Shown: positions 1 through 64,000 of the stretch, one piece after another
Numbering within the stretch: position 1 is the first letter of the stretch
Layout: each line of letters opens with the position of its first letter
Origin: a virus
Taxonomy: Duplodnaviria > Caudoviricetes
Virus record (IMG/VR): IMGVR_UViG_3300013936_000019
Coordinates: 1-64,000 of that record
Strand: one strand, 5' to 3'
DNA length: 64,000 bases
Notes under the pieces: generated by a model
What the model was told of the DNA's origin: nothing
Database searches by the model: none
What the model saw: only the letters and a program-made list of their open reading frames with translations
Program-made: the position numbers and the translations under genes

Positions 1-97
1 TGAATGCAATGTGCCCGCCGTCAACCGCCGTAACAGCTCTAAACATATCCTGCACCATAGTATCTCCTGTTCCTTTAATCATTTTAATCTCTTTCAT
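1..97 (-). CDS. 5' end of a hypothetical protein running off the window (MKEIKMIKGTGD...)
   Basis: ATG at 97 preceded by AAGGAG, open to the window edge, with a promoter directly upstream. Confidence 0.6.
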   Translation of the reverse strand, partial: MKEIKMIKGTGDTMVQDMFRAVTAVDGGHIAF

Positions 98-123
98 GTT
101 ATCTTCTCCTTTGATGTACACAT

Positions 124-152
124 ACTATACAAATAATAAGTAGATACGTCAA
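124..152 (-). promoter_or_regulatory. sigma-A type promoter
   Basis: TTGACG-17 bp-TATAGT on the minus strand. Confidence 0.65.
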
Positions 153-352
153 GTACTTCTGCCTATAATTTTAATTAATTTACAATACAAAAAATCTATT
201 TAAACATATCAGAAGCTACAAGCCCATATTTGTCTAAATACTTTTCAACTATATGGTAGTTCTTTTTATGAGTCCTTTTCTTTTTTGAATGGAATCGTAA
301 AGTAAAAATTCGTCCAAGCTCTTTATTTGTTAATATCCTCATAAATATCATT

Positions 353-1957
353 TCAATCTATAATAATATCATCACAAATCATTCTGATACTGTAGTTTCT
401 ACCTAGAAATCCTTCATCTAATGTGCCGACAAAAGTTAATTCATCACCACATAGTGCATGGTCTTCATATTCTTCTACTGTGGCTCCCGCATTCCATTTA
501 ATAAATTTAAACCAGTGGCTTGGCTCAATTACTAAATGCTTACCTTTTGACATTGTAGTTGCTTCATATTCATTGCAAGTAATTGCAGCATGAATTGGCT
601 TGAAATTCTGCCCAGATACAAAATCAAGTTCTTTAATCTTTTGAACTAAATCTTTGTTTACATCTGCAACATCTAATTCAATATCAACATCAATGTCTGA
701 TTTTAGTTCAAGTCCGCCTAATTTATCTTCAATAATTTCTCTAAACTTATCAAAATTCTGATATGGTATATTTACAACGCCAAAAGATCCTGGATGCCCC
801 GCAAACTCTCCTAATCCTGTATCTGCACAAATCTCTCTGAAGTCACCAAACGCACGACAACTTCCAGAATATCCTCCATAGTTTTCTTTGAGAACCATAA
901 TTTGTCTTTGATATATTGACTGCAAGCGAGTTGCAATTAAACCAGATAGCCCAGATCCTTTATCTACTATTACAACAATCATTTTCTTATCTAACTGGGA
1001 TTCAGCCTGCTCAATTAAGTCCGGCAGAATAGAATCAATAATTTTATTCTGATTTTCTTTGCACTTTTTTAAAGTCTTTAAATAATTTGCAACTTCTTTA
1101 TTGTCGTCAGAAAGAAATAGATTTGCTGCATCTTCATTCTTATTTAATCTGTTAGCAGCATTTATTAAAGGTGCTATGCTGTAAAGTACAGAAGTACTAT
1201 TAAACGTATAACCGCCAAGAATTTTTAAGATGCCAGGATTGACTGGATTCTCTAGTCCAGTTTTAACAATAAATCTATTCTCCATTGATGTTTCAGATAC
1301 ATCACATACATCAGCAAGAATTCCACAACAAGCCAAATCAAAGAATTGATCTGCAATCACAGTTCCGAGTTGACTGTCGAGATATAAGCAAAACTTAAAT
1401 GTAACACCAGCACCAGATAATTCAGGATTATCATATTGTCTATTTGAGCTAACAAGCCAAACATAATCATCATATGAAATATCTGGATTTACATCATGAT
1501 GGTCTAATATCACAATATCAATCCCCATATCTTTAATTCTTTTATAGTTATCAATGTTTGAATCGAGAGAGTCAACAATAATAAGAATATCTGGTTTATA
1601 TTCATTAATCTTTTCAAACATTTTATCTGATGTTCCATGAGCTTTGCCGTCATTAATTCCCCAATCACAATGACAACCCATCTCTCTGAGATATCTAACC
1701 ATAATAGCATTACTACTACATCCATCAACGTCAACATCCCCCCAGACCATAAATTTTGATCCTTTTGAAATGCCGTCAATCACAACATCACCAGCTTCTT
1801 TGATTCTATAAAAGCTATCAAGAGGCAACATGTTATCCACAGATGGATTCAAAAATTCCTCTGGATTCTTTACTCCACGACTGTCTAAGATTGTTTCAAT
1901 GATTTCTTCATTTAACATACCTCTACAATCATTATGTATATTCAAATTATATTGCAT
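353..1957 (-). CDS. recJ: RecJ-like ssDNA exonuclease, DHH family (SPbeta YorK-like)
   Basis: Motifs DVDVDG, IVDS, ILDHH and C-terminal AGH. Start moved to ATG 1957, which overlaps the upstream stop (TAATG). Confidence 0.9.
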   Translation of the reverse strand: MQYNLNIHNDCRGMLNEEIIETILDSRGVKNPEEFLNPSVDNMLPLDSFYRIKEAGDVVIDGISKGSKFMVWGDVDVDGCSSNAIMVRYLREMGCHCDWGINDGKAHGTSDKMFEKINEYKPDILIIVDSLDSNIDNYKRIKDMGIDIVILDHHDVNPDISYDDYVWLVSSNRQYDNPELSGAGVTFKFCLYLDSQLGTVIADQFFDLACCGILADVCDVSETSMENRFIVKTGLENPVNPGILKILGGYTFNSTSVLYSIAPLINAANRLNKNEDAANLFLSDDNKEVANYLKTLKKCKENQNKIIDSILPDLIEQAESQLDKKMIVVIVDKGSGLSGLIATRLQSIYQRQIMVLKENYGGYSGSCRAFGDFREICADTGLGEFAGHPGSFGVVNIPYQNFDKFREIIEDKLGGLELKSDIDVDIELDVADVNKDLVQKIKELDFVSGQNFKPIHAAITCNEYEATTMSKGKHLVIEPSHWFKFIKWNAGATVEEYEDHALCGDELTFVGTLDEGFLGRNYSIRMICDDIIID

Positions 1958-2553
1958 TAATACTCCTTTCTGGGATGTTTGCTTTCCCACAAGTCTCTAC
2001 ACTGCTTTATCAATAAGTTTCCAATGCGACAGTTCGGCAACTCTGTATTCAAAACAGATTCAATAAATTCAATATCATCTCTGTCTAATTCCCGCCAAGC
2101 CTCAATCATATCATGATTTTCATTCATAGCACTGTAGTTAGCAACTGCATCTCTGCTAAAACTGTATGTATAATGAATTTCTTTTCCTGCCTGTCCCCGA
2201 TGAAAAATTGTAAATTCAGTATAATCTTCGACAGGGAATGGGTTATATGTCCAAATTTTAATTTCATCAGATATAATAATTTCACCTTCTAGAATGAATT
2301 CCGTATCATTTTCTATATAAGCATGAACACTTCCATATGTAAAATCATAATATCTATCAGTGGCTGCACTTCCATCAGCACACAAATGATGTTTACCACC
2401 GCTATAATTAGGATTAAATATCCACTCCATATATGGCTCATTGCCTTCAATCATTTCTGCTGTTGGCTGTTTAGCCCAATCTGGATACCATGATGCCTTT
2501 ATATCTTTGCTAATATAATTCTTCTTCACTCTCGGCACATAATTGTTTGTCAT
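1957..2553 (-). CDS. hypothetical protein
   Basis: 198-aa ORF overlapping both neighbours; no motif recognised. Confidence 0.7.
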   Translation of the reverse strand: MTNNYVPRVKKNYISKDIKASWYPDWAKQPTAEMIEGNEPYMEWIFNPNYSGGKHHLCADGSAATDRYYDFTYGSVHAYIENDTEFILEGEIIISDEIKIWTYNPFPVEDYTEFTIFHRGQAGKEIHYTYSFSRDAVANYSAMNENHDMIEAWRELDRDDIEFIESVLNTELPNCRIGNLLIKQCRDLWESKHPRKEY

Positions 2554-3565
2554 CTTGTTCTCCTTTATACTGTTTTAATTCATTTGCTAATACAGCCTCA
2601 AAAAACTGCTCACCTTTATCCGTGGGGGATATCTTTCCGCCATAATCCTTACCAAAGTTGTCCCAGTAATACAACTCAGTTTCACGCATCCTATTATAGC
2701 TTTGTATAGCTTTAAGATTACGTTCAACACTTTCCCATGGATACTGCGCATCATGCAACAAGACAATACGTTTAGGATTAAGAGATAATAGCAACTGAAC
2801 TTGTTTCTTGCTGATAGTTCCCGACCCTAAAGACACGGCACTTTTGTATCCATAACTATAGCATTGCATAGTGCTCTTTTCCGCTTCAAATACATAAATA
2901 ACATCAGCTGATTCGAGCTCGTTATAGTTGTCACTAAATCCATATAATAGCTGGCTCATCTGGCACGGCACATCATACCAATATTTCATTTCACAGTTAT
3001 CTTCATTGCGACGACATTTAACGCCAACAAGATTACCGACTTCATTTCTGATTGGAATCGTTATAGATTGACTCTCAATATCAAATCCTATTTCAAATTT
3101 TCGTTGAGTTTCTAAAGAAATGTTGTCTTTTAAGAAACGTTGATTACAGCACATTATGTATTTATCAAGAATAGACTCATCATACACTTTTAGTTCTGGC
3201 TTTGTCCTGTTCTTAATTCGCCCGTAGAACCCTCCAAAAGCCTCCACACGAGGCGTTTCATTATAAACGTAACCATCTATGCCAAGAATATTTTTAGTCT
3301 CAGAAATGACTTCTTTGAAGCTTACAGAGCGATTTGAAATAATATAATTGAACACATCCTTTACTTCATTTGTTGCCCAATCTTTTACAAGCAGAGCTTC
3401 ATTTGAGTCAAGATAAATTGTTATAGACTTTGGAGAAGATTCCTGACTTCTTGCAAAAGAGATATAAGAAGAATGAATCCTAATTTTATAGAAGTCAAAC
3501 TTTTCTAATAATTGTTTTATTTTTTCTGGATCTTCTAATAATCTCTTCTTTAACACTTCAATCAT
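2510..3565 (-). CDS. DNA primase, TOPRIM (YorJ-like)
   Basis: ITIPIRNEVGNLVGVKCR, VYVFEAEKS-like and LLHD TOPRIM motifs; lies downstream of the helicase. Confidence 0.85.
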   Translation of the reverse strand: MIEVLKKRLLEDPEKIKQLLEKFDFYKIRIHSSYISFARSQESSPKSITIYLDSNEALLVKDWATNEVKDVFNYIISNRSVSFKEVISETKNILGIDGYVYNETPRVEAFGGFYGRIKNRTKPELKVYDESILDKYIMCCNQRFLKDNISLETQRKFEIGFDIESQSITIPIRNEVGNLVGVKCRRNEDNCEMKYWYDVPCQMSQLLYGFSDNYNELESADVIYVFEAEKSTMQCYSYGYKSAVSLGSGTISKKQVQLLLSLNPKRIVLLHDAQYPWESVERNLKAIQSYNRMRETELYYWDNFGKDYGGKISPTDKGEQFFEAVLANELKQYKGEQDDKQLCAESEEELY

Positions 3566-3608
3566 GAATCTTCTTTCCTCTTTGTAATTTTAATTAGTCT
3601 ATGTGAAT

Positions 3609-3637
3609 AGTATACAGCACAATGTAAAACTTTGCAA
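3609..3637 (-). promoter_or_regulatory. sigma-A type promoter for primase-recJ
   Basis: TTGCAA-17 bp-TATACT. Confidence 0.6.
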
Positions 3638-3639
3638 TG

Positions 3640-3668
3640 AAAAAGAGCGGTCATTCGCTCTTTCTTTC
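3640..3668. terminator. intrinsic terminator, possibly bidirectional
   Basis: AAAGAGCG-GTCATT-CGCTCTTT stem flanked by A and T tracts. Confidence 0.6.
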
Positions 3669-3675
3669 TATATTT

Positions 3676-4215
3676 TTATTTATGTAAATGATAATTCCGT
3701 CCATCACGGCTATTCAAATACCTTACCATTTTATTATTGTAATCATATATTTCCGGAATATGGCGCTTATACCATTCTGGATCTATTCCAAATCCAAACA
3801 GCACTTCATATTTATCTCCATCAATAACAGATTCAAACAAAAATACGCTGTTAGGTTTTAATGGTTTGATTGTAAACTTCTGCCCAAACACTTCATATTC
3901 AGTTTTTGCATACTTCTCACCATAAGGAGAGAAGTCCATGTAAGACTCATAAGGTGCCCAATCTATTTTCTTTTCTTTATAATTGCATATAGTTACACTA
4001 TATTTATAAAAACTAAATATAATATTTTTATTTCCTATATTTACAAGGAAATAATGAGGATTATATATAGAAACCGGTTCAAAATCATTTATACCATATT
4101 CAAATGGTTCCGGTTCGAAATTTAAAGTATTAATGGGACTTTCAAACAAATCTTCTCGTTTCCCTAGTTGCTTTCTGTTTTTCCATGCTAAAGCACCATA
4201 ATCCATTATAGCCAT
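3676..4215 (-). CDS. hypothetical protein
   Basis: 179-aa ORF in the operon. Confidence 0.7.
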   Translation of the reverse strand: MAIMDYGALAWKNRKQLGKREDLFESPINTLNFEPEPFEYGINDFEPVSIYNPHYFLVNIGNKNIIFSFYKYSVTICNYKEKKIDWAPYESYMDFSPYGEKYAKTEYEVFGQKFTIKPLKPNSVFLFESVIDGDKYEVLFGFGIDPEWYKRHIPEIYDYNNKMVRYLNSRDGRNYHLHK

Positions 4216-4221
4216 ATTTTT

Positions 4222-4623
4222 TTAACTTCTTTCCATCCCTTGCCCATGAAATCCATTTACGGTAAATTTTAAAAATGCATAAGCTTCTTCAATAGACGTG
4301 AAAGTACTTTTAACATTTGCACCTGCTGTAAATACTTCATACAAATCTAGTTCTTTAGTTGTATCATATCCGTGCCGCTGCATATAGTCGGTCATCATAT
4401 CTAAGCAATGAACAATCCAGTTACGTGCGCCATCGTCTGAGTCCCAAGACAATAACGTCTCAAATTCAAAATAGTAGAGACCGTTCTCATAGATCAAGTC
4501 AAAGTCATCCCATGGCGGAGTAAATCCTTCTTTCAGTTCATAATCTTCAAAATAACCTTTGGTATTCAACGTTGTACTCTCAGGAGCTTCCATCACTGGA
4601 ATACCTATCAAAATTTTATACAT
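4222..4623 (-). CDS. hypothetical protein
   Basis: 133-aa ORF with AAGGAG RBS. Confidence 0.7.
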   Translation of the reverse strand: MYKILIGIPVMEAPESTTLNTKGYFEDYELKEGFTPPWDDFDLIYENGLYYFEFETLLSWDSDDGARNWIVHCLDMMTDYMQRHGYDTTKELDLYEVFTAGANVKSTFTSIEEAYAFLKFTVNGFHGQGMERS

Positions 4624-4658
4624 ATTCTTCTCCTTTGTTCGATTATAATTTTAAATGA

Positions 4659-6236
4659 TTAGACTAGCATAGCATGCTTTGTTTTAACCATACACACTTC
4701 TCTAAATGTAGACAAATGTCCGTCAAACTTTAATAAGTGACTAACACCGTTGCTTCCTGTATCTAGGCCATCTCTATTTTTTTCCACTGTTACTACAATA
4801 TATACACCAGATGGATCTGGAGTGAACTCTGTTTCTTCCCATTTAGGTTGTTCTTTAGTCCCGATGTTTTCTCTCTTAAATGGATGACAATAATATTTAC
4901 TTGATTTATTCAATTCTTCTTCGTTATACAATGTTCTACACATTAAAAGCTGTGATAAAATTTCTTTTGTCTGCTTAGAGCCAGCAAGCACATTAGCAGA
5001 AAGAGTAAGTGTTCCTTTAAAACGCTCCCCACACTGACATGAACACATCCCAATTAAGTTATACTTCATTGCAAGCTGATGAAGCTCCCTAGAATCTTTT
5101 ACTAAAGATAAATCCTGTCTTTCACCTCTAAACGCATCGTCTGTTAGCTTGAAAGTATCCAGTAAATATGCCGAAAATCCATATCTTAAATGCGCATCTC
5201 TAATCTTTTTCTTAATAAGAGACATATCATTAGAATTGATTGACACGAACTTTAAGCATCCTTTATAATTATCGTTAAAATATTTCTTTGCAAGTTTAAT
5301 CTGTCTTTTGTCTTCTGCGTTTAAATCGCCAATACTCAATTTCGATTTAGTACATTTATAATATTTACAGTAGCGAGCAAGCAAAAATGCCATAAACTTG
5401 ATTTTAAATTTCTGAATCTTTTCTTCATTGGAAATTAGAATAACCTTTTCTCCTCTGTACAGCAATCCCATAATAATGGTTACGAAAATCGTACTCTTAC
5501 CAACGCCACTAAATCCAGCCAGCATCATTAGATTTCCTGGATGTAGTCCCATTGTCTGGTTGCTTAAATATTTTAGTCCTCTAATTTGTTCTCCATTTAC
5601 ATCAATTCCACAAACATCATAAGGAGTTCCCATTTCTGAATTTTCTTCAAGTTTATCTTCCCATCCGTCTTCAAAATAAATATCTTCTTCTTCGATTACT
5701 TCAGAGCTTTCACCTAATTCATATCCTGCAAGCCTCATATCATAAAAGTCAATAATCTGATCTGGTTTCATTTTTTGGAACAGATTAAATGGAATGACTT
5801 GTTTGTCTCCAATTTCAATCTTATTAAATAATTCAAACCCATCAGCGTATAACTGACATAAAAGATTTGACCTGTAAAAATTATCTAAATATGTATCAAA
5901 GTTGGATGTATTAATTACTTCTGCCATATTAGAAAGTGTTTCATATCCTCCTCTTTCATTAAAAGCATCAATAATATTTTCATTCATACTACTCAAAATA
6001 GTAACTTCATCAATAGTATTATATCCCATTCCAACCAATTTACTAATTAATCCAAAATAAAATTTTCCATCTTTTGTATAAAACTTCTTTGAATTAATCT
6101 TTGTGTCTTGAAGCAATGTTGTATCTTTTATAAAACAGGCAATTAAATTGCCTTCAACAGTAAGACGACCTTCAAGCAATCTTTCATCATATTTTTCACA
6201 CACTCCGCTCAAAAAATCTTTCTTATTAATACTCAT
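4659..6236 (-). CDS. replicative DnaB-like helicase (YorI-like)
   Basis: Walker A AGFSGVGKST, ISNEE, YLLDTFK, and the KNRDG arginine finger. Confidence 0.9.
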   Translation of the reverse strand: MSINKKDFLSGVCEKYDERLLEGRLTVEGNLIACFIKDTTLLQDTKINSKKFYTKDGKFYFGLISKLVGMGYNTIDEVTILSSMNENIIDAFNERGGYETLSNMAEVINTSNFDTYLDNFYRSNLLCQLYADGFELFNKIEIGDKQVIPFNLFQKMKPDQIIDFYDMRLAGYELGESSEVIEEEDIYFEDGWEDKLEENSEMGTPYDVCGIDVNGEQIRGLKYLSNQTMGLHPGNLMMLAGFSGVGKSTIFVTIIMGLLYRGEKVILISNEEKIQKFKIKFMAFLLARYCKYYKCTKSKLSIGDLNAEDKRQIKLAKKYFNDNYKGCLKFVSINSNDMSLIKKKIRDAHLRYGFSAYLLDTFKLTDDAFRGERQDLSLVKDSRELHQLAMKYNLIGMCSCQCGERFKGTLTLSANVLAGSKQTKEILSQLLMCRTLYNEEELNKSSKYYCHPFKRENIGTKEQPKWEETEFTPDPSGVYIVVTVEKNRDGLDTGSNGVSHLLKFDGHLSTFREVCMVKTKHAMLV

Positions 6237-9200
6237 TTGTCTTCTCCTTTGCTTTTTTTAAAAAATACCTTACCCAGCATTCAACTGACTGGCTTTCGCA
6301 TAGGTTTTCACAATCTAAATTGCAACTATATGTATCTAAAGGACAGCTCCCTGAAAATTTATCAATTGTCTCGCACGCCAACTTTAATGCTTTTTTGTAA
6401 TCTTGCGCAAAGTTCATTTTTTATTCTCCTGAAAGTTGCACGGCTGTGGATTATATTTTTTATGCCACATACAGTATTGAATATCTACATGCTTTCCATC
6501 AATCCATTTTTCAACAAGCATACAGTGCAGACAGTTTGCACAATCATTTTTTGTGTTCTGTTGTTCCATCATTCTTCTCCTCTGCGTCTAAATATGTAAT
6601 AGTTGCACCATCTTTAATTGTAGTAACTAAATAAACATTTGTCTGCAATCCGTTCTGTTTAAACTCACATATCTGAACATCACACTTTTCTGGCTCCATT
6701 TATGCCTCCTTACTTGTTATCCATCTTTTCAAAGATATAGTCAACACTATCTTTGATAGTGGACTCAACCTTATCTATATTTTCGGAAGTAACAACACTA
6801 GACACAATCATTTTATAACATGTCTCTTCGCTTGGAATAACGCACAATACTAGAATAGAAATTAACAATGGAATTGCTATCTTTTTTACTAGTTTTTTCT
6901 TTTCAATAATTTCATCTTTATTAAGATTACCGCAAGTGAGTTCAAGTGCAATGAAAAAAACTACTAAACCAAACAATGAAAATAAAATAATAAACACTAT
7001 ATCACATATGGCTTTAATATTTGACAATAATCCTATTAAATAAAACCAAATCGGATTAATTAAATAAGTCATTCTGCTACCTCACAATATTTTAAAATAT
7101 CTTTAATAGTAGCATCATCTGGGATATCTTCGAAATATCCACGCTTTTTCATGTATCCATAAGTATTAAACGAGCCAAATGTTTTGTCTTTGCTGTCATT
7201 AGTGTCTAATAAATCATACTCAAATTTTGATAATTTATACTTAGGCTTTTTATATTCTTCACAATACCAATGTAACATGTCTTGAATTACACCTAAACTA
7301 GGATCGCTATATTCAAAATAATATGTCTGCAATGCCGAGGTGAGAGCAGAATCGGTTAACATTTTATCACGAAGTTTATCATAATCATTTATAATATCAT
7401 TTACAAAATGTTCTAAATTCGTTTCTTTTGTCTCTGTTATTGGCATATCTCCAATATATTCATAAATATCTCTATAGGCATAATTCTCACCCAAAGCATA
7501 ATCATCTGATTGATCTTGATAATTAATTTGTCTATCTATATAGTCTAAAATCTTTTCTTTTTCTTCTTTAGTCATATTTTCTCACCTGTAATTCTACGTA
7601 ATCACATTTTTTTCTTGCTTTTATATAAAGCCAAATTGCTTTAAGAAAAGAGTTGGTGCATTCATACATTTCCCAAAACTTATCTTCGTAATTTTTGCCT
7701 GCTACTGTATATTTACCGCCCATTATTCAACCTCACTCCAATCTAATCTTTGACCGCATAATTCACAATATTTACTTTTCCAATCTCTTGGATCCCAACA
7801 ATTATCACAAACAGGGCATTTATAATGTCCATAAAGTTTTTTTATCGGTTTCTTCGGTGTTTCTTTGTCTACTAGTTCTTGTAATACTTCTAGATAACCT
7901 CTGCTTGCAATACCATATATTTTATTTTCATCGTATAAATTCCATAAATAATTCATTGCATCTAATACGTCTTCCTGCCTGTCCATCATCTTTCCTCCAA
8001 GTAATAATTATCCTTTTTTGACTAATTCAATCCATTTGCCTTCCCAGCCATACTTCTCAGGTACAGAAGTATCAACATTAATATCATTAAAACGACCTTC
8101 AGCCATATCTGGCAAGAGACCAAAACAATCTGCTCTCCACAAAATGTACGTCTTTCTAACCACACAGGTAAAATTCAAATGTCTTGCTTAAATCATTTTC
8201 ACCTATCTACTTTCCCACAATGCTTTTGAGCTTTTCTTCCAGTTCTTGTTTAGTCGTATTAAAGCCCAAGTTCTTCAAGAGTATAATGTCTGTCTTCTTC
8301 CATTCCTTTATACATATTAGAATTAAGCGGAAATTTAGGCAAATGAAAGAATTCTCCATTTTTAAGTGTAAACACAATTTCATATTCCCCAAATCTAAGC
8401 TTTACAATGCTTTCAATATCATTTCTGAAAGGTTTAATTACTGCACTCAAATATTTCTTTTCCACATCATCCAAAATTGGTTCTTTGTATTCAAAACACA
8501 GCCACAGAAGGAAATTTAGTAAATTATCAGATTCATCACCACTAAGTTTAAGACCATGCTTTACAGCAAAATCTTTTGTATCGGCAGGAGCGTCTTTCCA
8601 AATTTCGTTCATAATTTTTTCAAAGTTTGTCATTTTTCATTTTCCTTATTTCCCACTGTTTACTCCTCGTCATAATCCAGCTTAAACACTATTAGGCAAT
8701 CATCGCCGCACTTGTTGTGGGCAAAATCACAGGCACTAGAACGAAGAGTTTTTACTGTATATCCAAGCAAGTCAGACAACTCATAAACTGTTCCGATTCC
8801 TAAAAATGTATCACCTTTGTAAGCAGCGTATTCAGTTAATTTCTTTGACATTTGTGCCTCCATCTAATTGCTTTAATTCTCTGAGCAGGTATTCAATGTC
8901 ATCAATATCTTTGCCCGTCCAGTAAAGATTATCTGCGCATGTTTTTAGTTCTGTTAGTGTAACAGATGTAGCATCACCGCTTTCAACCATTGAAATAATT
9001 GCCTTAATCTGATTAATCGTATTGCTGTGTTTTGTCTGTGCAAAATTTAACCTAGCAGAATACTGTGCTATTAATATATTTTTATCTATCATATTTTCTC
9101 CCATTTTAGAATTACATTTTCTGGATTGTTCAGGTTGTCTTCTGAAACATCTACCCAAATTTGTTCTGTTGCTCCGCATTTTTTACACTTCTCTATAACC

Positions 9201-9289
9201 AATCTTAACGGATAACCCATCTCATCCTGCTGAAGAACATTACTCCGTTCTATAATGCGCCAATCATGTTTACAACTCATATTAATCAA
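6226..9289 (-). other. cluster of about 11 small, tightly packed hypothetical phage genes (e.g. 6226-6417, 6710-7072 membrane protein, 7069-7575, 7723-7989 Zn-ribbon, 8259-8633, 8660-8851, 8832-9092, 9089-9289)
   Basis: Same-strand ORFs with RBSs and overlapping stop/start codons. Confidence 0.65.
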
Positions 9290-9755
9290 TTAACCCTTCT
9301 AATAACTCATCCATACCTTTACGTTCTTTTTTAGGCTTATACTTTGTCTCGTAAATCTCCACATCTACATCCTTATGAACAACCGGTTCTGTCTTCTTAG
9401 GTTGCCAGTCATCCAAATTATTCCGAAGTATAGCTCCAAAATATTTAATCTTTGCATATGTAGAGCTGAATGTCTTTGACATATATTTATCAATGTCTGC
9501 CTGATTCTCTGTAATATATGCAAGCATCTTTTCAAATCCGTGAACCGCAGCTATCTCATTCATTTCTTTATACAGCACTGTATTTGTTGTTTTGCCAAGA
9601 ATCTCAAACGCCTTTTCATAGAATAATTGGCTCGGCTTTTTTGCAACGCTATGTTCGGCGTTACAGTAATAACGATTTACTTTACCGTGGCGAACAATAT
9701 ATGCGTCTTCTTTCTTTAGTCTCTTACCACAGTAAGCACATTTAACTTTTGCCAT
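9282..9755 (-). CDS. Zn-finger protein (YorH-like), possible helicase loader or accessory
   Basis: N-terminal CAYC...YCNAEH; position between the AAA ATPase and helicase as in SPbeta. Confidence 0.5.
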   Translation of the reverse strand: MAKVKCAYCGKRLKKEDAYIVRHGKVNRYYCNAEHSVAKKPSQLFYEKAFEILGKTTNTVLYKEMNEIAAVHGFEKMLAYITENQADIDKYMSKTFSSTYAKIKYFGAILRNNLDDWQPKKTEPVVHKDVDVEIYETKYKPKKERKGMDELLEGLID

Positions 9756-9835
9756 ACAATCACCTCATTCGTACAATAATAATATCATTAGTTTATCTAT
9801 ATTACAAGTTATAATTTTAAACAGTTTAAATAAAT

Positions 9836-9863
9836 AAAAAAAGCCGGGCTGTTACACCCGGCA
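9836..9863 (-). terminator. intrinsic terminator
   Basis: GCCGGG-TGTAACAG-CCCGGC followed by a U tract on the minus strand. Confidence 0.8.
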
Positions 9864-9874
9864 CAATGGATATA

Positions 9875-11053
9875 TTAGAACGGAAGATTCAGTTTGTCGT
9901 AAGCAGCCTTCAGTTCTTCTTCTGGGAGGTCGTTGAACTTACCGTACTTCTTTACAGTTGCTCTAATTTCTGCTTTAAGAGTCTTATCTGTAGATGCCTT
10001 ATAAAGCTCCATTACCTTTTCTAATAAGTTATCTGGATATTCAGATTTTGTTTCTACTTCCGTGGCAGGTTCTTCTTCTAAAATGTCATCAGTATCAAGG
10101 GATTCTGGAAGTGGATCAGATTTGATTTCTGATTCTTCTTCGACTGGAGCTGGGACTGGCGTAGATGCTGGTTTGGAAGTGGAAGGATTTGTGGAAGTAG
10201 AAGCATTCTTAGAATTTTTAATTGCATCATGTAATGCCTTTAATAATTCATCTGCGTCAAGCGGAATTTCATCAACGATTCCAGCGAATCTTGACTTACT
10301 ATCTACAGAATAATTATCATCTCTGAATACAATCTTTCTTCTTTCTTCCTTGATCTTATTTACTGTAACTTCCTTATGAGTTACAACATTTTTACGTCCA
10401 GTTCCTTCTGTTTCAATTGTTCTATCAATACAAGCAACACCTACAATATGTACTTTAGATTTAAATGCATTGAAATATTTCTGAGCCATATCCGTTGATA
10501 ATGTTGTATATGTCTGGTTTGTTAATGCATCTAAGATTTCTTTTTGCTTCACGTGTCCCGACATCCATACCTGAACTCCGACATTTTTAAGCTGCCAAAT
10601 CTTATCAAGAATCATGTTAATTACATAATCCATACCTGCACCAAATCCTCCCCACGTTCCGTTTAAAGTCTTTGCAGGGACAAAATCTTTCTTTCCAATA
10701 TTTTCAGTGTTGAACCTCTTTATACATTCAGGCTCTGCAATAGCTAATGTCTGATCTAAAGTGTCCAACACGATAACTTTTAAATTAGAATAATCTGTGT
10801 TCTTATTTTTTACAATATCTTTAACTACTGCATCAAATTTCTTCCAGTCTTCTACATCTTCATATACTACTCCATCAATTGCGGAAACCCCATCTTCTTT
10901 GCCCATATTTAGTAAAAGATAACCATCTTCTCCAAATTCCTTTTCACATGCACGAGCCAAAACCGTCGTTTTACCGATCCCAGGCTGGCCTAATAAAATC
11001 AATGAATACTTGCTTAAATCGTCACTAATTACATTTTTCTTTCCAAATGCCAT
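9875..11053 (-). CDS. AAA_24/Sak4-like ATPase (YorG-like recombination/replication protein)
   Basis: GQPGIGKTT, IVLDTLD, SGH and KSRF motifs; acidic C-terminal linker. Confidence 0.8.
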   Translation of the reverse strand: MAFGKKNVISDDLSKYSLILLGQPGIGKTTVLARACEKEFGEDGYLLLNMGKEDGVSAIDGVVYEDVEDWKKFDAVVKDIVKNKNTDYSNLKVIVLDTLDQTLAIAEPECIKRFNTENIGKKDFVPAKTLNGTWGGFGAGMDYVINMILDKIWQLKNVGVQVWMSGHVKQKEILDALTNQTYTTLSTDMAQKYFNAFKSKVHIVGVACIDRTIETEGTGRKNVVTHKEVTVNKIKEERRKIVFRDDNYSVDSKSRFAGIVDEIPLDADELLKALHDAIKNSKNASTSTNPSTSKPASTPVPAPVEEESEIKSDPLPESLDTDDILEEEPATEVETKSEYPDNLLEKVMELYKASTDKTLKAEIRATVKKYGKFNDLPEEELKAAYDKLNLPF

Positions 11054-11069
11054 AATCTTTTTTCTCCTT

Positions 11070-11885
11070 TTATTCTTTATCTAATAATTTTAAATCGTCT
11101 TCAGGTTGTATTTTATTCTTTTCTGCTATTTTCATAGAATTATCATATGAAAACTCACCAAAGTATTTTTCTTCTGCTTCTTTCCTTACTTTAATTGCGT
11201 CTTCTATATCTTTATAATACCCAAGATTAATTTTCTTTCCATCTATCATAATGGCAGCATTCCATTTATGTATACTCTTTTCATAATATACACCAGTAAC
11301 ACCAGATGTATTATTCTTAGACAATTTATTGTTCCTGTTATTTTCTGCATGGCTAATAACTCTTAAATTACACTTTCTATTGTCTTCGACAACATGCGAT
11401 ATATGATCTACATCAAAACCAGGTTTTGCGTTTGTCACTAATCTATGTAGGAATAAGCTTTTCCTATTAGAATCTTTAGTAGTTAAGGCTCCTCTTTTGT
11501 CTTTACTCCAACAAAAGTTTTTTATTTTATCATAATCTTCTTTATCAAAATAAAACGGTTCACCTTTTAACGTATATCCAACTCCATATTCATATTTCTC
11601 TAGATCATATTCGTTATATTTTTTGTGTAACTTTGATAACTTTTTCTTATTTTCTTCTGAAACAACTTAATTATGAATGACCTCATTGTTATAACAGCCA
11701 CAAGAAGTTGTATGTCCGGATCTCAAATTGCCACCACTAACAATAACTATATTTTTTTCTGGACAATCACATACACAATACCACATTGCAATTTTTATCC
11801 CATTTGGTTGAATCCTGTCGGGTGCCCTTTTAAGAACTGTTAATCTACCGAATTTTTTCCCTGATAGATCTATTAATTTTCCCAT
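11070..11885 (-). pseudogene. HNH-AP2 homing endonuclease with one premature TAA
   Basis: ORFs 11667-11885 and 11070-11438 are in the same frame, separated by a single TAA at 11667-11669. Read-through gives DLSGKKFGRLTV...FLHRLV...VDHISH..DNRKCNLR..N plus an AP2 domain (SGVTGV...KWNAAI). Confidence 0.85.
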
Positions 11886-11896
11886 ATAATCCCCAT

Positions 11897-13084
11897 TTAA
11901 GCAAACAGGTCGTCATCATCTCCAAATAAATCATCCGAATCATCTTCAGCAGAAACGTTATGCAAATCATCAGATGTATATACTGTTTCTTTAGCTCCAG
12001 TAGAATAATTTCTTGAGAATTTCTTGAATCTATTTTCAGTTACTCTACTGCCATAGACATTTCCACCCATCTGATGTTTAACATCTTCAAAGTCAACAAG
12101 TCCGCATAAAATTAAGTCCTGTGTTTCAAGATCAAGATCCTCCATCTCGATTTCCTTCATTTCAGAGCCGTCAATCAGGTCAACAATCATGCCAAGTTCC
12201 TTAACGCCATCATCAACGCTCAGAATCTCAACAATCTTCTTCATCTTCTTCTTGTTGTCTTCAACAGGAATTGCGACCGTGTAAGGAGCAAATACATTCT
12301 TTTTCTTATTGCTATCATATACTTGTACATAGCCATTCAGATAATACTTATTCTTTTCTTCTACTACTCCGTCATCCAGTCCGCTCTCATCATAGAATAA
12401 TGTAACTGTTGCTGTTGCAACTGGCTCTGCATCTTTAGCCGCTAAATAAATTCTTGTTGGAGCATAATGAGAATACCACTGGTTCTTGGCTTCGCTGTAT
12501 TCCATTACATATTCGCCCTTGATATTAAACATTCTGTCCTTATACTTTTCAGAAGTTAATACCTTATGTAAATATTCTGCGTAATCCCATTCAGAAATGA
12601 ATTCCTTACGCTTTTTATTACTCTTTTCCAAAACGTCCTTTAACTCATCTGCACTCTTGACGCCGAACTCATCCAATTCATCTTCTGAGAAATCGTGCCC
12701 ATCTTCAAGCTTTTCAATTGCATTCTGAATTTTCCATCTATGTCCAGGTTCTTCTAAATCCACAATAAACTTTTTCCATTCTACGACTTCAGGCAATCTC
12801 TTATGAATTAGTCTTTCCTTAAATGGGATTCTAAATCCTTCTCCCTTAATCTGCTTACCGTTTTCATCAAGTCCGCCTTTGCTGAATACATAGATATCAT
12901 TATGTTCGTCCTCAAACTTACCGCCTCTTGTTCTCAGCATAAATCTATTGTTTCCACTGATAACATTGAAATTCAGTGTACGGTTAATCCAGCCGCTGTT
13001 ATACTTTACTTCTTCATAGCCCTTAAACTTTTCCGTGTCTTTAACAGGAACTAACTTTCCTGTCATATCAAAATTAATTGTCAT
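11897..13084 (-). CDS. probable ssDNA-binding protein (YorF-like)
   Basis: 395 aa with acidic tail DDLFGDDDDLFA; directly upstream of the Sak4-like gene in the replication operon. Confidence 0.5.
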   Translation of the reverse strand: MTINFDMTGKLVPVKDTEKFKGYEEVKYNSGWINRTLNFNVISGNNRFMLRTRGGKFEDEHNDIYVFSKGGLDENGKQIKGEGFRIPFKERLIHKRLPEVVEWKKFIVDLEEPGHRWKIQNAIEKLEDGHDFSEDELDEFGVKSADELKDVLEKSNKKRKEFISEWDYAEYLHKVLTSEKYKDRMFNIKGEYVMEYSEAKNQWYSHYAPTRIYLAAKDAEPVATATVTLFYDESGLDDGVVEEKNKYYLNGYVQVYDSNKKKNVFAPYTVAIPVEDNKKKMKKIVEILSVDDGVKELGMIVDLIDGSEMKEIEMEDLDLETQDLILCGLVDFEDVKHQMGGNVYGSRVTENRFKKFSRNYSTGAKETVYTSDDLHNVSAEDDSDDLFGDDDDLFA

Positions 13085-13106
13085 TCTTTATCCTCCGTAT
13101 ATAATT

Positions 13107-15731
13107 TTACTTAGTTTCTTCAAACCAATCATCTTCTTCATATTTCAAAATATGATCTCCGCCACAGTGATTACACTTTACTAGCTTTGTACTGTAACCA
13201 CTACCGTGCTCATCCCAAAATGTATCTTCTTCATGATACTTAATTAAATGCCCACATTTGTGACAGGTACAATACTTTACCCTGTCTTTTTTCATTTTTC
13301 ATATATCCTCCTGTCCTAATATAGTTTTTTCTGTAATTATTCTACCATTATTAGGATGTTAAGTCAAACAGATATTCGAGAATGTTAATCTTTCCTTAAC
13401 CTTTTTTTAACTTGCTTCCTATATGTTTTACATTTGTCTTCGTTGCAATACTCTTCCTTCCCATTTGCAGGACATCCAAGGCAATTATCTTCATATGAAT
13501 ATGAAAATAAGAAACTAACAAATTGTAATACTGCAAATACAATGGCAATAGGAAACAAAATAATGTCTAATATAATATCACTCATGTGTTTCATATTTTA
13601 TTTTTCTTCATTAATTACAATACCACCATGGATAATAACTCGTTTGCCACTTTCATCATCAAAGTAAACTTCGTTTTCAGATTCTGATACATCAAATTTC
13701 CCAGTCCATGATTTAATCTCATTGCCATTATAATCATAGACAGTAACAGTTCTATGAAGACCGTTCCCAATATCAGACACAATAGACTTCCATTGCCTTG
13801 AGCATCCCGAACATCCTGTAAGCATCGGCGTTAATAAAATTGTTACTACAAATAATCCGTGTTTAATCTTCTGATCCATTTTTCTTCTCCATATCTTTAA
13901 TAATCATTTCTGCAGTATGCACTACTCTTTCGAGCCTTTCATTTAATGTTATACTGTTTTCATTAGCCAGCAGTAATAAATCAATTAATTCATTTTTTGT
14001 GAATTTCTTTAGCGTAGCTCTAGAATACATCTTCCTACCTAGGCGGCCAAAGTAACTAGGAGTGTTCATGTTTCTTCATACTCCCTTTTGATCTGCTCAT
14101 AAATTTCTTTCCCTTTGGTTTCTGCTTCTTCTTTTGTGCGGAAGCAGTTACCAGCTTTCCAAAAAGTTAAATCTACAGAATCATTTCTCCATATATGACG
14201 ATTTACAGCAAAAGCTGATGTATAAGCAGCATACCAATATACCTCATTGTATTTTGGCTTAAACGGAATCTTTACTACATCAAGTTCACCTGTTAGTAAA
14301 TTGTTTAGAACAGCGGGCAAATCATTAAAAAAATCACCCACAAACACAAAGTTTTCATTAGTAAATTTGAATTTTTTCGGTGAAATATAACCACTAACAT
14401 CTTTTACTTTAAATTCTTCACCTACTTCAACGCCCAACATATGGGCAACCTGTTCCATGTAATTCATTTTTTCTCCTTAATCTACCATCGTTGCTATTAA
14501 AATTGCTGTCGTCACCATAGTAACAATAGTTAATGACCAGAATGCAATGTCAAATGCCAGCTTCATTTGTTCCCTCTCTTAGTCAGTTCAAGAACTCTCC
14601 AGTGAGTGTCTTCTACTTTACCATTCAGCTTCTCATGATCATTTAAAAGATTTACAATAACATCAGCCTCACCGTCAATTCTTGTGCTTAATTCCTCAAT
14701 GGCTTTGTCCTCTACCTTCATTCTTTTTAAAATTCCATCAACTCTAACTTCTAAATTGCTAAGCCGTGAATTAATGTCTTTAATTTCATTAATAAAATAT
14801 AATAAGAATAAATCTCCAATAATAACTGCCAGCACTAATACACCCATAATAACTTCTTCTGAAATCATATCTTTTTTCTCCTTTTCTTTTTAACTAATTC
14901 AATATCTATTATATTTTTTTGAAAATCAACCTTGTAATCTAGCAAACTGCCCCGGTCTCCTTTAATAACTCCGTCTGAAATATCATTGGTCAACCACCAC
15001 GAGTCATTGTTCATTCCCCACCAGCTTTTTTTAAACAGTTCATATCCATTATCTGTTTTAAGCATCGCAATAAATGACCATAGTAGTCGTTCGCCATAAT
15101 TATTACGTGTTAACTTATATTCAGTCATCTGTTCTGTTAACCGCCACAATTGACATTGTAAAAACTGCGCATGTTGCTCCAACTAATGCTCCAAGAATAA
15201 AATTAAACATCTGTCTTCTCACTTTCTAGCCATTCCATAATAGCATTTATTTCTGATTTTCTTGTTTTAATAGTATCTAATTTTTCACCAGTCTTCTTAC
15301 TTTCAATTTCAATAGCATATTCTTGCCAATAAGAAGGATAAATAATAATAAAATGTAAATCTGTTAAGTCATAAATATCTTTGTTCTTCACCTTTCTCAC
15401 CTCTATAATTTTAAATAGTATACAAGCAGTACTACATTGTACCGCTTGTATGTAAATACATTGACCATTTATCTCCCGTTATATAATAGCCATTTAACAC
15501 TGAATCATATTCGTAATTTAATACATCATTCATATTGAGCTTAACTACTGTCCAGCCTGTTTCGATTTTAATTTGGCTTGAACTTAATTCAACGTCATAA
15601 CTATTTAGCAACGTTGAGCACTCAATTCTATCATCCTTAAAATAAAACAAGACATATTCATCACTCTCTAAAATTTTTTGTAGCGAATTTAATAAATCAT
15701 TTTGCATTCGCCTCATCCTCCCTTTTATCAT
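13107..15731 (-). other. cluster of small hypothetical genes (13107-13295 Zn-ribbon, 13385-13594, 13598-13879 lipoprotein, 13863-14069, 14066-14467, 14563-14868, 14865-15182, 15203-15400, 15432-15731)
   Basis: Packed same-strand ORFs; 13598-13879 has an LTGC lipobox. Confidence 0.65.
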
Positions 15732-15810
15732 TTGTGAATCTATTTAGATTTTATACTGAAAACTGTAATTTGTCTATAAAATTTAGTAAAAAATTAAAAG
15801 ACTACCAATT

Positions 15811-16728
15811 CTATAGGTAGTCTGCATATTTTAACCAAAAATTACTTTTAACAACTTTTGTGTTAAATCTATATTCAACTTCTTCAATGTGTGCCGAATA
15901 AATATATTCTTTAGTAGTCATCCCCAATTCTTGTGACCTTTGTTTTATCATATGAATTTTGCCTGAATCAAAAATATTATTTGCAGATATAAATTTAATA
16001 ACGCCAACATACTTTAAGCTTCTGGCAATGCTGTTATAAATAACACGCCCACGAATAAAATCTGATGTATCTTCTCTAGTATTTGGATAATCTTTAATAA
16101 CATATCCCCTGTCCACAAGAGTCATTGTTTTTACTAAGCTTCCACTAACGCTATAATAAATATTTTCTCTGATACTTTCTCTTATGTAATTTAATAATCT
16201 ATCTGAAATTACAATTTCTCTTCCATTATGTAAAGTTATTTTATTCCCATTAACATCAATTGGCCTAAGATTAACAAAATCACAAAAATCTTTGCCCTTC
16301 ATTCCCTCAAATAATCCAAGCAATATAACTTGATCTCTTGGATTTGGTAGCTGTTCGCTCCATTTAACAACCTCTTCTCTAGAAACAACTTTTTTATTTA
16401 ATAATGCTTTGTTCAAGCACCCTTTCATTATATCAAGATCTATTAATAAAAAATGATTTTGATTATCTTTTACTAGATTTTGTTGCAGGCACCAATCTAC
16501 ATATAAAGATAAATGAGAATTAAGGACAGCCAACACTTCAAGAGACGAAACGTTTAAAGATTTATAGAAATCTATAATTTCATTCACTGTGAAGTTATAA
16601 ACATCTTTACCTAACTCATTCTCTGCCTTTTCTAGTTTATTAAATTGGCACTCAAGATAATTAACTGGCAATACAGCCTGATTACTCTTTTCTTCTATAT
16701 ACCTTGTTTTTAATTCTGAATTAAACAT
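15811..16728 (-). CDS. mrpR: MrpR/YopR-like master repressor (degenerate tyrosine-recombinase fold)
   Basis: MFNSELK..., KDVYNFT, LSLYVDW and LLGLFEG resemble SPbeta YopR as recalled; lacks the R-HxxR-Y catalytic set; third gene of a yopP-yopQ-yopR-like triad. Confidence 0.75.
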   Translation of the reverse strand: MFNSELKTRYIEEKSNQAVLPVNYLECQFNKLEKAENELGKDVYNFTVNEIIDFYKSLNVSSLEVLAVLNSHLSLYVDWCLQQNLVKDNQNHFLLIDLDIMKGCLNKALLNKKVVSREEVVKWSEQLPNPRDQVILLGLFEGMKGKDFCDFVNLRPIDVNGNKITLHNGREIVISDRLLNYIRESIRENIYYSVSGSLVKTMTLVDRGYVIKDYPNTREDTSDFIRGRVIYNSIARSLKYVGVIKFISANNIFDSGKIHMIKQRSQELGMTTKEYIYSAHIEEVEYRFNTKVVKSNFWLKYADYL

Positions 16729-17983
16729 CCGTCATCACGTCCTTAAATAATTTTTCTAAGTCATTAACCATGGCTTTTCTTGGGATTTTTGAAGAAAATC
16801 TTTTGTTGTCTAGATCATTTTCTCTTTGCGTCATTTTTTCTATTATACTGCCGAGATTGGAAAGATCTTCATGGTGACTAAATACATATATAATAATAGC
16901 AAGTTTTTTATATGAATATTTTTCGCTCATGTATTTTGTGTCGTATTCGGTTAGCACATTGAATTTTTCTATTAAATCTTTAGTAACAGAAAGTACCAAC
17001 ATATTTTCATTTTGAATTTTTTCTTTATTTCTAAAATAGAAATATCTAATTAATTCTGCCAGCTCTCCATAATTAATTATAGCTTTATTTCTATTAATAC
17101 ATCCTTTAATATTGCAACGAGGACTTTCATTTATTCTTTCAACAACAATATTTGCTGGATTATCCATGTTAAATGATTTGCTGTCCAGCTTTTTCATTTG
17201 AGTCTTTTGATCCTCCTGATATATAAATCTATTTACTTTATCATCGGAGAAGTTTATGATTCTTAATTCCATAGGATAATTAAATTCATTGTCATTATCA
17301 TAAGCTTTATAAGCGGCTATAATTCTATGAAATCCGTCACTGGCATCAAAATGTTTTAATTCATTTATAATAAGTTCATCTGTTTTATTATCATAATAAA
17401 AATCAGCACCATCTGCTAGATTCAATGTAATAGTATTTGGTATAAATGAATTTCTTTCAAACGAATTTTTAATAGAAGCAACTGCTGTTTGATTCAGTGA
17501 AATTTTATATATTTCCTTGTCTCCTCTTATAATCTTTGTAAGAACACGTTGTGCGTTTTCGTTATAGTTAATTAGCTGTGCCTCTCTTAATTTAATCAAC
17601 ATGGCAACATCAATCTTACCAACCCACTGATCCGCTGTAATTTGAATCATCTTAAATTTTAGTGGAAATTTTATTTTCTCTATCTCATATTTTGCTCTTG
17701 AATATTCTTTTATTTCCAGCTCTGTATAATAATCAGATAAGTTTAATTTAATATTGACAACATCAATTATAGAATCCAGCAAACAGAATAATATAAATTC
17801 ATTTGCCTCGCTCATGGACGACCTCATACAAATGTAATCAGATGCCATTCCTCTTGGAATGTTATATTTTTCTTTTGCGTGGTCATATATTTTACCACAC
17901 ATATTTGAGTCTAATGCTAGACTGATACATATTTTTTCTAATTTATTTTCTAATTCTTCTTTACTTCCTTTCAAACAACTCAC
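16721..17983 (-). CDS. YopQ/SroE-like protein with ParB/DndB-type DGxHR domain
   Basis: NENAQR, PNTITLN and SDGFHR motifs; sits between yopP- and yopR-like genes. Confidence 0.7.
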   Translation of the reverse strand: MSCLKGSKEELENKLEKICISLALDSNMCGKIYDHAKEKYNIPRGMASDYICMRSSMSEANEFILFCLLDSIIDVVNIKLNLSDYYTELEIKEYSRAKYEIEKIKFPLKFKMIQITADQWVGKIDVAMLIKLREAQLINYNENAQRVLTKIIRGDKEIYKISLNQTAVASIKNSFERNSFIPNTITLNLADGADFYYDNKTDELIINELKHFDASDGFHRIIAAYKAYDNDNEFNYPMELRIINFSDDKVNRFIYQEDQKTQMKKLDSKSFNMDNPANIVVERINESPRCNIKGCINRNKAIINYGELAELIRYFYFRNKEKIQNENMLVLSVTKDLIEKFNVLTEYDTKYMSEKYSYKKLAIIIYVFSHHEDLSNLGSIIEKMTQRENDLDNKRFSSKIPRKAMVNDLEKLFKDVMTDV

Positions 17984-18078
17984 CTCAAATTATATAATTT
18001 AGTAAAGTTTAAGAAATGCCCCAAGACTTTCCATAAAAAGATTTTTTACCTAATGTTTACCAACAGGCTCCTTTAACA

Positions 18079-18107
18079 ATTATAATCGTTAGATATCTTA
18101 TAGTCAA
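18079..18107 (-). promoter_or_regulatory. near-consensus sigma-A promoter for yopQ-mrpR
   Basis: TTGACT-17 bp-TATAAT. Confidence 0.75.
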
Positions 18108-18111
18108 TAAA

Positions 18112-18146
18112 TAAAAAAGAATGAGCAAATTAACGCTCACTCTTTT
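18112..18146. terminator. intrinsic terminator after the recombinase gene
   Basis: Imperfect stem AAAAGAATGAGC...GCTCACTCTTTT with flanking A tract. Confidence 0.55.
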
Positions 18147-19128
18147 AGAATAAAATATCATCCATTGCAGTAGCTGCTTTTTTCTTTCTTTCTTCAGAAA
18201 TCTGTGCGTATCTTCTTGTGTTGGCAATGTTACTATGACCAAGAATATCTGCTGTAAGATAAATATCTCCAGTTTTATTGTACACATTTGTTGCACATGT
18301 ACTACGAAGCTTGTGTGGTGTAATATGTTTATCAATGTTCTGTGTATACTTTTTAATTAAATTTTCAATTCCAAAAATAGTAATTCTAGTATGCCTATTA
18401 GAAATGAACAAAGCAGAAGTATTTTCACATTCATCTCCAAGAATATATTTTCTATTCTCAATCCAATCTAATAAGACAGACTTTAAATCATCACTAAACA
18501 TGATTGTTCTAGTTTTGTTACCTTTTTCTACAATTGTTATTTCTTTTGTATCAAAATTAATATCTTCAAGATTAATTTCAGATAATGAAGTTGCTCTAAG
18601 ACCTAAAGACAATCCAAGCATAACAATGGCATAATCTCTTTTTCTCCACTTTTGCTGAATTAATTTTGCACGTTCAGAACCGCATCCGTTAAAAATATTT
18701 TTCTTAATGATACTGATTTCTTTTTTTGTTAAACTTGTAATCGTGTGTTCTTCTTTTTCTCTTGGAGCAGTGACTCGTAAACAAGGATTATTTGAAATAT
18801 ATTCATCATCTTCTAAAAATTTAAAGAATGTTTTGATACCATATAACCTACATCTTTTAATGCTTGTTTTGCCATTTAACCCAGCCAAATAATAGTCAAT
18901 GTCACTTTTCTTGATGTTATTAAAACATGAAACATTTGATGTATCTAAATTTAGTTCATCACGAATAAATTCAATAAAATCCAAAATATAATTGATATAA
19001 GTATCTTTAGTTGTGTAACTCTTATCATCTAAAGTATAATAATATTTTTTAATATACGTTGGCTGAGAAGCAATTTTAGCTTCAATTTTTCTTAACTTCT
19101 TTTCTTCGTTTTCTTTTCTGCCCTTCAT
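18145..19128 (-). CDS. XerC/D-like tyrosine recombinase (YopP/SroD-like)
   Basis: GLR, KG, HKLR, LGH and TRRY catalytic residues all present. Confidence 0.85.
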   Translation of the reverse strand: MKGRKENEEKKLRKIEAKIASQPTYIKKYYYTLDDKSYTTKDTYINYILDFIEFIRDELNLDTSNVSCFNNIKKSDIDYYLAGLNGKTSIKRCRLYGIKTFFKFLEDDEYISNNPCLRVTAPREKEEHTITSLTKKEISIIKKNIFNGCGSERAKLIQQKWRKRDYAIVMLGLSLGLRATSLSEINLEDINFDTKEITIVEKGNKTRTIMFSDDLKSVLLDWIENRKYILGDECENTSALFISNRHTRITIFGIENLIKKYTQNIDKHITPHKLRSTCATNVYNKTGDIYLTADILGHSNIANTRRYAQISEERKKKAATAMDDILF

Positions 19129-19141
19129 ATTATCGCCCCCA

Positions 19142-19788
19142 TTAAATGCTTAATCTTTTTAATCCACCATAAGTAAACTGATGAAATATAATATCTCTTC
19201 TGATAATTGCAATCTTATCTTCTCTATTATCTACTGAAATTTTCAATAACTCTTCAGCCTGTTCAATAATATCTTGTAAATCAGAAAGTTTTTCTTCCCA
19301 TTTATCATAATACGAACCATAATTAAACGGTTCTGAACACTCTATAGTTTCTTTTCTTTCGTTTAAACATTCAATAATATTCTCAATGGTTATTGTATCG
19401 TTTGGTTCCAAGCCTTTAACTGCATCTAATAATTTCATATATTACTCCCTTTGTTTATTGCTATTTTACATTCATTCTAATTTTATTTCTTATAATTTTT
19501 TCTATATCCATATATTATCATACCATTAATTTCTCCAATTTTATATTCATCTGGATTGTTTTTTAAATACCGTTTTTCTTTCTCCGAAAGATTTTCTTCT
19601 TTATTCATTTCTATTATATCATTTCTGTTCTCTGGAAGTTTACTGCGTTCTTCCTTTTCTTTCACATCCTGCTCATACTTAAACAATTGGTAAATTGTCC
19701 AAGCTCCAACTGCGACCCAGCCCATACAGAAAAAACATACAAAATACATGAGCCAGCTTAAAAATCTTGATCTTTTAATATCATTCAT
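19142..19788 (-). other. two hypothetical genes (19142-19438; 19483-19788 membrane-anchored)
   Basis: ORFs with RBS-like sequences; the second has an N-terminal hydrophobic helix. Confidence 0.6.
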
Positions 19789-19856
19789 GATATCACCCTT
19801 TCTAATGTCACACGGACATCATACACATCACTCCTTTCTAAAATCAATTTTTTTAT

Positions 19857-20060
19857 TTAATAATATCTACTTCCATCATACATTTCTACAAAATCTCTTG
19901 ATCTAATTTCTTTTGTCTTTACAACCTTTTTACAGAAAGGGCAATATAAATCTTTAATATGTCCCTTACATCTTCTCTTTGACTTTGGTCTTGGAAGCGG
20001 AAACTTATTGCCACATTCCGGACAAACAAAATTAGAAATTTCAAACTTATTACCTGTCAT
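19857..20060 (-). CDS. small basic Zn-ribbon protein resembling ribosomal protein bL33
   Basis: FVCPECG...KDLYCPFCKKVVKTKEIR parallels the bL33 pattern CxxC...KKYCPxCxxxTxHKE. Confidence 0.4.
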   Translation of the reverse strand: MTGNKFEISNFVCPECGNKFPLPRPKSKRRCKGHIKDLYCPFCKKVVKTKEIRSRDFVEMYDGSRYY

Positions 20061-20072
20061 ACATATTTCTCC

Positions 20073-23000
20073 TTAGTTAACCTTTCTTAATTGCATAAAT
20101 CCTTTTGCATTAATACTCTTCTTGCTTCCATCGGCAAGATAAAACCAGTTGCCTTTAATCTCACCAACAGCCTTACATTTTGTTGCTTTTGGATGTTTTC
20201 TTGTGCCACTCCATTCAAGATATTCGCATTCCCATTTTTCAATTTCCAACTCCTGTTTTTTTACTTTCTTTCTTTCGTTAATCATCTTTTGAACTTTTTC
20301 ATTAGTCAGTTCAGAAAGTTTATCTTCCCTAAATTCATAGAAGTTTGTACGATTACAATATGATGACGTATGATGCCAAGACGAAATATAGATAAATAAA
20401 TCTTTTAACTGTTTAACTGTCAACTTGTTAATCAAGTCAACAGAAAGATTGTATTTATCAACACATTCATTTACGCATCTCATTATTTCACTCTTAGTCC
20501 ATTTTGATAATGGCATCTCACCATTTTCATAAGCAGATACAGCACGATTGCTCATGCTGTATCCTGTATATCCACTATTCATATTCGTCATATTATCTTT
20601 CTCCCATTAAGACACAAGTTCTTTTATATTCCGGATGACTCTCAAGAATTTCAATAATCTTTCTTTCTGAAAGTCCACTGCAGATTTCAATAATTTCATT
20701 TAATTCATTAACAATGACACTAACATATTCCATTTTATTCACTTCCTTTATTATAATTTTAAATAGTTAAATAGCTTTATTCATTCTTTTTTCAAATGCT
20801 TCTTTATACTTCTTAAATGTTTCAACTTCATCATATCCCATATCAGATAGGATTTTTAATCTTTCCTCATCACTTATAATTTTAATTACTTTAATATCAC
20901 TTGTTATCACCCAGTTTCCCTTTCCTACTTCTCTAAAAATATAATAACCATCTTCTGGAACTTTATCTACAAAACATTTCTTTGGAAGCTCAGCAACTTC
21001 ATCATCATAACAATGATTACTATTATATCCTACTAAGCACCACACTCTCTTACCATGTTTAAATCTTGGCTTATAATATCCAATATCAGAACCATCATAA
21101 CTCTTTAACCAGGGAGCATCAGGGAGCTCTCCTATATGCCACCCTCCACGAGCTGCGAATCCTTTTGTTGGAATAAATTCTGCATGAATCCATTCTCCAA
21201 TCGGAATTGGATTATTCTTATCAATAAACAGTGGGAATAATTCACCTTCTGGATTCATTTCAAATAATTTGTAACCATACATAATTAATACACTCCTTTA
21301 TAATTTTAATTATTTAATTCTTTTTTTTTGAAATAACTTTATTTACACTCTTGATTATTCCATCATCACTCATATCTCTCTTAAGACAATACTTAATGAG
21401 TTCAAGCATCTTTTCATTTGGATAATTTACAAACTTATATTCAAATTCTATTGATGCTCTTTCTGTAAATATATATCTTCTTACTGCATACAGAATCCAA
21501 TTAGCAAACTTATTATCCTCTTTATATTCCATACATGTTTTTTGTAACACAAACAATTTATCATCAATCTGATTTCTATTCGCCGTTTTATTCATTTAAT
21601 TCTCCTTTAGACATTCTTTTAAAAATCTATGTCCAAGCTCTCTGGCATCCTTGAATCTTTCAAATGGAATCTTTGTCTTAACTAAATACATGGCACAATC
21701 TTGCTTTCTGTCCAGTGCTGTTATACTCATGCCACTGTATAAATCTGTGATAAACCATTTGTCGTTTCTTTTATCAATTCCAAAACCGTCATCAGTTACA
21801 TATCCTTTTACATTCTGTACACAATAATCATCCAACTCTGCGCTTGTAATATCACGAACAATTATATTAAAATTACCCTTCTTCATATCTTTCTTTCTCC
21901 TATAAATTAAATAATTCAATCAATGCACTGCACATTGCATTTTCTAATTTATCCTTCCAGTTGTCATCGCTAAAATCAATCTCATAGTGAATATATTTCT
22001 CAGAATTAGCATAAATAGTTTTCTCTTCTTTATTATATTCATCAACATAAATAGCACTGTGATTCTCACCATCTTCAACACAATAATTATATTCAACGCC
22101 AATATCATCATCAATCCAACAATATGCACATCCCCATTCATCTGTTTCAACTCCGTTATAATCTTCGCCAATGTTAAATTCAAAATTATATTTATTACCA
22201 TTTTTTAATTCTTCTACTGTCATTTTCTTTCCCTCTTCTTTCTTTTAAATTATCAATAACTTTTTGATGAGATTATTCATCTTTATTGTTAGTATCATAG
22301 TAATTTTCTAGAAAATCATTTATTTCAGCAACGCTCTCACATTCTCTAAAGTCGCCACATACATCAACAATCCAATAGATATCCATACCATTATCTTTTT
22401 CAACAATAGTACACGGATTATAATTGTCATATACCCATGTGGCTTTATCAGTTAAATCAGAATAATGTAATCTTGTATTGACACTACCAAATTTTTTACT
22501 TTTCATTTTTGCTTTTCTCCAACTCTTTGATTTCTTTTTCTAATTCTGCAATTTCTTTGCTTGTCTCTCTATCAATATCATAATTTTCTGATGTCCATCT
22601 ATCAATCATCTTGTTCATAAAATTCTTTGTTTCAACTTCATCAAGTTTTTTCTTTAATGTTTCCAACTTTTTCTCTTTTGTATTTCCCATTTTCTTTCTC
22701 CTCTTACCAAATTTCTAATGGCTTGTTTGCATGTTCAATTAAACTATATGACGCTCCATCGTAATTCTCAATAAACTCAACGATTTCTGATTCAACATTT
22801 AATTTAAACATTTCATAACTTGGATATATATTTACAGTTCCACCGCCTACATAATCATAAGGAACTCCATCCTTTGAATGCCCATATCCTGTATCTTCAT
22901 GACCCACATATAAATCCCAATCAAGATACCCTGCATCTTCGTCTTCTCTCAAAGTAAAATCAATGCAAAGATCTCCTACTCTAACGAATCCAACTGTATC

Positions 23001-23444
23001 GCATTTGTGGAAATCTGTAAGAAAAAAATTATATTTTTCTTCGCTAAATTCGCTCCAATCAAACTTGAATTGAATCCATTTCCATTTTTTCTTTTTAACA
23101 TCTTCCATTGTTAAATCATATTCTTCTTCAGTAAGATATGAATAAGACTCTAGGAAATCTTCTTTATTCATTTCAAAGAAGTCTAATATTTTTTCTTTAT
23201 CATCAATAAAGCTTTCATAATGCTCTTCCTTTTTAATATCAATTGCAATCCTATCATGATAAGGAATAATAAACTGCACATTTGCATTCCATACATCATT
23301 TGGAACAAATTCAAAGTTTATTGTATGTGGTTTGATTGAATAGCATTTGCCATTTCTTTCAATCCCATTGCATTCATAGACAATAATTTCAACATAGTTG
23401 TCCAACATCTTGCATAATAATTCATTTAGTTTCATCTTTAACAC
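20073..23444 (-). other. cluster of early hypothetical genes (20073-20591, 20767-21282, 21314-21595, 21596-21886, 21900-22223, 22273-22506, 22496-22690, 22704-23444)
   Basis: Packed same-strand ORFs with RBSs. Confidence 0.65.
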
Positions 23445-23458
23445 TCTCCTTTATAATT

Positions 23459-24028
23459 TTAAATAACTTTAATGTACTGCTTGGTATCTTTCTTATCCCA
23501 AACAAACCAACTATAACTTGTTGCATCCGTCCCCTTACCTGTAAAGCTTGGACGTTTACTTAAAGTAAACAGCCTGCTCAATGGATTCTCTTGCCAGAAT
23601 TTATACCTGGACTTGCTTTCTAGAAACGCCGTCCTAAGCAAGAAAATCAGAATACCATCATCACTCAATAGCTCAAGTGATTTATTCACAAACTCTAGTG
23701 CTTCACTATACGGCGGATTTCCAATGATTACATCATATTTATCATTGAACTTTGTTTCTAAAAAATCTCCAATCAATACTTTGCCAGCACATTGTTTCAG
23801 ATTATCAACCTCCTCCTCTCTAATTTCCATCGCTGTAATTTTCTTGTTTGGATAGTGCTCCTTGAACACTTGAACAATGTTACCATTGCCAGCACTTGGT
23901 TCAAGTACATTATCACCATATTCAGACAAGTCCAAGTTGTTTAACACATTTTCTACAACATCAACTGGCGTTGCATAGAAGTCGTGCGGTTTTCTCACGG
24001 TTCCTCTATTTGTAGCACTCATAATCAT
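23459..24028 (-). CDS. DNA N6-adenine methyltransferase (orphan, small)
   Basis: DFYATP, VLEPSAGNG (SAM binding), GDFL, and IGNPPY catalytic motif. Confidence 0.88.
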   Translation of the reverse strand: MIMSATNRGTVRKPHDFYATPVDVVENVLNNLDLSEYGDNVLEPSAGNGNIVQVFKEHYPNKKITAMEIREEEVDNLKQCAGKVLIGDFLETKFNDKYDVIIGNPPYSEALEFVNKSLELLSDDGILIFLLRTAFLESKSRYKFWQENPLSRLFTLSKRPSFTGKGTDATSYSWFVWDKKDTKQYIKVI

Positions 24029-24797
24029 CGTCCTCCTCTATCTTAACAATAATTTTAACTACTTTCTTCTTTGGTTTGTTGCTTTTGAAATCAAGTTGTG
24101 CAAGAAGTTTATTGTCATTAACACTTATCTTTTCATAATAAGCATTGATAAGTTTTTCAATTTCTGTATATATTGTTTCAATGTGATTCTCAATAAAGTC
24201 AAACGCAAGATTATAATTTTTAAGGCGTTTGTATTCATTAATCAAATATTCTCTATAATTCTCATTTGCCCACCATTCTGGAATAGACTTATTAGAAAAA
24301 TCAAACACATTTACTCTATGTTTTCTTCTATAACTATCAGGCTCTACAACAAGTTTACTTCCACAAACTTGGTCATAACTGAACCAGCAAGAACCTTCAT
24401 TAGTTTCAACTTTAAGAATTCCAGCTTTTGTTGCATTCAATGCCTTGGTTACAATTAGCATAATTTTATTAGGAAATAATTCCTTAATAGTTCTACTTCT
24501 TTCCATAGTATAAGTCTGATATTTTCTTAATTCTTCTACCTTCATTTCAAAAGCTATCTGTATATCTTTCTTATAGGTATCAACCTTATCAATCATTTCT
24601 AAAAGTCTGTCTAATGAAGTTCCAATTCTTCTAATTCCGCATTCTTCAAGAATATCATTCAAAGCATCTACAGACATTTCTAAATCAATTCCAATCTCCT
24701 CTACAAAATCCTTAACTGTTTCTCCGGCAAAGCTTGCTCCGCCAAATTCTGTTCTATCATCTTTCAACTGCACATTCAATACGTCTTTAACCTTCAT
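24006..24797 (-). CDS. hypothetical protein
   Basis: Start moved to ATG 24797 behind GGAGG. Confidence 0.7.
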   Translation of the reverse strand: MKVKDVLNVQLKDDRTEFGGASFAGETVKDFVEEIGIDLEMSVDALNDILEECGIRRIGTSLDRLLEMIDKVDTYKKDIQIAFEMKVEELRKYQTYTMERSRTIKELFPNKIMLIVTKALNATKAGILKVETNEGSCWFSYDQVCGSKLVVEPDSYRRKHRVNVFDFSNKSIPEWWANENYREYLINEYKRLKNYNLAFDFIENHIETIYTEIEKLINAYYEKISVNDNKLLAQLDFKSNKPKKKVVKIIVKIEEDDDYECYK

Positions 24798-24831
24798 ATT
24801 ATTTTTATCCTCCTTTATAATTTTAAACAGT

Positions 24832-25542
24832 TTAATGTGCATAAACGGCGATTCTGTCGCCATTCTTAGCCTTTAAGCATCTCTTACATCTACTGCAAAC
24901 CATGCCAGTCTCATGTCCTTTAGTATCAACAGCAGGACAGTGAGGAAGTTTTGCAACGTCCTCTTCTGTTCCATCGTCATAAATAAATTCCGGTAAGTGA
25001 TATGGGTTGTCATAGTTCTTGTGCCAAATTGACATGTTTACTACAAGATTACTCGGAAACTCATGGTTGTCCATCAAATATTTTTCTACCCATGTAAATC
25101 TCTTTGTATAGGTATAAAACTTTACATCCGGATTATTCTTTGCAAGTCTTACCATATGAAGTAAGTAATTGTAAGATGGTAGTTCACCCATAGAATGAAA
25201 TCTCATAGCTCCTACAATATTTCTATCAATGAATTTCTGAATTTCGTCAAAGAACACATCAATTTCCTGTGTTGCTAAGATTGTATTGTCATTCCACGAT
25301 TTCATGTTGCTGTTTCTAAACAACTGCGCTCTAATAGCATAGCAATCATGTTTGCATCCATCACAACATCCCTTGCAAGTTCCTGCAATGTTTGTCAACT
25401 GTTGCCCATTCTTCAATGTTAACGGTTCGTCTCCTGCTAACAAATTAACTGTGTAAATTCCTTTACCTAGCTTTCTGTTTCCGTCCTGAATGTGAACATG
25501 AGTATTCTCACTCAGGTAGCTCTCGAATTTGATCTTTTTCAT
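24832..25542 (-). CDS. phage Gp88-like protein (Cys-rich, radical-SAM-related fold)
   Basis: GNRKLG, TCKGCCDGCKHDCYA, RFHSMGE, FYTYTK, PSNLVVNMS and CSRCKRC...AH. Confidence 0.7.
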   Translation of the reverse strand: MKKIKFESYLSENTHVHIQDGNRKLGKGIYTVNLLAGDEPLTLKNGQQLTNIAGTCKGCCDGCKHDCYAIRAQLFRNSNMKSWNDNTILATQEIDVFFDEIQKFIDRNIVGAMRFHSMGELPSYNYLLHMVRLAKNNPDVKFYTYTKRFTWVEKYLMDNHEFPSNLVVNMSIWHKNYDNPYHLPEFIYDDGTEEDVAKLPHCPAVDTKGHETGMVCSRCKRCLKAKNGDRIAVYAH

Positions 25543-25555
25543 TTTCTCACTCTCC

Positions 25556-28500
25556 TTATCTCATTTCCTTCAAGCTATTAATAATGTCATCAACGTTCTC
25601 AATTTCATCTCTATACTCTTCAAGATATTCTTTCACAACATTAACGTCTTTCACGTATATTTTATATCTTGTATCAATATCTTCAAAAACATCAAATATA
25701 GAACCCATAATCCCCCAGTTCTGAACGGATAAGTTGTCCCTGTCGAGAACATACAGTTCGTCATATTCTCCAGTTAAAACATATTGTTCATACCCTTTTT
25801 TGTCTGTATAAACCATTACAATTTCTAGCATATTGTTTCCTCCTTTATATACACATGCCATCCTTGCCATACACCTTAATGCATCTAACGAACCATTCAA
25901 CACTTTCGTTGAAATCATCGTTGTTATCAGAAATATACTCATAATCTTCCTTAGATGGACAATCCGGAACTCCCAACTGAATCCAGTCGTAGTACGCATT
26001 TTCATTATTCATATGAAGCATAATGTTGTGCATCTGTTTCAGAATCTCAATTCTTTCTTTTTTGTTTTGTTCTGTCATAATTTTTTCCTCAACAATCTTC
26101 AGGCACAATGCCGTAATCATCAGACAACTCCTTTAACATCTTATGTCCATCCATATAAGTAGTCTTTATCCAAGACGCTTCACCTTGGAATATCATGAAA
26201 TTTTTCTTGTCCACATACTCAAATCCGTCAAAATCTGAAGCAATGAAGTTAATCATATCTCCATGCATGTTCTTTAAATCCTTTAGAAACTTAACTTTCT
26301 CACTGTCATAATTGATAATAGTGATAGTTTCGTGGAATTCGTCATAATAGACATCAACACTTTCCATGTCATGTTTCCAATAACTACAAATAAGAATTAA
26401 ACCTTCCATTAGATTTCAACCTCTCTTCTAACGGCATTTACAAAGCCGTTCAATGTTCTGTCGCTTCTTCTAAAGCAGTCCACCAAATCATTTGTTGTGA
26501 GATATTTTGGCAGAGCATAATACTCCGCCGGATAAATCACTGCAATGTACTTCATCATTCCTCTTGATTCAATCCAATCATTCTCAGAATCAGCATAGAA
26601 CATATTTATATATGTCCTATAACTGTCTAACCCTGTTTCACAATAGTTGAAACCGTAATTCCAGCCACGCTCCTTGAACTGTTTATTCAGCTCCTTAACT
26701 AAAACTTTACTAACTTGTGCTTTCATCTTTATCACTCATCCTTTCTTAGAACCACTCATTCTCAAGTGCGTCTTTATAGTACTGCTTTCTTGCCTTTGCA
26801 TAATAAACTAACTGTTTTTCGTCCAGTTCTGAAAGCTTCTCTTTCCCAAAGCATTGTAAAACGTCCCAATCTCCGTCATAATTGATTCCATATTCATGGT
26901 TACACATTTCATAGTAATAAGCCCCAACTGCAAATTCTTCATCTTGCATAAGTTTGTCCAGCTCCTCGTCTGAGTTGTCGTTAAACCAAGCTCTAATTTT
27001 TGGCGCATCTGTTCTTAAATAGAACCCGCCTGCTCCCAAATTATAAATCTTATCTGTGTCGTTCTCAGTGAGTCCCCATTCATTCATTATTTCTTTAAAT
27101 TGTTCGTTGCTAAAAGCGTACTTAACAGGGAGAGCATTATACGCTTCCTGTCTTTGTTTCACAAATTCTTGATAATTCATATTATTCCTCCTCTATAATT
27201 TTAAACAGTTTCTATGATTCTTTTTGCAAGTGTAATAAACTCCTTGTTAGACTTGCAACTAAATTGTTCTTTAATGTTTTGTTTCCAAGTTGGACGGCAA
27301 TATGTCCTAGAAACATCCTTGATCCATTTCTCATATGCTCCGTCCTTGTACTTCAAATCATTGATATAGTCCATACAAGCGTTGTAATAAGCTTCCGTGC
27401 TACAAGCTCCCGCATTATCATAACTAAAACATCTCTTATAGAGAAGATTGTAAAAATCACCCTCTCCATAATGTGCGTTATAAACTTGATTGTAAATTGT
27501 TATAGGCACATTCGCTTTGATGTACCTTTCTGTTGATACTGCCATTTTATTATTCCTCCTAAATTATGAACAAGATTTTTCCTGTTCTTATATTTGATAC
27601 GGCAAGCCATCTAGACTCCTTATAAAAGCCTAGACAACCTATTACCCGTCCTCGCACCTTCTTCATAGTATTATCATTTACAAATATGAAATAGTTCTTC
27701 ACGCTATCACCTCTATAAACAGTATACTATAAAATTGGTGCTTTATGCTACCTACTTAATGCTTCGTACTGCTTCCATGATTCTGTTCTGTCATGCAATG
27801 GTAGAATTTCAAAACCACCGCACAACTCACAGAACCTACTATCACAACTTCCTATATATGAACCTCCAGCCATATATCCTAGATGTCCTTCAGGAATTTC
27901 TTCCACCGGTTCGAAAATATAATGTTTTTCGCCCCATAACATTCTCGGAACAAAGACAACGGCGTTGTCCTCTGCTTCCTTGATGTCCTCTATAACTTCG
28001 CCGTCCTCTAAGAAATAGCAGACAACATCATCATAGCGGTCGCTGATTCCGTTGTTAGAGCATCCTTTAAATGCGGATGCCTTGAAAATATATGCATTCA
28101 GTTTCTTCATGATTTCCTCCTATTTTTCAAACTCTGTTTCCTTGCCGTCCTCATAGATAACGGAATGTTCTTTGCGATTGAAGATTTCAAGTGCAGACGC
28201 CATGTCCCACGTGTATTCTTCCACATCGCAACCGTCCTCATCACGGTACTTGACACAGTAACGGCGCTTGTTGTCGCAGTTATAGAAACGCTCCGCAATG
28301 TCCTCTAATGTGTCCAAGAACCATTGTTCGGTAGCTTCTTCTACATAGAAGAAATTTACGGATGGACGACATCCAACCTGTTTACGTTTACCGTTTTCCA
28401 TAGCATAAGCATAGCGAGCGTTTGTAAACACTTCATAGGCTCTATAACAGTCGTCCCCTTTAGTAACTTCGTTGCCAAAGCTCCAGTAGGACTTTACAGG

Positions 28501-29116
28501 CTTTTCAATAAATCCATGCTTCGCCCACAAATTGCCAAGAAAGTGTTTCCCCTCTCCTGTGCATTTTGTAAATTCAACAACGAGGTTTTCCCCGTTGGCA
28601 TTTGGCTCTGTAAATGTAATGAGTCCAGAATGATCCGTCCTCATGTCGATTTTATATTCTCTCATTTTTTATATTCTCCTTTCATAAACTTTTCGACAGC
28701 TTCCTCATCTGAGTCAGCATAAAGACGGCACACATAGTTGCCGTCATTCAGCACGAGGTACACACCGTCCCCGTAAAATGTTGCCTTCTCAAGGCTGTAA
28801 AAACATTTTCTAGCGAGTTTCATACATATCACTCTCCTCTCTTGTCATAAACCACGGGTCGCTATCCAGTAACCCGTAAAGCTCCTCAGCTGTTACATCG
28901 AGGAGCGCTTCTAGTCTTTCCCAAGTCATGTTATCACCTCCTATGCCCATACTTGAGCAGAATGCGGACTATGACTGCATCAATCGCAATCAGTCCGCAC
29001 ATGATTGCGAGCGTTTCAGCGTCAGTGTCTCCCTTGACGCCGGTTACCATCATGGCAACTAAGAACGCCATAATGCATAAGCCCTTCTCTATTGAAGGGC
29101 GCAGATGGCGTCTCAT
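25556..29116 (-). other. cluster of early hypothetical genes (25556-25831, 25845-26078, 26089-26409, 26409-26735, 26746-27180, 27201-27545, 27748-28110, 28120-28665, small ORFs to 29116)
   Basis: Packed same-strand ORFs with strong RBSs. Confidence 0.65.
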
Positions 29117-29415
29117 TTTTTCACCTCTTGAAGCTGAGACAGACCCGTCCCAAGCTTTTCGGCGTTGACAACATACACCTCATGAGTGCATGTGTCTTCC
29201 ATTGTATAGACTACAATGGTTTCTCCGACGGTAAACCCGTCACCGTCGAACGTGTACAGAGAACCGGACTTCTCAATAGTCACGGCGTCCCCGTTCACTG
29301 CATACACCGGTGCAGTGAAGCTATCAAACTGTGCAGACGGCTTGCATGCGTCCTCTGCTTTTACGACGCAACCAGTCGCAATGATGGCAACGGTCGCCAA
29401 AAATTCTTTTTTCAT
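29113..29415 (-). CDS. putative lipoprotein or secreted protein
   Basis: ATG 29415 behind GGAG; MKKEFLATVAIIATGC lipobox-like signal. Confidence 0.5.
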   Translation of the reverse strand: MKKEFLATVAIIATGCVVKAEDACKPSAQFDSFTAPVYAVNGDAVTIEKSGSLYTFDGDGFTVGETIVVYTMEDTCTHEVYVVNAEKLGTGLSQLQEVKK

Positions 29416-29534
29416 GCTTCCTTCTCCTTTCTCTGGCGTGCACGGATTCTTGCCTTTGCACGCTCCATTTCTTCTTCCTGCTGTCGCAGGAATGACTTGA
29501 GGTCTTCCAGAGAACGGGCTTTCTGCCCATTCAA

Positions 29535-29589
29535 TCTGCACTCTGCCTTTTACATACGGACTTGTGACCGTCAATGGTGGCATTACAGA
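29535..29589 (-). ncRNA. twister self-cleaving ribozyme (type P1)
   Basis: UCUG-UAA-UGCC-AC-CAUUG-ACG-GUCACAAGUC-CGU-AUGUAAAA-GGCA-GAGUG-CAGA. P1, P2 and P4 stems, conserved UAA and GAG, and pseudoknots CAC/GUG and AC/GU are all satisfied. Confidence 0.85.
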
Positions 29590-29610
29590 AAGACGGCTTA
29601 CGCCGTCCTC
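29588..29610 (-). terminator. terminator-like hairpin after the first early gene
   Basis: GGACGGC-GTAA-GCCGTCT with a short U tract, abutting the ribozyme. Confidence 0.5.
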
Positions 29611-29614
29611 AATC

Positions 29615-30511
29615 TTAGCAGAAGTATTCGACGAACAGTCCTGCTTTCTTGGCGTTATTGTACGCCTTTACATAGTCCGCCTTTTTAGCGCCGGACTTAG
29701 GCATTTCAGCCCCGACAGTCTCAAGGACTGCCTTGTATTCCGCCTTAGTGGCTGTAACAGAGTCAAGACGACGGACAGTCTTGAAGTCGTCGAACTCTTC
29801 AATCATGATAACTTCAACGCCCTTCAGCTCGGATTCTACAATCTTCCCGCTGATGATGGACTTGTCAACGGCAAGCTGAAGCAGAAGGGCAAGCACTAAG
29901 TCAGCAAACTGTCCCACGACCATATTGTCGACAAGGCACTTGTGCCAGTCCCTTGTCTTGGCAAGACGGCTTCCGACATTGTCGGAAAGATACTTCACGA
30001 CACTGTCATCACAAGTCATGCCGTAACTTGTGAAGTAGTCGGCAAGGGCGGACTTCCAGCCGTCTTCATTGACTTGACGGTTGACATAAGCCCCATAAAG
30101 ACGGCTTGCAATGTCGTCAAGGGTAGGCTGAACCGCCATTTTTTCAGCCTTATTCCAAGCGTGCAAACACGCCTGTGCCTTTGCACGGTCTGCCTTGCAA
30201 AGGGCATAACGTGCCTTCTCAGACTCGGAAAGTTCTTCCTTGCCCTCCAATTCTGCCATTTCGGCGCTCAAGTACGCAATGTTATTGCGGTACTTAGAGT
30301 CCACGTCATAGACGTGCGCCTTGAAGGCATAACAGGCACTCATGTCTTCCACGAATGCCTTGGAAGCTACAAGCTTCACTTTCTTTGGGGCATACTGAAT
30401 GCCCTTGACATATTGAACCTTATTCTTAAGGTTCTCTCTTTCGACTCTAATAGCAGAGTCAATTACAGCGCCCATTTCCGGCGCTTTTACAACGGATTCA
30501 TTTTTTTTCAT
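29615..30511 (-). CDS. first gene of the leftward early operon, hypothetical
   Basis: 298 aa, AAGGAG RBS, visibly GC-richer codons than the rest of the genome. Confidence 0.8.
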   Translation of the reverse strand: MKKNESVVKAPEMGAVIDSAIRVERENLKNKVQYVKGIQYAPKKVKLVASKAFVEDMSACYAFKAHVYDVDSKYRNNIAYLSAEMAELEGKEELSESEKARYALCKADRAKAQACLHAWNKAEKMAVQPTLDDIASRLYGAYVNRQVNEDGWKSALADYFTSYGMTCDDSVVKYLSDNVGSRLAKTRDWHKCLVDNMVVGQFADLVLALLLQLAVDKSIISGKIVESELKGVEVIMIEEFDDFKTVRRLDSVTATKAEYKAVLETVGAEMPKSGAKKADYVKAYNNAKKAGLFVEYFC

Positions 30512-30519
30512 AATATCAT

Positions 30520-31030
30520 TCTCCTTTTACGGGCGTTACGCCCTTATTTTTTAGTGTTCTTTCACACCGTTAACCGTTCAAATTGTTTCACGTGAAACAA
30601 TAATTTTAAACAGTTAACGCTATAAAAGCGTGACACTTTATGCACTTGGCGGGCGACTATAACAGGACTTCCACCTGCCTAGTTTTCCCGCTTGCATGGC
30701 TATGCCGTGCTGGTTCTGCCTGTCACTCAGAACTATACCATTTTAAGCCGTGATATATCGCTGTTCTGTTACCGCATCTATTACGATCCTGTGTACGTGC
30801 TTTTCAAGGGGGCACGATTGTACGGGCGGTTTTATCCCTTATTTTTAGGGCGTCAATGAACTCATAGCCCTAACTTTTTTAACGGTAGTCAAGCCGTGAC
30901 ACGTGTTACGTGTCAATTTTTTCACTAATATATGCTTTCAAAGAACAACCAGCGATACTGTCAGTAATAAACATTAAATATCGAAAGAACTGCGCTCCGG
31001 TGTTACCCTTTGGGCTGTTCACTTGGTACA
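30520..31030 (-). ncRNA. long structured 5' leader of the early operon with a boxA-like element
   Basis: No ORF; many GC-rich hairpins; TGTTCTTTGAAA at 30947-30936. Confidence 0.45.
30584..30599. promoter_or_regulatory. parS: parS site (Spo0J/ParB consensus)
   Basis: TGTTTCACGTGAAACA, an exact match to the chromosomal parS consensus, inside a 20-bp perfect palindrome (30582-30601) in intergenic DNA. Confidence 0.85.
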
Positions 31031-31035
31031 CTTAT

Positions 31036-31063
31036 ACTTTAACATATGTATAAATTTTGTCAA
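31036..31063 (-). promoter_or_regulatory. sigma-A promoter of the leftward early operon
   Basis: TTGACA-16 bp-TAAAGT with TG extended -10. Confidence 0.55.
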
Positions 31064-31329
31064 AAAAATAGTTATTTTTTGGACACTTTTGAACGATAGG
31101 GGGGTAGAAAAAACCGCATAAACAAGCCATTTTTCACGTTTTTACTAAGGCTACTTCATCCACACACTGACCAAAAAATCGTATCGACTAACTCATCGTT
31201 GCGTTACGTCACCTGAGCAAAAAACGAACAATCTGGTCACATAAAATCTGGTCATATAACCAGATCAACTTCCTCTTTAAAATCCAGACGAGACATGATA
31301 TAATGACATCACAAAAAAAGGAGGTTTAC

Positions 31330-33431
31330 ATGAAACTAAATTCACACGGTACCAACGCAACAATTCAGGCTCATATCCTGCCGGAGAATGAAATGCGTCT
31401 CCTAGGCTTTACGGATCACGTTCCAGATAAATGGTATTACTGCAAATGTCTGCCAGATGAAACAACATTCAATGTAACAATTCCAAAGGACGGCTCAGAC
31501 ATAAGTATAGAAGTTATAGACGACGACTTTTGTCAACCTTATGACTATCAGACTATTCTAAGAGACAGTCCCCGCGACGAGTTTGCACTTAAAATAAAAG
31601 AACTAGTTGAGCAAGAGATGAAACGATTTCAAAAGGCAGGAGTACTATCTGGGCATAATTATGGAGACTATATTTAAAAGGAGATAAAACAGATGATTGA
31701 TACAGAAACAACAGTTAAAGAATTAGTATTTAAAAATGGTAAATGTTATGGGATTCTAGAAAACAATGGGAAAGAGATGGGCTTTATGCTCAACGGAGAA
31801 ATTTTTACACATATAAAAATAAACAATGAAGAATATAATTATTATCTTAATAGCCATCTGTGGAAGACACTTGCACAAAATAAAAGTGCAAACATTTCAC
31901 TAACAACACATGGCGACAAAAATGGTGTATTGTTTACAGTATACAATTTAAGTGAATGCTTTATGGAAGAAATGAAAAATAAAAATAATAATTAAAATTA
32001 GGAGCACAAAGAAAGGATACATATATGACAATCGAAAATGCAAAAATCAAATCAGTTAACCTATCTATGAAAGACCATGGATGTTTAACATTAGAAATGT
32101 GGTTACAAGGTAATGGATGGGATATTGTTTATGGAGGCTATGCAATAGGTAATGGATACCTTGGGGCAAAAAATTTCAATGGCAATGAAAAGAGTGCTGA
32201 ATATATTATGAGAATCATGGACACTGTTGGTGCTGAAAAATTCAATGATATGACAGGCAAGTATATTAGAGTTGAAACAAATGGATGGGGAGAGCCTATT
32301 GATAAAATTGGGAACATTGTAGAAGACAAATGGTTCAGTCAAAAAGAATTCTTTAAGGACAATGAAGCGAAGACCCGATGATGACGGGTCAAGCATGGGG
32401 TTAGACAATCCAGAAAAGGAGAATGTATGGACTTTAAAAACAGAAACTACTATCTAATTGGGCACTATGGAATGGATCAAGACGCTCCAAAAAGAATAAA
32501 AGAAACATTCAAATGTAAGATACGTTACAATCATTATGTATGTTGTGATAAATACTACACATGCTGCGTCTGCATTGACCAGAAATTGTCAAATGATTTA
32601 GAACAATATTTGCAGGAAAATAAAATATCATATGATAGAGTATATAGCAATGCAGATAAAACGGATATTAGTTGCAAAATATGGTTTGATTATAAAACAA
32701 AATTAAAAATAGAGGCACAACTGGAAAGAGCAAAATTTCTATTTGACTTAAAAGGTAAAAAGGAGAAAGAATATGAACAATAAATTAAACGAACTATTAG
32801 ATAAAATCGAATCTGGCGTCAAGCTAACAGAAAACGAAATTTCAAGTCTTGTATGGGAGCAGCCACATGTAGATGAAATTTATGGTGAAAATCACCGTTG
32901 GCAAAGAGAAGTGAAAACGATCATAGAAATTGGAGTCGTTTATGTTGCTATTGATTGGTTTGAGGGATTAACAGAGCTTAATGAAGACAATTATCCAAAT
33001 CAACCATATATTGTGGAGCCAAAGACATACACAAAAACAGTTGTAGTTACAGATTGGGTATCACAACCAATAGCCGGGGCTAGAAAGAACTGAGAGGAAT
33101 ACATATGGCTATATTAGAAGAAGGCATTGAAAAAATTAACATAAAAAACTTTCGGTTGGAAGGAACTGACTATTTGTTTAATTTAGAATGTATAATCAAC
33201 AACGGGATGGATAGGTATAAAATCACGTTCTATTCGCTCCATTTTTGTAGCATTGATGATAAAATAAGCATAGAAAAAAAGATCGAAACTGTAACTAATG
33301 CAACAGATGAAAAGCCAATTGTAAATTTTATAAAAAATATTTTAATACATATTGGGCGAAACAAATTTACAGTGGGCGCTATAAATACAGCTGCAGGAAA
33401 ACAATACTATGAAATAGAAAGAGCTAATTAA
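31330..33431 (+). other. six rightward hypothetical genes (31330-31677, 31693-31995, 32025-32381, 32427-32783, 32773-33093, 33105-33431)
   Basis: ORFs with RBSs, ending at a terminator-like hairpin at 33431-33457. Confidence 0.7.
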
Positions 33432-33459
33432 AGGGTTCAAGGCGAATCCTTTTTTTGTT

Positions 33460-34200
33460 TAGTGTCACTAAACATACATTTTCTTTTATGTTAAAGCTAA
33501 GCGACAGCCCCAATGACATGGGGCTTTAGTCGCAAGGGTTAGACAGTCCAGATATAAATGTGGCGAAAACTGATCTAAGATTTGGCCACATTTTTTGTCT
33601 GAGAAAGTTATACACTAGCACAAAAAGTTATACACTAAATCTATACACTAATTATACACTAAGCGTACATGCACAAAACAGCGTCGGAGCAAAGACTGAC
33701 ACTTAATTGTCAAAAGTGGACATTAGATAGAAAAATGGACATTTAAATTCTACTTCTAAAGATAAAAGTGTACGTTCAATTTGTTTTGGATAGCAAAAAC
33801 AGATTTGTCTGTGATGTGTAAGGTTGAAGCAAGACTCTGCTCTAATGCAAGACGAGACAAAAAACAAATTAAGAATAGATCATGAGTGAGCTTGCGAACG
33901 AATGATCTATTCTAGGGAGGAATGGGAACCGTAGGTTCACACGATCGAGACACAACAGAACGTCGCTGCACAAAAAAGGACGGTTAAGGGAGGGGCGGAA
34001 CCGTAGGTTCCGAGGAACAAGGAGCAAGCGTTAGCGTAGCTCCGCCAGTCTTGGCACAAGACGACTAAGATACGAAGTATCTTTATCTATTATCTATGAT
34101 ATCTATTATCTATAATAAATGTCTTATAGTTTTAGTTTTTATCACTTGTGTTTTATTTTAAATTAAAACAAGTAAATAATTATATTATTTTAATCTTGAC
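33460..34200. other. putative replication origin region
   Basis: About 750 bp non-coding with iterons, multiple hairpins, TATCTATTATCTAT x2 (34084, 34100) and an AT-rich tract. Confidence 0.5.
33604..33661 (+). repeat. iteron-like direct repeats TATACACTA x4
   Basis: Copies at 33609, 33629, 33642 and 33653; the first two extend to AAAGTTATACACTA. Confidence 0.85.
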
Positions 34201-34260
34201 TTTATAAAACTATAGAGTAAGATATAGGTGTATTCAATATTGAATAGAAAGAGGTGGATC

Positions 34261-35229
34261 ATGAATACATTTTGTAAAGTAGAAAAGGATTTATTATTAA
34301 ATAATTTTTATACCAATAGAGAGCTTATAAGTAAAGATGCATTAGCTGTAATGGTTTGCTTGGGAGTAAATTCTATTGGTATAGCTCCAGATGGAGAATG
34401 TGAAAATGTTTTTTTATCATATGGCTATTTGGACTACTTAATGTTTAAAGGTAAAAAAGTAACAACGTCTGAAAAACAAATGATAAAAAATGGTTTTCAG
34501 GAACTTGTTAATTTAGGAAAAATAGTGATCATAAAAAAAATTGGTATATCTGATTTTATTTGTGATATTTCAAATATTTTAAAAAATAAATCAAATAATT
34601 TTGTAAAAATTACATATGATGAATTTTATAAAATATTTAGTATAAGGACAGAAGTAAATAATACTAGCTTGTTAAGATATTACGCATGTTTATTGGGAAC
34701 ATTTAAAGAATACAAAGGAAAACCATATTCATATAAAATAGGTACAGAAAGGCAAGAAACTCTTGCTATATTATGTAGGATTAGCGTTCAAAGTTTAGTT
34801 AAATATAATGAAATTCTTAAATTAAATAAGTTAATTTACATAAGTAAAAGGAAAAAGTACAACAATTCAAACGTCAAAACTGGTAGATTATACAATCAAT
34901 TATCTAATGTATACAGTAAGTATGATAAAGGGGAAGAATATTGCAAACAATTTATGGATGATAATAATTTTGTAAAAATCAAAAAAGAATTTATTGATAT
35001 ATCTAACGAAATGCGTAGCCTTTCTCAGAAGTATAATTACTTTGCAAGAGTTTATAAAGACAAACAGTGTGAAGATTTAGATAGAGTTCAAGCTGCTTAT
35101 GAAGCAGGTAAACAATGGAATGAATATACAAAGCAAGATTTTGAGCAGTCTATTCAAGACGGCAAAAAAGTTGACGAGCCAAAATATAAAGACTTATCTA
35201 TTTTTGAACAGTATGATTTGACTATTTAA
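34261..35229 (+). CDS. putative replication initiator or DNA-binding protein
   Basis: Basic 322-aa protein with an HTH-like segment (QETLAILCRISVQSLVKYNEILK), adjacent to the iteron region, with promoter TTGACT..TAAGAT at 34196-34223. Confidence 0.4.
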   Translation: MNTFCKVEKDLLLNNFYTNRELISKDALAVMVCLGVNSIGIAPDGECENVFLSYGYLDYLMFKGKKVTTSEKQMIKNGFQELVNLGKIVIIKKIGISDFICDISNILKNKSNNFVKITYDEFYKIFSIRTEVNNTSLLRYYACLLGTFKEYKGKPYSYKIGTERQETLAILCRISVQSLVKYNEILKLNKLIYISKRKKYNNSNVKTGRLYNQLSNVYSKYDKGEEYCKQFMDDNNFVKIKKEFIDISNEMRSLSQKYNYFARVYKDKQCEDLDRVQAAYEAGKQWNEYTKQDFEQSIQDGKKVDEPKYKDLSIFEQYDLTI

Positions 35230-35270
35230 AATTATATATAAGTGAAAACGGTAATTATAAGGAGGAAAAT

Positions 35271-37220
35271 ATGATTAAAAATATTTGTAAAGCAATAAAT
35301 GGTGATTTTAATTTAGATTTTATTCCAGAGTATTTATGGAAAAATAATTATAAAAATTATGCTAAATATTCACCATATGATAATAACTCTGTTATATTAT
35401 ATGTTAATTTAGATAAAATATATTCATTTTATTCAGACATTAATGATAATTATTCTAAGAATGGATTTATTAAGTTTTTTGAGCATGAAAATAGATATAT
35501 GTGGATAAAAAATGATTATAAATCAAAATAGAGGCAAACAAAATGAAAGATAATAACATTATAAAGGAAAATATTATTCTAATGGATTCGAATAAAGGTA
35601 TTTATAAAGGTGCGTTTATTCATAAAAAAGATTATGGCTTTTTTATGAAAGAAAACCAGTGAACTATTTGCGAACTTGAAATAATGAATGATTATAAAGG
35701 AGATAAACAAAATGGAAGCAAAAGAAGTTAACAACATAAAAGTATATGGTAAACAATATCACGAAATTTCATATGATGATAAATTTAAAATTGTGACAGA
35801 GCTATATAATTTTGCAAAAGGAACTATTAAAGGCAGTTACATTCCTAATGAATTATATTTAATTCCAGATAGCAATAAAGGAATTTATAGAGCTTGTAGT
35901 AACAATGAAAATAAATATTTAATATGCGATCTAGAAAAAGAAAACAATGAATATATTTGCCACAACATTATTACTTTAAAAGAATATGTTGAAAACCAAG
36001 ATAATGCTGCTACCATTGAAGTATTTAAGAGAAAAATTAATATGACTTTTTATACTGATGCTATCAAGAAAACTGAAGGGTTTTATAAAGATAATTATAA
36101 TAACTATTATGAAATAAAATTTGATGGAGATAAAACGGGAAGTATATACTTGGAAAATAAGAACAAGAGAGAATTTATTGACATTCGTAGCAATTATTGT
36201 GGAACTGAAATTGAATTTAATGACATTAAACTTGGTTATGCCGGAGATCGGGTTGAACAAAGAAGATCAATTTTAGAGTCTATTCTTGAATATGTTATGT
36301 TGAACAAAAATTTATTTAATGACTTTAAGAAACTTAAGGATGGATATATTTGGAATAATGAATATTATGAAAATTATGAGGATATATTATATGATATAGA
36401 GCAAAAAATAAAAAGTAAAAACCTTGAAAACAAATTTATGACAGAAGGTTTGACTTTAGACGATTTTAGCGACGAAAAATCTTGATTTATAAGAAATTTT
36501 TGCTATAATATGTATGGATTAAACTATTTAAAATTATAAAGGAGAATATTATGCAAAACTTTGAATTAGAATTAAGAAGATTTCGAATAGAAGACGAAGA
36601 AAAATGGAGAGAAATTATTGAAGACATCCCTGCTCTTAATTTTAAGAAAGAATGGAATGTTAGAATCATTCCTCCTTTTAGCGGTGCTATGGCTAGATTT
36701 TGGATTGATTATAACAATAAATGGGTGAGTGTATATCTTGATTGGTATGGTAGACTTGGTGTCATGGATCAGCCATATTATGAAGTTTATGATGGCGAAA
36801 ACACTATCAGATATCTGCTAAATGAAACTGACAAGATGATGGATGATATTGACAAAATTTTAAATAGAGTATCAATGCTTGATTTATATGAGAATTAGAA
36901 AATGCCCCTCCCAGTTTGTTGAAAAATTAGGCGATACTAGTTGCTCTATTTTCCTTATTTTGTATAAGAAATTAACAAATGCGATGCTAAATTAAATCTT
37001 GCCCTTTAGGGAGGAGGACGAAAATATGTCTAAAAATTTAAAAGAGTTGTTAAATGAAGAAAATTTATTTGGAAGTAATGGAATTAAAACGGAAGGAGAA
37101 ATTGATGATTTAGATTTGTGCGTCGAAGATAAGAATTTTCTTAAGGAGGAATTAGAAGGTATGACTACGCTAATGTATTTAAATGATGGCATGATTAAAT
37201 GTGATCCAGATTACGAATAA
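35271..37220 (+). other. hypothetical genes (35271-35531, 35712-36485, 36551-36898, 37026-37220)
   Basis: ORFs with RBSs; promoter TTGATT..TGcTATAAT at 36482-36509. Confidence 0.65.
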
Positions 37221-37232
37221 TGGAGGTAAAGT

Positions 37233-40040
37233 ATGTCTGAATTTGGCTTAAAAATAAAAAACATTAAAGCTGCAACTTTATTTGGATACAATAATGGAAT
37301 TAGAAACAGATATGATTATACAGACGCTATGTTTAGTAATAGCTTATTTAGTAAATATATTATTGCTAATGGGTTAAATGTATGGAAAGAAGAATCCACT
37401 AGAGATATTGTATGTTTTGAATTTGATTTTGGAACAAGAGATTATCAAGAAGAAATGAATCATTTGCAGGAGATGTTGGAAGAATGTAAAACTGAGACAG
37501 AAAAACAAAATGTAATTAAAATTATAGAAAATGTAGAAAATAATAAAGGCAAATATATAAAATTATCAAAAGAAGAAATTAGGTCTTTATTTTATAAAGA
37601 AGGAGTATATATTGATTACATTTCAAAAGATAAAGATGGGAATATAAAGAAATGTGATAGAATTTATTATAGAATGTTATATAGAAGTTCTGCAAAAGCA
37701 AAACTTGGGCAAGTAATGTTCATTAATGCTAAATTATATAATAAAGCATATGACTGGCTTACTATGGGATTAGGGCATAAAATGCCATATCATAATGCAA
37801 AAATAGTTGAAATGTCTGCATATGCTCCACTTACAACAAGCACTATTGTTGGAGAGATACATATTCCGGTTGAAAATATTGTAATTTTAAAAGATCAAGA
37901 TAGTTTTTTTAAGACCATGGCAAAAATTGTAAAAGCAGAAGAATACACAAAGGAAGTTAAAAAACTTGATGAAATTTCAACTGATAAAAATAGACAGAAA
38001 GCTTTAGAAAATAAAAACTATAATGAAAATGGTTCTCTAAAATATAAAAAAGTATACAAAACGGAAGATAAAATTGAAAAAAAGTGTGTAATTGAAGACG
38101 CTGAAACGGATGTTAAGAATACTTTGTGGGATGGAATGGGGCTTGTAGAGAGTGCAATTTTCCCTTCTTGGTGCAATGGAATGATGTTAATTAGAAATCA
38201 TTTCTTTAAAATGTGTGGGTTTAAAACAAATATGCAACTTTTTTTTAAAGATTGGTGTAAAAAGACAGGGAATGATTATGATACATATGAAATTTCTGAT
38301 ATGTTTGGTATTAAACATAGATTAAAGGATATAAAAGTTCTTACAACAGATAATGCCATTAAATGGAAAAAATTTATAGATATTATGGGAGGTACTTTAC
38401 CACTTGCCTATCAATACTGGTGTGAAAGAATTAATGCAGATGGTTCTATGTTTGGAATTGTTAAAACAGATCACCCAAGTAAATTAGGAAATAGTACTCA
38501 GCAAATGTCATATCAGATGATCAATACTCTTCCATGCAGCAAATTAGATATTGATGAACTTGCATCTGGAAGTGTTAGCTATGTTGAAAAAATGAAGTTT
38601 GACAATGATGAATTTGAAAGATTTTTAAGAATGAATTCAACGGAGGTAAATCATTATAAAATGATGATAGATTTGTATGAAAACAATAAAGATTTTGCTG
38701 AAAGTGAATGGTTCAGAAAAGAAAAGTCTAATATTATAAAGAATTATGTTGATAGATTAAGAAAAGGAAAAATAACGGTTAATGCAGATAATCTTACTGT
38801 ATGTGGTAATCCATATGGGTTATTAATGTATGCAGTTGGAGAAAATTGGCACGATGATCCAACATTGAATTACGAGAATGGAACAATTCAATGCTATACT
38901 ACTCTATTTAATGATGGAGAATACATTTGTGGTATACGAAATCCACATAATTCTCCTAATAATGTTGGGTATTTGCACAATAAATATAGTCCGGAAATGA
39001 AAAAATATTTTCCATTTAGCAATAATATTATTGCTGTTAATTGTATTCAGAGTGATATTCAGTCAAGATTAAATGGCATGGACTTTGACAGCGATTTTAT
39101 ATTTGCTACGAATAATAGAGTAATGGTAAATGCCGCAAAAAAATGCTATTCTGATTATCCAACAATTGTAAACGCATTAAATGAAAGTGGGATTACATAT
39201 AATAATGATATGCAGGCTTATGCTGACATGGATAATAAATTTGCAAAATCAAGACTTGGAATTGGATGGTCTAGCAATTTAAGTCAGCTTGCGATGACTT
39301 ATTATTGGACAAGTCCTTCAAAAGAATTGTATGATAATTTTGTTATCTTATCAGTATTAGCACAGGTAATAATAGATGGATGTAAAAGAGAATATGAAGT
39401 TGACGGGATGACAGAAATAAAGAGAATTAAAGCTCTTGATTGTATGAATAGATACATTGAAGTTAAAGATGAAAATGGCAAGGTTAAAAAGAAAAATTAT
39501 GATTATCCTTATTTTATGAAATTTGTAAAAGAAATTAAATATACAAAGAATGGTAAAGAAATTGAACATGAGAAAATAAAACAGCAGAAACAAAAGATAA
39601 AGGATAGAATTGATGCTTCTTTATTGTGTCCAATGAATTGGTTGCAAACAACATTAAATGGGATTAAGGTGTCTAGTAAAACAGATACAATTCCAACAGA
39701 GAATTTTATTGTTAATGTAAAAGGGAAAGCCGATTCTAGACAAATTTCTAAAATTAGAAAAATGGTTCAGGAATATGATATTTTTGTATCAAATAATTAT
39801 AACAATGAAGATGCCGAAGAACTTATTCAAGATAAGTTCAACGAGCTTGTTGATAATGTGTCAAAAATAAAAATAGGTGATATAAAAACTATAAATAGAC
39901 TTATAGAGATAGGATTCGGCATTAATACGTCAAAAAATGATAGTATGAATAAGAAATCAAAGACGTTATTAAATTGTTTATACAAAGCAAACCGTGAAAA
40001 ATTCATAAAAAACTTCAAAAAAAATGCAGAAACTGTTTAA
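37233..40040 (+). CDS. yonO: YonO-like single-subunit DNA-dependent RNA polymerase (RdRP-related two-barrel)
   Basis: 935 aa; DGMG, RNPH and catalytic LNGMDFDSD, plus IIDGCK; followed by HU as in SPbeta yonO-yonN. Confidence 0.88.
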   Translation: MSEFGLKIKNIKAATLFGYNNGIRNRYDYTDAMFSNSLFSKYIIANGLNVWKEESTRDIVCFEFDFGTRDYQEEMNHLQEMLEECKTETEKQNVIKIIENVENNKGKYIKLSKEEIRSLFYKEGVYIDYISKDKDGNIKKCDRIYYRMLYRSSAKAKLGQVMFINAKLYNKAYDWLTMGLGHKMPYHNAKIVEMSAYAPLTTSTIVGEIHIPVENIVILKDQDSFFKTMAKIVKAEEYTKEVKKLDEISTDKNRQKALENKNYNENGSLKYKKVYKTEDKIEKKCVIEDAETDVKNTLWDGMGLVESAIFPSWCNGMMLIRNHFFKMCGFKTNMQLFFKDWCKKTGNDYDTYEISDMFGIKHRLKDIKVLTTDNAIKWKKFIDIMGGTLPLAYQYWCERINADGSMFGIVKTDHPSKLGNSTQQMSYQMINTLPCSKLDIDELASGSVSYVEKMKFDNDEFERFLRMNSTEVNHYKMMIDLYENNKDFAESEWFRKEKSNIIKNYVDRLRKGKITVNADNLTVCGNPYGLLMYAVGENWHDDPTLNYENGTIQCYTTLFNDGEYICGIRNPHNSPNNVGYLHNKYSPEMKKYFPFSNNIIAVNCIQSDIQSRLNGMDFDSDFIFATNNRVMVNAAKKCYSDYPTIVNALNESGITYNNDMQAYADMDNKFAKSRLGIGWSSNLSQLAMTYYWTSPSKELYDNFVILSVLAQVIIDGCKREYEVDGMTEIKRIKALDCMNRYIEVKDENGKVKKKNYDYPYFMKFVKEIKYTKNGKEIEHEKIKQQKQKIKDRIDASLLCPMNWLQTTLNGIKVSSKTDTIPTENFIVNVKGKADSRQISKIRKMVQEYDIFVSNNYNNEDAEELIQDKFNELVDNVSKIKIGDIKTINRLIEIGFGINTSKNDSMNKKSKTLLNCLYKANREKFIKNFKKNAETV

Positions 40041-40193
40041 AATTAAAGTGTTTAAAATCCTTATTTTATAAGGGTTTTATGGCAAAAAAGTATTATGAGG
40101 TATATGAGAGGGAAATAATGCTTATTATTTACGCCTTTCAGAACAATTTTTTGTTAAACTATTTAAAATTATAAAAGGAGAAAAAGAGAAATT

Positions 40194-40466
40194 ATGAACA
40201 AGAAAGAATTAACGAGAGCAGTAGCAACTGCAACAGAAATGACACAGAAGGATGCCGAAGTTGCAATTACAGCAACATTTGATGCTATTACAAAGGCAAT
40301 GACAGCAGGTGAAGAAGTTGCAATTCCTAACTTTGGTAAGTTTGAAGCCGTTGAAGTTGAAGAAAGAACAGCAAGAAATCCACAGGATGGTTCTGAGGTT
40401 GTTGTACCAGCTCACAGAAAGCCTAAGTTCCGCGCAAGTTCTGTGTTAAAGAATATTGTAAAGTAG
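40194..40466 (+). CDS. hup: HU histone-like DNA-binding protein
   Basis: MNKKEL..., FGKF, RTARNPQ and PKFRAS signature. Confidence 0.95.
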   Translation: MNKKELTRAVATATEMTQKDAEVAITATFDAITKAMTAGEEVAIPNFGKFEAVEVEERTARNPQDGSEVVVPAHRKPKFRASSVLKNIVK

Positions 40467-40493
40467 ATATAGATTAATTTGTACGGTGGCATT

Positions 40494-40847
40494 ATGAATT
40501 GTACAATTGTTGGCAAGAACATTGAAATTACTGATGGGATGAGAAATTACGCCGAGGAGAAACTATCTAGATTGGATAGATTCTATGAGGATGTTGATCC
40601 AAGTGGACATATTAGAGTATTGGCTCGGGTATATCCAAACGGACAGAAAGTTGAAATTTCAGTTCCTGTAAAACATGGTAGCGTTCGTGCAGAAGTTACC
40701 AGTGATGATTTTTATGAATCAGTAGATTTGGCTATTGATAAACTTGAAGATCAGATTAGACGCCGTAAAACTAAGAAACTTAAGCGTAGAAAGCACGATA
40801 GAAGAAAAGGTGCTTATGATGACGACGACTATGATGATTGGAATTAA
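40494..40847 (+). CDS. hpf: ribosome hibernation promoting factor HPF/RaiA (S30AE domain only)
   Basis: GKNIEITDGMRNYAEEKLSRLDRF...RAE...DFYESVDLAIDKLEDQIRRRKTK. Confidence 0.92.
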   Translation: MNCTIVGKNIEITDGMRNYAEEKLSRLDRFYEDVDPSGHIRVLARVYPNGQKVEISVPVKHGSVRAEVTSDDFYESVDLAIDKLEDQIRRRKTKKLKRRKHDRRKGAYDDDDYDDWN

Positions 40848-40867
40848 TTAAACAATATATAACTGTT

Positions 40868-40889
40868 AGGCGGGTAATTCCCGCCTTTG
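40868..40889 (+). terminator. terminator-like hairpin after hpf
   Basis: AGGCGGG-TAATT-CCCGCCT followed by only a short T run. Confidence 0.6.
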
Positions 40890-40900
40890 AAAATAATATA

Positions 40901-41467
40901 AATTAACTCGGTGATAAACCAGCAGCAAACTGGCCGAGACGGATAGAAAAAGACAGAAAAGTGCTGATTGTGGCGATAGTCACATGAGTTTCTGAATATG
41001 TGTAGTGATGCACATGTTATAGCCTAGGAAGCAATCCTTAATATCCGGTACACATGCAAAAGCATTCAAAAGCAGAAATGAAGTCGCAGCACAATAGATG
41101 GTGCTCAAAAGGCACAAGAATCCTTGTTAGGTTGTAGTTTGGAAGACTATGGCAAACCACGGAAACTCCAATAAGCTGTTTGTCGTGAAACGGGAAACCG
41201 TGTATAAGACTTTATTCCGTCGTCTTAGTAGCCCAAGACAGTTGGCATTACAAGCAAATTATGGTAATATAGCTCATTTGATAAAAAGTAATTAAATACC
41301 TATATTAATACTGAAAGCGGGTGAAAGGTGCAGGTAGACAATCCTGTCTAATGTTCCACTCTTAGAGTGAGCTAAAGAAGCTTTAGGGTAGCTCCCTACT
41401 GCTCAGTCTTTAGTTGTTAGTGGCTGAATATGAATGAGAGAAACATGTGTAACCCGAAGGGGTAATT
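40901..41467 (+). ncRNA. large ornate ncRNA, probably ROOL
   Basis: About 565 nt without an ORF, with many hairpins and long-range helices. Blocks TTAGTAGCCCAA, GTGAAAG..GTAGACAATCC, GGTAGCTCC..GCTCAG and AGTGGCTGAATA match ROOL sequences as recalled. Confidence 0.72.
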
Positions 41468-41534
41468 TTTATATTATTTTCAAAGGTGAGAATGGAAACA
41501 GTGTATATTGTTATTTTTTATGGAGGAAAACAGA

Positions 41535-42623
41535 ATGGGAGTATATCTTGATCATGCGGCAACTGCTCCACTTTCTAGAAGCGTCGCTGACAATATAGAT
41601 GATTTAGCTAAGATATATTATAATCCTAGCGCCGGATATAAGATGGGAAACTATAATATGTCTGTTATAGAAAATGTAAGGGAAAAGATTGCAAAGGAAA
41701 TTAATGCTGAACCAGAAGAAATTATATTTACATCGTGTGCTTCTGAGTCAAATGCATTAGCAATTGATGGATTTTTAAAAGCAAATAAAGGATTTAAGGC
41801 TGTTTGCTCAAATATTGAGCATTCTTCTATTCTTAATAATAGGAATATTAGCGGCGTTATTAAATGTGATAAGAGTGGATTTATCAATCCGGATGATATT
41901 AATGAATATAATAATAGTCTTATTTGCGTTATGATGGTGAATAATGAAATTGGTTCCAGACAGTCTATTAAAGAGATTGTTGAAAATGCGCATAAAAATG
42001 GCAATGTTGTGTTGACAGACGCAGTGCAGGCGTTTGGAAAAGAAAAAATTGACGTAAAATATTTAGACGTTGATATGTTATCTGTGTCTGGGCATAAAAT
42101 TGGTTCTATAAGAGGTGCTGGCTTTTTATACGTAAAAAATGGCATTAAGTTAGAGCCTATTATATATGGAACGCAGGAATACGGTAAAAGAGGCGGAACA
42201 TATGATGATTTAGCAATTAAGACACTTGGTTTGGCAATTGATGATATTGATTATGATGAAGATAGAATTCTTCAGGCAAGAAGAAATTTTTTAATAAAAG
42301 AATTATTGTCTATTGATGGGGTTCATTTAAACGGAGAAGTCTTTAATAGAGCTTCTAATAATATAAATATTAGAATAAACAATGTTTCTGTTGACTCTCA
42401 GCAGATTGTTACACTGTTAGATCGGGCTGGATTTATGGTTAGTGCTGGTTCTGCTTGCCATGCAGAGGAGCCGAAACCGAGTCATGTATTAAAAGCAATC
42501 GGGCTTACAGACGAAGAAGCAATGCGTTCTATTAGAATTACTATTGGTATTGAAAATACAGTAAGAGATTTGGAAGACTTTGTGAAAGCTTTAAAAAACA
42601 TTATAGAAATGTTCAAAAAATAA
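41535..42623 (+). CDS. iscS: cysteine desulfurase IscS/NifS
   Basis: YLDHAAT, NPS, IEHSS, NNEIG, DAVQA, PLP lysine SGHKI and catalytic SAGSACH; ATG 41535 behind GGAGG. Confidence 0.93.
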   Translation: MGVYLDHAATAPLSRSVADNIDDLAKIYYNPSAGYKMGNYNMSVIENVREKIAKEINAEPEEIIFTSCASESNALAIDGFLKANKGFKAVCSNIEHSSILNNRNISGVIKCDKSGFINPDDINEYNNSLICVMMVNNEIGSRQSIKEIVENAHKNGNVVLTDAVQAFGKEKIDVKYLDVDMLSVSGHKIGSIRGAGFLYVKNGIKLEPIIYGTQEYGKRGGTYDDLAIKTLGLAIDDIDYDEDRILQARRNFLIKELLSIDGVHLNGEVFNRASNNINIRINNVSVDSQQIVTLLDRAGFMVSAGSACHAEEPKPSHVLKAIGLTDEEAMRSIRITIGIENTVRDLEDFVKALKNIIEMFKK

Positions 42624-42642
42624 TACGTTATTTTTTATTTAA

Positions 42643-44168
42643 GAATAATGCCGAGAATTCCCCCTTACTTGTATGGGGGATGAATCGGCAATCTTTGTTT
42701 GCATAAGATAACAGAATTTCGCATGCTTATGCAAAATTTCGACTACCATACGATGGTATAATATATATGACATTGCACATAGAAAGGAGACGATATGCCA
42801 CTTAGAAAGAAGAAACAAAAGAAATCACCTGTTGATCATAAGGCATATCGTTTTCTTGCCTTGCCTGATGATAATCAGAAACATATGTTTGCTAAGACAT
42901 TTGGATGTGTTAGATACTTATATGACAGGATGCTTGATGATAAGTCAAAGTGCTATAAGTACTTTGGCGAGTCACTAACTCTTACACCTGCTTGGTACAA
43001 GCACATCTCTTGCTGTCGTTGGTTATCAGAAGTAGATGCTTTGGCATTGGCTAATGTACAGCTCAATCTTAATACAGCTTTTCAGAACTTCTTTGAGAAA
43101 CGTGCAAAGTATCCAAAGTTCAAAAAGAAGTCTGACCATTATGATTCCTACACTACTAATGTGGTCAATGGAAACATAGTAGCCAGAAGTTCTGGAAAGT
43201 ACATATATCTAACACTTCCAAAAAATACCTGGTGAGTTACAGATTCGTAAGCACCGTCAGGTCAAATCTGGTGGAGTACTCAAATCCGTTACTGTTAGTA
43301 AAGAACCTAGTGGCAAGTACTACGTTTCTCTACTCTATGAGTATCAAACAATCAAACCAGATTATGAGATTGACCCATCCAATGCAGTAGGTCTTGATAT
43401 GTCTATGCCTAACTTCTACGTAAGTTCTAGAGAAGGTAGAATAGACACACCACACGCTTATCGCAAGATGGAAGACAGGCTTGCCAAAGAACAGCGTAGG
43501 CTATCCCATATGAAGAAAGGATCTTCTAACTACAAGAAGCAACGTTTGAAGGTTGCCAAGCTGCATGCAAAAACCAAGCATCAGCGCAACGACTTTCTAC
43601 ATAAAGCGTCTCGTAGATTGGTAAATAACTACGATATCATTGGTATCGAAGACCTTGATATGCAAGCAATGTCACGCTCATTAAACTTCGGAAAGTCGAT
43701 AGCTGATAAAGGATGGGGCATTTTTGTCAAGATGCTGATGTACAAAGCAGAAGCACTTGGAAAAGTAGTTATCAAAGTAGATAAGTGGTTTCCAAGTTCG
43801 CAGATGTGTCATGAGTGTGGATGCGTATCCAAACTCACAAAGGATTTATCTGTAAGAGAATGGGTGTGTCCGCAATGTGGCGCACATCTGTACAGAGATG
43901 ACAATGCAGCTAATAATATCGAAGCGGAAGCAGTAAGAATCTATTGCACACGCTAAGTAATAAACAAGAACCGTTGGAACGACGGGGATAGCCTGAGAAT
44001 ACTGTGTGGATAATACAAGACCATGCAGAATAACTACAGTCCTATGTAACGACTCACAGAAGTAATATTCTGTGGTAAGTAGCGCATAGCTAACAAACTG
44101 GAAACACAGGAAAAGTTCTTGTGGCAAAGCCACATAGAAGCTCGGTTACTTGTAGCCGAGTAGTTCAC
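42643..44168 (+). mobile_element. non-autonomous IS200/IS605-family (IS1341-type) element carrying tnpB only
   Basis: Left hairpin TCCCCC-TTACTTGTAT-GGGGGA and right hairpin CTCGGTTACTTGTAGCCGAG share TACTTGTA. Ends in TTCAC at 44168. Left end inferred after TTTAA. Confidence 0.8.
42795..43956 (+). pseudogene. tnpB: tnpB RNA-guided nuclease, frameshifted by one extra A
   Basis: Deleting one A from A6 at 43220-43225 gives a 386-aa frame (TLPKIPGELQIRKHRQ...) with RuvC GLDM, GIEDL and RDDNAA and Zn finger CHEC/CPQC. Confidence 0.9.
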
Positions 44169-44188
44169 CGTTGGCATATACTTCCGCC
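43960..44188 (+). ncRNA. TnpB omega RNA (reRNA) scaffold plus flanking guide
   Basis: ACCGTTGGAACGACGGGGATAGCCTG start, internal hairpins, GAAGCTC...TAGTTCAC right end; guide = 44169-44188. Confidence 0.7.
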
Positions 44189-44238
44189 TTTATAGCATAG
44201 CTTATAGGCGGACAAAATTCAAGGAGTAAAAATGGAAA

Positions 44239-45468
44239 ATGTTTGATATAGAGAAAGAATTGGCAGATAGAGGCTTAACAGAAGAGTCATATGAAGAAAT
44301 GCTGAGCGATTTTCAAAAGAAAACAGCACACGAAATCGATGATGATTGGACTGAATTGTCAGAAAAATGGGATCTTAACTGGTCGGGGGACGCTTGCAGA
44401 AAGGCATGTCAGGTTCCACTTTTGGGCGGCTCTTTTGTTAAACAATATTATGAAGAAAAAATGGCTAAGGGTTGCTCTGCAGATGAGGCTGAATATTTAG
44501 CCAAATTGGATGAAAAGAGAAGAGAGTTAGAAAGAGAACGAATCAAGTATCATGATTCTAGAAACGCTTGGCAGAAACAAAATTATAGTGCCTCTAGGCT
44601 TGAAGAAAATTTAAATATTTTAGAAAAATCGTTAAATGAACTTGGAAAAATTAATTTTGAAAATAGCAACAAAGTTAATATAAATTCTGATAATGATTTA
44701 ATTGTAATGCTTTCTGATTTACATATTGGAGCAGAATATGACAATATATTTGGTAAGTATAATTCTAATATTGCGAAAGAAAGATTGCAAAGATATTTAA
44801 ATGAAATTTTTGACATTGCAAAAACGCATAATGCAGAAAATTGTTATGTTGTTGCATTGGGCGATTTAATTAATGGAAATATCAGATTAACTGTTCAGTT
44901 GGCAAATAGAGAAAATTTAATTGAACAAGTTAAGGTCACTAGTGAATTAATTAGCAACTTTTGCTATGAATTAACAAAACATTTTAATAATGTGTACTAT
45001 ACGGATGTAAGTGGGAATCATAGCCGTGTAGTAACAAACAAAGAAGATGCAGTCCATGATGAAAGACTTGACGATTTAATTTCTTGGATTGTAATAAATT
45101 CTTTGGGACACATTGATAATTTTCATAGTTTAAATCATAGAAAATTTGACATTGGAATTGCAGACATTGAAGTTAGAGGCAAATTTTATCTTGGAGTCCA
45201 TGGAGATTGTGACACGACAAGTAAAAACGGCGTGATGAGTTTGTGCTTTATGGTTGGTTTCTTTCCAGAATGTGTGTTGCGTGGGCATTATCACTCGCCT
45301 TCCTTAGAAGAATACAACAACATAAAGGTTATTCAGGGTGGTAGCTTGAATGGAAGTGGAGGTTCCTACGAAATTGAAAAGAGAATTGTTGGAAAGCCTT
45401 CACAGACTACTTTAGTATGCAATTCAAATGGCATAAAATGTATTTATAATATTGACTTAACTATTTAA
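44239..45468 (+). CDS. calcineurin-like metallophosphoesterase (YonJ-like)
   Basis: SDLHIG, LGDLING, GNH, HGD and GHYH motifs. Confidence 0.88.
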   Translation: MFDIEKELADRGLTEESYEEMLSDFQKKTAHEIDDDWTELSEKWDLNWSGDACRKACQVPLLGGSFVKQYYEEKMAKGCSADEAEYLAKLDEKRRELERERIKYHDSRNAWQKQNYSASRLEENLNILEKSLNELGKINFENSNKVNINSDNDLIVMLSDLHIGAEYDNIFGKYNSNIAKERLQRYLNEIFDIAKTHNAENCYVVALGDLINGNIRLTVQLANRENLIEQVKVTSELISNFCYELTKHFNNVYYTDVSGNHSRVVTNKEDAVHDERLDDLISWIVINSLGHIDNFHSLNHRKFDIGIADIEVRGKFYLGVHGDCDTTSKNGVMSLCFMVGFFPECVLRGHYHSPSLEEYNNIKVIQGGSLNGSGGSYEIEKRIVGKPSQTTLVCNSNGIKCIYNIDLTI

Positions 45469-45500
45469 AATTATATAATATTTATGGAGGAAAAAGGATT

Positions 45501-45869
45501 ATGGGAAAAGATTTAATTGAAAAACTGAAGAATGATACTACTTTAGAAACATTAAATAAAATTGATGGCATTCTTGAAGAAGCTAAGGATATTCTTGACG
45601 ACGCTTTATATGATGAAGGTGCTACTGTTACAGAACGTACTATGGCACAGTATTTTATTGGAGAATATCTTGACATGGTTCATGATATGATTTCTGATGA
45701 TTTTGGAGTCACAAGACATGTTGTAGAAGTTGAAAATGACTGTGAAGATTCTGAATCAGAAGAAGACTCCGAAGAAGAACCTGACGAATGTGATGGAGAT
45801 TGTGACAATTGTGAGCTGAGTAACAGTGCTCCGTTCAATTTTCACAGAACATTTATTCAGATTGATTAA
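45501..45869 (+). CDS. acidic hypothetical protein
   Basis: 122-aa ORF, GGAGG RBS, C-terminal CDGDCDNC. Confidence 0.7.
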   Translation: MGKDLIEKLKNDTTLETLNKIDGILEEAKDILDDALYDEGATVTERTMAQYFIGEYLDMVHDMISDDFGVTRHVVEVENDCEDSESEEDSEEEPDECDGDCDNCELSNSAPFNFHRTFIQID

Positions 45870-45889
45870 AATTATAAAGGAAGATAAAC

Positions 45890-46066
45890 ATGGATGTTAA
45901 ATTATATTGTTGCTATTCTTTAAATTTAAGAAATTTTCTTTATGAGAATGGGCTTAGATATGAATTGGCAGCTTTAAACCCAAACAGCAAGAAATTGTTT
46001 TGGGTTTATATTAAGAATAAAAAGTTGGATGAATTATTAGATAAATGGTCTGCTGGTCATCAGTAG
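45890..46066 (+). CDS. 58-aa hypothetical protein (MDVKLYCCYS...), below the ORF-track cutoff
   Basis: Open frame with RBS, directly upstream of an endonuclease gene. Confidence 0.6.
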   Translation: MDVKLYCCYSLNLRNFLYENGLRYELAALNPNSKKLFWVYIKNKKLDELLDKWSAGHQ

Positions 46067-46107
46067 ACCATTTATCTGTTATGTAAAAATATAGGAGGTA
46101 AAAATAT

Positions 46108-47376
46108 ATGAGGCAATCTAATGGTACAAGTATTGATAGTGAGTTTAAGAAGTGCACAAAATGTGGAAAAGAATATCCTAACACTTTAGAATATTTCGGA
46201 TATGCAAAGAAAAATACAGGACAATTGAAAAATGTATGTAAAGAGTGCTGTAGTAAGATTGGGAAAGAAAAAAGGCAAGTAATAATTGAGTTAAACAAAG
46301 CAAAAACATTATTTTATGAAGGAACTCGTAAGTGCAAAAAATGTTGGAGAGATTTGCCAAACAATAAATTATATTTTCCGGTTGATTTATCTTGCAAAGA
46401 TGGGCTTAGAAATGTTTGTAGAGAATGTTCTAAGAAAGGCGGACATTTTTTAGAAGAATGATATAGTGATCATCATGAATGGTCAAAAGAAGAAATTGAA
46501 TTATTAAAAACTGTTTATAACGATTATACCGGGAAAGAATTATCTGAAAAATTCTTCCGAGATAGAACTGTTAGAGCAATTGAATGTGAAGCTGCTAAAT
46601 TGGGGATATATGGAAAATCTGAAGAAGTCTTAGACAGAGTTAGTAAAATACGAGCTGATATTTCTTCAAAAATTGGACGTATGCCTAAAACAGAAGAACA
46701 GAAACGAGCAATTTCTATTAGAAATAAGGAGTATTATAAAACTCATGACAATCCAAAAAAGGAACACATTTATCTGACGAGCAAAAGGCTTATCTGAGTA
46801 GAATTGCGAAAGAACGTGGACTATGGGCTGGTGAAAATAATCCAAGACATAAAAATCCACTTTTTAGAGAAAAAAAATGGACGCTGGAGCGGTGGCATAA
46901 CTAATTTATATTTTGCTCTCAGAAATGGACTTACAAAATGGAAGCAAGATTCAATGAAATTTTGTAATTATAAATGTATCATTAGTGGCAATAACTTTGA
47001 TGAAATACATCATGTTATTCCATTTAGAGAAATTGCCGACGAAGCATTTTGCTTAGTTAATTTAGATGTTAGAGAAAAAATTGAAGATTATTCTAATAAT
47101 GAATTAAATTTGATTTATAATAAAATAAATGAATTACACTCTTTTTATGGATACGGTGCTTGTTTAAATAAATCTGTTCATAAATTGTTTCACGATATAT
47201 ATGGATACACAGATTTTGATATTGATGATTTTATTGATTTTGTAGACAAAATTTTATGTGGCGATTTTAACGACTGGTTTAATGCAAATAATCTGCGAAT
47301 TAATATAAACTTTGATTATATAGAGTATATAAAAAGTATCAATGATTATTTAAAGAGCGAAGACATAGATATATAA
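46108..47376 (+). pseudogene. degenerate HNH homing endonuclease (Zn fingers, NUMOD3-like, HNH)
   Basis: In-frame TGA at 46459-46461, then compensating indels in A runs at 46755-46760 and 46870-46877. Repair restores KGTHLSDEQKAYLS...GENNP...RWSGG...EIHH...HKLFH. Confidence 0.8.
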
Positions 47377-47403
47377 ACAGATAAAACAGGAGGTGTTGTT
47401 GTA

Positions 47404-48669
47404 ATGGCAACTAAAAAAACAAGTTCCTCAACAGCACAAAAAAAACCTACGTTGAGTCAACTTAAAAAAGAAAATGAAGAATTAAAAAGCAAATTAATAA
47501 AACTTGAAGACAGTTCTTATTGTAGCTGCTGTGGAAAGTTTAAAACCAAAGACAAATTTTATGTTAGTACAGATCCAATGAGAAAATCTGGTGTAACTCC
47601 TATTTGTAAGCAATGTGCAAAGAACATTGCTGAAAGAATGGATGAAAATGGAGATTATCACACTGTTACGAAGGAATCTCTCATAAAAGCTCTCCGCTAT
47701 CTTGATAAACCTTTTCTTGAGACTGTATATAATGCAAGTATTCAAGAAAGTGAGAATCTAATGTCGGGAAAAGTAAGAAGCAACGTTTTCATGAGTTATG
47801 TGAAAAATATTGCTATGGGACAGTATTTTGGCATGACATTTGCGGACTCCGATCTTTTTAAACAGAAAATTGTTTATGAAGACGAAAAAAATGAAGAGTA
47901 TTTAAAAAACAAAGACGTTGGTACACATGAACAATATGTCAGAGACAAAGAGGATGTAGTTCGATTGATAGGTTACGATCCTTTTTCTAATGAGCCAATT
48001 GATGACCAACCATTATTATATTCTCAACTTATTGGGATGTTGGATTCTGATGAGAATGCCAATGATGATATGTTGAAGATTAGTTCTATTATTTCTATTG
48101 TCAGAGCTTTTTCACAAATGTCTAAGATAGATGATACTGTAACAAGATTGATGAGCGATGCAAATAATATTGTTTCAAATGCTGGCGCTATCAAATCATT
48201 ACAGGATAGCAAACAAAAGTTACAAAGCATGATTACAAATCTTGCTGCTGAAAGCTGTATTTCGTTAAAGAATAGTAAGAACGCTAAAAAAGGCGAGAAT
48301 ACTTGGACTGGAAAATTAAAAAGAATTAAAGACTTAAATTTAAGAGAATACGAAGTAAACGGTTATGATATTGAGACATGCAAAGGAATGCAACAAGTTT
48401 CTGATATTAGTGTTGGTTCTATTATAAAACAACTTAAATTGGATGAATCTGAGTATGCTGATATGTTGGCTGAACAAACTAAAAAAATAACAGAAATGAC
48501 AAAAGAACTAGATGGATATATAGAGGCTGTTAGGATTTTATTAAGAGAAAATTTAGATTTGAGAGATGTTATTAAAGAAAATAATTATAAAATTGATAGA
48601 GAATTAATTGATTTAAATGAATTTGTTAATAATTATATGATTCATGGCGGAGGTGATGGTCATGAATAG
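47404..48669 (+). CDS. YonG-like Zn-finger protein, probable terminase small subunit
   Basis: CSCC/CKQC; position upstream of the large terminase. Confidence 0.55.
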   Translation: MATKKTSSSTAQKKPTLSQLKKENEELKSKLIKLEDSSYCSCCGKFKTKDKFYVSTDPMRKSGVTPICKQCAKNIAERMDENGDYHTVTKESLIKALRYLDKPFLETVYNASIQESENLMSGKVRSNVFMSYVKNIAMGQYFGMTFADSDLFKQKIVYEDEKNEEYLKNKDVGTHEQYVRDKEDVVRLIGYDPFSNEPIDDQPLLYSQLIGMLDSDENANDDMLKISSIISIVRAFSQMSKIDDTVTRLMSDANNIVSNAGAIKSLQDSKQKLQSMITNLAAESCISLKNSKNAKKGENTWTGKLKRIKDLNLREYEVNGYDIETCKGMQQVSDISVGSIIKQLKLDESEYADMLAEQTKKITEMTKELDGYIEAVRILLRENLDLRDVIKENNYKIDRELIDLNEFVNNYMIHGGGDGHE

Positions 48670-49717
48670 TCCAACTGTAATTTTTGGCTATAATGATTTA
48701 TACACATTAAGACCAGATCTTGTTAAATACTTTAAAGACAAGGAATTGACAAAAAGAATAAGAGTTCATTCATCTAAAGTTGTTGATCTGGTGTGTCCTG
48801 ACTGTAAAAAACCTAAAAGAATGAAGGTATATCAGTTATCAAACGGAGGGTTTCATTGTAATTATTGCTCTGACGGAATTAGTTATCCAAATAAATTTAT
48901 ATATTCTGTTTTAAAACAATTAAATATAGATTATCAGCCAGAATATTCTCCTTCTTGGATAGGGAATATGAGATATGATGTATATTTTGAATTAGGTGTT
49001 GATAAATATATTATAGAAATGGATGGCGGATGGCATTATAAATACAATAATCTTACAGGAATGACACCAGAAGAACAACAATCTATAGATGTCAAAAAAG
49101 AAAAAATAGCAACAGAACATAACATAAAAGTTATTAGAATGGATAGCAAAAAATCAGATAAGGAATATATTAAAAATAATATATTAAATAGTATTTTATT
49201 TGTTTTGTTTGATCTTTCCGTGGTTGATTGGAATGAATGTGAAAGAAATGCTTGTAAAAGTTATATGTATGAAATTTGTAAATACTATAATGAACACAAC
49301 AGTCTAACTAGGGAAGAATTGATAAATGTATTTAAAGTATCAAAAAATACTATTGCTTTATATTTGCAAAGAGGTGCTGAACTTGGAATTTGTAATTATA
49401 AAAAAATTACAGATAAAGCTATTGAAAATTATAATAAGACAATAGATTTATTTAATAATAATCCTAAATTAAGCATTAATGAATTATCAGAATTAATTGG
49501 CGTAAATAGAAATATGATTAGTAAATATTTAAAAGATGGCACAAAAGAAGGTTTATGTTTATATCTCACAAGAAAAGAACAAAAAGAAAAAAATAAAGAA
49601 ATCATTGAACGGCTTATTAGTGAAAATCCTAATATATTGATTTCAGATATTATAAAAATAACCGGGATTCCTGCTACTACAGCCAGAAGAATTTGTAAGG
49701 AGCTATGTTATGGATAA
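48662..49717 (+). CDS. free-standing homing endonuclease (Zn ribbon, PD-(D/E)XK/Vsr-like, HTH repeats)
   Basis: CPDC/CNYC, RYDVY...IIEMDGGWH and C-terminal HTH segments; inserted between the terminase genes. Confidence 0.75.
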   Translation: MNSPTVIFGYNDLYTLRPDLVKYFKDKELTKRIRVHSSKVVDLVCPDCKKPKRMKVYQLSNGGFHCNYCSDGISYPNKFIYSVLKQLNIDYQPEYSPSWIGNMRYDVYFELGVDKYIIEMDGGWHYKYNNLTGMTPEEQQSIDVKKEKIATEHNIKVIRMDSKKSDKEYIKNNILNSILFVLFDLSVVDWNECERNACKSYMYEICKYYNEHNSLTREELINVFKVSKNTIALYLQRGAELGICNYKKITDKAIENYNKTIDLFNNNPKLSINELSELIGVNRNMISKYLKDGTKEGLCLYLTRKEQKEKNKEIIERLISENPNILISDIIKITGIPATTARRICKELCYG

Positions 49718-51806
49718 TGTAGATTATACTATTGTATATAATAGCGAAGTTGCTTCTAAATGTAAGTATGGAGAATCTTTTGTCTGGGAAGTTCTTAATG
49801 GTTATAATTATGAAAATATTTTTGTAAGAGAACTACAAAGACCTATGAGTTTTAAAAAGCTTGAAGGTTATAAAAAATTAGCCGAAAAAAGATTATATTA
49901 TCAAAAAAATCCAGTTCGGTTTTTAAGAGATTTTTTTCAAATACAGCTTGTTGATTCACAAGCTTTTTTATTTCAGAAAGCTTGGCTTTGTCCTAACGTT
50001 TTAATTGTCGCAAGTAGAGCGTATGGTAAGAGTTTTTGGATTTCTTTGTTTTGCATGGCTAAACAGATGTTGTCTTCTGATCCGTGGAATTGCTATATAG
50101 CGTCTGGTAGTAGTCAACAATCTGCAACTACATTTAAAAAGTTAGAAGATATATCAAATGATAATATTTCGAGTCTTGTTGGTTCTACTGGAAAAGTGTT
50201 TAAGGATGAAATAGAAATTAAAAATGCTGCCGGAGATGGTTTTAGTCATTCTTCTGCCGGTCATACTTATAGCTTATATAATGCTTCTTTTACGAAAACC
50301 GTTAACTCAAACACAGATCGCAATAGGGGCGCTCGCTCAGATTGTGTTATGTTTGATGAGGTTGGATTTTTGGACGCTGATTTAATTCATGTATATGGTG
50401 CGTTTGTTGCTGTTAGCGAGAATTTCGTAACTGGGTTTGATGAATATGGAAATGAAATAGACGTTGTTAGATCTTTGGCAAAGCCACGTGGAATTCCTAA
50501 ACAAAAAATATATGTGTCTTCTGCATCTTCAACAGATACAGAATTTTATAAATTATATAGAGACTTTAGCAAAAGAATGCTTATGGGAGATAAGGACTTT
50601 TTCGTTGCTCATATTGACTGTGAACTTGTTATGTCCCCAACAATACATAATGTTCCAACCACTCCTGCTCTTTCTAGAAATCAAATTGAAGCTGCTATGA
50701 GAGCGAATCCAGAAAAGGCAAGACGTGAGTATTATTGTCAATTCACAACAGATGCAGGTGCAAATGCTATTATTAAACGTGGCACAATTGCCAGGAACGA
50801 AGAGATAAGAAAGCCTTTATTGTGCAATGATACTGGAGATAAAAAATTCATTATCACATATGACCCGGCGAGACTAAGAGATAATTCTGTTGTCTTGATT
50901 GGAGAATTATATTTTGATAAAACTGTTCAAAATTATAGAGTTAGAATTGTCAATTGTATAAACCTCATTGATATTGAAAAGAGAGATAAAACACCAATGA
51001 CAATTCCAAATCAAATTAATGAGTTGCGAAAAATAATTCTTGATTATAATATTGGCGGAGATGAATTTTATAGTAATATTGTTGGCGTATATATAGATGC
51101 TGGAGCCGGCGGAGGTGGTGGCGGAGCCATTACTGATTTACTTATGCAAGATTGGATTGACGAAGCTGGTGTTACTCACAAAGGATTAATAGACAAAGAA
51201 TACTCCTCTGATTATGTGAAAAGGTTTCCTAATACTGTAGATAATTTGCGTTTAATGACACCGAGCGGTTACAAATCCGAAATGTATGAATCTTTAATTC
51301 AGATGATGGATGAAAATAATATTAAATTTACAGCAACTTATGATGCAAAAGGATACTTGACTATTATAGATGAAGATAAAAACAAATTAGAAGAAGAAAG
51401 AAGCAACCTCATTGAGAAATTAAAAAAACAAAAAATTTCTCAAGATAAAATAGATGATATAGTAGAAAAAGAACTGTTAAAAGTTCAAAATGTATCTACT
51501 AAAATTGAAAAATTGAATTGGCAAGAAGAAGCTGCTTTAGGGAGTATTGATGCTTTAAAAGAAGAATTAGTTAATATGTGTCGTATTAAAAGAGACAGCG
51601 GCAAAGATGGTTTTGAACTTGTTCCTGAAAAGCGTAACAAGATGCATGATGACCGCGCATATACTACAGCTATGTTAGGATATGCCCTTGTACAAGAAAG
51701 AAGGAAAAATATATTATCGAAACCTAAGCAATCTACTTCCAATATTGCTGATTTGTTAGCAAAACAAATTAAAACGTCTACTCATAAAGTGAGTATTTTT
51801 GATTAA
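49710..51806 (+). CDS. terL: terminase large subunit (YonF-like)
   Basis: ASRAYGKS Walker A, VMFDE Walker B, and YDPAR, IDAG, HDDR nuclease motifs. Confidence 0.9.
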   Translation: MDNVDYTIVYNSEVASKCKYGESFVWEVLNGYNYENIFVRELQRPMSFKKLEGYKKLAEKRLYYQKNPVRFLRDFFQIQLVDSQAFLFQKAWLCPNVLIVASRAYGKSFWISLFCMAKQMLSSDPWNCYIASGSSQQSATTFKKLEDISNDNISSLVGSTGKVFKDEIEIKNAAGDGFSHSSAGHTYSLYNASFTKTVNSNTDRNRGARSDCVMFDEVGFLDADLIHVYGAFVAVSENFVTGFDEYGNEIDVVRSLAKPRGIPKQKIYVSSASSTDTEFYKLYRDFSKRMLMGDKDFFVAHIDCELVMSPTIHNVPTTPALSRNQIEAAMRANPEKARREYYCQFTTDAGANAIIKRGTIARNEEIRKPLLCNDTGDKKFIITYDPARLRDNSVVLIGELYFDKTVQNYRVRIVNCINLIDIEKRDKTPMTIPNQINELRKIILDYNIGGDEFYSNIVGVYIDAGAGGGGGGAITDLLMQDWIDEAGVTHKGLIDKEYSSDYVKRFPNTVDNLRLMTPSGYKSEMYESLIQMMDENNIKFTATYDAKGYLTIIDEDKNKLEEERSNLIEKLKKQKISQDKIDDIVEKELLKVQNVSTKIEKLNWQEEAALGSIDALKEELVNMCRIKRDSGKDGFELVPEKRNKMHDDRAYTTAMLGYALVQERRKNILSKPKQSTSNIADLLAKQIKTSTHKVSIFD

Positions 51807-51824
51807 ATGAAAGGAGGAATTTTC

Positions 51825-53387
51825 GTGGCAAATACATCCACAACAAAAAAGAAGAATTCTGCTACGAGTTCTTCCAAACAGCCAACCGCCGCAGAAATGC
51901 GAGATTGGTATTCAAAACATAAAAAGACCATTGAAAATTTTGAAAAACTAGAAAATGGTCTTTTGCAGTTAGTTGATCCAACAAAATCAACAACAAAAAC
52001 ATTTACTACGTTCAGTAAAGAAACCTTAAGAACGTATATGAAAAATCCGGCACGTAACTATAAAAACTTGCGAAATTTAAGCAAATTTTTATATTATGTT
52101 AGCCAAGCATACAGAAGACTTGTGCATTATTATGCTAATATGCCGGACTTAAGATATAGAAGTATTATTCCTAGAGTTGATTTAAATAAAGGATTCAGCT
52201 CTAAAGACGACATTCAGTCTTATTATGATACTGTAATGTTCATGGACGAACTCCCGTTGAGTACGGAGTTCTATAAAATGCTTGTGAAAGCATGGGTTGA
52301 AGACGCTGCATTTGGCGTTGCATATTTTACAGATAAAGGTAATGGAAGGTATGATATGTTCATTCTCCCACTCCAGTCTGATTACTGTGTAATTACTGGT
52401 TTGTATCCAGATGGCTCCATTGCATTTGATTTTGATATGACTTACTTTAGCGGAAGTAATGCTGATATGGTTGAATGGTTTGGCGAACCGTTCACAACAA
52501 TGTATGAGGAGTATCAGAAGGACACTAGAAATAACCGCTATCAACCAGTTCCGGATGATGTTGCAGTAGCATTAAAGGTTAATCTTGATACACCGGATGA
52601 CATTCTCATGCCTTTTATGGGTATGTTCGCAAGTCTTATTTCTTTAAATGACCTTGTTGAAATTTCTGCTATTGCAGATGAGCAAGAAATTTATAAACTA
52701 CTTAGTGTGAAAGTTCCATTGCTTAATTCTGACAGTCCAGACGATTTTGCCATAGATATCAATACGGCCGTAGCCTACTATAATCAGCTTGTGAATAATT
52801 TGCCAGATTACACAAATGCCGCTTTATTGCCTGGAATGGATATTGACGAAATTTCGTTTGACAATAACAAAGTAAATGACGTTTCAAAAGTTGAACAGGC
52901 AACCAAGGAAGTGTTCAATAGCGCAGGTGGCGGACAAGTGTTACATAATGTAAATATTTCTGGTTCTACTGGCTTAAATCTTGCCATGAAAACTGACGAA
53001 TTGCAGGCTTTAAAACCACTGCTTGGTGAAATTGAAGGAATTATGAACCGTCTTGCTTCATATCAGTTGAAGAACCCTGCTAAGATTAAATTCCTAGAGG
53101 TAACGAAGTATACTTCTGAAGAATATAAAGACTCGCTGATTAAATCCATGAACTATGGACTCCCATTTGCTATGACAATTGGCACTCTTTCTGGATACTC
53201 TGAATCAGATTTAATTGCTATGGCAAATGTAAATAATGCACTTGGATTGACAGATTTGTTTAAGCCTATGGCTACTGCTTCTACAAGAAGTGCAGAAGAA
53301 AGTACTGGCGGCGCTCCTACGAAATCTGATACGGAGATTACCGATGACGGCGAGAGCAGCAGAGACAAGAAAGAGAATGCTGGCTAA
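51825..53387 (+). CDS. portal protein (YonE-like)
   Basis: About 520 aa directly after terL; GGAP C-terminus; GTG 51825 behind GGAGG. Confidence 0.8.
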   Translation: MANTSTTKKKNSATSSSKQPTAAEMRDWYSKHKKTIENFEKLENGLLQLVDPTKSTTKTFTTFSKETLRTYMKNPARNYKNLRNLSKFLYYVSQAYRRLVHYYANMPDLRYRSIIPRVDLNKGFSSKDDIQSYYDTVMFMDELPLSTEFYKMLVKAWVEDAAFGVAYFTDKGNGRYDMFILPLQSDYCVITGLYPDGSIAFDFDMTYFSGSNADMVEWFGEPFTTMYEEYQKDTRNNRYQPVPDDVAVALKVNLDTPDDILMPFMGMFASLISLNDLVEISAIADEQEIYKLLSVKVPLLNSDSPDDFAIDINTAVAYYNQLVNNLPDYTNAALLPGMDIDEISFDNNKVNDVSKVEQATKEVFNSAGGGQVLHNVNISGSTGLNLAMKTDELQALKPLLGEIEGIMNRLASYQLKNPAKIKFLEVTKYTSEEYKDSLIKSMNYGLPFAMTIGTLSGYSESDLIAMANVNNALGLTDLFKPMATASTRSAEESTGGAPTKSDTEITDDGESSRDKKENAG

Positions 53388-53397
53388 GGTGACCAAT

Positions 53398-53595
53398 ATG
53401 GAAAATAACATTAATAACTTTAGTAACTTCATTGTAACCACCGATGAAGAGACAAAAAATAAGTTTTTAGAAAGTGGTTTAAGTTTAATTTCTCAGAATG
53501 AGAATGCATATACATTTGTGAATGATCCTAAAAAGATTATGAAGTTTAGCGACAATAACCTTAAGTTTTCATTTACAAATAAATTGACGATTTGA
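53398..53595 (+). CDS. small hypothetical protein
   Basis: ATG 53398 behind AAGGTG. Confidence 0.6.
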   Translation: MENNINNFSNFIVTTDEETKNKFLESGLSLISQNENAYTFVNDPKKIMKFSDNNLKFSFTNKLTI

Positions 53596-53644
53596 GACGG
53601 TTGCTTGACCGTCTTTATTTGTAGATGAGAAAGGAGGTATTGAT

Positions 53645-55315
53645 GTGCATAAATTATTAACAATGAACGATTTATATTCGTACTATGCTAACCAGAATAA
53701 ATCTTTTAAATTTAGTGCAGAAGATAAAAATAGTCAGATTGCCGTACAGGTAGATGGCAAACTGAAGTTTGATAAAGAAAATGACTTGCAGGGGCTTCTT
53801 CCTGTTACATTACAGGCTTGTCATATTGGAGAAAATCTGAACGGCTCAAATATTGACAAGGAAGTTATGGAATCTGCTATGCCAAGTTTTAAAAACAGAC
53901 CTATTCTTGGATTTATTCATGATGTTGACGGGCAGCCAGAATTTTATGGCCACAATATGCATCTAGATGATGATGACAATATTGTTTATGATGAAATTCC
54001 TATTGGTATTATTCCTGAGTCTTGCGATGCAAAGCTTGAGTATGATGAAGAAAAAGATAAGACATATTGTGTCGTAAATGGTTATATTTTTGAAGATTAT
54101 ACTAAAGCAGCAGAGATTCTAAAGAGAGAACAGGAATGTGCCGTTTCTGTCGAGCTTTTGATTAATTCATTGTCTTATGATGCTAAATCAAAGGTTATGA
54201 ATATAGAAAGCTTCGTTTTCCAGGGATGTACTATCCTAGGATGCGACGACAATGGTAATACTATAAACCCTGGAATGGCTCAGGCGAATATTAAATTAAG
54301 TGATTTCAGTCAGAAGAATAACTCTGTATTCTCCGGTACTGATATCAATGAAAAACTGATTGAATCATTAGATAAGTTAAATGAAACTTTATCTAATTTC
54401 AATAAAACAAATGTGAACTGTCAGTTCACGAAGAAAGGAGGTAACTGCATGGATAAGCTGAATGAACTTTTAGAAAAGTATAGTAAGACTTTAGAAGATA
54501 TTGATTTCGAATATGAAAATATGTCTGACGAAGAATTAGAAGCTAAATTTGCAGAAATGTTTGAGGAATCCGTTGCTTCCGATGAAGGAACTGATGGTGA
54601 AACATCTGAAGAAAGCTCTTCCGAAGGTTTTACAGAAGAATCTACTGAAGAAACAAATACAGAAGAAGAATCTGCGGATGAATCAAATGAAAATGATTCT
54701 GATGAAACAGAAAAGTATTCTATTGAAATTTCTGATGGCAAGCGTACTTATTCCGTTTCTATGAATGACAAGATTTATGCTCTTAGTCAGCTCGTAAATG
54801 AAGTATATGCAGAAGATGGTACATACTATTCTGTAATTGCTTATGATGATTGTGTTGTCATGACTGATTGGTGGTCTGGCAGAAACTACAGACAGTCTTA
54901 TAAGGATGAGGATGACGAACTGTCATTGCTCGGAGACAGAGAAGAAGTGTTTGTAAATTATCTTACAAAGGAAGAAGAAGCTTCGTTGGAAGAAATGAAA
55001 TCTAACTATTCTGCTATTGAAAATGAGCTTAATACTTATAAGAAAGCGGAATTAGACGCAAAGAAAGATGAAATCTTTGCAGAAGAATCTTATTCTGAAT
55101 ATCTTGATGAGAATGAATTCAAAGAATTAATTGAACATAAGGATGACTATTCTCTTGAAGAACTAAAGGATAAGGCTGAAATCGCATTTGCAAAGTGCGT
55201 AAAGAAATCTGGCACATTCTCTAAGAAAGATCCAGATCATAAGTCTGTAAGACATGGACTTTTCTCAAATAAAAATACAGAAGAAAAGAAGCCTTACGGC
55301 GATTTATTTGATTAA
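53645..55315 (+). CDS. prohead protease-scaffold fusion (YonD-like)
   Basis: N-terminal domain with H...SVE and GCTILG...PGM; long acidic coiled-coil C-terminus; position after the portal. Confidence 0.7.
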   Translation: MHKLLTMNDLYSYYANQNKSFKFSAEDKNSQIAVQVDGKLKFDKENDLQGLLPVTLQACHIGENLNGSNIDKEVMESAMPSFKNRPILGFIHDVDGQPEFYGHNMHLDDDDNIVYDEIPIGIIPESCDAKLEYDEEKDKTYCVVNGYIFEDYTKAAEILKREQECAVSVELLINSLSYDAKSKVMNIESFVFQGCTILGCDDNGNTINPGMAQANIKLSDFSQKNNSVFSGTDINEKLIESLDKLNETLSNFNKTNVNCQFTKKGGNCMDKLNELLEKYSKTLEDIDFEYENMSDEELEAKFAEMFEESVASDEGTDGETSEESSSEGFTEESTEETNTEEESADESNENDSDETEKYSIEISDGKRTYSVSMNDKIYALSQLVNEVYAEDGTYYSVIAYDDCVVMTDWWSGRNYRQSYKDEDDELSLLGDREEVFVNYLTKEEEASLEEMKSNYSAIENELNTYKKAELDAKKDEIFAEESYSEYLDENEFKELIEHKDDYSLEELKDKAEIAFAKCVKKSGTFSKKDPDHKSVRHGLFSNKNTEEKKPYGDLFD

Positions 55316-55350
55316 ACTATTTAAAATTATAAATAAAGGAGGAAATAAAA

Positions 55351-55836
55351 ATGGCTACAAATTTTATTAATTTTGAAACCAAGCATGCGGTCGCTGGCAG
55401 CTCTAAGCTCCACGCTACTACTGCAGGACATATCTATAATATCCAGATTGAAACAACTGCTGGATTAGATAATGGATCTGTCATCGGTATCGGCGCTTAT
55501 GTCGAACCAGAAGTTTACAAGGAAGCTGCTGCTCCAACTACTTTTGAAGCAGTTGTTGATGATGTTGCTGCAAACGGCAATTATTACGTAAGAGTTACAA
55601 AGCCTGAAGGAGCTCTGTTGGTTCTTTCCGTACCTTCTACATATTATGACTATACATCTCAGATGAAGGCAGAAAGCAACTTCTATAATGCAAAGGGAGA
55701 AATTGCGAGAGCTTATGAACTCTACGCAGGAGATATCTTTGAATTAAGTAAGGAAGGTTTCACTGGTGAGTTTGTTAAGGGCGACAAGGTAGAAGTTGAC
55801 GCTGCATCTCATAAGCTTAAGAAACACGCTGAATAA
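55351..55836 (+). CDS. head decoration or stabilising protein (YonC-like)
   Basis: LDNG...ARAYEL..GDIF..S; position before the capsid gene. Confidence 0.6.
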   Translation: MATNFINFETKHAVAGSSKLHATTAGHIYNIQIETTAGLDNGSVIGIGAYVEPEVYKEAAAPTTFEAVVDDVAANGNYYVRVTKPEGALLVLSVPSTYYDYTSQMKAESNFYNAKGEIARAYELYAGDIFELSKEGFTGEFVKGDKVEVDAASHKLKKHAE

Positions 55837-55855
55837 GGAAGGAGGAAATTAAAAT

Positions 55856-57321
55856 ATGGCAAAGTTAATGTTTAGTAATGAAAGCACAAGAAATGTGTTT
55901 ACAAATAGAGATTATGATGCTTTTAAGACACTGATGGAAGACACTGCTGCAGGCAGATTCCAGCAGGGCATCACAAAGGAACAGGCTAACGATAAGATTC
56001 GTGAAGTCATGTTTGAAGTTCTTGGTGTAGATGAAAATACACCTAAGAAGGAAATGAGAAAGGCAATTCGTAGACATAAAGTTGATATCTACGAAGTTAT
56101 TGAAGAAGTTGTTCCGGATCTTCTGAACACTGGCTGGATTGACAATCCTTGGTTCAATCAGTTTGTTGATTATAGAAATCTGGCTTCTGGAGATACAAAC
56201 GAATTCTATGTAGAAGACGATGTTATCCTGACAGTAGCTAAGGTATCTGGTAACAGCCATGACATGCTACGTCAGAGACTTGGAGAAGGAAGTTCTTTCC
56301 AGGTTGCAACTTCTTGGTTTGGGGTTAAATCTAGCTCCCCTGCACTGTAAAGTGTTTGAATATATAACGCATTGAATTGCTGGAAAACCTTAAAGATAAT
56401 TGAACTACAACATAATCTGAAAATGATAAGTGTGAATGTTGCGAAAGTAGAAAAAATCAATTATATGGTATATGGTATAAACCTAAGTACTAATGCAATA
56501 GGCAATCAGCAGCCAAGACTATATAAAATTATATAGTAAGGTTCAACGACCATTCCTATTAATGGAAGTAGGATATAAGTGATTGATATCCGAAGTGGTG
56601 CGCCTCTCGTATGAGAGTGAAGATATGGTCTAATCTTTAGTGAAAGCTAAAGGGCTTATAAGCCAACATGGTGTAGCGACCAAATGTTAAATGAAAATGA
56701 AAGATTTACGCAGAATATGAAAGATTTATGAACGGTGTTGTTGACTGGTCTAAGTTTGTTCAGAAGATTTATGAAGCATTTGACCTGAAGGTTAATACTC
56801 TGGTTCATGATGCTGTTATGGCTGCAGGTGATAAGGTTCTTCCTGCTGAACAGTTTAAGAAGTCTCTTGAAATGAAGGCTGAAAATGAAGCAACAATTAT
56901 TGAACTCGCAGACGACGTCGCTCTTGCAAATGGTTCTGATGTAGTTATTATGGGTACAAAGCCTGCACTTGCTAAGCTTGCTTCTATCACACCTATTACA
57001 TATTATTCTGATGCGATGAAGGATGAAAGAAATACTCTTGGCAGACTTGGTGTCTGGAATTCGTATACTTTAATGGAGATCCCGCAGGCATACGCTCCAA
57101 ATACAACTTCCAAGAAGCTTGAAGACAACACAAAGCTTCTGATTATGCCAGTTGCTGACAACAAGTTCATCAAGTTCGTCAATGAAGGCGATGCTCAGTT
57201 CTATGAAAATACAGATCCATCCAAGAATATGGATATGACTGTTGAAGCTGAATATCAGCAGAAGATGGGCTTTGCTACTGTTATTAACAGAAAATTTGGC
57301 GAAGTTAAGATTACAGGATAA
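55856..57321 (+). CDS. major capsid protein (YonB-like), spliced from exons 55856-56325 and 56700-57321, 363 aa
   Basis: Joining GGG GT|A AAG ATT restores ...SWFGVKIYAEYERFMNG...; size and position fit the major capsid protein. Confidence 0.85.
56326..56699 (+). ncRNA. group I intron (ORF-less, 374 nt) in the major capsid gene
   Basis: P AATTGCTGGAAA 56375, Q AATCAGCAG 56504, R GTTCAACGACCA 56541, S AAGATATGGTC 56620; P1 U-G wobble; terminal G. Confidence 0.92.
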
Positions 57322-57323
57322 TT

Positions 57324-57347
57324 AAGAGTGGATTATTCCACTCTTTG
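57324..57347 (+). terminator. intrinsic terminator after the capsid gene
   Basis: AAGAGTGGA-TTAT-TCCACTCTT-TG. Confidence 0.7.
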
Positions 57348-57380
57348 TTATTCAAAGGGAATAAAAAAGGAGATAAATAA

Positions 57381-58013
57381 ATGGCTACAAAGACTACGAA
57401 AAAGACGGTTGTTAACAAGACCGTAAACAAGAAAGAAGAAGTTAAGAATGTTGATGAAGTTTCTAAGAATGAAGCTCAGAACATTACAGTAAATGTAGAT
57501 ACAACAAAAATTGCCGAGGCGGTTGCAAGTGCTATTGCTCCTGCAAAGAAAAAGACAGAAGAATACGGCGAAGAAGATTTAATTCTTTGTCAGTCAATTA
57601 CTAGAGGTGAATTGATTTATATTGGTTCAAAGTCTGGAAATAGATATTCTTTTGCAAATCATGGTGATACATGCGAAATTGAAGTGAGAGATTTAAACGC
57701 TCTTAGAGCATCTAGGTCTCAGTATCTTTATGAGCCATTGTTCATTATCATGGACGATGATTTTCTTGCTCAGCCTAGATACAAGGACATCAATGAACTG
57801 TATGATGTTTTGAGAAAGCATGATATTGAAGAAATTATTAACATGCCACTTGGAGATTTTAGAGCTGCATTGACTTCTTTACCTGATGGATTTAAGAAGG
57901 CGTTAGAAGATGAAGTCGCAACAAGAATTCATAATAATGAATTCGATTCATTAAATAAGATTAAGGCTATTGATGAAATTTGTGGAACAGATCTACGTTG
58001 CATGATTGAATAG
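57381..58013 (+). CDS. virion morphogenesis protein (YonA-like)
   Basis: Position after the capsid gene; strong RBS. Confidence 0.5.
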   Translation: MATKTTKKTVVNKTVNKKEEVKNVDEVSKNEAQNITVNVDTTKIAEAVASAIAPAKKKTEEYGEEDLILCQSITRGELIYIGSKSGNRYSFANHGDTCEIEVRDLNALRASRSQYLYEPLFIIMDDDFLAQPRYKDINELYDVLRKHDIEEIINMPLGDFRAALTSLPDGFKKALEDEVATRIHNNEFDSLNKIKAIDEICGTDLRCMIE

Positions 58014-58030
58014 TAAGGAGGTGCTTTGTT

Positions 58031-58474
58031 TTGGCTACACCTTACGAAGATATTTTTAAGCGATTCAAAAAAAGAATCGAAGATAAAGATCTTCCTAATT
58101 TTGATGAGGACGATCAAAAAGAAATGTTGACCGATTGGCTGGATACGGCTATTGGTTACATTGAATTAGATGGTTTGAAAATACAGAATGATTTATCTGA
58201 TAGGGATAATGATTTGCAGGAATTTAATGCGGATTTAAATAATAGTGAAAAAGAGATTATAGCAATGTATATGGTTGTTGCGTGGTATGAGCCAAAAATT
58301 AATTCTTTAGAAACAACGCTTATGTTTATTGGTTCTAAAGATGAAAAGTGGACAGCACAGAAAGACCAGCTTGCAATGCAGAAAGAAAAGCGTGACTATT
58401 GGAGGTTAGAAGCTAGAAAATATTTTAGAAATTATGGATATAAAAACAATAGTTATATTAGCAATGAGGGATAG
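58031..58474 (+). CDS. head-tail adaptor/connector
   Basis: TPYEDIF...FNADL...EKEIIA..MV..W pattern and position. Confidence 0.6.
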   Translation: MATPYEDIFKRFKKRIEDKDLPNFDEDDQKEMLTDWLDTAIGYIELDGLKIQNDLSDRDNDLQEFNADLNNSEKEIIAMYMVVAWYEPKINSLETTLMFIGSKDEKWTAQKDQLAMQKEKRDYWRLEARKYFRNYGYKNNSYISNEG

Positions 58475-58476
58475 AA

Positions 58477-58791
58477 ATGGATTATAAATATGGCGTCTAC
58501 CCTTCTGCTCAATTTCACGATTATAAAAAAAGAATTCACAATTTAATTCATTGGCTTTTAATTTATGCTGACGAAAAGAATCCTTGTTTAAATGATTATT
58601 TTTCTAAAGTTCAGTATAAATTGGACGGACTTAATGAATTGATTGGCTACCCTACTCAACTAGTAGAGATTATGAATTTAGTTGAGTCTGCAAAAATTGA
58701 ATATAACAAACCAGATTATAGCCACAAAGCATACCGCAAAATTATTCTAGATATTCATGAATTAATAGACAAAATTCCAGAGGGTGACTGA
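58477..58791 (+). CDS. hypothetical structural-module protein
   Basis: 104-aa ORF in the operon. Confidence 0.6.
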   Translation: MDYKYGVYPSAQFHDYKKRIHNLIHWLLIYADEKNPCLNDYFSKVQYKLDGLNELIGYPTQLVEIMNLVESAKIEYNKPDYSHKAYRKIILDIHELIDKIPEGD

Positions 58792-59956
58792 TATGAGTGA
58801 CTTGTTTAGCAAAAGAATGGATATGTTGTTAAAAAGCGGTAGTCTAGGTGGCAAACTTCTTGAAGATTCAGATATTATTGATGATAGAAATTTCACTAGT
58901 GATACAAATTATAAAAAAGGAATGCTGTATGATTGGGATATGAATGAACTTGAAGAAGTTGAATTTAAATTTGAAAAAACTAAAACTTGGTCTGCGGGCA
59001 ATACCGCAGTTGAGTATATGATTCGTTTCAGGCCAAATTATAATCCAGAATATAAATTTAAGGATTTATATTATAAAAAGGATGGTAGAGAACGATTTGG
59101 ATTTTATATTGACGTTTTAGACGTTCCAAAAAAACAATATGAGAAATGGTTGATTATGGGAAAGGATGATCGTGTTGCTTTTGACCGCTATAATGCATTC
59201 AAGTGCGATTGGTGCTTTGAATGGGTTGATGGCAAGAATTATCATAATTGTCTCGGATGTGTTCGAGATGCCAAAGATGGATCTATGAATAACCCAACAA
59301 ACGATGGGTTAGGCGGAACGCTTGTTAATGACGAGATTTCTATTATTGTGCCAACAAATGAAAATGTTGCCAAGATTAAACTTGGCACAAGATTCATGAT
59401 TGGTGACAGTGCATATAGACCACAAGTTTATGAAGCTGCAAAGATATTAGACACTGCTCCGCTTGGCACAACAGAAGTGTTTATGAAGCAGCGCTTGTTT
59501 AATGAGCACACTGATGTTTATGGGATCATTAATGACATGAAAAATGTAGACTTTTGTTTTAATTTGCCTATAGATGATTTACCTGCTAATTACGGCGGTA
59601 ATTATCACATGATTTGTGACTGTGTTAGCTCCAAGAGTTTTGTTGAAGAAACTCCTGAGAATATTGCATGGAAAATTTCGTGCGATGCTAAATATTTATA
59701 TGTAAATGGACAGGCTGTTATTGTCAAAGCAATTCCATCAAAGGAGACAACTAGACCATGTGCTTGGCATGTCTTTATTGACGGCAAAGAATATGGGATT
59801 AAATCTTTGACTGATTATTTTGATATTCACTATGATGACACTACTCTATCTATTAAAGCCATTAATAAGGTAATGGAGAAATATATAGTGAAGGTGGCAA
59901 TTTGGGATGAGTATAATAATTATTATGATTCAGTAGAAATGGAGGTTCGTGCATAA
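58784..59956 (+). CDS. probable head closure/neck protein
   Basis: 390 aa; function inferred from synteny only. Confidence 0.45.
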   Translation: MTDMSDLFSKRMDMLLKSGSLGGKLLEDSDIIDDRNFTSDTNYKKGMLYDWDMNELEEVEFKFEKTKTWSAGNTAVEYMIRFRPNYNPEYKFKDLYYKKDGRERFGFYIDVLDVPKKQYEKWLIMGKDDRVAFDRYNAFKCDWCFEWVDGKNYHNCLGCVRDAKDGSMNNPTNDGLGGTLVNDEISIIVPTNENVAKIKLGTRFMIGDSAYRPQVYEAAKILDTAPLGTTEVFMKQRLFNEHTDVYGIINDMKNVDFCFNLPIDDLPANYGGNYHMICDCVSSKSFVEETPENIAWKISCDAKYLYVNGQAVIVKAIPSKETTRPCAWHVFIDGKEYGIKSLTDYFDIHYDDTTLSIKAINKVMEKYIVKVAIWDEYNNYYDSVEMEVRA

Positions 59957-60528
59957 TGTTTGAGCAAAAAGCGAAAGAACCAAAATTGTCTAATGATATC
60001 CAAGATATTTTAAATAGAAGCATGGGAGAAAAATCTGATGCTAATGTTGATGATATTTTTAGATACAAGTATAAAATTATGAAAATGCTCACCTCTAATC
60101 AAGATATTCTGCATACACTTCATAATGCTGAGCTTGCTGGAGATGGTGAAAATATAAATGGAGATAAATACAGAGATGTGTGTATCTTTGATTATATGAA
60201 ACTGCCAGATTTAAAGAGCACAGTTAAGAACTATGTATGCTTTGAAATTGATGATAATACTGGATATAACAGCACCGTTAATAAAAGAATTACATTTAGA
60301 ACTGTTTCTCATGAAAGCGACTGTAAGACTGATTGGGCTATTTCAAGGCAGGATTTGCTTGCGGCGATTATCAAAACAGAGTTTGATTGGACAAATGCAT
60401 TCGGCATGCATTTTGAAAAAACGTCTGATACTGGATATGTGGCGGACGGTGGATATTATTACAGAGAAATTTGCTATAATGTCACGGCACCAAATAACAT
60501 TCGTAATAAAATAGCAAATAAATATTAG
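59956..60528 (+). CDS. probable tail terminator/completion protein
   Basis: 190 aa; function inferred from synteny only. Confidence 0.45.
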   Translation: MFEQKAKEPKLSNDIQDILNRSMGEKSDANVDDIFRYKYKIMKMLTSNQDILHTLHNAELAGDGENINGDKYRDVCIFDYMKLPDLKSTVKNYVCFEIDDNTGYNSTVNKRITFRTVSHESDCKTDWAISRQDLLAAIIKTEFDWTNAFGMHFEKTSDTGYVADGGYYYREICYNVTAPNNIRNKIANKY

Positions 60529-60537
60529 TGGTGTTTT

Positions 60538-61350
60538 ATGGAAAATGAATATAAATATGATATTTTGAAAATGTATTTTGGAGACGACTATGAAGTTGCT
60601 CCAAATATTTATATTCATCAGCCGTCTATCAATGACATTATAGAATATGGCGAAGCAAGATTTTGGAGTCTTGTCACTATACTTTGTGGAAATCCAACCA
60701 CATTTAGATTGCAGCTATGGAATTCCGGTGTAGACTGGAATAAGATTAGTGATTTTGAACTATTTGCATCTTTTGTTGTTGGACTAGAACAGGACAGAAC
60801 TAAGATCTTTTTTGGAGACTTAGATTTTACTAAAATGCGTCCAATTACAAATAGAGATGAAAAATTAGTTCTAATTTATATGCCGAATCCAGAAATCCAA
60901 ATTGATGAAGATATTTACACAAGACTTGTTGGATATCTTCGGATTATGGTCAATTATTATCCAAAGGTTGAACACGCCAAGGGCAAATCAACCAAGGAAA
61001 TGTTAATCTGGGAAGATGAAATGAATCTAAAAAACGCTGAAAGACTTGCGACAAGTGAGAAATTTCAGCCTTCTACTCTGTTCCCATTAATATCAGCTTC
61101 TCTAAATCACCCAGGGTTTAAATATAAGAAATCAGAATTAAGGGCGGTTGGTATTTTTGAATTTATGGATAGTGTTAGAAGATTACAGGTCTATGAAAGT
61201 GCTACATCATTAATGACCGGTATGTATTCCGGTATGCTAGATATTTCTAAGATCAAATTAGATAAAGAATTAAATTGGGCAAGGGATATGTATTCTGATG
61301 ATAAGCCCGCTATTCCAGAAAAGAAAGCGGACACGCAGAAGAAGGCATAA
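60538..61350 (+). CDS. tail-module protein (YomV-like)
   Basis: 270 aa directly before the tail tube; GMYSG C-terminal motif. Confidence 0.45.
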   Translation: MENEYKYDILKMYFGDDYEVAPNIYIHQPSINDIIEYGEARFWSLVTILCGNPTTFRLQLWNSGVDWNKISDFELFASFVVGLEQDRTKIFFGDLDFTKMRPITNRDEKLVLIYMPNPEIQIDEDIYTRLVGYLRIMVNYYPKVEHAKGKSTKEMLIWEDEMNLKNAERLATSEKFQPSTLFPLISASLNHPGFKYKKSELRAVGIFEFMDSVRRLQVYESATSLMTGMYSGMLDISKIKLDKELNWARDMYSDDKPAIPEKKADTQKKA

Positions 61351-61424
61351 TCTTGTCTTTTTTAATATTGTCGAGATGAAGACATTAAATTTATCACGTT
61401 AAATATAAGGAGGAATAAAAATTT

Positions 61425-62609
61425 ATGGCATTTAATATTGATGGAATCATTATTGATAGAATCCAGATGGGTATTGCAGAAGACTTCTCTGGTAATGTGT
61501 TATACACACTGACACAGCTTGCTGATGCTACAATCGAAGTTACTGCTGAAAGTAAGGAAGCTAAGGATGCGAACGGAACTCTGATTAAGACTTTCTATAC
61601 AGGTAAGTCCGGTACATTTACAGCTAACAACGCTATGCTTGACTTCAACATTATGGCTGAAGCTACAGGTACAGCTAAGGAAGTTGCAACTTCTTCTAAG
61701 AAGATCACTATGCCTGGTATTAAGTCTGTTAAACCAGGGACAAAGACAGTTACGCTTAAAGGCGTAAAGGCAGACACTGTTTCTGTAGTTGGTATTGCTG
61801 GTAATGGTACTCTTATTAAGAAGTATACTAAGGATTCTGCTGCAAATGAAACAACATTTAGCATCTCCGGAGAAGTTCTGACTCTGCCAACAGATACTAA
61901 TGCGCCTGCAGAATATGTTATCAAGTATGATAGAGATGTAGAATCTGGTGTTAAGGTTGCCAACAGAGCTGATGAATTCCCAAGAACAATTAAATTAACT
62001 CTTAAGGCATTGGCAGTAGATCCTTGTTCTCCAGACACCGTAAGATCATGCCTGATCGTACTTCCGTCCTTCCAGGTATCTCCTGAAACATCTATCAGTT
62101 TACAGACTGATGCACAGCTGGAGTATAAAGGAAGCTTACAGGTAGATTACTGTAATGCAGCGGGTTAACGAAACTAGCTCCTATGTTTAGAGATAAGCAT
62201 AGAGTGATATGTAAATACATATCCAAATATTTCTCTAATTGCTGGGAAATCGTAGAACTAATTAAACTACAACGCAATATCTGAAAAGATATAAACGTGA
62301 TAGTTGCGAAAGCAGAAAAAATTAATTAGACGGTATATGGTTAAAACCTAAATACTATAATAGGCGACAATCAGCAGCTAAGACCGAGAGGTAAAGTTCA
62401 ACGACTATGGCGTAATGCCAGTACATCTAAAGCTAGGTGGAAATGGGAAACTGCTTAAAATTATAATATATAAAAGCAGAAGATATAGTCTATTCTTGTA
62501 TGAGAATACAAGCAGTTCATAAGAGAACGGTATTGTGTAGCGAACAATATGAATTTTGAAGAAGGTTTTGTATGAAATCTATATGGCTGAAGAAGATACA
62601 GAAGAATAA
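61425..62609 (+). CDS. major tail tube protein (YomU-like), spliced from exons 61425-62165 and 62559-62609, about 263 aa
   Basis: Joining gives ...DYCNAAG|KKVLYEIYMAEEDTEE*; Thr/Ala-rich composition; terminator follows exon 2. Confidence 0.75.
62166..62558 (+). ncRNA. group I intron (ORF-less, about 393 nt) in the tail tube gene
   Basis: P AATTGCTGGGAAA 62237, Q AATCAGCAG 62369, R GTTCAACGACTA 62396, S AAGATATAGTC 62480; P1 GGGU/AGCUC; terminal G at 62558 (62561 also possible). Confidence 0.92.
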
Positions 62610-62637
62610 TTCTGTGTTATTTTAAGCTATAATTTAT

Positions 62638-62673
62638 AATCTAGGGGGATTAAATTCCCTCTAGATTATTTTT
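62638..62673 (+). terminator. intrinsic terminator
   Basis: AATCTAGGGGGA-TTAAAT-TCCCTCTAGATT plus T tract. Confidence 0.75.
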
Positions 62674-62683
62674 ATTTATTATA

Positions 62684-62711
62684 TTGATTTATTTGTAAAA
62701 ATTGTTATAAT
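62684..62711 (+). promoter_or_regulatory. sigma-A promoter of the downstream endonuclease
   Basis: TTGATT-16 bp-TATAAT with TG extension. Confidence 0.6.
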
Positions 62712-62736
62712 ATGTCTAATGGAGGCACATTATAGT

Positions 62737-64000
62737 ATGAATCAATATAAATTTTCAAAATCTTTTAAAGATTGGTGTATTGAAAATAATCGTCAAGATT
62801 TATTAGATAGATGGGATTATGAATTGAACGATAAATCACCAGGCGAAATAGCATTTACTTCAAATTTAAAATATTGGTTTAAATGCCATAGACATATTCA
62901 TGAAAGTGAATTGCATGCCATTTCTCCAATAACAAACAAGGCATTAAATTTAAAAGATATAAACTGTGATAAATGCAAATCAATCGGACAGTTTTTAATA
63001 GATACGTATGGTCAAGGCATATTTAATAAGATTTGGTCTGATAAAAATGTGTACAATCCATTTAAATTATCTGCTCACAGTTTAAAGAAGATATGGTTAA
63101 AATGTTTGAAAGATGATACACATCCTGATTATGAAGTTAGTTGTGATAATGCAACAAAAACAATTGGATGTCCGTATTGTATAGGCAAAAAAGTTTGTTT
63201 AACAAATTCTTTAGGATATAATTATCCTGAGATTTTAAATAAATGGTCTGATAAAAATGATAAAACTCCGTATGATTATACATGCGGTTCAAGCCAAAAG
63301 GCATGGTTTAAATGTGAAAATAATAAGCATGAAGATTATAAAAGAAAAATCTGTGATGAGGTGTTTCATGATATGGATTGCCCAAAATGCAACAGTGAAA
63401 ATCAAAGGTATTGTGGTGGTGGCAAATTAAAAGAACCAGAAGATTTAAGAGGACAAAAATTTGGAAGATTAACTCTAAGATATTATATTAGAAAAGGTAA
63501 AAATAATTTAGTATATTGGGTTTGTGATTGTGAATGTGGAGGAACTGCAGAAGTCACACCGTTTAGATTAAAGCATGGAATCATTAAATCATGTGAATGT
63601 TTATGGTTAGAAAATATTAGTGGTGAGAACAATTATAATTGGCAAGGTGGCATAACTCCTGAATTAGAAAGGGAAAGACATTCACAAAAATATAAAGAAT
63701 GGCAATCTGAAGTATATAAAAAAGATTGGTATACATGTCAATGTTGTGGAAACGGTAAAAATTTGAGAGCGCATCATATTTTAAATTTTTCAAGTAATCC
63801 AGATTTAAGATATGATATATCAAATGGAATAACATTATGTAATGAATGTCATGATATACAAGGCGTATCAAAATCCTTCCATAATAAATATGGAACTGTT
63901 AATAACACTCTAGAGCAATTAGAAGAATACATCAATGAAAAACGTGAGGCAATTGGACTCACAGAACCATTTTCAATGGAAGAATATAAAAATGGTAAGA
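62737..64000 (+). CDS. free-standing HNH homing endonuclease with treble-clef Zn-ribbon repeats (partial, absent from the ORF track)
   Basis: Frame open from ATG 62737 to the window end: WFKC..H, GCPYC, DLRGQKFGRLT, NWQGG and CQCC..RAHHI...NGITLCNECH. Confidence 0.85.
   Translation, partial: MNQYKFSKSFKDWCIENNRQDLLDRWDYELNDKSPGEIAFTSNLKYWFKCHRHIHESELHAISPITNKALNLKDINCDKCKSIGQFLIDTYGQGIFNKIWSDKNVYNPFKLSAHSLKKIWLKCLKDDTHPDYEVSCDNATKTIGCPYCIGKKVCLTNSLGYNYPEILNKWSDKNDKTPYDYTCGSSQKAWFKCENNKHEDYKRKICDEVFHDMDCPKCNSENQRYCGGGKLKEPEDLRGQKFGRLTLRYYIRKGKNNLVYWVCDCECGGTAEVTPFRLKHGIIKSCECLWLENISGENNYNWQGGITPELERERHSQKYKEWQSEVYKKDWYTCQCCGNGKNLRAHHILNFSSNPDLRYDISNGITLCNECHDIQGVSKSFHNKYGTVNNTLEQLEEYINEKREAIGLTEPFSMEEYKNGK

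Follow-up and report, generated by a model that had tools for sequence, protein, structure and literature searches.

Does a 55-nt element on the minus strand of an uncultured phage genome, lying directly behind the first gene of the leftward arm, encode a self-cleaving twister ribozyme, and if so, what would cleavage do to the message in which it lies? Bacterial twisters have been reported near phage genes and the processing of polycistronic mRNA has been suggested for them, although their role is not established (PMC6765202; PMC8782182), and no paper defining the natural function of phage twisters was found in the literature after 2019. The window examined here, by which is meant the whole stretch of 64,000 nucleotides that was analysed, comes from a 94-kb IMG/VR virus record, the completeness of which is estimated at 56%.

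The genome of this phage is organised in two arms. Leftward genes from approximately 30.5 kb include a RecJ-like exonuclease, a DnaB-like helicase and a Sak4-like annealing protein; rightward genes from approximately 31.3 kb include the terminase, the portal and other structural genes, and the strand switch is visible in the GC skew. The portal is approximately 30% identical to those of SPbeta-like Firmicute phages, suggesting that this phage is distantly related to them and that its host is probably a Firmicute. The structural arm also carries a full-length ROOL RNA (40883-41484, plus strand, 306.7 bits) and two group I introns (56316-56652 and 62177-62512, both plus strand, 65-67 bits), all of which are above their Rfam gathering scores.

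All of the genes neighbouring the ribozyme are on the same (minus) strand, and a single sigma-70-like promoter match was found on that strand between 28.5 and 31.5 kb, with none between 31036 and 28500. These observations agree with the preliminary description of this DNA, which had placed the element between the first early gene and downstream ORFs. The ribozyme thus lies inside a same-strand block headed by the 298-aa ORF, which is consistent with a polycistronic early message, gene content and strand being the grounds for calling it 'early' and 'polycistronic'. A 17-nt motif, AACTRTTTAAAATTATA, recurs throughout the phage, with 29 copies counted where 4.4 would be expected. Every copy is on the transcribed strand, typically 5-15 nt ahead of an RBS, and the motif may be a phage-specific promoter or a processing or translation signal. 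One copy precedes the 298-aa gene; further copies were located at 27194-27210 (minus), 36522-36538 (plus) and 55315-55331 (plus). The copies at 30615..30599 and 27210..27194 bracket the unit, and no other copy is found between them. The features of the locus are given in Table 1.

Table 1. Features at the head of the leftward arm, with positions in the window and the evidence used to define them
Feature	Position	Strand	Basis
Promoter match, sigma-70-like (TTGACA, 16-nt spacer, TG-extended -10)	31036..31063	minus	consensus scan, pattern match only
17-nt motif copy, ~88 nt before the 298-aa gene	30599..30615	minus	motif count
298-aa ORF, heads the leftward (replication) arm; cistron 5' of the ribozyme	29615..30511	minus	ORF list
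P0-like hairpin, 6-bp GC-rich stem, GUAA (GNRA) loop	29592..29607	minus	sequence and MFE fold
Putative ribozyme, type-P1 twister, P3-less, 55 nt	29535..29589	minus	Rfam RF03160, A2 alignment, pair counts
Structured spacer, one hairpin and a three-way domain, before the next RBS	29430..29530	minus	MFE
100-aa ORF, N-terminal signal peptide and lipobox-like ATGC	29113..29415	minus	translation, sequence

The secondary structure was read directly from the minus strand, and every coordinate and pairing that had been proposed for it proved to be correct. P1 is formed by UCUG (29589-29586) and CAGA (29538-29535), P2 by UGCC (29582-29579) and GGCA (29547-29544), and P4, which closes the loop UCACAAGU, by ACGG (29571-29568) and CCGU (29559-29556). 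Pseudoknot T1 pairs CAC in the loop (29566-29564) with GUG (29541-29539), and pseudoknot T2 pairs AC directly after P2 (29578-29577) with GU in the loop (29561-29560). U29585, A29584 and A29583 are unpaired, and a short junction replaces P3. The essential helices P1, P2 and P4 therefore occur in type-P1 order with the termini in P1, and all three are paired in the Rfam alignment; of the optional stems a P0-like hairpin is present, and P3 and P5 are absent, as the family definition permits. In twisters generally P1 is dispensable, and P0, P3 and P5 are optional stems (PMC5408937). When 29615..29530 was folded alone, the MFE structure recovered the hairpin, P1, P2 and P4 (-29.8 kcal/mol, z -3.56).

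The conserved core is also in place. It consists of the adenine on the 3' side of the scissile bond, the active-site guanine that comes after P2, the loop motif UCNCAAGNCC and an A-rich junction that is followed by GAGUG, 5' of the 3' strand of P1. The scissile bond is predicted to be U29585/A29584, followed by A29583, and the conserved G of the GAG motif, G29543, is the candidate catalytic guanine. In the twister of O. sativa the likely general acid is the adenine 3' of the scissile bond, A7, and the likely general base is the guanine after P2, G45 (PMC5408937). The Rfam consensus alignment places the general-acid adenine on A29584 and the general-base guanine on G29543. These two bases would correspond to A7 and G45 in the O. 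sativa numbering; Osa-1-4 of O. sativa is an example of the P3-less form.

A search with the twister-P1 model had been put forward in the preliminary description as a check. When it was run, RF03160 matched exactly 29589..29535 over its full length (model positions 1-68) with a score of 45.6 bits, and E values of 3.7e-9 in a local search and 6.8e-7 over both strands of the whole 64-kb window. This score does not reach the RF03160 gathering score of 67.2, a shortfall that comes from the lack of the optional P3 and from non-consensus bases in the pseudoknots. To calibrate the threshold, six viral loci with P3-less twisters were scored against the same model. Three with fully canonical pseudoknot bases gave only 56.5-60.8 bits, and three with the T1 and T2 variants of the window element gave 34-42 bits. 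As canonical P3-less forms also fall below 67.2, the gathering cut-off is unreachable for the whole compact class, and missing it is no evidence against membership of the twister family; the E value of 6.8e-7 is still a significant one. It follows that phage twisters are under-annotated, as the curated Rfam threshold misses compact P3-less forms. In a ribozyme scan of the 94-kb record the window twister was the only match.

Both pseudoknots depart from consensus, and the claim that they are kept by compensatory bases, CAC/GUG and AC/GU, was upheld by the pairings in the sequence itself and by the recurrence of both variants in other phages. Pattern scans of IMG/VR in which both T1 strands were fixed found the CAC/GUG form in more than 114 viral contigs and the canonical CCC/GGG form in 74. 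Since those two patterns had fixed both T1 strands, a third scan was anchored on the 5' half and the loop only, leaving the T1 bases free, and only newly found loci were tallied. The middle pair of T1 in these 58 loci was A-U in 44, G-C in seven, U-A in four and C-G in two, and was unpaired in one. CAC/GUG is therefore the commonest, and thus the usual, T1 form of phages in IMG/VR, and its middle pair covaries through all four Watson-Crick combinations. The 5' strand of T2 was never constrained in the scans, and in the 117 parsed twisters whose P1 had 3 bp or more T2 covaried cleanly, being G-C in 98 and A-U in 15, with four exceptions.

The window element was then aligned (MAFFT) with 56 distinct P3-less phage twisters, and in the resulting 57 sequences (alignment A2) there were 20 invariant and six nearly invariant columns, all 26 of which the window sequence carries. 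Across the five helices, including the pseudoknots, 98.9% of cells were paired and both sides had changed in 12 of the 17 pairs. P1, P2 and P4 were 95-100% paired with compensatory changes, values that are biased towards pairing for P1 and P2 because the parser demanded P2 complementarity and a P1 of at least 3 bp; P4 and T2, which played no part in the selection of sequences, each had no unpaired cell. The covariation score was 0.546 compared with 0.119 in shuffled alignments, and none of 500 shuffles matched either the observed percentage paired or the covariation score. When partners were slid by one to three columns as a control, only 18-43% of cells paired. The reading as a complete type-P1 twister on the sense strand is thus borne out by the RF03160 match, by covariation among the 57 P3-less phage twisters and by the scans in which bases were left free.

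Several further observations were made on these viral twisters. Compact P3-less forms are abundant in IMG/VR viral contigs, often with two or three per locus (L002-L253), and some are nearly without P1 and abut the upstream hairpin directly. The twister closest in sequence to that of the window, on a 170-kb viral contig (L037:313-560, plus strand), has behind it more than 200 nt in which no ORF obviously starts; this stretch may be a non-coding RNA, and it matched no Rfam family at E <= 0.01. Two related phages (L099:1048-2686 and L008:10716-12599) share a block containing P0, the twister and the flanking genes, and one of the pair carries approximately 250 nt more, a small ORF that sits immediately 3' of the ribozyme; this is a hint that genes are inserted at a junction formed by the ribozyme's 3' edge. 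A raw-ORF estimate of strand context, which is noisy, gave 76 sense, 13 antisense and 121 mixed.

None of the approximately 250 twister-bearing viral loci shares genes with the region around the ribozyme, and their sole recurrent match was to an HU gene elsewhere in the window. The 298-aa ORF ends at a TAA stop codon (29617-29615), 29 nt before the cleavage site; the corresponding distance from the end of an upstream sense ORF has a median of 37 nt in the phage population. The protein has 16 homologues (40-73% identical), every one of them from Logan/ENA metagenome assemblies, and gave no Pfam or PHROG family and no usable ESM Atlas neighbour. Its AlphaFold model is all-helical (pLDDT 77), with no Foldseek match in the PDB or BFVD. 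Neither the protein alone nor its 17-sequence alignment had a match in viral, metagenome or genome contigs, and viral contigs likewise gave no match for the DUF7659 neighbour or for an exact twister pattern. Searches by blastn and tblastn against GenBank phages, and one that started from a virus record to find its relatives, likewise yielded no syntenic relative.

The first clear cistron downstream is the 100-aa ORF, which has GGAG 9 nt before its ATG and only a weak PHROG match. A longer 156-aa frame (29583..29113) overlapping the ribozyme was considered and rejected, as its first 56 residues are of low complexity and its signal peptide is internal, beginning only at ATG 29415, which has an RBS in front of it. 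From the ribozyme to this ATG, the 120 nt fold strongly, with an MFE of -41.3 kcal/mol (z -4.06; none of 200 shuffles was as good), leaving the RBS unpaired, and the spacer matched no Rfam family. It is also readable as a 40-aa ORF from TTG 29534 or as an 18-aa ORF from ATG 29468, the TGA stop of which overlaps the ATG of the next gene, and the spacer could therefore be either a structured leader or a small coupled ORF. Across phages the median distance from the ribozyme to the next start codon is 21 nt, and the long spacer is the one unusual feature of this locus.

Taking fold, conservation and position together, we think it reasonably likely that this is a genuine P3-less type-P1 twister with a P0 stem, which lies in a leftward early/replication message, cleaves itself and uncouples the first cistron. 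The element would be transcribed within that message of an uncultured distant relative of the SPbeta-like phages, would fold into P1, P2 and P4 with T1 and T2, and would cut at the predicted bond without the help of a protein. The upstream RNA would carry the 298-aa gene and end with the P0 hairpin and approximately 7 nt, bearing a 2',3'-cyclic phosphate, and the downstream RNA would begin with a 5'-OH buried in the body of the ribozyme, followed by the 100-nt spacer, the lipoprotein-like gene and the later genes. This end chemistry, with a cyclic phosphate upstream and a 5'-OH downstream, follows from the class of ribozyme; twister products carry a 5'-OH, and in the 3' fragment this terminus is reportedly enclosed by the folded RNA (PMC8782182). 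The likely effect would be that the first cistron is separated from the rest, each part having its own structure-protected end and hence, as we propose, its own stability and translation.

The alternative that survives best accepts the activity and reverses the outcome, so that the ribozyme would be a down-regulator in which RNase J1 degrades the RNA from the 5'-OH end and the later genes are expressed less than the first. There is a precedent in Firmicutes, where RNase J1 can be attracted by a 5'-OH end, as it is by the one that the glmS ribozyme leaves after self-cleavage. The probable Firmicute host of this phage, as judged from its portal, fits such a scheme, as do the 5'-OH on twister products (PMC8782182) and the degradation of the glmS message by cellular RNases that follows its cleavage (PMC6765202). 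The buried 5' end of the twister 3' fragment speaks against it (PMC8782182), and so does what phages place behind their twisters. The genes directly 3' of phage twisters have mostly early, regulatory and replication functions: among 147 that were non-identical, a set that includes related phages so that counts are not independent, 12-17 were AbrB/MazE-like DNA binders, nine Mu Gam, approximately 15-20 HTH regulators, five FtsK-like proteins and two DnaC-like loaders. Short distances to the starts of such genes fit a usable message better than a destroyed one, and destruction is in our view an unlikely outcome.

A second alternative concerns the origin of the locus. From approximately 28700 to 30450 there is an island of approximately 50% GC inside a phage of 30-35% GC, and it contains the 298-aa gene, the P0-twister, the spacer and the lipoprotein-like ORF. 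The island was possibly acquired horizontally; no meaningful direct or inverted repeats and no mobility genes flank it. The P0-twister might then be mainly a passenger of the acquired cassette, active or recently active, with little or no role in expression, and its place mid-way in the island, the lack of the phage's own 17-nt motif there and the finding of near-identical twister types in unrelated phages could all be read in this manner. The absence of flanking repeats and mobility genes does not favour such a history, however, and the element's own composition is uninformative, as twisters are GC-rich by nature. Furthermore, not one of the conserved bases or pairs has been lost, which points to selection, and an idle passenger is accordingly judged improbable.

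A functional role that includes such movement can also be imagined, in which P0 and the twister form a portable 'operon punctuation' module that needs nothing from the host and moves together with gene cassettes when these are acquired horizontally. Foreign genes would then be expressed from a resident early transcript, and both RNA products would receive defined, structure-protected ends. We offer this only tentatively and consider it rather unlikely; if true, nature would have its own version of the engineered ribozyme insulators, and the purpose of phage twisters in general would be explained.

The hairpin upstream of P1 bears on a third alternative, namely that it is an intrinsic terminator which ends most transcripts after the 298-aa gene, so that the twister would be found only on rare read-through RNA. 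The GNRA hairpin reported earlier is indeed present at 29607..29592, two nucleotides (both U) 5' of P1; it begins seven bases after the stop codon of the 298-aa ORF, and its stem can be extended to 9 bp (29610..29589). It is not special to this locus: a comparable GC hairpin, with a stem of 5 bp or more that includes three or more G-C pairs and an end no more than 12 nt from the cleavage-site U, precedes 70% of 218 distinct phage twisters, compared with 12% of randomly chosen sites in those loci. In these phages it most often abuts P1 directly. A stem 5' of P1 is published as the optional twister stem P0 (PMC5408937), and the window hairpin is better read as this family feature than as one peculiar to the locus. 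A GC-rich 6-bp stem followed by UUUCU, directly after a stop codon, does have the look of a terminator; however, the U run in the tail UUUCUGUA is short and interrupted, the terminator scan did not report the site, and the hairpin is unconvincing as a Rho-independent terminator. The equivalent hairpin in other phages runs into P1 without a U tract, and the downstream genes would need a promoter, of which none was found in the scan. That most transcripts end before the ribozyme is highly improbable, although the hairpin with its UUUCU could stop some of them there.

That the element is a chance resemblance or a decayed, inactive twister could be argued from its score below the Rfam gathering value, and this is the least credible alternative of all given an E value of 6.8e-7, the intact state of every invariant position and of all 17 pairs, and the recurrence of its T1 and T2 variants in many natural twisters.

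With self-cleavage and uncoupling of the first cistron as the preferred reading, this single example by itself leaves existing knowledge unchanged, as the phage is uncultured and viral metagenomes contain many elements of this type. The locus is nevertheless a clean, minimal example at the head of a replication arm, in which stop codon, P0, twister, structured leader and next gene follow one another, and it could serve as a reporter construct to ask whether the two halves of the message become more stable or less stable through cleavage, or are simply separated.

Among known systems the closest is the type-P1 twister itself (RF03160; Roth et al. 2014, reviewed in PMC5408937), with which the element shares termini in P1, the helices P1, P2 and P4, both pseudoknots, a scissile U-A followed by A, the conserved G after P2, the conserved loop motif and the optional upstream P0. 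It differs from the RF03160 model in having CAC/GUG rather than CCC/GGG in T1 and AC/GU rather than GC/GC in T2, and in lacking P3; on its sequence it appears to be a well-supported further phage twister of an already known kind. Like the bacterial and prophage twisters and hammerheads for which mRNA processing has been proposed, it occupies an intergenic, sense-strand site between small phage genes (PMC6765202; PMC8782182). Unlike those published cases, it lies in a defined genome arm, behind the first gene of the replication arm, and a structured spacer of 100 nt separates it from the next RBS. In the engineered insulator RiboJ, a hammerhead with a hairpin on its 3' side is placed between a promoter or upstream RNA and the RBS. 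The window locus resembles it in having a ribozyme and a hairpin shortly before an RBS, with a downstream 5' end that would be fixed whatever lies upstream, and differs in being a natural twister whose hairpin lies 5' of it, so that the upstream fragment would be the one capped. As with glmS and RNase J1, self-cleavage of the mRNA would leave a 5'-OH that decides the fate of the downstream message; glmS, however, needs GlcN6P and sits in a 5' UTR, whereas twisters are free of cofactors and that of the window lies between cistrons.

Follow-up and report, generated by a model that had tools for sequence, protein, structure and literature searches.

A perfect parS without partition genes upstream of the early genes of a large phage, a possible loading site for host ParB

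The sequence at 30584–30599 is a canonical nucleation site for ParB/Spo0J, where binding is predicted from its match to the 16-bp chromosomal parS consensus at 16 of 16 positions. Perfect, orphan and intergenic parS sites are a recurrent, non-random feature of phages, and the present site fits this pattern. The explanation that we favor, and to which we give about an even chance, is that it is an orphan ParB-nucleation site served by the ParB of the host, of the kind known from phi29.

The parS site and the genome that carries it

The window, which is the whole stretch of DNA analyzed, comprises the initial 64 kb of an IMG/VR record of 94,095 bp with a GC content of 33% and a CheckV completeness of 56%. 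The parS (assigned to neither strand) occupies the center of a 20-bp perfect palindrome (30582–30601, likewise unstranded), as the first-pass annotation of this DNA had reported. This palindrome is the longest perfect one of the whole record; three others reach 16 bp or more, and none of these contains GC. Within the window the parS is the sole match to the consensus with up to two mismatches, shuffled sequences giving 0.18 on average, and the same holds for the full 94,095 bp, in which the next-best matches have three mismatches. From base composition, the expectation of such a site in this genome is about 1 in 10,000. No enrichment of half-parS sequences was found around it. The earlier identification of the site as the Spo0J/ParB-binding consensus is thus borne out.

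Leftward genes occupy the DNA up to about 30.5 kb, those beyond about 31.3 kb are rightward, and the parS is positioned inside the 790-bp gap between the two gene arms. It is upstream of the first leftward gene (29615–30511, minus strand), from whose start codon it is separated by 72 nt, in agreement with the distance of about 70 bp first given. Base 30599 is common to the parS and to a minus-strand copy of a 17-bp phage motif (30599–30615, 16/17 match), so the one-base overlap with a repeated motif described in the first-pass annotation is also correct.

Domain searches for ParB_N, HTH_ParB, AAA_31 and CbiA-type ParA found none in the 94 kb of this record, which is 56% complete. A self-encoded ParABS cassette of the P1 or N15 type, with parA/parB beside the parS, was not found, and the neighboring genes are ORFans. 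The parS is therefore an orphan in the available genome. The first-pass annotation had noticed the lack of parA and of a canonical parB in the window and had called for a scan of the full genome; the lack extends over all 94 kb, and the scan produced neither a further parS with up to two mismatches nor parAB. It is possible that a phage ParB is encoded in the missing part of the record.

Several genes relate this phage to SPbeta. The terminase is of a distant SPbeta type, and the RNA polymerase is a single-subunit enzyme of 935 aa of the YonO/RdRP type. The minus-strand segment at 15811–19128 resembles the SPbeta yopPQR block; it consists of an MrpR-like protein (15811–16728; PF22822, MrpR N-terminal core-binding domain, E 6e-17), an ORF of 420 aa without a Pfam match (16721–17983) and a tyrosine recombinase (18145–19128). 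Also in the leftward arm, on the minus strand, are a protein with an Eco57I/MTS-type DNA methyltransferase domain (23459–24028) and a GP88-family protein (24832–25542). Relatives were collected through the RNA polymerase, resulting in 29 records with 54–62% identity in this protein, seven of which are at least 90% complete; seven of the 29 are proviruses. Judging from the MrpR-like protein, the tyrosine recombinase and the provirus relatives, the phage is probably SPbeta-like, temperate and integrating. The SPbeta-type hallmarks would place its host presumably in the Bacillota, the phylum whose chromosomal parS has this consensus (PMC7022226). That the parS is of the type of the host we infer; the search of genome contigs with the RNA polymerase gave no match, and the Atlas taxa for host assignment read 'Viruses' only.

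Conservation in related phages had been suggested as a check of the site, and here the outcome was negative, as none of the 29 relatives carries a parS even with one mismatch allowed. The early genes at 26.7–37 kb and the 17-bp motif are likewise missing from these records, and because the relatives are distant and lack both, their silence on the parS is only weakly informative. Two distant relatives encode ParB_N proteins (L151, G011:1238–1516; L152, G013:145397–145663), and no canonical parS was found in these two across 188–222 kb. A nucleotide search of cultured phages with 28000–33000 gave no match.

The site belongs to a GC-rich early module (27800–30900, minus strand) that also includes the gene P0001 and a twister-like element, and in which the GC content is 0.42–0.53 compared with about 0.30–0.35 around it. 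None of the 29 relatives defined by the polymerase has the genes of this 3-kb module. Owing to its high GC content, the module looks foreign and was probably acquired recently, and most likely the parS arrived with it instead of being shared by the lineage at large. P0001 itself, the first leftward early gene (29615–30511, minus strand), encodes an all-helical protein of 298 aa with no Pfam, PHROG or PDB match. Seventeen homologues with 40–73% identity were found, in Logan/ENA assemblies only, and a contig of 128.7 kb encodes an identical P0001; P0001 and the 17-member alignment found no relatives in viral contigs, JGI metagenome contigs, genome contigs or cultured phages. Its AlphaFold model (pLDDT 77) is entirely helical, without a PDB match and without sign of an HTH or ParB-like fold, and on the strength of this model P0001 was rejected as the parS binder. 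Between P0001 and the next ORF is a twister-P1-like match (29535–29589, minus strand; 45.6 bits, E 4e-8, under the gathering threshold).

Perfect parS sites in viral contigs

The perfect 16-mer was found in at least 119 IMG/VR contigs (loci L030–L148), whose GC contents range from 0.27 to 0.72, and among the listed parS-bearing contigs at least 26 have two to five copies. Two composition-matched control palindromes were present in 2 and 17 IMG/VR contigs, i.e., 7–60 times more rarely than parS. Because of this enrichment, chance does not account for the majority of parS copies in viruses, and a chance origin of the present site is very unlikely. Furthermore, viral parS sites are preferentially intergenic, as is the present one: 45% of them are within an ORF of at least 100 aa, compared with 84% of random positions. 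In the 55 parS-bearing viral records searched, 13 of them at least 90% complete, ParB_N never scored above the cut-off, which indicates that parS, where phages carry it, is normally an orphan.

The flanks of the present site and those of the other viral parS loci are identical at chance level only, and BLAST matches none of them. Shared ancestry with these loci was accordingly rejected.

The same survey bears on the explanation that the parS is a neutral passenger, brought in with the foreign module or matched by chance, with no selected role. Such a passenger would suit the probably recent acquisition of the GC-rich module and the lack of parS in the relatives, and the roughly 250,000 windows scanned would by themselves yield a few chance 16-mers. 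However, it does not explain why composition-matched palindromes are so much rarer in viral contigs, nor the intergenic regulatory position and the extended palindrome. Moreover, any cell containing ParB would bind a perfect site, whatever its origin. We therefore regard a passenger as unlikely, though still worth keeping in mind, since a perfect parS in a recently acquired module could persist without function.

The early leader and the control region

The parS is in a region with several putative regulatory elements. The 17-bp motif whose copy it touches has 25 matches with up to three mismatches (about 20 oriented copies), nearly all of them co-oriented with genes. The MrpR protein of SPbeta binds a repeated element, SPBRE, in promoter regions (PMC10516654). 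By analogy, the 17-bp motif is plausibly an MrpR/SPBRE-like operator or, alternatively, a promoter of the phage RNA polymerase, and this repeated motif, one copy of which abuts the parS, is probably bound by the MrpR-like protein. A sigma-A-type promoter-like site directed leftward (31036–31063, minus strand; 10/12 match with TG extension, by consensus matching only) is the presumed start of an early leader of about 520 nt, in which the parS would be transcribed. Another element, the operator-like cluster at 31230–31265 (unstranded), comprises two tandem 15-bp repeats and an inverted copy. It adjoins a rightward promoter-like site at 31276–31304, stands between the divergent promoter-like sites and may serve the lysis/lysogeny switch as its operator cluster. 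Given this position beside the rightward promoter, the switch of the phage itself seems to be elsewhere than at the parS.

In this setting the parS might be an operator for a phage protein, either a regulator encoded in the missing 44% or a partner of the MrpR-like protein, with host ParB uninvolved. In favor of this are its direct contact with a copy of the motif in the main regulatory region, the outer arms of the surrounding repeat, which carry part of the motif in inverted orientation, the incompleteness of the record and the ParB_N proteins of the two distant relatives. Yet neither a ParB-type nor an HTH_ParB protein was found in the available 94 kb, parS is missing from the two relatives that encode ParB_N, and a separate operator-like cluster already exists at 31230–31265. 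The parS is also single, whereas phage operators usually recur. Taken together, this makes an operator for a phage protein quite improbable.

A replication origin is likewise unsupported as an interpretation of the site. No DnaA-box cluster was found near the parS, and the GC skew changes its sign at the same place where transcription diverges, so the switch in skew is not independent evidence for an origin.

The parS is also part of a composite imperfect inverted repeat (30559–30628, minus strand) with 24-nt arms that are 79% complementary, a feature not mentioned in the first-pass annotation. In the sense (minus-strand) leader RNA, this repeat is predicted to form a hairpin of about 28 bp (about 70 nt) with the palindrome at its apex. 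One prediction for the repeat gave −36.3 kcal/mol with a z of −6.95. In a second one, which compared the strands at 30560–30627, the sense hairpin folds with −29 kcal/mol (z −6.8) and the plus strand with −14 kcal/mol, a gap due to the G-U pairs of the outer stem. This asymmetry in predicted stability suggests selection at the RNA level.

The hairpin may therefore have a role of its own as a processing site (e.g., for a double-strand-specific RNase), a stabilizer or a pause element, the identity with parS being incidental. This would be consistent with the strand-dependent fold, with the structured nature of the leader of about 520 nt as a whole (z −4.4) and with the twister-like ribozyme that follows the first gene of the same operon, on account of which RNA processing appears to be a theme here. 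On the other hand, a hairpin could take any sequence, and its exact parS apex is left unexplained; with only four perfect palindromes this long (at least 16 bp) in the genome, the chance that one of them would be a 16/16 parS is roughly 1 in 10,000, and perfect parS is strongly over-represented in phages generally. A purely RNA-level element with an accidental parS thus seems rather unlikely to us. Roles in RNA and in ParB binding are compatible, and an RNA role is a serious rival to ParB loading or an additional function.

Some further elements of the leader were observed. A weak plus-strand promoter-like site (30577–30604, 9/12) has the parS as its exact 16-bp spacer, and a terminator-like plus-strand hairpin with a T-run is found about 300 nt downstream of it (30897–30915); it is conceivable that an RNA of about 300 nt, antisense to the early leader, is made from this promoter-like site. 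A GC hairpin at 30531–30543, 8 nt upstream of the ribosome-binding site of P0001, has the form of an intrinsic terminator on the plus strand only, i.e., antisense to P0001. Two short repeats occur within the leader only, a 9-mer with copies at 30745 and 30891 and an 8-mer with copies at 30629 and 30895, the spans being 30629–30636, 30745–30753 and 30891–30902. The second copy of the 8-mer belongs to a 19-bp interrupted palindrome at 30897–30915.

Host ParB on phage DNA

For a phage without ParB or ParA, the expected binder of a parS is the chromosomal ParB (Spo0J type) of the host. Borrowing of host ParB is the most economical reading of the site, because it is canonical, orphan and very unlikely to be due to chance, and because phi29 provides a precedent. 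In this scheme, host ParB would load on the parS as a CTP clamp and from there spread across the region that controls the divergent early genes. The consequence might be the positioning or segregation of non-integrated phage DNA, as in a carrier state or in the capture of phage DNA by a daughter cell or spore as in phi29, and/or reduced activity of the early operon and of the motif site next to it. Either of these outcomes of ParB loading, the one for free phage DNA or the one for the early operon, is possible. Against host ParB stand the single site, the lack of parS in all 29 relatives and the unique surrounding genes; as neither the parS nor its surroundings are conserved, these comparisons give no sign that the phage keeps the site under selection.

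The first-pass annotation had also proposed that host ParB is borrowed. That part receives support from the canonical orphan site, the enrichment and the phi29 precedent and is weakened by the relatives, none of which carries parS. Its more specific ideas, an episome, entry into spores and recruitment of SMC, are not supported: nothing that points to them in particular was seen, no Spo0A boxes were found, and the phage looks like an integrating one. The search for Spo0A boxes covered 30000–31800, where the early promoters are, and its negative result has little weight because about 0.9 matches are expected there by chance. A strategy specifically like the spore strategy of phi29 and a function as origin are both without support here.

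Experimental precedent comes from the Bacillus phages phi29 and Nf. In phi29 there are five parS sites used by host Spo0J, and in both phages the use of parS by Spo0J is related to entrapment in the spore (PMC2731898). The likeness is that a parS of the host consensus is present on a phage without ParB, by which the partition protein of the host is exploited. However, phi29 is a virulent, protein-primed phage of 19 kb whose five sites are coupled to Spo0A boxes at the early promoters, while here a single parS is present in 94 kb of a large, SPbeta-like and probably temperate phage without 0A boxes.

The chromosomal parS sites, of which B. subtilis has 10 (PMC7022226), have the identical 16-bp consensus. 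Nucleation of ParB(Spo0J)-CTP, formation of a clamp, sliding and possibly loading of SMC would thus be expected on the phage site as well. The chromosomal sites, however, cluster around oriC beside parAB, whereas the viral site is single, is placed in the leader of early genes and forms the tip of an RNA hairpin. Another mobile element, SGI1, hijacks the ParABS of IncC plasmids through its own parS copies, and its stabilization has been demonstrated (PMC10954446). SGI1 resembles the present phage in that only the cis site is carried and ParB is supplied in trans by another replicon, although SGI1 borrows a plasmid system with plasmid-specific sites and the phage would borrow a chromosomal one.

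With respect to the control of transcription, the likeness is to KorB and its OB operators, where a ParB-type site at a promoter or leader could let a sliding clamp regulate transcription. KorB is a self-encoded clamp of the ParB family that regulates transcription in IncP-1 plasmids, which have about 12 OB operators. Unlike these plasmids, the phage has a single site of the chromosomal consensus, and no gene of the ParB family was found in 94 kb. A combination of DNA and RNA functions can also be imagined, in which ParB clamps at the hairpin apex, beside the MrpR-type site, would couple the early operon or the positioning of the genome to the chromosome cycle or sporulation of the host, the palindrome in the transcript serving as the tip of a processing hairpin; in a variant of this, ParB in the spacer of 30577–30604 would control the antisense RNA of about 300 nt. 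Such a dual switch is a long shot.

To our knowledge, the use of the chromosome-partition machinery of the host by a phage has experimental support so far in the phi29 family only. If host ParB loads on the present site, this would be another independent phage case, in a large SPbeta-like phage of gut type. The excess of parS over the control palindromes, the nearly constant lack of a phage ParB and the intergenic preference together suggest that the strategy is widespread and under-described. By itself the present parS is a single unconserved site with a candidate function only, and what it adds is a possible link to early-gene control. Among the parS-bearing IMG/VR records, several are complete genomes of 15–16 kb, a size like that of phi29, with inverted terminal repeats and one to three parS (e.g., L093, L065 and L072).

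Follow-up and report, generated by a model that had tools for sequence, protein, structure and literature searches.

A divergent full-length ROOL RNA without adjoining tRNA genes in an uncultured large low-GC phage

Introduction

ROOL is among the few natural RNAs known to form a closed cage alone. The family, Rfam RF03087, was described by Weinberg et al. 2017 (PMC5737381), and cryo-EM has shown that it assembles from RNA alone, with eight subunits for env-120 and E. faecalis and six for L. salivarius (PMC12286853; PMC12990946). An apical stem is said to decide between hexamer and octamer. ROOLs occur in phages or prophages, and a place beside tRNA genes is typical of them but not obligatory. 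The solved cages are the env-120 octamer (PDB 9MDS; PMC12286853), the E. faecalis octamer and tetramer (9J3T/9J3R) and the L. salivarius hexamer (9J6Y) (PMC12990946). Conserved bridges between chains are the L8:J6/8 contact, B4, and the L18:L18 contact, B6, which joins the half-cages; the linker is disordered and lies inside the cage in the solved ROOLs (PMC12286853). For the E. faecalis RNA, a symmetric 4-bp kissing loop was reported (PMC12990946). The other large ornate phage and prophage RNA that is often found near tRNAs and builds an RNA-only cage, GOLLD, is unrelated to ROOL in sequence and fold. Published speculation links the cages of ROOL or GOLLD with the handling of tRNAs or ribosomes.

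Here, we describe a ROOL RNA from a 64-kb stretch of DNA, hereafter the window, that forms the first part of a 94,095-bp IMG/VR virus record (about 56% complete by CheckV). The record has a GC content of roughly 30–35% and two divergent gene arms, and its source is an uncultured large low-GC phage of the gut type. As in other ROOLs, we find a full-length model match, the family's helices, junctions and conserved blocks, a variable linker and a location in a phage. The window's copy differs in having at most 53% identity to other viral members, no tRNA neighbour, a longer middle P3 hairpin, one long-range helix placed 5 bp outward and a linker 27 nt longer than in the model.

Results

Identity and limits of the RNA

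In a cmscan search of the whole 64-kb window with Rfam 15, the ROOL model matched positions 40883–41484 of the plus strand with 306.7 bits (E 1.4e-69), three times the gathering score of 99.1 bits, and the match covered all of the model (positions 1–574 of 574). A repeat search of the 94,095-bp record found the match again, as a single copy. ROOL was the sole large-RNA match in the window, where the covariance models for GOLLD, OLE and raiA gave zero matches at gathering score. A protein-coding reading is ruled out by dense stop codons, 14–17 in each plus-strand frame; one spurious 54-aa open reading frame clips the 3′ end. The stretch encodes a genuine ROOL RNA at full length, which is an ordinary member of the known family.

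These results bear out an earlier note, made from the sequence alone, which had called the RNA probably ROOL and had proposed a cmscan comparison with ROOL, GOLLD, OLE and raiA; only the first scored above gathering. The note had also likened the length and the sequence blocks to those of ROOL, and all six conserved blocks occur in order (Table 1). A sequence check found every motif that it quoted where it had placed it. It had set the limits at 40901–41467, or about 565 nt. The position was right and the length was not, because the closing helix P1 lies outside these limits; with helix-defined ends the RNA is about 597 nt long, and the family mean is 581 nt.

Table 1. Genes, helices, tertiary contacts and conserved blocks at the ROOL locus (window coordinates).
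Feature	Position	Strand	Evidence or remark
935-aa phage gene, left edge of variable slot	37233..40040	+	phrog_8308; 29 relatives, 54–62% identity
HU-type DNA-binding protein gene	40194..40466	+	PF00216 1.3e-27
Short ribosome hibernation factor (HPF/YfiA), 122 aa, upstream neighbour	40479..40847	+	PF02482 2.1e-24; TIGR00741 1.4e-23; PDB HPF chains 9e-21
GC-rich hairpin GGCGGG-TAATT-CCCGCC	40869..40885	+	directly 5′ of P1, then only UUUG; from sequence, not called by terminator scan
ROOL RNA gene	40883..41484 (Rfam extent); 40887–41483 (helix-defined)	+	cmscan full-model match
P1 closing helix, 5′ strand TTGAAAATAATATAAA	40887..40902	+	perfect 16-bp complement of 41468–41483; outer helix of Rfam consensus
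P2 CTCGG (40907)/CCGAG (40934)	40907..40938	+	consensus helix; encloses hairpin CCAG/CTGG
P3 domain, CGGATA (40940)/TATCCG (41042)	40940..41047	+	closes three hairpins; consensus and MFE fold
P3 domain hairpins	40955–40993, 40994–41019, ~41022–41032	+	inside P3
Long-range helix, 5′ strand TACACATG	41049..41056	+	perfect 8 bp with 41444–41451
Second long-range helix, 5′ strand CATTCA	41063..41068	+	perfect 6 bp with 41431–41436
Conserved block ACAAUAGA	41091	+	sequence check
L8 loop UGGA	41140..41143	+	complementary to J6/8 UCCA; bridge B4 pairing of env-120 cage
J6/8 UCCA	41167..41170	+	partner of L8 UGGA
Conserved block CCAAUAAG	41168	+	sequence check
Hairpin ACGG-GAAA-CCGT, conserved	41190..41201	+	consensus helix
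Conserved block GUAUAAG	41202	+	sequence check
Hairpin GTCTT-AGTAGCCC-AAGAC	41222–41239	+	specific to window sequence, outside family fold
Conserved block AGUAGCCC	41227	+	sequence check
Variable AU-rich linker, 73 nt	41237..41309	+	flanked by stem GCCC 41231–34/GGGU 41319–22
Linker 3′ flank ACUGA	41310..41314	+	conserved pseudoknot with UCAGU 41403–41407
Conserved block GGGUGAAAG	41319	+	sequence check
P18 hairpin TAGGG-TAGCT-CCCTA; L18 UAGCU 41389–41393	41384..41398	+	consensus helix
UCAGU, internal loop between P17 and P18	41403..41407	+	partner of 41310–41314
Conserved block GUGGCUGAAUAU	41420	+	sequence check
Second long-range helix, 3′ strand TGAATG	41431..41436	+	in conserved block GTGGCTGAATAT (41420–41431)
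Long-range helix, 3′ strand CATGTGTA	41444..41451	+	perfect 8 bp with 41049–41056
P19 hairpin ACCC-GAAG-GGGT	41452..41463	+	consensus helix
P1 closing helix, 3′ strand TTTATATTATTTTCAA	41468..41483	+	perfect 16-bp inverted repeat with 40887–40902; in MFE fold
NifS/IscS-type cysteine desulfurase, downstream neighbour	41535..42623	+	PF00266 5.1e-54; ATG 41535, GGAGG 8 nt upstream
TnpB (IS200/IS605), broken in two open reading frames	42795–43235, 43399–43956	+	profile matches; 1.3 kb downstream of ROOL
SbcD-like exonuclease gene, right edge of slot	44239..45468	+	phrog_284 8e-57

Homologues and covariation

A pattern built from two of the conserved blocks retrieved 32 viral contigs, among which Rfam confirmed 24 full-length and three truncated ROOLs; five short-span matches were manA or manA-like RNAs, and a nhmmer profile added two full-length ROOLs. 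The window's ROOL is 44–53% identical to other viral members, with a maximum of 53% among about 40 sampled, and is a new, divergent member of the known family. BLAST searches of a phage GenBank collection with the ROOL stretch and with the 12 kb around it returned zero matches. In a tree of ROOLs, the window's copy sits on an isolated long branch whose placement the tree does not settle, so that it favours neither a vertical nor a horizontal origin.

Covariation was assessed on a plain MAFFT alignment of 24 ROOLs, the window's and 23 from other phages. With the projected structure (see below), 60.7% of cells were paired, compared with 38–44% when the 3′ partners were slid, and 90 pairs were changed on both sides, compared with 49–72. 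The covariation score was 0.221, against 0.09–0.13 for slid partners, and none of 500 shuffles scored as high. These figures are conservative, since the alignment is not structure-aware and several helices in it are visibly misaligned. The phage homologues covary with the window's ROOL in the same helices, which answers the covariation check that the earlier note had suggested.

Secondary structure

The consensus line of the cmscan alignment was projected onto the window sequence. Both partners are present for 151 of the 159 consensus pairs; as aligned by the model, 121 of these are canonical and 30 are not, and more of them turn canonical in the local register of the minimum free energy (MFE) fold. 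The MFE of the stretch is -170.4 kcal/mol, with z-scores against shuffles of -5.05 on the plus strand and -2.85 on the minus strand, and chance does not account for the structure. Of the eight helices proposed in the earlier note, seven coincide with consensus helices of the Rfam model in this alignment and also occur in the MFE fold. The eighth, GTCTT/AAGAC, was rejected as a family feature because it lacks conservation and because a covarying stem competes with it: GCCC of AGUAGCCC (41231–34) pairs about 85 nt downstream, beyond the linker, with GGGU (41319–22), and this stem is 99% paired across the 24 ROOLs with nine double changes.

In the alignment of 24, P2 is paired in 100% of cells, and four of its five pairs are changed on both sides; relative to the majority, the window carries a double change at one of the five (G-C for A-U). 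P19 is also 100% paired, and all four of its pairs are changed on both sides. The middle P3 hairpin has 11 bp in the window and exceeds that of the other aligned ROOLs by about 5 bp. The two long-range helices are the window's counterparts of the consensus helices by which the 5′ half of the RNA is linked to the 3′ half. Here, the model alignment is locally off by 1–5 nt, and the MFE fold uses the register of the earlier note for both (8 bp and 6 bp). The 8-bp helix has three pairs in common with its consensus counterpart, and the rest extends outward into a consensus junction; this 5-bp outward shift could alter the junction geometry. The linker contains a 27-nt insertion relative to the model and is unalignable among homologues.

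Predicted contacts for cage assembly

The complementarity of L8 and J6/8 was assigned to bridge B4 through supplementary table 3 of PMC12286853. It covaries across ROOLs, where it takes the forms UGGA/UCCA, UGGU/ACCA, UGGC/GCCA and UGAG/CUCA. The pseudoknot at the linker flank, which matches the covarying pairs 458–461/578–581 of env-120 (PMC12286853), is ACUGA/UCAGU in the window, UCUGA/UCAGA in most ROOLs and GCUGA/UCAGC in the relative L038, so that its first pair is A-U in the window and G-C in L038. Taken jointly, the nine pairs of the two contacts are paired in 94.4% of cells, as opposed to 26–52% after sliding (24 ROOLs). The window's ROOL thus keeps both the L8:J6/8 contact and the linker-flank pseudoknot by compensatory changes. 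The L18 loop, UAGCU, contains the self-complementary AGCU, which is compatible with the 4-bp symmetric kissing loop of the E. faecalis RNA.

Compared with the solved cages, the window's RNA has the L8:J6/8 complementarity (B4), a 5-nt L18 with a self-complementary tetranucleotide (B6) and a linker between the same flanking stems. The elements needed for cage assembly are thus present, and we infer the assembly itself. Judging from its three homologues with cryo-EM structures, the monomer would fold into a flat, multi-junction shape, and copies of it would then join on their own, with no protein, in a homo-oligomeric cage that is hollow and closed, either an octamer or a hexamer. Loop–loop and A-minor contacts would build this cage, with the 73-nt AU-rich linker inside. 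A divergent ROOL that still keeps the pairings that join subunits is useful for covariation and design work.

Genes around the ROOL

The ROOL lies in an all-plus-strand block of genes with PHROG matches, in the order 935-aa gene, HU, HPF, ROOL, cysteine desulfurase, broken TnpB and SbcD-like exonuclease. The phage HPF consists of the ribosome-binding N-terminal domain only, without the C-terminal dimerisation domain of long HPFs; its tail is first basic and then acidic (KKLKRRKHDRRK...DDDDYDDWN). Cysteine desulfurases are sulfur donors for tRNA thiolation and Fe-S clusters. The one encoded here also matches TIGR03402 (9.5e-82), under the equivalog cut-off. TnpB is probably a pseudogene, because it is split into two open reading frames and lacks approximately profile positions 130–185. 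The slot between the 935-aa gene and the exonuclease has a GC content of 0.35–0.38, above the 0.28 of its flanks, as expected for acquired cargo.

We considered HU, HPF, ROOL and desulfurase as a conserved cassette and rejected this idea. We compared 22 further records, from phages that bear a ROOL or are related, 11 of them at least 90% complete. HPF (PF02482) occurs in none of the 22 and desulfurase (PF00266) in one, where it lies at another place. tBLASTn with the window's proteins gave zero matches in the other ROOL loci (L002–L033), and searches of viral contigs with the desulfurase and HPF found no close relatives of either. Since the association of HPF and desulfurase does not recur in other records, we regard the set around the ROOL as accessory genes brought together by chance and give a functional meaning a small probability.

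A variable slot and the tRNA genes

The 935-aa gene is carried by 29 viral contigs, in most of which the exonuclease follows downstream across a variable intervening space. In 20 of these 29 relatives, the slot holds a ROOL according to the nhmmer profile. The ROOLs of slot relatives score 290–341 bits, and in three scanned relatives a full-length Rfam ROOL in the same slot is followed by a tRNA 89–98 nt downstream. In the five scanned relatives that lack the RNA, the slot or the DNA beyond it contains tRNAs, as many as 10 in L034, and ten relatives without a ROOL in the slot have none elsewhere in their records. Because the slot content varies in this way, with ROOL plus tRNA or tRNA alone, ROOL is a patchy accessory of this phage group, placed where relatives keep tRNA genes.

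The earlier note saw no tRNA genes nearby, and ARAGORN likewise found none in the window or in the whole 94,095-bp record, which is about 56% complete. Among 41 other full-length viral ROOL loci, a same-strand tRNA lies within 150 nt of the ROOL in 37, and tRNAs abut it directly on both sides in 19 (tRNA-Met and tRNA-Ser in 18 of these), although many of the 41 loci are near-identical and the independent lineages much fewer. Two other full-length viral ROOLs, in L012 and L033, are also without a tRNA in their loci, and the neighbours of the L012 copy are unrelated. The absence of adjoining tRNA genes is the sole unusual trait of the window's ROOL as a family member. A phage can therefore keep a ROOL without an adjoining tRNA gene. 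This speaks against any function with a strict requirement for a neighbouring tRNA in cis and implies a tRNA-independent way of forming the ends of the RNA.

Transcription and RNA ends

In the tRNA-embedded phage ROOLs (for example L005, with tRNA-Met, ROOL and tRNA-Ser 0–8 nt apart), an RNA of the same family on the strand of the surrounding genes has tRNAs abutting both ends, so tRNA-processing enzymes could define these ends. The window instead has a GC-rich hairpin upstream and an mRNA start downstream, and maturation must differ. The hairpin may be either a weak terminator of HPF or a 5′ end or processing structure, judging by its sequence; GC-rich hairpins closely precede the ROOLs of the relatives L038 and L036 too. 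On the other side, P1 is separated from the desulfurase start codon by 51 nt, the ribosome-binding site lies within about 40 nt of the ROOL, and the terminator scan found no strong terminator between the two. Scans for sigma-70 promoters and terminators around the ROOL gave counts at the level of shuffled sequence, and two promoter-like sites inside the linker were accordingly taken as chance. A look-up of public sequencing runs for positions 39500–43000 of the window listed none.

A recurrent promoter-like motif, with the core TTAAAATTATA and the longer form TTAAACTATTTAAAATTATAA, occurs in at least 19 oriented copies in the record. The motif flips strand with the gene arms, and most copies stand directly before ribosome-binding sites; examples on the transcribed strand are at ~40150–40173, 36515–36538 and 45452–45479 of the window. 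The last of these matches a sigma-70 promoter with a score of 11 of 12, which makes it probable that the phage uses the motif as its main promoter. The copy nearest to the ROOL, at ~40150–40173, lies ahead of HU. With no room for a promoter of its own, no strong terminator and no flanking tRNA, the ROOL is probably co-transcribed rightward with HU and HPF from this copy and then trimmed.

Discussion

We are highly confident that positions 40887–41483 of the plus strand encode a true ROOL RNA, about 597 nt long, which a large low-GC phage carries as accessory cargo. Our guess is that its most likely role would be in the phage's reshaping of host translation, because the slot holds tRNA genes in relatives and is occupied here by HPF and desulfurase. 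HPF, desulfurase and the relatives' tRNAs are all related to translation, which fits the published speculation on cages and tRNAs or ribosomes. A more specific reading is that the ROOL comes from an mRNA-type operon (HU, HPF, ROOL, desulfurase) instead of a tRNA array and acts together with the truncated HPF. Its targets would be the ribosomes or tRNAs of the host, and the cage might, for instance, capture or store thiolated tRNAs or the subunits of ribosomes. If true, it would provide the first functional handle on ROOL. We consider it quite unlikely. The pairing with HPF and desulfurase is not repeated in other phages, and these neighbours are only a hint that ROOL belongs to cargo for taking over translation.

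The lack of tRNAs could also mean that the window holds a decaying relic, once part of a tRNA array, whose tRNAs were lost when HU, HPF, desulfurase and TnpB inserted, and whose processing and function are gone. The contrast between 94 kb without a tRNA and the close same-strand tRNAs of 37 of the 41 other viral loci would agree with such a history, as would the broken TnpB 1.3 kb downstream, the long isolated branch in the tree and a score of 306.7 bits, below the 370–395 bits of the tRNA-embedded group. However, the match spans the whole model with all helices and conserved blocks present, and the ROOLs of the phage's relatives score similarly (290–341 bits). Full-length viral ROOLs without tRNAs in their loci also exist in L012 and L033. 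Moreover, where the window's RNA departs from other ROOLs, the changes compensate one another, both within stems and within tertiary and quaternary pairings. This implies selection on the structure, and decay is quite improbable. The RNA might instead act mainly in cis, not as a free cage but as part of an mRNA, serving desulfurase as a long 5′ leader or stabiliser, or HPF as a 3′ element. Suggestive of this are the shared strand of ROOL and neighbours, the 51 nt to the desulfurase start with no strong terminator between, and the presence of only a weak hairpin after HPF. Yet ROOL members adjoin unrelated genes or tRNAs, 21 of the 22 other records lack desulfurase, and the solved ROOLs exist as particles of their own (PMC12286853), which makes a cis role very improbable indeed. 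A purely formal alternative, for which we found no support, places the RNA in a different class of large ornate RNA, be it GOLLD, OLE, raiA or an unclassified, new one. It has next to no probability and is refuted by the match itself, ROOL being the sole structured-RNA family to match the stretch, at full length, with GOLLD, OLE and raiA below gathering score.

Observations on neighbouring genes and RNAs

The 935-aa gene at the left edge of the slot contains a GMDFDSD motif at residue 617, and the proteins that tBLASTn matches distantly (20–22% identity) in phages of Enterocloster and Thomasclavelia carry the annotation RNA-dependent RNA polymerase. Phages of gut Clostridia thus include relatives of this gene. 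From these sequence features, its product may be a single-subunit double-psi-barrel RNA polymerase. The gene is interrupted in three relatives by 0.28–1.3 kb of intervening DNA, which follows residue 710 in L052 and residue 616, immediately ahead of GMDFDSD, in both L055 and L056; Rfam detected no introns in the interruptions of L052 and L055.

The manA RNA (RF01745) has a short block, GGGUNGCUCCC ... GUGGCUGAAUA, in common with the P18 region of ROOL. It differs in being about 190 nt long, in its overall structure and in the spacing between the two blocks, 11–13 nt compared with about 23 nt in ROOL. The manA RNAs at L009 3048–3233 and L030 5004–5188, and those in L011, L015 and L025, some of them below threshold, begin with GGGUNGCUCCC and GUGGCUGAAUA, and the pair may be a module common to two phage RNA families. 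In six of the phages with the arrangement tRNA-Met, ROOL, tRNA-Ser (L003, L006, L007, L010, L017 and L023), a RAGATH-21 RNA (RF03097) lies 230–700 nt upstream of the ROOL. Besides the ROOL, the Rfam scan of the window gave just two matches at gathering score, both group I introns far downstream, at 56316–56652 (+; 65.1 bits) and 62177–62512 (+; 66.9 bits).
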